From contig JAYVCD010000364.1 of NCBI GenBank assembly GCA_043750125.1, forward strand, positions 1-11,911: a DNA stretch of 11,911 nucleotides. Direction: 5' to 3'. This document shows positions 1-11,911 of the stretch, in pieces. The notes under the pieces are model-generated. The model searched no databases, was not told the origin of the DNA, and worked only from the letters and a program-made list of their open reading frames with translations. A program made the translations under genes and the position numbers. Every line of letters begins with the position of its first letter. Positions within the stretch are counted from its first letter, which is position 1. This DNA comes from Archangiaceae bacterium. GTDB lineage: Bacteria; Myxococcota; Myxococcia; Myxococcales; Myxococcaceae.

Positions 1-1
1 T

Positions 2-1165
2 GCCCACAACCGGCCGATGTTTCGCAGCCAGGACTGGGCCCACTACCAGGCTGTGAACAAGCGGTTCGCCGACGCGGTGTGCTCGGAGGTCGACTCGGCG
101 GATCCGATCGTCCTCGTACAGGACTACCACTTCGCGCTCGCGCCCCGGCTGATCCGCCAGCGGCTGCCCCGCGCGACGGTGATCTCGTTCTGGCACATCC
201 CCTGGCCCAACGCCGAGCGCTTCGGAATCTGCCCGTGGCGCGACGAGCTGCTCGAGGGGCTGCTCGGCAGCAGCATCGTCGGCTTCCATACCCAGGCCGA
301 CTGCAACAACTTCATCGACGGCATCGACCGGTTCATGGAAGCCCGAATCGACCGGGAACAGAACGCCGTCGTCCACCTCAAGCGCAGGACGCTGGTCCGC
401 CCGTACCCCATTTCGATCGACTGGCCCAACCAGTGGGCCTCCCGCACTCCTCCGGCCGCCGAGTGTCGCGCACAGGTGTTCGCAGACTTGAAGTTGGCTC
501 CCGACGCCTTGCTTGGAGTCGGCGTCGATCGCCTCGACTACACCAAAGGGGTCGAAGAACGGCTGCTGGCGGTCGAGCAGTTGATCGAGCGCCACCCCGA
601 GTACCAGGGGCGGTTCAGCTTCGTGCAGCTCGCCGCTCCAAGCCGCACGGAAATCGAGCGCTACCAGCTGCTCAACGAGTCGATCGAGAAGGTGGCGGCG
701 CGGATCAATGGGCGGTTCGGCCACGGGGACTATCGGCCGATCATCCTCTTGCGCGCCCACCACGAGCCGCCGACGGTCTTCAAGTATTACCGGGCCGCCG
801 ACCTTTGCTACGTCAGCAGTCTCCACGACGGAATGAACCTGGTCGCGAAGGAGTTTGTCGCCGCGCGGGACGATGAGCGAGGAGTGTTGGTGCTCAGTCA
901 GTTCACCGGCGCCGCGCGCGAGCTGACCGAAGCCTTGATCGTCAACCCCTACGACCTCGACGAAGCCAGCGCCGCAATGGCGACGGCGCTGAACATGTCC
1001 CAGGACGAACAACAAGACCGGATGTCGGCGATGCGCGCCTTCGTCGCCGAGTTCAACATCTACCGCTGGGCGGGCCGGATGCTCGTGGACGCCGCCCGAC
1101 TGCGTCGGCGCGAAAGGCTGACCGGACGCTTGAGCGAGCACGGCCTGGGAGGCAACAACGTTTGA
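2..1165 (+). CDS. otsA: Trehalose-6-phosphate synthase (glycosyltransferase family 20), 5'-truncated by window edge
   Basis: The frame is open from base 2 (AHNRPMFR...). GT20 motifs are present: VQDYHF, FWHIPWP, GFHT, GVDRLDYTKG, SSLHDGMNLVAKEFVA, LVLSQFTGAA, VNPYD. The stop overlaps the otsB start (TTGA, 1162-1165). Confidence 0.95.
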   Translation, partial: AHNRPMFRSQDWAHYQAVNKRFADAVCSEVDSADPIVLVQDYHFALAPRLIRQRLPRATVISFWHIPWPNAERFGICPWRDELLEGLLGSSIVGFHTQADCNNFIDGIDRFMEARIDREQNAVVHLKRRTLVRPYPISIDWPNQWASRTPPAAECRAQVFADLKLAPDALLGVGVDRLDYTKGVEERLLAVEQLIERHPEYQGRFSFVQLAAPSRTEIERYQLLNESIEKVAARINGRFGHGDYRPIILLRAHHEPPTVFKYYRAADLCYVSSLHDGMNLVAKEFVAARDDERGVLVLSQFTGAARELTEALIVNPYDLDEASAAMATALNMSQDEQQDRMSAMRAFVAEFNIYRWAGRMLVDAARLRRRERLTGRLSEHGLGGNNV

Positions 1166-1917
1166 AGCACATTCTTGCGAGGGCCAATCGGGACCTGCTG
1201 GCCCGTTTCGCCCAGTCCCGGGTGCTGCTCGGCTTCGACTTCGACGGGACCCTGGCTCCGATCGTCACTGATCCCGGGAAGGCGGGGTTGCGGGCGAAGA
1301 CCAAGCGGCTGCTGGCGAAGGTGTGCACCGTGTATCCCTGCGTGGTGATTTCTGGGCGGGCTCAGGCCGACGTCATGGCGCGAATGCATGGGGTACGGAT
1401 CCTGGAAGTGGTCGGAAACCACGGCAGCGAGCCCTGGGCTTCGACCGATTCGTTGCTGGCCGACGTAGCGCGATGGCAACCGATCTTGAAGAAGTCGCTG
1501 GCCCACCTGCAGGGAGTGAAGATCGAGAACAAGCGCCTCTCGGTCGCGGTGCACTACCGACAGTCGCGCGCGAAGAAGAAGGTTAAAGCGGCGATCGCGA
1601 AGGCCGCGCGTGGGTTGGGAAAGGTCCGACTGATTGGCGGGAAGCAGGTGGTGAACATCTTGCCCGAGGGAGCTCCGCACAAGGGCACCGCGCTCGAGCG
1701 GGCGCGCACGACTCACGGCTGCGATACGGCGATCTTCGTCGGCGATGATGAAACCGATGAAGATGTCTTCACCCTGGGTCAGCCCCAGAAGCTCGTCACG
1801 GTTCGGGTCGGCCGCAAAGCCAGCTCGGCCGCCGCGTTCTGCCTGTCGGACCAGGCCGAAATTGACGACCTGCTTCGAGAGCTGCTCAGACTCAGGCGCA
1901 CCCGGGCCCAGGCCTGA
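1162..1917 (+). CDS. otsB: Trehalose-6-phosphate phosphatase (HAD superfamily IIB)
   Basis: HAD motif I FDFDGTLAP, motif II ISGR, GNHG, HYR, HKG, motif IV FVGDDETDEDVF. TTG start with GGGAGG Shine-Dalgarno at 1147-1152. Directly coupled to otsA. Confidence 0.95.
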   Translation: MKHILARANRDLLARFAQSRVLLGFDFDGTLAPIVTDPGKAGLRAKTKRLLAKVCTVYPCVVISGRAQADVMARMHGVRILEVVGNHGSEPWASTDSLLADVARWQPILKKSLAHLQGVKIENKRLSVAVHYRQSRAKKKVKAAIAKAARGLGKVRLIGGKQVVNILPEGAPHKGTALERARTTHGCDTAIFVGDDETDEDVFTLGQPQKLVTVRVGRKASSAAAFCLSDQAEIDDLLRELLRLRRTRAQA

Positions 1918-1927
1918 GGCCTGAAAG

Positions 1928-2740
1928 TCAGGCGGCGGTCACCACCGCGGGGGCTGCCGGACGCGAGTCAGCACTTCCCACTCGCGCCTTCAGCCGCTCG
2001 CGAAAGTCTTCGAACGGGAACAGGTCGACCTCGGCCGAGCTCATGCTCCCTTTTTCCGAATATTCGAACGGGTCGTCGATGTCGCGAATCAGGCGAATCA
2101 TGTAGACGAAAATCAGGGTGACGAACGGAACGAGAATCAGCTCGGCGAGGAAGCTCTTGAACTTCGCGAGCATCAACAGCGCGAGGACCAGCGCCGCCAG
2201 CGTCTCGAGCAAGGCGTAGCCGGCCGGAAGAAACCCCGTCCGCGAGATGACCTGAATTCGGGTGCAGGTGTTGCGAAGTTTCTTGAGCTCACCCAGGCCG
2301 TAGCTGGCCTGGAAGGCAAGGCCCTCGCGCTCGAGTCGCGCTATGACCGTGGCCAGCTGGCTCAGCTCGGTGCACATCAGGGCGTAGGTCGTCTTGCGCA
2401 ACAGCCAATCGCGAATGGCCTCGGTCGCTTTCAAGACCGAGCCCTTCATCCCCAGGGCCGAAAGCTGGGGCTTGGACACCGCCACCTGGTCGAGCAGGTC
2501 TTCAATCGCCTCGAGGTTGCCCGCCAGCTCTCCGGGCAGCTTTTCGCTCTCTTTGTAGTCGGCCATCGTGCCGGCGAGCATGAAGCCGATCAGGAAGATT
2601 CCGCCGGTGAGCACCAGGCCTACGTCTGAGAACTCGATCACCCCTTCGAATTTCAAGCCGTGCTCGAGAATCAATTTGAGCCCCAGCGCCGCGAAGACCA
2701 TCGGCAGCGTCGTCACCATCAATTTCCATTTCATCCACAT
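1928..2740 (-). CDS. Integral membrane protein, bestrophin-like / DUF4239-like topology (2 TM - helical soluble domain - 2 TM)
   Basis: Two N-terminal and two C-terminal hydrophobic segments flank a helical region. DIDDPF after the last TM resembles the (D/E)xxxPF motif of bestrophin-like proteins. The family call is by motif resemblance only. Confidence 0.6.
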   Translation of the reverse strand: MWMKWKLMVTTLPMVFAALGLKLILEHGLKFEGVIEFSDVGLVLTGGIFLIGFMLAGTMADYKESEKLPGELAGNLEAIEDLLDQVAVSKPQLSALGMKGSVLKATEAIRDWLLRKTTYALMCTELSQLATVIARLEREGLAFQASYGLGELKKLRNTCTRIQVISRTGFLPAGYALLETLAALVLALLMLAKFKSFLAELILVPFVTLIFVYMIRLIRDIDDPFEYSEKGSMSSAEVDLFPFEDFRERLKARVGSADSRPAAPAVVTAA

Positions 2741-2786
2741 CGCAAATCCCCTTCGACCTGGAAGCTCACCCGAGGTTTAGAGCAGG

Positions 2787-3500
2787 TTAACTCTCGATTT
2801 CGAAGTCTTTGGGTCCTTGCTGCGCGTGGTGCTTCAGGTACGCGCCGAAGCCCGCCCGGGAATCGAGCTTGAATTGCGGCAGCCGCGCCAGGGCTTCTTG
2901 CGCGAAGTGGTACTGCTCGATCACCAGCGAGGCGCGCTGAGCTCCCTCGGGCAGTTGTTGAACCGGCAAGACCTCGTGGGCCAGGTCCCCTCGAAAGTGG
3001 AGCAGGCCCCCTTCGTCCGGTCGAATGACGGCTTTGACCCGCCGCTCGCGCGAGATTTTCAGCTCTCCCCCGGCGGCTTGAGGCAGTCGCAGGTAGAGCA
3101 CCGTCACCGCTTCGGGAGTCGTTCCCGGAACACCCGCCTCTCGAGCCAGGGTGGTGTCGATGTGGCGGCCGATGGTTCCGCCTTCGCCCACCAGCAACAA
3201 ATTCAGGTACCAGGCGTTGGGCACCGCCACGGCTCGCTTTCGAAACCGTCCCCATCGGGACTGAAGTGCCCGCATCGCCGGCTCGCCCAGCACCCGCGCG
3301 AAGTAACCTTTGAGGGGCGGGAAGCGTTGCTCGATCTGTTCGCGCCCGGCCGCTTGAAAGGTCATCGCGAACCCGTGGCTGCGTTCGAATGGCCCGCTCA
3401 ACGTGCTGTGTGCGATGAAAGGCGAGCCGAGCAAAGCCCCTTGAATCAGCGCAAAACTTTCTGGGGGGAGACCGTGGCGAATGTAGGCGAATTCGGGCAT
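2787..3500 (-). CDS. 2-oxoglutarate/Fe(II)-dependent oxygenase
   Basis: HxD (GRHIDT), distal His (DLAHEV) and RxS (QRASLV), plus the VLYL...GGEL strand typical of the DSBH fold. ATG at 3500 (MPEFAY) is preferred over the track's GTG at 3536, which would leave only 11 bp to the divergent gene. Confidence 0.85.
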   Translation of the reverse strand: MPEFAYIRHGLPPESFALIQGALLGSPFIAHSTLSGPFERSHGFAMTFQAAGREQIEQRFPPLKGYFARVLGEPAMRALQSRWGRFRKRAVAVPNAWYLNLLLVGEGGTIGRHIDTTLAREAGVPGTTPEAVTVLYLRLPQAAGGELKISRERRVKAVIRPDEGGLLHFRGDLAHEVLPVQQLPEGAQRASLVIEQYHFAQEALARLPQFKLDSRAGFGAYLKHHAQQGPKDFEIES

Positions 3501-3547
3501 TTTCGGAAAACTTGCCGGTATAGGACGGTGCTTCACACTTGTAGCGC

Positions 3548-4507
3548 ATGCAACCCACCATCGATCGTGATCCGCGCGTCCGTTTCAAGCACCCCGTCCG
3601 GGTGGTCCCGATTGGAGGGCCGCCCCGGGCGTATCGGGTCCTCGCGAGCAATCTGTCGAAAGAAGGAATGTTCCTGCGGATGCCGACTCCGTTCGACGCC
3701 GGGACGAAGGTCGCGCTGTCGCTCGAGGCGGGAGGACGGGTGCTGCCGTTCGCCCAGGCCGAAGTGGTGTGGAAAGACCTGGAAGAGAGCAAAGCCCCCG
3801 GTCGCGGAGCCGGTTTTGCCGTTCGCTTCACCGGCTTTCTTCACCCCCGCGCCCATGAGCTCGTCGACTACCTCGTCGCGAACCTCGAGACTGGAAAGCC
3901 GCTGCGGCCTCCCGAACCGGTCTCACCCGGGCGAAAACGGCGGATCTGGATCGCCGCCGGCCTGGCTGCCGTGGTGCTCGGCGCAGGGGTGGTCGCGCGC
4001 GCGGTTCTGACCGGCGGGGACGAAACTCCGACCCCCGCGATCGTCGTGGCCGTGCCCCAGGCGGCTCCGCTCGTCGTCGAGGACAAGCTTGCCGCCCCGC
4101 CTCTGCTCGAGGCTCCCGAAGTCCTCGCCAGTCCGGTGCTCGCAGCGATCGTCGACGTGAAGCCTGAATCAGCGCCCAAAGTGGAAGTTCAATCCTGGAA
4201 AATTCCCTCGGGTTCGATTCGAGCGATGACCGCGAGTCTTCAAGGACCTCAACTCGAGTTGGTCTTGACGCTGGCGCCAGGCGCTTCGGTCACCCGCGCT
4301 TTTGCGCTGGGCCATCCGGACCGGGTGGCTTTTGACGTCCGCGGCGCGGTTCCGAAATTGAGCTACGCCCTCGCGGGCACAGGGGTCGTTTCAAAAGTGC
4401 GCGTCGGGAAACTCCCCCACGGCACCCGCATCGTCATCGACTTGTCCCGCCCCCCCGGTAGGGCAGTCGTCGTCTCGGGAACCACCGTCTTGGTCCCTCT
4501 CCGGTAG
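3548..4507 (+). CDS. PilZ-domain membrane protein with C-terminal AMIN-like domain
   Basis: N-terminal PilZ (NLSKEGMFL...AEVVW...GFAVRF). Basic RKRR is followed by a TM (IWIAAGLAAVVLGAGVVA) and a Pro/Ala-rich linker. The C-terminus has the AMIN-like pattern AFALGHPDRVAFDV...VSKVRVG...TRIVIDL. Confidence 0.8.
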   Translation: MQPTIDRDPRVRFKHPVRVVPIGGPPRAYRVLASNLSKEGMFLRMPTPFDAGTKVALSLEAGGRVLPFAQAEVVWKDLEESKAPGRGAGFAVRFTGFLHPRAHELVDYLVANLETGKPLRPPEPVSPGRKRRIWIAAGLAAVVLGAGVVARAVLTGGDETPTPAIVVAVPQAAPLVVEDKLAAPPLLEAPEVLASPVLAAIVDVKPESAPKVEVQSWKIPSGSIRAMTASLQGPQLELVLTLAPGASVTRAFALGHPDRVAFDVRGAVPKLSYALAGTGVVSKVRVGKLPHGTRIVIDLSRPPGRAVVVSGTTVLVPLR

Positions 4508-4557
4508 TGGACCGGGTGCTCCCGGCACCCCGTGCTCCCGGCACCCCGCGGGTCCAC
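4507..4557. repeat. REP-like palindromic element: 2x16-bp tandem repeat GTGCTCCCGGCACCCC inside a GTGGACC/GGTCCAC inverted repeat
   Basis: Exact units at 4516-4531 and 4532-4547. The first unit forms the hairpin GGGTGC-TCCCG-GCACCC (4514-4530). Outer arms are 4507-4513 and 4551-4557. Confidence 0.8.
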
Positions 4558-4605
4558 GGATCCACCGGTGCGATGGCCAGTGCGTAAGGTTCGCGCCCCG
4601 TCGCC

Positions 4606-5373
4606 GTGCAACTGTCGCTCCCCACACTCCTCTGGCTGATCCTCGTCGCGTTCGTCGCGGGAATCGTCGACGCGATCGCAGGCGGGGGAGGGCTGATCAC
4701 CGTTCCGGCGCTGCTCGCGGCCGGCCTTGATCCACACTTCGCGCTCGGCACCAACAAAGGCCAGGCGATCTTCGGTTCGTTCGCCTCGGTCTTCCGCTTC
4801 GCCCGTGCGGGCTTCGTCAATCCCACGCGGGCGAAGGTCACCTTTCCCCTCGGCGCGCTGGGAGCACTCGCGGGAGCCGCGCTGCTGTTGGTGCTCGACC
4901 GCAACGTCCTCAAGCCGCTGATCCTCGGATTGCTGGTCGCAGCCGGCGCCTTCGTGGCGATCAAGCGACCGGGCAACACCCCGTCCGGGCCGGTTCCTTC
5001 CAGGCCGTTGTTGATCGCCGGGCTGATCGCGGTGTCGATCGGCGCCTACGACGGATTCTTCGGACCGGGGACCGGGACCTTCTTGATCATCGCGTTCGTT
5101 TCGCTGCTTCGCGAGTCCCTTCCCAATGCGACCGGGGACGCGAAGGTGGTGAACTTCGCTTCCGGCCTCGCCACCGTCATCTTGATGGGCATCGCCGGAA
5201 AGGTCGTCTGGGCCATCGCCATCCCGATGGCCGCAGGTCAGTTCCTCGGAGGCCTGGTCGGTGCGTCGATCGCAATCAAGGGGGGCGCGCCCATCATCCG
5301 AGGTGTGGTGCTGTCGGTGGTGGCCGGTCTGGTGGCAAAGCTGGCGTTCGACCTGTTAACTCAAGGACCATGA
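4606..5373 (+). CDS. TauE/SafE (TSUP, DUF81) family sulfur-compound transporter, YfcA-like
   Basis: Very hydrophobic 255 aa protein. Both halves carry the family motifs: AGIVDAIAGGGGLITVPALL...ALGTNK and GAYDGFFGPGTGTFL...AKVVNFAS. Confidence 0.92.
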   Translation: MQLSLPTLLWLILVAFVAGIVDAIAGGGGLITVPALLAAGLDPHFALGTNKGQAIFGSFASVFRFARAGFVNPTRAKVTFPLGALGALAGAALLLVLDRNVLKPLILGLLVAAGAFVAIKRPGNTPSGPVPSRPLLIAGLIAVSIGAYDGFFGPGTGTFLIIAFVSLLRESLPNATGDAKVVNFASGLATVILMGIAGKVVWAIAIPMAAGQFLGGLVGASIAIKGGAPIIRGVVLSVVAGLVAKLAFDLLTQGP

Positions 5374-5600
5374 GCGTCACGATCACCTACTGCAGCGCCT
5401 GAGGGTATTTGGCCAAGGCTGCCCGTGCGGCGGCCGCATTGAAAGACGAACTCGGCGTGGAAGCCGAGTTGATCGTCGGACATTCGGGAATCTTCGAAGT
5501 GGCTGTGGACGGAAGCGTCGTCGTGGCCAAGACCCGGGCCGGGTTTCCGACGCCGGAGCAGGTGGTCGAATCGGTGGCGAAAGTCCTTCCCCGGACATGA
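5370..5600 (+). CDS. Rdx family (SelT/SelW/SelH) selenoprotein, 76 aa, Sec at codon 11 (UGA 5400-5402)
   Basis: ATG at 5370 overlaps the TauE stop (ATGA). It reads MSVTITYCSA-U-GYLAKAARAAAALKDELGVEAELIVGHSGIFEVAVDGSVVVAKTRAGFPTPEQVVESVAKVLPRT*. This is in frame with the track's 5409..5600 ORF. The CxxU motif, the GxFEV motif and the C-terminal GFP are Rdx signatures. Confidence 0.92.
5417..5435 (+). promoter_or_regulatory. Candidate bacterial SECIS element
   Basis: Stem GGCUGCC (5417-5423) / GGCGGCC (5429-5435), 7 bp with one G-U pair. The loop CGUGC has G as its second base and begins 21 nt after the UGA, consistent with the general bacterial SECIS model. Confidence 0.65.
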
Positions 5601-6571
5601 CAGTCATCGCGCGCCCACCGCTGGGCTTTCGGGGGCGCTTGCGTCGACGACTGGGCGCCGCAGTGACCGATGGCTTCTTTCGCGGTGCGGCGGGCTCGGC
5701 CCGGTTGCTGCCGATTTCCCAACCCTGGGTCCATGGAGTGGAAGTCGAGCGCGACGTCAAATACCGCGATTCGCATCTGGCCGAGCACACGCTCGACCTT
5801 TACCGGCCCCGCCAACGCAGCGGACCATTGCCGGTGGTGCTCTACATCCACGGCGGCGGCTTTCGCGTTTTGTCCAAAGACACCCACTGGGTCTTCGGGC
5901 TGGTGTTCGCGCGGCGCGGTTACCTGGTCGCGAGCATCAACTACCGACTGGCGCCGGGGCACGTCTTCCCAGCCGCAATCGAAGATGCGTGCAGCGCCTG
6001 GCTTTGGCTCTTGAAGAACGTCGCCCGGCTCGGCGGCGACCCGTCTCGAATCTTCATCGCGGGCGAGTCTGCCGGCGCCAACCTCTCGGCCGCCCTCACG
6101 CTGGCGACGACCTACCGGCGCCACGAGCCCTTCGCCCGCGAAGTGTTCGATGCCGGCGTGGTCCCTCGCGCGGTCGTGCCGGCCTGTGGCCTGTTCCAGG
6201 TCAGCAACCCCGAGCGCTTCAATCTCACCCCCAACAGCTTCTTGTGGGACCGGATCGCCGAGGTCACCGACGCCTACCTCCACGGAGCGTCCTTCGATCA
6301 CGAGCACGGGCTCGACCTCGCGGATCCGGTCGTCGCCTTCGAGCGGGGAGTAAAACCCGATCGGCCTTTGCCGCCTTTCTTCCTCCCTGCGGGAGGGTGG
6401 GACGTAATCAAGGGCGACTCGACCCGATTGGCCGACGCGCTCAAAGCCCTGGGTGGAACCGCCGAAGCCCGCCTCTACCCGCGCGGCCCTCACGCGTTTC
6501 ACGCCTTGGTCTTCACTCCCAGTGCGCTGCGGTGTTGGCGCGACACGTTCGAGTTTCTCGAAAACCTGTAG
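5597..6571 (+). CDS. Alpha/beta hydrolase, hormone-sensitive-lipase-like (family IV) esterase
   Basis: Oxyanion motif HGGGF, INYRLAP..FPAAIEDA, nucleophile GESAG, acid GGWD, catalytic His in GPHAF. ATG overlaps the selenoprotein stop (ATGA, 5597-5600). Confidence 0.93.
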   Translation: MTVIARPPLGFRGRLRRRLGAAVTDGFFRGAAGSARLLPISQPWVHGVEVERDVKYRDSHLAEHTLDLYRPRQRSGPLPVVLYIHGGGFRVLSKDTHWVFGLVFARRGYLVASINYRLAPGHVFPAAIEDACSAWLWLLKNVARLGGDPSRIFIAGESAGANLSAALTLATTYRRHEPFAREVFDAGVVPRAVVPACGLFQVSNPERFNLTPNSFLWDRIAEVTDAYLHGASFDHEHGLDLADPVVAFERGVKPDRPLPPFFLPAGGWDVIKGDSTRLADALKALGGTAEARLYPRGPHAFHALVFTPSALRCWRDTFEFLENL

Positions 6572-6611
6572 CACTCTGCGCTTCGCAATCGTTGCGAAGC
6601 GTGAGTGCTTT
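6571..6611 (+). terminator. Long hairpin directly after the hydrolase stop; probable terminator or 3' stabiliser of the tauE-selW-hydrolase operon
   Basis: GCACTC-T-GCGCTTCGCAA-TCG-TTGCGAAGCGT-GAGTGC forms about 17 bp with one bulge and one G-U pair. It is followed by only TTT. Confidence 0.65.
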
Positions 6612-6699
6612 CGGGTCGCGGTGCGCTTTTCGCGTTCATCGCAATTGCATGAAATGTCTCCCTCGTAGATGGGGCAGGAAAGCTGCCATTGTTCAAACC

Positions 6700-7340
6700 A
6701 TGCATGTCGTTCGGGTCGCGTTGTGTGCGTGGCTGGCTGTCGTTGTGTGCAGTACTGCAGCCACACAAACCGCACGGGAAGTGCCCGGTTTTGAGCTCGA
6801 GCATCTGACTTTCAATCCGTCTGCGAAGGCAAGTCTGTTGATCGGTACCGGCGACTTGCCGCCGGAAAGACAACTGCGTCTCGATCATCGCGCACTACCA
6901 GCACAACCCGCTGGTGCTCATTCAGTCCGGTGAGGGGCAGCGTTCGGTCGTGCGCAGCCGAGTCACCGCGCACCTGCTCGCGGCCTACTGAGAATGGGGA
7001 AGCCACCGCGACCTTCGAGTTCGGCTCAGACGACACCGGCGCCCACTACGAGTGCAGCCTCGACGGGAGCCCCTTCGAACCCTGCACATCCAGGCACAGC
7101 CTTCATTCGCTCACGTTGGGGACGCACACCCTCACTGTCCGCGCGGTGGACGCGGCCGGAAATCGTTCGGCTTCCACAACCTCCACCTGGGTCCAGGTCG
7201 AATCGACGGTGCCTTCGAAGCCGCAGCAACGGCTGGTCGGAGGAGGGTGCGGTTGCAGCGCGGTCGACCCGACTGCCTTGTTCGCTTGCCTCGGCCTGCT
7301 GTTCGTTGCTCGGCGCCGGCGGTCGTTCAGGCCACGCTGA
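6700..7340 (+). pseudogene. Frameshifted, chimeric surface-protein remnant: signal peptide + start of myxobacterial OmpA-family beta-barrel + Ig-like repeat + MYXO-CTERM-type tail
   Basis: Frame A (6700-6882): MHVVRVALCAWLAVVVCSTAATQ...PGFELEHLTFNPSAKASLLIGTGDLPPERQLRL. Frame B (6881-6991): SIIAHYQHNPLVLIQSGEGQRSVVRSRVTAHLLAAY*. Frame C (about 6987-7340): ATATFEFGSDDTGAHYECSLDGSPFEPCTS...GTHTLTVRAVDAAGN...LVGGGCGCSAVDPTALFACLGLLFVARRRR. Confidence 0.75.
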
Positions 7341-7359
7341 GGGAAGACGAATTGCGGGC

Positions 7360-8415
7360 TCAGGACTTCGCCGACGCCGACGGAGCTTCAGCCGGCGTCG
7401 GCTTTTCTGCCGGCGGCTTCGTCACTTTCATCCGGTTGCGGGTGGCGGCCGACTCTACGATTCGCCCGATCAGCTGGGTATAGGACAGGCCCCGTTCTTC
7501 GGCCGCCATCGCAAGCTCGCTCTCTTGCTCGAGGTAGGGGTTGGGGTTCACCTCGAGCACGAAGGCTTCACCCGTTTCTTCCGAGATTCGGAAGTCCACC
7601 CGGGCGTAGTCATTGATCTTCAGGGCCTTGTAGGCGAGCAGGGCCGATCGTTCGATGCGGGCCTGAAGATCTGCCGACAAGTCATTGGCCATGATCAACC
7701 GCGGCCCCCCCTCGATGTAGGGGCCGAATTTCACGATCCGATCGGAAACCCGGGGCTCGCCCTTGTTCCAGTCGCCCCAGTCGAGCTCGACGATCGGAAA
7801 GATCTCGGGCCGGGTCGAAGTACCGACCACCCCCACGTAGACCTCGCGGCCTTCGATGAACTCCTCGGCCAGCGCTTCGTCCGAAAACTCTTTTCGAATC
7901 TCGCGCACCCGCCGGGTCAGCTCTTCCCAGTCGGATACGACCGAATGCTTGCCGATGCCCAACGAGGCGTCCGAGCGCGACGGCTTGACGATCAGCGGGA
8001 ACTTCATCCGTCCATTCGTCTCGAAGGTCTCTCCGTCGAAGGTCGCGAAGTTGGGCGTCAATACGTCGTGGTAGCCCAGCAGCTGCTTGGTGAGGATTTT
8101 GTCCTGCGCCAACAGCAGCCCCGCGGTGCCCGAGCCGGTAAAACGAATGCGGGCCATCTCCATCAGCGCGGCGACGTTCACTTCCAGCCGGTAGTCGTCG
8201 GCGAAGGTCTCGCAGACGTTGAACACCAGGTCTGCCTGAGCCGCTTCGATCGCGGTCAACAAGTCGAAGACGCGATCGTGAACGCTGACCGTGACCGTCG
8301 TATGGCCGAGCTCCTTGAGCGCGTCGACGATGTGACCCACCACCGGATCGATAGGCTCACTCGACGGCTGGTAGTGCAGCACTGCAATCTTCAGTGAGGG
8401 AACCGTCGACGCCAT
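7360..8415 (-). CDS. D-alanine--D-alanine ligase-like ATP-grasp enzyme (non-canonical)
   Basis: ATP-grasp motifs FTGSG, QDKILTK, FPLIVKP, ASLGI, EEFIEGRE, YARVDFR, LEVNPNP. It lacks the GGxSxE and LHG motifs of housekeeping Ddl. The start is either 8415 (preferred) or 8427. Confidence 0.85.
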   Translation of the reverse strand: MASTVPSLKIAVLHYQPSSEPIDPVVGHIVDALKELGHTTVTVSVHDRVFDLLTAIEAAQADLVFNVCETFADDYRLEVNVAALMEMARIRFTGSGTAGLLLAQDKILTKQLLGYHDVLTPNFATFDGETFETNGRMKFPLIVKPSRSDASLGIGKHSVVSDWEELTRRVREIRKEFSDEALAEEFIEGREVYVGVVGTSTRPEIFPIVELDWGDWNKGEPRVSDRIVKFGPYIEGGPRLIMANDLSADLQARIERSALLAYKALKINDYARVDFRISEETGEAFVLEVNPNPYLEQESELAMAAEERGLSYTQLIGRIVESAATRNRMKVTKPPAEKPTPAEAPSASAKS

Positions 8416-8450
8416 TGCGCCGAACATAGCCCGTCACTTGCGGACTGCGT

Positions 8451-9512
8451 TCAATCCACTTCGAAGAAGCGATCGGTGTACAGGTAGTTCATCGCCAACG
8501 CAGTGAGCAGCGAGGTGAAGCGGGTCATGTACTCGCGCGCCTTGTCGCGATGAACGGTGAGATCCAGCACCGAGGTCCGCTCGAGCAGGTGATCGATCAC
8601 GCTCAACACCACCGCCCGACTCACGCCCGAGTACTGCGTCACCGCAACCACCAGGGCCTGCCGTTCGGAACGGATCAAGTTGTCTGCCCGGGTCGGTGCT
8701 GCGGTCGGATTCTCGAACAGCGTCGCGAGATCCTGGTCCAGGTGCTCTCCGAGCTGGAGGTCGACCTTCTCTTCCAGGTTCCGCAGCCGGTAGTGCTCGA
8801 GCACCGTCTCTTCCATCTGGTCCACGTCCAGGTCGTGCTCATCGACGGTCACCGGAGGCGGCAGCCGGTGGAGTCGAACCGCTGCGGCCTGCACGTACTG
8901 CAGCTTCTTCAGCGCGCCCCAATCGCGGTAGCGATGCTCCCAGTTGCCATCCGGAGTCAGCCAGACCGCAAACGTCTCGGCAAAATCTTCGTCCGGGTGT
9001 TTCTGAGCGTACCACCCCGAGATGTGAACGACGTATTTGCGCGAGAACGGCATCGGCTTGAAGTCGTCGCGGTACGGCTTGCTGTAGTCGCCGAAAAGTT
9101 TGCGCCACTCTTCAGTCTCGTAGAGCTTGAAGGCGTAGTTGAACGCGTGGCCTGCCTCGTGGCGCAGGTACATCATGATGTCCCGCTCGCTCTCGAGCCC
9201 ACCGCCCAACGCCTCTTCAATCGAATGGAGATTCGAATCGGCCAGGTAGAACGGAATCCCAATCACCGGGACGCCCGATGGGCAGCCCCACTGGTCGGAC
9301 AGGTAGCATTCCGGGCGTATCGACAGGCCCTTGGCCTCGAGCTCCAGGTAGAGCTGCTGGATGTACCGCTCGAGCGGCGTACCCGACAGGTGGAGCTTCA
9401 GATCCTTGATGCGCGCTTGCAGCAACACCGCGCTCGCCGGTGCCAAACCGTCACCGAACTGCGGCTCGGCAGGCTTTTCTCGAAAGGCGATTGCTGTTCC
9501 CGCAACAGTCAT
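8451..9512 (-). CDS. Putative zinc-binding metallopeptidase (zincin, Peptidase_Mx-like)
   Basis: HExxH (LRHEAGHA) plus downstream YAQKHPDEDFAETFAVWL, which supplies the third ligand region. ATG at 9512 (MTVAG) has a GAGG SD upstream, so it is preferred over the track's TTG at 9593. Confidence 0.85.
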   Translation of the reverse strand: MTVAGTAIAFREKPAEPQFGDGLAPASAVLLQARIKDLKLHLSGTPLERYIQQLYLELEAKGLSIRPECYLSDQWGCPSGVPVIGIPFYLADSNLHSIEEALGGGLESERDIMMYLRHEAGHAFNYAFKLYETEEWRKLFGDYSKPYRDDFKPMPFSRKYVVHISGWYAQKHPDEDFAETFAVWLTPDGNWEHRYRDWGALKKLQYVQAAAVRLHRLPPPVTVDEHDLDVDQMEETVLEHYRLRNLEEKVDLQLGEHLDQDLATLFENPTAAPTRADNLIRSERQALVVAVTQYSGVSRAVVLSVIDHLLERTSVLDLTVHRDKAREYMTRFTSLLTALAMNYLYTDRFFEVD

Positions 9513-9579
9513 TTGGCGACCTCGTTCTGGACCCGGGCAAACCATAACCGACCGGTGTGACAGTCCAACCCTCGCCATC

Positions 9580-9640
9580 GGGTTAAAATTCAAGTCGTTG
9601 AAGTTACATGTTAAACCTTCTAATTAAGGGCAAACAACGC
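9580..9640 (-). promoter_or_regulatory. AT-rich promoter region for the peptidase/ligase genes; candidate sigma70-type TTGTTT-N18-TAACAT
   Basis: This is the most AT-rich stretch in the window. On the minus strand TTGTTT is at 9637-9632 and TAACAT at 9613-9608. Inverted repeats: TTCAA-N4-TTGAA (9589-9602) and CCTT-N6-AAGG (9616-9629). Confidence 0.45.
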
Positions 9641-9652
9641 GCAGCGTCATGG

Positions 9653-11218
9653 CTACTCAAAGGCCTGAATGTCGTCGTCTTTCTTCTTCTTTGGGCTCGG
9701 CGCAGTAGCTGGCTTTTTGGCAGCCGAGAGCTCGATTTCGAACCCTTCGTTCTGCGAAATCCGAAAGGTCCGCGTGACGGGCAGGAAGCCCGCAAGCTCG
9801 AAGGTCAACGCGTGCGGCTCGTCGATCGTCCACTTCCTTTCCAGCGGAGTCTTCCCCAGCACGCTCTGGCCTTCGACGACCGACGCCCCTGCCGGCCGCG
9901 TCTTGAGCGAAACCGTCACCAGCCCATCGGGATGCTCGACCCCCGCGGCCTCGACGGGCCGAGCGACGACTGAAGGCAACGGCGGACTCTCGGCGCGACG
10001 ACTGAGCGTGAAATATGCTCCCCCGGCCACGGCAGCAACCGTTGCGGCAGCTCCGATCAACCACAGCGGCAACTTCGAAGTCGCCGCAGGCTTCATCGGC
10101 TCGGCTCGAGCCATCTTGAGACTCGGAATCTCCGGAGCGGTTTCTCTGTGATCCACCGGTACCACCTGGGCGGGAAGCGGGCGCGACAGCCGGCTTCCGA
10201 CGATCACCTTCGAGCTCTTGCCCATCGACCGACTGCCTTTCTTCCCCGAGCCAGACTGCGAGCTGCTGCCGGGATCCTTCGTGCTGTCTTCACGCTTGGT
10301 GCCGGTCGGAAGCGCGTCGAGCACGTCGTCCGGCTCGCCTTCCATCGCCGCGTTCAGGTCGGCCAACAGCTCTGCGACATTTTGGTAACGATCTTCTTTC
10401 TCGCGAGCCAGCCCCTTGAGCAGGAACTCGTCAATCTTCCGCGGCATCGGGGCGCCCTGCCGAATCGTGCCCACCGCCGGGACCGTCTTGGTCAGCGCCG
10501 CGGTGAGCGCCTTGCGCACGGTGTTGGCCCCGAACGGGGAGGTGCCGGTGAGCATGAAGAACAAGACGCCGGTCAGGGAATACAGATCGCTGCGCTGATC
10601 GACCAGCTCGCCGCCTGCCTGCTCGGGCGGCATGTATTGAGGCGTCCCCAACACCTGCCCGGTGGAAGTCAGCTGCTCTTCGTCTTCCTGCTCAAGCACC
10701 TTGACCAGCCCAAAGTCGAGCACCTTGACGTACTCGTGCCCGTCGACCTGGCTGATCATGATGTTCTGCGGTTTCACGTCGCGGTGAACGACGTTCTGGT
10801 TGTGGGCGTGCTGCAGGCCCAACCCCGCCTGCTCGATGATCGCCGCCGCCCGGCGCAGGGACATCGGGCCCTCGCGCTTGACCTGCTGGCGCAGCGATTC
10901 GCCCTCGATCAGCTCCATCACGAAGTAACAGGTGCCATCGACCGCCCGGCCGAAGTCATAGATGGTGATGATGTTCGGGTGACGCAGCTTGCTGGCCAGC
11001 TCGGCTTCGCGCTTGAACCGCTCGAAGAAGGTCGGCGCCATCGCCAGCTGGGGGTGCAGCGTCTTCACCGCCACCGGCCGCTGCATCGACGTCTGCATCC
11101 CTCCAAAGACCAGTCCCATGCCCCCCTGGCCCAGGACGGTGTCCAGCCGATAACGCCCGTCGAGCGTTTTTCCGAGGTAGTCGGCGGCATTCACCGTTTC
11201 GATCGCGTCGCCAGCCAT
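9653..11218 (-). CDS. Membrane-anchored Hanks-type Ser/Thr protein kinase with C-terminal PEGA-like domain
   Basis: Kinase motifs LGQGGMG, VAVK, HRDVKPQN, DFG, GTPQYMPPE, DLYS. These are followed by a Ser/Gly/Lys-rich linker, a TM (LWLIGAAATVAAVAGGAYF) and the PEGA-like VSLKTRPAGASVV...LGKTPL...FELAGF. Confidence 0.93.
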   Translation of the reverse strand: MAGDAIETVNAADYLGKTLDGRYRLDTVLGQGGMGLVFGGMQTSMQRPVAVKTLHPQLAMAPTFFERFKREAELASKLRHPNIITIYDFGRAVDGTCYFVMELIEGESLRQQVKREGPMSLRRAAAIIEQAGLGLQHAHNQNVVHRDVKPQNIMISQVDGHEYVKVLDFGLVKVLEQEDEEQLTSTGQVLGTPQYMPPEQAGGELVDQRSDLYSLTGVLFFMLTGTSPFGANTVRKALTAALTKTVPAVGTIRQGAPMPRKIDEFLLKGLAREKEDRYQNVAELLADLNAAMEGEPDDVLDALPTGTKREDSTKDPGSSSQSGSGKKGSRSMGKSSKVIVGSRLSRPLPAQVVPVDHRETAPEIPSLKMARAEPMKPAATSKLPLWLIGAAATVAAVAGGAYFTLSRRAESPPLPSVVARPVEAAGVEHPDGLVTVSLKTRPAGASVVEGQSVLGKTPLERKWTIDEPHALTFELAGFLPVTRTFRISQNEGFEIELSAAKKPATAPSPKKKKDDDIQAFE

Positions 11219-11257
11219 TGATTTCCACTATACGGGAGCCGGTCCAGCGAGCACACC

Positions 11258-11911
11258 GTGAGTCTCCTCATCGTTCAAGACTTGTCGTTGTCCTACGGCA
11301 AGAAGGCACTCTTCGAGCACACCAGCTTCACCATCGGTCCAACCGATCGGATCGGGCTGGTGGGGGCCAACGGCACCGGGAAGTCGACCCTGCTGAAGAT
11401 CCTCGTCGGGCAGGTCACCGCCGACAGCGGCATCCTCACCTGGAGGCGCCGCGCCCGGTGGGGTTACCTGCCGCAAGACCTGTCGGCGCTGCCCGAAGGC
11501 TCGCTGGTCGACTCGGTGCTGGCGACGGTGCCCGGGCGCGACACGCTGGAAGAGCGGCTGCGGGTGACCGAAGCCTCGCTGTCGGAGGCGAAGGAAGAGG
11601 CCGAACAGCTCGAGCTGGCCCAGACGCTGGCCGAGCTTCATGAAGAGGCGGACCACTTCGACGAGCACTATGGCCGTCACCGGGCCGAGGCGATCCTCGC
11701 CGGGCTGGGCTTCAAGCAAACCCAGTTCGAGCGGCCGACCGACACCTTCAGCGGCGGCTGGAGAATGCGCGCCGCCCTCGCCGGGCTGCTGCTGCAGGAT
11801 CCCGATCTGCTGCTGCTGGACGAGCCGACCAACCACCTGGACCTTCCGACGCTGGCCTGGTTCGACGCGTTCCTTCGCCGCTCGCGCAAGGCGCTGGTGC
11901 TGATCAGCCAC
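11258..11911 (+). CDS. ABC-F family ATPase (ribosome-associated), 3'-truncated by window edge; absent from ORF track
   Basis: GTG at 11258 opens MSLLIVQDLSLSYGKKALF...IGLVGANGTGKSTLLK (Walker A), GYLPQD (Q-loop), a helical arm, FSGGWRMRAALA (signature), LLLLDEPTNHLD (Walker B) and LISH (H-loop). There is no TM segment and no stop before the window end. Confidence 0.93.
   Translation, partial: MSLLIVQDLSLSYGKKALFEHTSFTIGPTDRIGLVGANGTGKSTLLKILVGQVTADSGILTWRRRARWGYLPQDLSALPEGSLVDSVLATVPGRDTLEERLRVTEASLSEAKEEAEQLELAQTLAELHEEADHFDEHYGRHRAEAILAGLGFKQTQFERPTDTFSGGWRMRAALAGLLLQDPDLLLLDEPTNHLDLPTLAWFDAFLRRSRKALVLISH

Follow-up and report, generated by a model that had tools for sequence, protein, structure and literature searches.

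The window, that is, the whole 11,911-nt stretch of DNA analyzed here, comes from a soil/sediment myxobacterium and contains a three-gene operon composed of a membrane permease, a small selenocysteine (Sec) redox protein and an esterase. We estimate at about two in three the probability that this unit represents a clade-specific operon of Myxococcaceae (Archangium-like species) located behind tauE, in which any dependence on selenium would be a passive by-product and not a sensing device. The SelW-like selenoprotein belongs to a known family and its lineage-specific operon is undescribed. The conservation of the in-frame UGA (63/67 loci) and of the gene order (21/67 loci), and not the overlaps between the genes, places this finding above chance.

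Gene content of the operon and decoding of the in-frame UGA

The initial annotation proposed the order tauE, selW(Sec) and esterase (hereafter, the triad) with two ATGA stop/start overlaps, which the sequence and its translation confirm (5370-5373 and 5597-5600; Table 1), and our results support one compact three-gene unit. The strong hairpin thought to close the unit after the esterase was likewise recovered (6570-6609; −36 kcal/mol; z = −6.0; 0/200 shuffles fold as well), also when folding a 75-nt stretch (z = −4.9). The sequence of this hairpin is not conserved in the other triad loci. A terminator consensus scan of positions 4300-6900 called a single site, located inside tauE, relative to 2.4 expected, and it missed 6570-6609, a hairpin that contains no T run. 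A sigma-70 consensus scan of the same positions yielded no promoter sites, with a consensus that may not fit this phylum. The sequencing runs listed for the stretch were 5 DNA runs from 2 studies, with none of RNA. The gene found 3′ of the esterase in the window is a decayed remnant.

Table 1. Features of the three-gene operon and their positions in the window
Feature	Position	Strand	Remarks
tauE, TSUP/TauE-SafE inner-membrane permease	4606..5373	+	255 aa, GTG start, no cysteine; Pfam PF01925
ATGA overlap, tauE stop TGA / selW start ATG	5370..5373	+	spacing −4
selW-like (Rdx family) selenoprotein gene	5370..5600	+	76 aa, C8-S-A-U11; PF10262, TIGR02174
In-frame UGA, Sec codon 11	5400..5402	+	same alignment column as in relatives
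Bacterial SECIS-type hairpin	5417..5435	+	7-bp stem 5417-5423/5429-5435, 5-nt loop CGUGC 5424-5428
ATGA overlap, selW stop TGA / esterase start ATG	5597..5600	+	spacing −4, no SD-like motif upstream
HSL-family (family IV, GESAG type) alpha/beta-hydrolase esterase	5597..6571	+	324 aa; PF07859 (Abhydrolase_3)
G+C-rich hairpin that includes part of the stop codon of the esterase	6570..6609	+	terminator-like, no U tract

The product of the first gene matches the TSUP/TauE-SafE permease profile over its full length (PF01925; 3.1e-43; 148.6 bits; profile positions 1-237 of 237), yet its score against the nearest NCBIfam model (PRK10621, YfcA-like, NF007909; 166 bits) remains below the equivalog cut-off of 383. 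Permeases of this family transport sulfite and organosulfonates. TauE orthologs were found as a single copy in 44/61 relatives, with or without selW, and within the family in 33/37 genomes, counting that of the window. Judging from this distribution, nearly all members of the order carry tauE, in a single copy, as a conserved gene of housekeeping type.

The third gene product matches PF07859 (Pfam; 2e-37; 129.4 bits), and among proteins of solved structure it is closest to Est8, Est2 and enzymes like them. We set its start at ATG 5597 because conservation of the N-terminal motif begins at residue 4-5. The motifs H85-G86-G87 and G156-E-S-A-G160 are invariant in 32/32 orthologs, and so are D269 and H299, the putative catalytic Asp and His, located where enzymes of HSL family IV are expected to carry them. 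By its HGG and GESAG motifs and these two conserved residues, the gene is predicted to encode an intact HSL-type esterase. Two of its cysteines are frequently conserved (C197 in 30/32 and C313 in 27/32 orthologs) and are kept independently of selW, which lends no support to a role of SelW as dedicated reductant of the esterase.

For the region between these two genes, a standard ORF listing provides only a 63-aa TTG-started ORF (5409-5600), and the 76-aa ORF (5370-5600) is open only with readthrough of the TGA at 5400-5402. Gene callers will overlook the 76-codon selW and leave a 230-nt "gap" between permease and esterase. The readthrough product scores well above the cut-offs of PF10262 (Pfam; 3.8e-13; 49.9 bits; cut-off 22.6) and TIGR02174 CXXU_selWTH (45.3 bits; cut-off 34.2), and AlphaFold2 models it with the thioredoxin-like fold of Rdx proteins (pLDDT 93.1; pTM 0.79). 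When searched with Foldseek, this model aligned to the solved SelW-related structures 3dex, 2fa8, 2ojl, 2oka and 2obk (TM 0.83-0.87), and to a lower extent to mouse SelW (2npb; TM 0.64) and to thioredoxins (TM of about 0.55).

A total of 67 unique SelW loci was assembled from a first search (30 loci) and a single-protein search (42 loci) after removing 5 duplicates. The column of the UGA is occupied by TGA (CxxU) in 63 of the 67 loci and by Cys (CxxC) in the other four; no Cys form was found among the triad loci. The C and the U/C of the motif are invariant in an alignment of 30 sequences, and the protein is conserved on both sides of the UGA. A 7-bp stem-loop starts 14 nt after the UGA, and 93.2% of its cells are paired across 59 distinct sequences. 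The covariation score of this stem (0.281) exceeds that of shuffles (0.158) and was reached by 0/500 of them; 29 cells are altered on both sides, and slid controls pair at 22-73%. At stem pair 24-36, we observed CG in 35 sequences, UA in 17, UG in 5 and GC in 2, both columns being synonymous third positions of Ala codons. The loop is of the SECIS type, with G29 invariant and G31 conserved at 90% or more. RNAalifold alone recovered just 3 pairs in the SECIS region, in a different register, and the post-UGA region, folded as a single sequence, did not outperform shuffles (z = −0.33). The support for the SECIS-type hairpin comes from the comparative count only. A search of the whole window against Rfam (E ≤ 1) returned no SECIS family, the sole hit being a chance IRES.

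The genome that contains the window also carries a tRNA-Sec (65 bits; anticodon tca according to ARAGORN), a SelB wing domain and a SelD gene that itself presents a TGA; SelA (PF03841) was not found in this assembly, which is 89.4% complete. The TGA column, the covarying hairpin and these three components support the view, already put forward in the initial annotation, that the middle gene is the Sec form of an Rdx protein. On this comparative evidence, codon 11 (UGA) truly specifies Sec, whose insertion is predicted to occur through the covarying hairpin 14 nt downstream. The reading of TGA 5400-5402 as a real termination codon or a misassembly, with a pseudogene or spacer in place of the middle gene, agrees with the 63-aa ORF being the only one listed and with SelA not having been found, but is effectively refuted by a TGA kept at exactly the same column in 63/67 loci from different species along with the C-x-x and its flanks, by the covariation of the hairpin, by the presence of tRNA-Sec, SelB and SelD, and by the Rdx fold modeled with high confidence for the readthrough protein.

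Conservation and modularity of the gene order

The initial annotation held that a lack of conserved linkage among relatives would speak against its model. We found the triad at 21/67 SelW loci, all of them Myxococcaceae/Archangium-like and including the single-contig genomes G008 and G012. Among the remaining loci, 2 carry a triad with esterase remnants, 9 present tauE-selW only and 1 presents selW-est only; selW stands alone at 34. A metagenome scan returned 35 loci (6 duplicates and 29 new), which added two triads, one selW-est arrangement at a contig edge and two pairs; these loci are nearly all high-GC, like the family already sampled, so that the scan bears on pairing within this family. 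Neither TauE nor Abhydrolase_3 was detected near SelW-like genes in a Pfam scan of 32 ORFs at 7 loci of other lineages. Elsewhere, SelW-like genes are found in many unrelated gene contexts; at locus L027, a Redoxin/AhpC-TSA gene adjoins selW.

The flanks of the triad and pair loci vary both upstream (AMIN, AAA or LTXXQ genes) and downstream (ddl-like, peptidase M2, Na/H exchanger or OmpA genes). The order and its tight junctions are kept across genera, down to an esterase identity of 56-69% and with both flanks changed. The esterase tree presents a single triad clade, and the triad therefore seems, from its phylogeny, to have one origin. As the functional link between the three proteins is deduced from inherited gene order only, neutral synteny could be sufficient to explain it.

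All four possible states were observed within the genus of the window (g1): the triad (G000 and G001), tauE-selW (G003, with no esterase ortholog anywhere in the genome), tauE-est (G004) and tauE alone (G002, where about 135 nt separate tauE from the next gene). The esterase of G004 directly follows tauE after a 2-nt gap, without selW; it is 83% identical and is nested in the triad clade of the esterase tree (support 100/98 and 99/93). In G024, tauE is followed after about 130 nt by an esterase gene that begins with GTG and is preceded by a GGAGG of its own; in G016, the esterase lies behind another ORF, and in 7 of 10 further regions inspected the esterase orthologs stand alone. The esterase is thus not always found behind a Sec gene, contrary to what would be expected of an adaptive gate. 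By comparison of these genomes, the unit is modular: selW, the esterase or both appear to have been lost within one genus with the rest left intact. The genus provides a natural allelic series (triad, selW lost, esterase lost, both lost) that would permit a direct test of selenium-dependent polarity exerted by a Sec codon on a downstream cistron.

Possible translational coupling and dependence on selenium

The spacing between tauE and selW is −4 in at least 10 of the 32 junctions listed; in the ORF table, L018 presents −4 and L031 about +60. Between selW and the esterase, the spacing is −4 in 11 of the 21 scored loci, the other 10 lying between −1 and +12; it ranges from −4 to +4 in 17/21 scored relatives, and both junctions of the window are −4, inside the roughly −4 to +3 nt expected of termination-reinitiation pairs. 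Among co-directional genes, no other spacing is nearly as common as the NTGA overlap (PMC12548453), so that the overlaps of the window alone are unremarkable and carry little information. The geometry of both junctions is the same as that of the coupled NTGA (−4) pairs of this review, with no difference, and all 21 scored selW-est junctions fall inside the range of spacings for which, according to it, coupling has been measured. As claimed in the initial annotation, the stop/start arrangement is of the termination-reinitiation kind, and the esterase has no convincing SD: neither GGAG, GAGG nor AGGA is present in the 20 nt before its ATG in the window. The same motifs are found upstream at 0/11 junctions of the −4 class, and the esterase has its own GGAG/GAGG at 5/10 of the other junctions. 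Given the conserved linkage and the short junctions, translational coupling is plausible.

We also considered a coupling model based on RNA unfolding, which was dropped because the esterase start is not sequestered: it presents no unusual RNA structure (z = +0.87). The fold of the tauE/selW junction is no better than shuffles either (z = +1.13). Independent initiation may occur at the esterase start, which is not buried in structure. A third NTGA overlap is present in the window between trehalose genes (TTGA, 1162-1165).

Under the passive by-product reading that we prefer, a single mRNA would start upstream of tauE and end at the hairpin at 6570-6609. Ribosomes finishing tauE would reinitiate on selW at the first ATGA, and ribosomes finishing selW would reinitiate on the esterase at the second. 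The synthesis of esterase via this route would then scale with the fraction of ribosomes inserting Sec at codon 11, about 195 nt 5′ of the esterase ATG, and would fall when selenium is scarce. After a loss of selW, the esterase would couple directly to tauE. The four presence/absence states in one genus suggest that a "selenium switch", if there is one, amounts to no more than a side effect and is not a fixed design. Regarding function, our low-confidence guess is that the SelW-like protein acts as a small thiol/selenol reductant and the esterase as an enzyme of the cytosol, and that co-expression is all that ties them to the permease; the two may have a common sulfur-containing small molecule as target.

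The persistence of the order and of its tight junctions down to 56-69% esterase identity, with both flanks changed, argues against the absence of any functional link, in which case selW and the esterase would piggy-back on the promoter and ribosomes of a constitutively expressed permease gene and their order would be due to descent and compaction only. Moreover, where selW is missing, the esterase stays joined to tauE instead of drifting away. We consider this alternative unlikely, although it would account for several observations: tauE is near-universal and single-copy (44/61 genomes; 33/37 in the family, that of the window included), the triad is seemingly of one origin, four states coexist inside one genus, SelW-like genes occur elsewhere in many unrelated contexts, and the decayed remnant after the esterase points to a site prone to indels. 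The lack of longer proteins in which an Rdx domain is fused to TauE or to an esterase among 677 candidates is consistent with it as well, as weak evidence.

The model of the initial annotation, according to which the recoding of codon 11 is an adaptive selenium-sensing gate, the esterase is made only with selenium and TauE moves a sulfur or selenium compound that the Rdx protein reduces, appears less probable again. In the form considered here, ribosomes lacking selenium, and perhaps RNA polymerase as a result of polarity, would fail to get as far as the start of the esterase. Its local premises hold at the window, where the −4 overlap comes without an SD (as at all 11 junctions of this class), the UGA lies about 195 nt before the esterase start and the spacing, like that of 21/21 scored junctions, allows for coupling; in E. 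coli, Sec recoding requires sufficient selenium and is 30-40% efficient (PMC4513850). A precedent is provided by the fdhFSec gene of Treponema primitia, in which selenium controls transcript elongation and the abundance of the transcript downstream of the Sec codon, as reported for this one gene by qRT-PCR and RNA-seq (PMC3892789). The principle of the proposed gate is the same, as a UGA and its SECIS make the downstream part of the mRNA selenium-dependent via translation, but here a separate downstream cistron would be affected. The same study reports that transcription downstream of the Sec codon in E. coli fdhF is unchanged under selenium limitation.

The distribution of the genes argues further against this gate. 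The esterase lies straight behind tauE with selW deleted in G004, and in G024 it follows tauE after about 130 nt and has a GGAGG to itself; SD-like motifs are present at 5/10 of the junctions that are not −4; esterase orthologs occur alone, and 9 loci, as well as 2 with remnants, present tauE-selW without esterase. No triad contains a Cys-form selW with which the Sec form could be compared. The transport part of the model received no support: TauE is without cysteine and is present in 44/61 genomes regardless of selW, SelW stands alone at 34/67 loci, no TauE was found beside SelW-like genes in the Pfam scan of 7 loci outside the family, and we found no link of the TSUP/TauE family to selenium in the literature.

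A narrower version would restrict the gate to the lineages with a −4 overlap and no SD, the window included: there, Sec at codon 11 would be a true selenium gate acting through lost reinitiation, perhaps with Rho-type polarity, and the TSUP permease and SelW would form a functional pair. We hold this combination to be more doubtful still. If the gate were true, Sec recoding would here regulate at the level of the operon, a use that has not been described in bacterial selenoprotein operons, and a true TSUP/SelW pair would provide the first functional handle on the SelW family, for instance in the handling of sulfur or selenium oxyanions at the membrane.

Relation to known selenoprotein genes and operons

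Few selenoproteins are as widespread as the bacterial SelW-like proteins, which constitute the most abundant marine selenoprotein family and to our knowledge have no known function or partners. The conserved tight operon described here offers two candidate partners for SelW: a TSUP permease and an HSL-type esterase.

SelW-like selenoproteins of bacteria are known from the Sargasso Sea, from complete genomes and from the GOS data (Zhang, Gladyshev et al.; PMC1088965, PMC1794560, PMC2398784). The protein of the window resembles them in its length (about 75 aa), its N-terminal CxxU, its beta-alpha-beta-beta-beta-alpha fold and a SECIS situated in the coding region after the UGA. In contrast to the published cases, its gene is the second in a conserved unit of three in Myxococcaceae. 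A permease or esterase neighbor of SelW-like genes is not mentioned in the available text of these papers, and that of PMC2398784 contains no instance of the words "operon", "DUF81" or "permease". The literature therefore agrees with the initial annotation that the arrangement is undescribed, with the reservation that supplementary tables of selenoproteome papers may list gene neighbors.

Operons containing selenoprotein genes are known: a 2026 review (PMC13188914) describes grdA-grdB, prdB-prdC, frhA-frhD-hdrA(-glpC), Prx with SELENOW-like, SAO and Tso. The triad is similar to these in that a selenoprotein gene would be co-transcribed with partners, and the association of SELENOW-like with the redox partner Prx can be compared with the Redoxin/AhpC-TSA gene adjoining selW at L027. 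However, the operons of the review comprise several selenoproteins or the subunits of one enzyme, whereas here a lone selenoprotein is located between unrelated non-selenoproteins (a TSUP permease on one side and an HSL esterase on the other), for which no common pathway is known.

Finally, the SelW-like family possesses few Cys homologs in Sec-using organisms, and the loci analyzed here resemble it in this respect (4/67). It was suggested that Sec represents the original form of SelW (PMC1794560), and the low frequency of Cys forms among our loci agrees with this suggestion.

Gene layout and the selenocysteine codon

The source genome is metagenome-assembled (460 contigs; 89.4% complete) and the window represents one whole contig of 11,911 bases. 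As described in the initial annotation, three co-directional genes are joined by ATGA overlaps at both junctions and are followed by a hairpin (see table). The esterase was also described as lacking a Shine-Dalgarno sequence of its own and, indeed, we found no GGAG, GAGG or AGGA upstream of its ATG in the window. The middle protein scored above the cut-off of the NCBIfam family CXXU_selWTH, and the permease and the esterase presented sub-threshold NCBIfam matches only (respectively, YfcA-like and hormone-sensitive-lipase subfamilies). The catalytic motifs HGG and GESAG and the residues D269 and H299 are invariant in 32/32 esterase orthologs, which shows, at the sequence level, that the esterase gene is intact. 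Its conserved N-terminal motif starts at residue 4–5, indicating that the real start is the ATG at 5597 and not a later in-frame TTG or GTG.

Features of the window in and around the tauE-selW-esterase unit
Feature	Position	Strand	Description
Trehalose-6-phosphate synthase gene	17-1165		
Trehalose-6-phosphate phosphatase gene	1162-1917		TTGA overlap with the synthase gene at 1162-1165
Tandem duplication	4516-4547		Perfect, 16-nt unit x2, within the 98-nt PilZ/AMIN-tauE spacer
tauE	4606-5373	+	255 aa, GTG start; Pfam TauE/SafE 3.1e-43, whole profile
selW-like	5370-5600	+	76 aa, open only with TGA 5400-5402 read through; Pfam Rdx 3.8e-13
Predicted SECIS stem	5417-5423 / 5429-5435		7 bp, loop CGUGC
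Esterase gene	5597-6571	+	324 aa; Pfam Abhydrolase_3 2e-37
G+C-rich hairpin	6570-6609	+	40 nt, overlaps the esterase stop codon; -36 kcal/mol, z = -6.0
Decayed gene remnant	6682-6988		
ORF, probably spurious	6994-8397	+	467 aa, no Pfam match; antisense to the ATP-grasp gene
ATP-grasp gene	7360-8427	-	D-Ala-D-Ala-ligase-like, coding-type GC3

Upstream of the unit, each copy of the 16-nt tandem duplication is able to form a short G+C hairpin with adjacent bases, and the duplication may serve as terminator of the preceding gene or belong to the promoter region of tauE. Downstream, the 467-aa plus-strand frame is probably a spurious ORF of high-GC DNA.

SelW-like loci were collected by a protein search of the window's own genome and 60 relatives (matches in 31 genomes; 30 loci taken, leaving out the weakest, in genome G040) and by scanning a single genome per species (42 loci, of which five duplicate loci of the first set exactly), yielding 67 unique loci. 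The UGA is conserved as TGA in 63 of these loci and replaced by a Cys codon in four, and the protein sequence is conserved on both sides of it; in the window, the read-through protein carries C8-S-A-U11. Across 57 ungapped nucleotides around the UGA (59 distinct rows; four identical rows removed), 93.2% of the cells of the stem are paired. One pair varies (C-G 35, U-A 17, U-G 5, G-C 2) with both of its columns at synonymous third positions of alanine codons; the covariation observed for the stem was reached by 0/500 shuffles, and pairing fell to 22–73% in a slid-partner control. A tRNA-Sec (65 bits; ARAGORN anticodon tca) is encoded in the window's own genome, together with a SelB wing domain (within a 680-aa frame) and SelD, whose gene also holds a TGA. 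SelA was not found in this genome, an absence that carries no meaning at 89% completeness. The model of the SelW-like protein (pLDDT 93) presents a beta-alpha-beta-beta-beta-alpha fold with TM-scores of 0.83–0.87 to solved SelW-related proteins. The sequence evidence shows that the UGA at 5400-5402 is, as initially proposed, a selenocysteine codon, and that the selenoprotein gene is genuine and carries its own predicted SECIS.

Conservation and dissociation of the unit

We used the window's TauE and esterase as tblastn queries against the 67 SelW loci. The order tauE-selW-esterase was found in 21 loci and was never altered; two further loci present the esterase reduced to fragments, one presents selW-esterase with no visible tauE, nine present tauE-selW without the esterase and 34 present neither gene, some of the latter having short flanks (locus L034 lies at a contig end, and flanks of the first set span just 1.5 kb). 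A metagenome scan yielded 29 new loci: two triads, one selW-esterase at a contig edge, two pairs and 24 with neither gene, many of these 24 on short contigs. One of the metagenome contigs (L111) carries two tandem SelW-like genes (353-565 and 694-912) about 130 nt apart.

Linked loci from the 61-genome search all belong to the window's own family, and the titled ones of the one-genome-per-species scan are all from Myxococcaceae, Archangiaceae, Archangium or, more broadly, Myxococcales/Myxococcota. The neighbors vary both upstream (AMIN/PilZ, AAA or LTXXQ genes) and downstream (ddl-like, peptidase M2, Na/H exchanger or OmpA genes); the unit was thus kept through changes of its surroundings. A maximum-likelihood tree built from 32 esterase orthologs places those of all 21 triads in one group (inner node 99/93). 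The SelW tree (77 columns) is poorly resolved, with linked and unlinked genes strongly clustered (6 changes vs. ~22 in shuffles). Judging from these genomes, the three-gene arrangement is conserved, within one clade, in line with the compact operon proposed initially.

The esterase (ortholog threshold E <= 1e-25) and TauE were also used as queries against the window's own genome and its 60 relatives. Esterase orthologs were found in 19 genomes (one partial): seven adjoin selW and 11 do not. Contexts were inspected for 10 of these 11 (all except genome G057), and seven have neither tauE nor selW nearby. In G004, a member of the window's genus, the esterase (83% identical) follows tauE (80% identical) with a 2-nt gap, in the same PilZ/AMIN neighborhood as the window and with no trace of selW; in the tree, its esterase groups as the sister of those from the window and from G001, another triad genome of the genus (100/98), which means that selW was lost in G004. 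In G024, ~130 nt separate tauE from the esterase gene, which starts with GTG and has a GGAGG of its own. In G016, a 505-aa ORF without Pfam match (1463-2980 of locus L086) sits between tauE and the esterase, and selW is found elsewhere in the genome. Conversely, none of the five genomes with only tauE-selW contains an esterase ortholog anywhere, two of them having a partial paralog (41–43% identity). In G002, the fifth member of the genus, tauE is followed after ~135 nt by a secreted-protein gene. A single genus therefore shows all four states: triad, tauE-selW, tauE-esterase and tauE without either. TauE is single-copy and present in 44/61 genomes, with or without selW or the esterase, including 33 of the 37 genomes of the family (own genome counted). 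No triad contains a Cys form of selW.

The gene following the esterase in the window shares a conserved post-signal-peptide stretch with the secreted-protein gene of G002. It is the decayed remnant of a gene that trails the unit in relatives. G004 encodes the intact form, a 632-aa OmpA/thrombospondin-repeat secreted protein, of which roughly the first 110 residues alone are matched in the window; the matches lie in two frames, which indicates a frameshift at ~6880. No convincing gene was found at 6990-7360.

Junction geometry and possible selenium dependence

The selW-esterase spacing, defined by the first in-frame start at or beyond -4, was scored in 21 loci: -4 nt in 11, +4 nt in three, +12 nt in two, and -1, +1, +3, +7 and +10 nt in one each. 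Two of the 11 junctions at -4 have alternative esterase starts (ATG at -1 in L061 and at +8 in L035). GGAG, GAGG or AGGA was found in the 20 nt upstream in 0/11 overlapping junctions vs. 5/10 of the others. In one further locus, an Archangium triad (L081, 2729-2760), the esterase frame runs on directly and in frame past the selW stop codon, with no ATG, GTG or TTG ahead of the conserved N-terminal motif; a non-canonical start, stop-codon read-through or sequencing error are possible explanations. Among 32 tauE-selW junctions, at least 10 are spaced at -4 and most of the remainder at +2 to +30, with outliers of 96 nt and of 451 nt, the latter with an opposite-strand ORF; the automated scoring misplaced the tauE stop in three loci (L018, L031 and L075), and the ORF table gives -4 for L018 and about +60 for L031. 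Coupling works best at spacings of -4 to +3 and can still occur at +25 or +40 (PMC12548453), so both ATGA overlaps offer the geometry that coupling needs, yet this geometry is ordinary: according to the same 2025 review, no spacing of co-directional genes comes close to NTGA in frequency, and the trehalose genes of the window provide a third case.

The unit would be expressed as a single transcript that begins ahead of tauE and ends at the hairpin behind the esterase gene, with ribosomes reinitiating at both overlaps and SelB, bound to the SECIS hairpin, directing Sec insertion at codon 11 of selW. The reinitiated share of esterase would then scale with Sec insertion and should fall under selenium shortage. 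Recoding in E. coli is 30–40% efficient and requires sufficient selenium (PMC4513850). In Treponema primitia, transcript abundance beyond the Sec codon of fdhF is under selenium control, whereas no such control is seen in E. coli (PMC3892789). Based on these precedents, we consider it about as likely as not that selenium measurably affects esterase output in this organism. The initial annotation suggested that Sec recoding at the UGA could serve as a selenium-sensing switch. That such dependence is adaptive rather than a by-product is improbable, since the closest relatives keep the esterase without selW (as in G004) and selW without the esterase.

Novelty and possible partners of the selenoprotein

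The bacterial SelW-like family, to which the window's selenoprotein belongs, has long been known (PMC1794560, PMC2398784). The selenoprotein operons given in the operon section of a 2026 review of prokaryotic selenoproteomes include grdAB, prdBC, frhA-frhD-hdrA, Prx with SELENOW-like, SAO and Tso (PMC13188914); unlike the window's unit, none of those given there involves an esterase or a TauE permease. Full-text literature searches returned no mention of SelW-like together with TauE or of a bacterial selenoprotein together with DUF81, and nothing relevant tying TSUP/TauE/sulfite exporters to selenium among the matches listed. The arrangement thus appears undescribed, as the initial annotation supposed; its novelty is one of gene context, not of a new kind of element. 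Its main value is that it provides a natural allelic series in which Sec-dependent polarity can be tested, together with two candidate partners for the SelW-like selenoprotein family.

The suggestion that TauE moves a sulfur or selenium compound reduced by the Rdx protein is not supported: the window's TauE has no cysteine, which rules it out as a thiol-redox partner, and TauE is present regardless of selW. Conserved esterase cysteines do not track the presence of selW. A search of longer Rdx-domain proteins returned no fusions (weak evidence), and TauE adjoins SelW-like genes in none of seven loci from other lineages. On a metagenome contig of GC 0.51 (L122, 117-4187), a SelW-like gene lies among arsenic-type genes (DGC domain, LMW phosphatase/ArsC-like, DUF169, SBF/Acr3-like permease), which is another permease-adjacent setting for the family. 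Finally, at locus L027 (genome G038), a Redoxin/AhpC-TSA gene (991-1695, minus strand) is divergent from selW (1498-1719, plus strand), its longest ORF overlapping selW, which recalls the published association of Prx with SELENOW-like.

Follow-up and report, generated by a model that had tools for sequence, protein, structure and literature searches.

The gene that begins at position 5370 of the window (the whole stretch of 11,911 nucleotides analysed here) raises a simple question: is the UGA that stands at its eleventh codon an ordinary stop, a lesion, or a signal for the insertion of selenocysteine (Sec)? The triplet at 5400-5402 lies in frame between an ATG and a stop codon at 5598-5600, and reading through it gives a product of 76 amino acids, in which the codons TAC TGC AGC GCC TGA GGG TAT are translated as Y-C-S-A-U-G-Y. 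A mechanical ORF call starts at the TTG at 5409 and misses the first 13 residues. The original prediction had described this TGA, its codon context, the ATG start and the 63-residue ORF, all of which hold, and had proposed a 76-residue selenoprotein that standard gene callers shorten with loss of its active site, a proposal supported by the aligned codons of related loci, the conservation of the hairpin, and the family scores and predicted fold. We consider it very likely that the segment 5370-5600 (+) is a genuine selenoprotein gene, encoding a 76-residue SelW-like protein of thioredoxin fold with a CxxU motif and selenocysteine at codon 11. This kind of gene has been known since about 2004, and the window gene is an ordinary member of a long-known, abundant bacterial family. 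The coordinates of the locus are given in Table 1.

Table 1. Features of the SelW-like locus and its neighbours, in window positions
Feature	Position	Strand	Details and basis
TauE/SafE (TSUP-type) membrane protein gene	4606..5373	+	Pfam TauE, 148.6 bits
AAGGA, putative Shine-Dalgarno-like element	5363..5367	+	2 nt ahead of ATG 5370; sequence, with function presumed from it
Full CDS of the very probable SelW-like (Rdx family) selenoprotein	5370..5600	+	76 codons plus TGA stop; Sec-UGA is codon 11
CxxU motif, putatively redox-active, TGC AGC GCC TGA (C8 S9 A10 U11)	5391..5402	+	Translation; alignment; model
Predicted Sec-encoding UGA	5400..5402	+	Aligned codon TGA in 63/68 related loci, Cys in 4
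Truncated 63-residue ORF, TTG start, without the CxxU motif	5409..5600	+	Stop-to-stop ORF finder
Candidate bacterial SECIS hairpin	5417..5435	+	Stem 5417-5423/5429-5435, 7 bp, one G-U; apical loop CGUGC 5424-5428
GIFEV motif, G40-V44, in predicted strand beta3	5487..5501	+	Alignment; model strand 42-46
Alpha/beta-hydrolase gene (Abhydrolase_3, hormone-sensitive-lipase-type esterase)	5597..6571	+	Pfam, 129.4 bits

In the case of the protein family, the read-through product matches the Pfam Rdx profile (PF10262) with 49.9 bits over positions 2-73 of 74, against a cut-off of 22.6 bits, and the 13 N-terminal residues account for the rise from the 25.1 bits of the 63-residue ORF, which is itself still above the cut-off. 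The NCBIfam model TIGR02174 "CXXU_selWTH" is matched with 45.4 bits (cut-off 34.2) over positions 1-73 of 74, while the 59.3 bits obtained with NF041051 (SelTWH_Campy, a Campylobacterota equivalog) lie below its cut-off of 88 and mark the protein as related to that group without being a member of it. Among 64 aligned sequences, C8 and the column that holds U or Cys are invariant, as are G40, I41 and V44, while conservation of F42 and E43 is 90% or higher. A GxFE(I/V)-type motif is a mark of the Rdx/SelW family, and the one announced by the original prediction is present here as G40-I-F-E-V44. Moreover, the U of the window protein is aligned with the Cys of Cys-form homologues. The AlphaFold (AF2) model, with a pLDDT of 88.8, has a beta1-alpha1-beta2-beta3-beta4-alpha2 topology (strands 3-8, 32-37, 42-46 and 49-53, helices 14-28 and 62-72) and places the CxxU motif between strand 3-8 and helix 14-28. 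The best 10 matches of a Foldseek comparison with the PDB are all bacterial SelW-related proteins, 2fa8, 3dex and 2ojl among them, with TMq values of 0.84-0.87, and the sequence matches in the PDB include MIEN1 2ljk (1.1e-8) and Atu0228 2fa8 (1.2e-6). As modelled, the protein would have the thioredoxin-like beta-alpha-beta-beta-beta-alpha fold by which Rdx/SelW-SelT-SelH proteins are recognized, in agreement with its full-length family match.

The same truncation is found in 13 of 14 database homologues, so that those entries have also lost the active site, and the start position of the short form varies from one entry to another. Taken with the ORF call in the window, this amounts to a systematic annotation error, and given the loss of the active site in such calls, selenoprotein-aware gene calling is needed for Myxococcota-like MAGs.

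Conservation around the UGA was followed in 68 related genomic loci; 64 Sec-form sequences were aligned, and 58 distinct ones were used for counting base pairs. The original prediction had named TGC or TGT in all close homologues among the outcomes that would speak against it, and this is not what is found: TGA prevails (63 loci), the four Cys codons belong to L007, L063, L065 and L067, and in L066 the contig stops short of the site. A database homologue, P0005, carries CKPC. Ahead of the UGA, the 64 sequences use TAC (57) or TAT (7) for Tyr, TGC (56) or TGT (8) for Cys, ATC (53) or ATT (9) for Ile, with Val GTC in 2, and ACC (52), ACG (10) or ACA (1) for Thr, with Lys AAA in 1. Amino acids are kept with synonymous codons on both sides of the UGA, and purifying selection spans it; an in-frame UGA paired with Cys in homologues and flanked by such conservation is the pattern by which selenoproteins are recognized. 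The closest relatives are MAGs that carry an Archangiaceae or Myxococcaceae label, which fits the myxobacterium-like organism that had been proposed. At least 60 Sec-form SelW-like genes form a clade, which was met here in uncultured Myxococcota-labelled MAGs alone; in the protein tree, built on 68 columns, 34 of the 61 inner branches are unresolved.

Downstream of the UGA, the 7-bp hairpin with a G-containing loop that had been noticed at the outset is present, its stem beginning 14 nt and its loop 21 nt after the UGA, with an MFE of -12.3 kcal/mol. The bSECISearch model, as summarized in PMC13188914, asks for 3-9 nt in the apical loop, 4-16 bp in the upper stem, a G within the first two loop positions with G or U after it, a UGA-loop distance of 16-37 nt and an MFE of at most -7.5 kcal/mol. 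By the criteria as summarized there, the window hairpin, with its 5-nt loop, 7-bp stem, distance and stability, reads as a bacterial SECIS element at the level of sequence. It differs from the model in its flanking loop bases, C and C, which cannot form the optional N1-N2 pair, and the stem of many relatives differs in having an A.C mismatch.

Relatives keep the hairpin, as the original prediction expected of them, and it is found in register in 64 of 64 Sec-form sequences. Across the 58 distinct sequences, 88.7% of the cells are paired, as compared with 83.5 +/- 0.7 in shuffles, none of which (0 of 500) reaches 88.7%, and sliding the 3' arm of the hairpin drops pairing to 23-67%. Pair 27-39 links two synonymous Ala third positions and occurs as CG in 32 sequences, UA in 19 and UG in 7, never being unpaired, and pair 28-38 is without a standard pair in 23 of the 58 distinct rows, mostly through the A.C mismatch. 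The loop G is invariant and is followed by U or G in all 64 sequences. In the 58 cases where the loop encodes Arg, the codon is CGT (41) or CGG (17) and never CGC, which fits the G and then G/U of the SECIS model; across the nine window genes, CGT makes up 6.6% of Arg codons and CGC 39.5%. In neighbouring Cys paralogues the encoded peptide is almost identical (ATRAAD and similar), but of the 7 pairs only 2, 4 and 2 are kept; two Cys-form genes, L063 and L065, have 5-6 of them.

A 66-nt fold around the UGA is no stabler than shuffles of this DNA, which has 64% G+C (z = -0.33), so the hairpin alone is weak evidence and the comparative data carry the case. Such single-sequence fold statistics are uninformative in G+C-rich coding DNA. 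The window has 317 TGA triplets when both strands and all frames are counted; a hairpin that complies with the model at -7.5 kcal/mol or below follows 13 of them, and only 3, UGA 5400 included, have at least 7 bp at -12 kcal/mol or below; 9 of the 64 hairpins, when folded alone, are weaker than the -7.5 kcal/mol limit of the model. RNAalifold retains 4 of the 7 pairs over the 64 sequences (-2.47 kcal/mol), a weak result explained by the A.C column and by variability among the basal pairs, and explicit pair counting was used in its place. Phylogeny-aware analysis places 3 independent pairs on starred branches, with an underpowered sign test (p of at least 0.5), and covariation is given as counts and not as a probability owing to the poorly resolved tree. 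An Rfam scan of 5200-5700, with E up to 10, returned no matching family; to our knowledge Rfam has no general bacterial SECIS model, and the empty scan therefore says nothing either way.

TGA is the ordinary stop of six of the nine window genes, the selW gene itself included, and a general reassignment of UGA (codes 4 or 25) is therefore ruled out. Damage to a Cys-form Rdx gene, in which a sequencing error or mutation has turned TGC or TGT into a nonsense TGA and nothing functional, or only a 63-residue C-terminal piece, is made, has a negligible probability in our judgement: the change would require a single base and Cys forms do exist (the four loci and P0005 named above), but 63 of 68 independent loci would not have a lesion in common and preserve it, nor does a lesion agree with amino acids kept through synonymous variation on both sides of the TGA or with a conserved hairpin downstream of it. 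It is also very improbable that translation in fact starts at TTG 5409 and yields the short protein, with the segment 5370-5408 being untranslated or forming a separate 10-codon leader peptide conserved for regulation. Gene callers make this form, database homologues are deposited as such (13 of 14) and it passes the Pfam cut-off (25.1 against 22.6 bits); however, strand beta1 and the family-defining CxxC/U motif are precisely what the ten upstream codons specify, with a gain of 25 bits, and without residues 1-13 the predicted fold would lose strand beta1 (3-8) and the redox motif. Moreover, Cys-form homologues read straight through the region 5370-5408, and starts that differ between entries are expected of caller artefacts.

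A full-length product would likewise arise if a suppressor tRNA, or an unusual one whose anticodon is UCA, placed Cys or Trp at the UGA, be it at all times or under selenium shortage. Unusual tRNAs recode UGA to Cys in some uncultured bacteria, homologues with Cys at this position are functional family members, and the tools applied here are blind to the residue that is inserted. On the other hand, TGA terminates six of the nine window genes, the hairpin agrees with a SelB-type SECIS model as to its spacing, the size of its loop and the G-U/G loop motif, and SelA, SelB and SelD are carried by cultured relatives, all of which makes such decoding very improbable.

The reading of the UGA as a Sec codon leads to a mechanism patterned on the established bacterial Sec pathway. 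The hairpin at 5417-5435 is part of the coding sequence, and its apical loop CGUGC follows the UGA. The SelB.GTP.Sec-tRNA(Sec) complex would bind this hairpin and bring Sec into the A site of the ribosome at 5400-5402, competing there with release factor 2. The protein made would be a small cytoplasmic thiol/selenol oxidoreductase, in which Sec11, in the loop just ahead of helix 1, may act as the nucleophile and Cys8, at the end of strand 1, as the resolving residue, the two forming a reversible selenenylsulfide. Translation of selW would be coupled within a TauE-SelW-esterase array, by way of the 4-nt ATGA overlaps on both sides.

This mechanism calls for SelA, SelB, SelC and SelD, which the source organism would be expected to have by analogy with cultured myxobacteria, Myxococcaceae and Archangiaceae among them: Table S1 of PMC5029168 gives as SelD+, SelA+ and SelB+ five Myxococcus entries, Corallococcus coralloides, Cystobacter fuscus and Stigmatella aurantiaca, and also three Anaeromyxobacter entries and Haliangium. 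The existence of a Sec-form SelW-like clade implies Sec decoding in those uncultured Myxococcota-labelled organisms as well. The 11.9 kb of the window contain no tRNA and no sel gene; no tRNA-Sec was found in the 68 related loci and none of the SelA, SelB and SelD families among 73 ORFs around 14 representative loci, samples that say nothing on whole genomes. A literature search found no paper on selenocysteine, selB or selenoproteins in Myxococcus, and the terms 'SelW' and 'Myxococc' are absent from the BSepDB main text (PMC13326102).

As for the neighbouring genes, the TGA stop of the TauE gene overlaps the ATG of selW (ATGA, 5370-5373), and the ATG of the esterase gene overlaps the selW stop in the same 4-nt manner. 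All NCBIfam matches of the esterase gene fall under their cut-offs. In 31 of the 68 loci, the gene immediately ahead of the selW homologue is a TauE gene, and the esterase is found by tblastn in 25 of the 68, being downstream of selW in those 25. A promoter and terminator scan of 4300-7000 found none between TauE, selW and the esterase; an empty scan of this kind is compatible with a single transcript and is weak evidence. No paper joining TauE with selenoprotein W was found in the literature, and a search for TauE and selenocysteine gave none that was relevant, by title or abstract, among the matches listed. The arrangement suggests that the role of the SelW-like protein is possibly tied to a sulfur or selenium oxyanion moved by the TauE-type permease. 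A more elaborate proposal, which we regard as unlikely, is that the array is a selenium-gated unit, in which translation of the esterase would be tied to successful insertion of Sec at UGA 5400, its output would track the selenium supply, and the SelW-like protein would be the partner of the TauE/TSUP permease in handling a sulfur or selenium oxyanion, for instance sulfite or selenite. Were this so, the bacterial SelW-like family, a functional orphan, would gain its first physiological context.

With 48 genes, SelW-like proteins outnumbered every other selenoprotein family in the Sargasso Sea data, and the family was counted in 35 sequenced bacteria in 2016. A 2026 review places the prokaryotic SelW-like family, with motif CxxU, among those 'predicted with high confidence', apart from the families listed ahead of that heading. 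The window gene resembles these bacterial SelW-like selenoproteins (PF10262/TIGR02174) in its N-terminal CxxU, its small size and a putative in-gene SECIS just 3' of the UGA, and is unlike them in its TauE-SelW-esterase array, its Myxococcota-MAG clade and its score under the NF041051 cut-off. Knowledge of Sec decoding and of the Rdx family is unchanged by it. The solved bacterial Rdx proteins (Atu0228 2FA8, SAV_2001 3DEX, 2OJL, 2OBK, 2OKA and 2P0G) are alignable with it in sequence and similar to its model in structure, with TMq values of 0.80-0.87 and an rmsd of 1.4-2.8 A over 76-80 columns, but have about 103-108 residues as compared with 76. We take these six to be CxxC forms. None of their entry titles gives a biochemical function. 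Mammalian selenoprotein W (2NPB) and MIEN1/C17orf37 (2LJK) share the Rdx family and the thioredoxin-like fold; MIEN1 is the best sequence match in the PDB, and Foldseek gives TMq values of 0.73 (2ljk) and 0.63 (2npb), although their identity to the window protein is only 26-30%. Eukaryotic SelW relies on a SECIS element in the 3'-UTR together with SBP2, whereas the candidate element of the window gene lies inside the ORF. This compact, conserved candidate SECIS could lend itself to testing how SelB recognizes such elements in a high-G+C lineage, and its relatives supply informative natural variants, namely C-G, U-G and U-A at one pair, a tolerated A.C, and a loop that reads CGU or CGG and never CGC.

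The reading frame described in the original prediction, with its ATG, in-frame UGA and following hairpin, agrees with the window sequence. Translated from ATG 5370, the selW frame gives M S V T I T Y C S A, the UGA and then G Y L A K onward; this start codon and the stop codon (TGA) that closes the preceding ORF have two bases in common (ATGA). The mechanical ORF list begins the same frame only at TTG 5409 and gives a product of 63 aa. When the 13 residues upstream of this TTG are added, the score for Pfam Rdx rises from 25.1 to 49.9 bits and the match extends over profile positions 2-73 of 74. The read-through product also passes NCBIfam TIGR02174 ("CXXU_selWTH") with 45.4 bits against a cut-off of 34.2, and it stays under the cut-off of the Campylobacterota equivalog NF041051 (59.3 against 88 bits). 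Both the Rdx and the TIGR02174 scores are above their cut-offs, and the proposed placement in the Rdx/SelW family is upheld.

Features of the window (contig JAYVCD010000364.1) and of related loci from the genome scan
Feature	Sequence	Coordinates	Strand	Remarks
TauE (TauE/SafE-type membrane protein)	window	4606-5373		upstream of selW
selW CDS	window	5370-5600	+	76 codons; TGA stop at 5598-5600
In-frame UGA (Sec codon)	window	5400-5402	+
Candidate SECIS hairpin	window	stem 5417-5423 / 5429-5435; loop 5424-5428	+	7 bp, one G-U pair; loop CGUGC
Esterase (Abhydrolase_3)	window	5597-6571		downstream of selW
Family-less ORF	window	1928-2740	-
Family-less ORF	window	2731-3831	-
Long antisense ORF	window	5387-6775	-	462 aa; antisense to esterase/selW
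Long antisense ORF	window	6994-8397	+	467 aa; antisense to Ddl-like gene
Tandem Sec/Cys pair	L004	about 10370-10600
Tandem Sec/Cys pair	L008	10164-10607
Tandem Sec/Cys pair	L011	about 1925-2150
Hairpin stretch of Cys-form gene	L063, L065	about 10042-10060		Chloroflexota MAGs
Sec-form gene neighbourhood	L051	9574-12514		Zixiibacteriota-like
Sec-form gene neighbourhood	L054	7751-10750		Zixiibacteriota-like
Long Rdx frame	L054	8165-9157		about 330 codons
Dehalococcoidia locus	L053	1381-3541
selW homologue and integrase region	L018	7682-9363
tRNA-Pro	L018	8015-8089
Phage-type integrase	L018	8029-9363	-

A protein database search returned 14 homologues. In 13 of them the start lies past the CxxU region, at a position that varies between entries, as is typical when gene callers truncate a protein in this way; JGI has named one of the truncated entries "predicted Rdx family selenoprotein" and three of them "selenoprotein W-related protein". 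The sole full-length homologue, P0005, has the motif CKPC. A genome scan with one genome per GTDB species gave 106 pattern matches, reduced to 68 loci, labelled mostly as MAGs of Myxococcaceae, Archangiaceae or Myxococcota, with a minority of Zixiibacteriota, Chloroflexota, Desulfatibacillum and Sulfurovum and a single Nocardia anaemiae. At the codon aligned with the window UGA, 63 of the 68 loci have TGA and four have Cys (L007, L063, L065 and L067); L066, in which the contig end cuts this codon, was left unscored.

In the 64 aligned sequences with TGA at this codon, the upstream residues are kept despite synonymous codon change: Tyr is TAC in 57 and TAT in 7, Cys is TGC in 56 and TGT in 8, Ile is ATC in 53 and ATT in 9 (Val GTC in 2), and Thr is ACC in 52, ACG in 10 and ACA in 1 (Lys AAA in 1). 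Both sides of the UGA are therefore translated in one frame under selection, which excludes both a nonsense mutation confined to the window's copy and a sequencing error. A global reassignment of UGA is likewise excluded, since TGA is the ordinary stop in 6 of the 9 confidently assigned window genes, the selW terminator among them.

The bacterial SECIS model, as listed in a 2026 review (PMC13188914), calls for 3-9 nt in the loop and 4-16 bp in the upper stem, for a G within the first two positions of the loop (with G or U as the usual next base), for a UGA-to-loop distance of 16-37 nt and for an MFE of -7.5 kcal/mol or lower. The window hairpin, which starts 14 nt past the UGA, with its loop starting at 21 nt and an MFE of -12.3 kcal/mol, agrees with all of these listed values. 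On its own it is only mildly unusual: the 66-nt fold around the UGA has no excess stability over shuffled sequence (z = -0.33), a hairpin satisfying the model follows 13 of the 317 TGA triplets counted in all frames of both window strands, and at least 7 bp with -12 kcal/mol or lower are found after 3 of the 317, the selW UGA included. The protein evidence is much stronger than this lone hairpin.

Among relatives, the hairpin is conserved, in favour of the original prediction. In all 64 sequences the 54-nt stretch around the UGA aligns gap-free, and standard pairs fill 88.7% of the helix cells (columns 24-30 with 36-42), a value reached by none of 500 column shuffles (83.5 +/- 0.7% paired); sliding the 3' arm by 1-3 columns lowers pairing to 23-67%. 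Both bases of pair 27-39 are third positions of Ala codons, which leaves the pair free of constraint from the protein; over 58 distinct rows it is C-G in 32, U-A in 19 and U-G in 7 and never unpaired, the window having the U-G intermediate. At pair 28-38, 30 of these rows have G-C, 4 U-A and 1 U-G, and 23 lack a standard pair, mostly through an A.C mismatch that is evidently tolerated. Every sequence has the loop G (column 32), with U or G as the next base in 64/64. Where the loop codon encodes Arg (58 cases), it is CGT in 41, CGG in 17 and never CGC, although CGC accounts for 39.5% of Arg codons in the 9 window genes and CGT for just 6.6%; a rare codon is thus held in the loop, as expected for a G followed by U or G. 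As a negative control, the Cys paralogues in L004, L008 and L011, with nearly identical peptide over the hairpin stretch, can form just 2, 4 and 2 of the 7 pairs, respectively.

Some results point the other way. Folded alone, 9 of the 64 hairpins lie above -7.5 kcal/mol, RNAalifold retains only 4 pairs, and the Cys-form L063 and L065 have 5-6 of the 7 pairs, which could be coincidence or a fossil SECIS after a Sec-to-Cys change. With 3 independent pairs on starred branches, a phylogeny-aware covariation test had too few contrasts for significance (p >= 0.5).

Apart from these results, in one subclade (L033, L036, L037, L043, L044, L045, L047 and L048), a second 6-bp hairpin lies directly 5' of the SECIS stem within the first 17 nt from the UGA and pairs the UGA itself; it is absent from the window.

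By the established bacterial pathway, SelD would supply selenophosphate and SelA would convert Ser-tRNA(Sec) into Sec-tRNA(Sec), which SelB.GTP, tethered at the apical loop 21 nt downstream, would bring to the ribosome, so that Sec would be inserted at the UGA. Neither a tRNA nor a sel gene was found in the window, no tRNA-Sec across the 68 loci, and no SelA, SelB or SelD among 73 ORFs scanned around 14 representative loci. The literature lends the machinery indirect support: in Table S1 of PMC5029168, SelD, SelA and SelB are all positive for five Myxococcus entries, Corallococcus coralloides DSM 2259, Cystobacter fuscus DSM 2262, Stigmatella aurantiaca DW4/3-1, three Anaeromyxobacter entries and Haliangium ochraceum; the entry for Sorangium cellulosum is negative. 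By Table S2 there, these organisms have 1-12 selenoproteins (1-3 for cultured Myxococcaceae), and 11 are reported for Anaeromyxobacter dehalogenans (PMC1794560).

The product is predicted to have a thioredoxin-type fold. From the 64-row alignment, AlphaFold2 gave a model (mean pLDDT 88.8, pTM 0.74) with the order beta1 3-8, alpha1 14-28, beta2 32-37, beta3 42-46, beta4 49-53 and alpha2 62-72, and with the C8-x-x-U11 motif between beta1 and alpha1. A Foldseek comparison with the PDB ranks bacterial SelW-related chains in its first ten places (2fa8, 3dex, 2ojl, 2obk, 2oka; TMq 0.84-0.87), followed by MIEN1 (2ljk), mouse SelW (2npb) and then thioredoxins, and a PDB sequence search agrees (2ljk 1.1e-8, 2fa8 1.2e-6). 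Sec11 would attack the substrate and Cys8 would resolve the intermediate to form a selenenylsulfide, the redox reading of CxxU given for the SelW-like family in PMC1088965.

For two decades, bacteria have been known to have selenoproteins of the SelW-like CxxU type. With 48 genes, these outnumbered every other selenoprotein family in the Sargasso Sea data (PMC1088965); they are present in Desulfotalea, Desulfotomaculum and Symbiobacterium (PMC1794560), and were counted in 35 organisms in 2016 (PMC5029168, Table S3). The 2026 review tabulates them with PF10262 and a CxxU motif and places the prokaryotic forms under "predicted with high confidence". In every family feature tested, selW agrees, and it thus belongs to an already known family; its interpretation as a selenoprotein gene, borne out by the family match, the aligned TGA codons and the conserved hairpin, is correct but not surprising. 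In practice, it is of value for correcting the annotation and for the clean series of natural SECIS variants it offers.

Among loci L001-L062, every Myxococcota-labelled match is a MAG, and the completed scan (68 loci) gave no match in cultured Myxococcus, Corallococcus, Cystobacter or Stigmatella genomes; the gene thus seems restricted to uncultured lineages. The Nocardia anaemiae Cys form (L007) clusters with P0005 inside the myxobacterial part of a poorly resolved tree, a placement that hints at horizontal transfer. In L054, excluded from alignment A3, the Rdx frame continues without a stop, which may reflect a fusion or a stop missing from the MAG.

The window encodes, in order, OtsA, OtsB, two conserved family-less ORFs, a PilZ/AMIN protein, TauE, SelW, the esterase, a D-Ala-D-Ala-ligase-like ATP-grasp protein, Peptidase_Mx and a PEGA-domain Ser/Thr kinase (all three on the minus strand), and an ABC ATPase. 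The 4-nt ATGA overlaps at both the TauE/selW (5370-5373) and selW/esterase (5597-5600) junctions suggest that the three genes are translationally coupled, so that stopping at the Sec UGA would reduce esterase translation too. By tblastn coordinates, this tight packing is seen only in the nearest relatives: in L001-L003 the TauE alignment ends close to where selW starts, and in L003 the esterase alignment has the same starting offset as in the window. A gap of ~80-110 nt upstream is found in most of the remaining syntenic loci. The PilZ-to-ABC block is syntenic in about 30 loci, with TauE directly upstream of selW in 31/68 and the esterase, where found (25/68), downstream, and this synteny reflects common ancestry as much as function. 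In a second set of Myxococcota loci the gene sits after rsfS-rlmH, so the link to TauE is not universal. On the boldest reading, which has a low probability, the TauE-SelW-esterase array would form a selenium-gated functional unit.

Other neighbourhoods were also observed. In the three tandem Sec/Cys loci, a second Rdx gene with the Cys motif CVTC lies ~370 nt downstream of the Sec-form gene. In L051 and L054, an ArsR-family regulator precedes the Sec-form gene and a UbiE/COQ5-type SAM methyltransferase comes after it, with a DsbD-type membrane protein in between in L051; L053 has a DsbD_2 protein downstream, and these neighbours seem to form an arsenic or redox context. UbiE/COQ5-type arsenite methyltransferase is a separate selenoprotein family in Table S3 of PMC5029168. 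In L018, tRNA-Pro and the phage-type integrase gene immediately downstream of the selW homologue suggest an adjoining integration site.

We take both long antisense ORFs to be shadow ORFs typical of DNA with 64% G+C, as in the window; ORF 6994-8394 has no Pfam family, and its tblastn "conservation" in 26 loci mirrors the opposite-strand Ddl-like gene. The two family-less ORFs, for neither of which a Pfam family was found, are tblastn-conserved in 15 (1928-2740) and 18 (2731-3831) related loci of the same syntenic block, where the match to the latter overlaps that to the opposite-strand PilZ gene.
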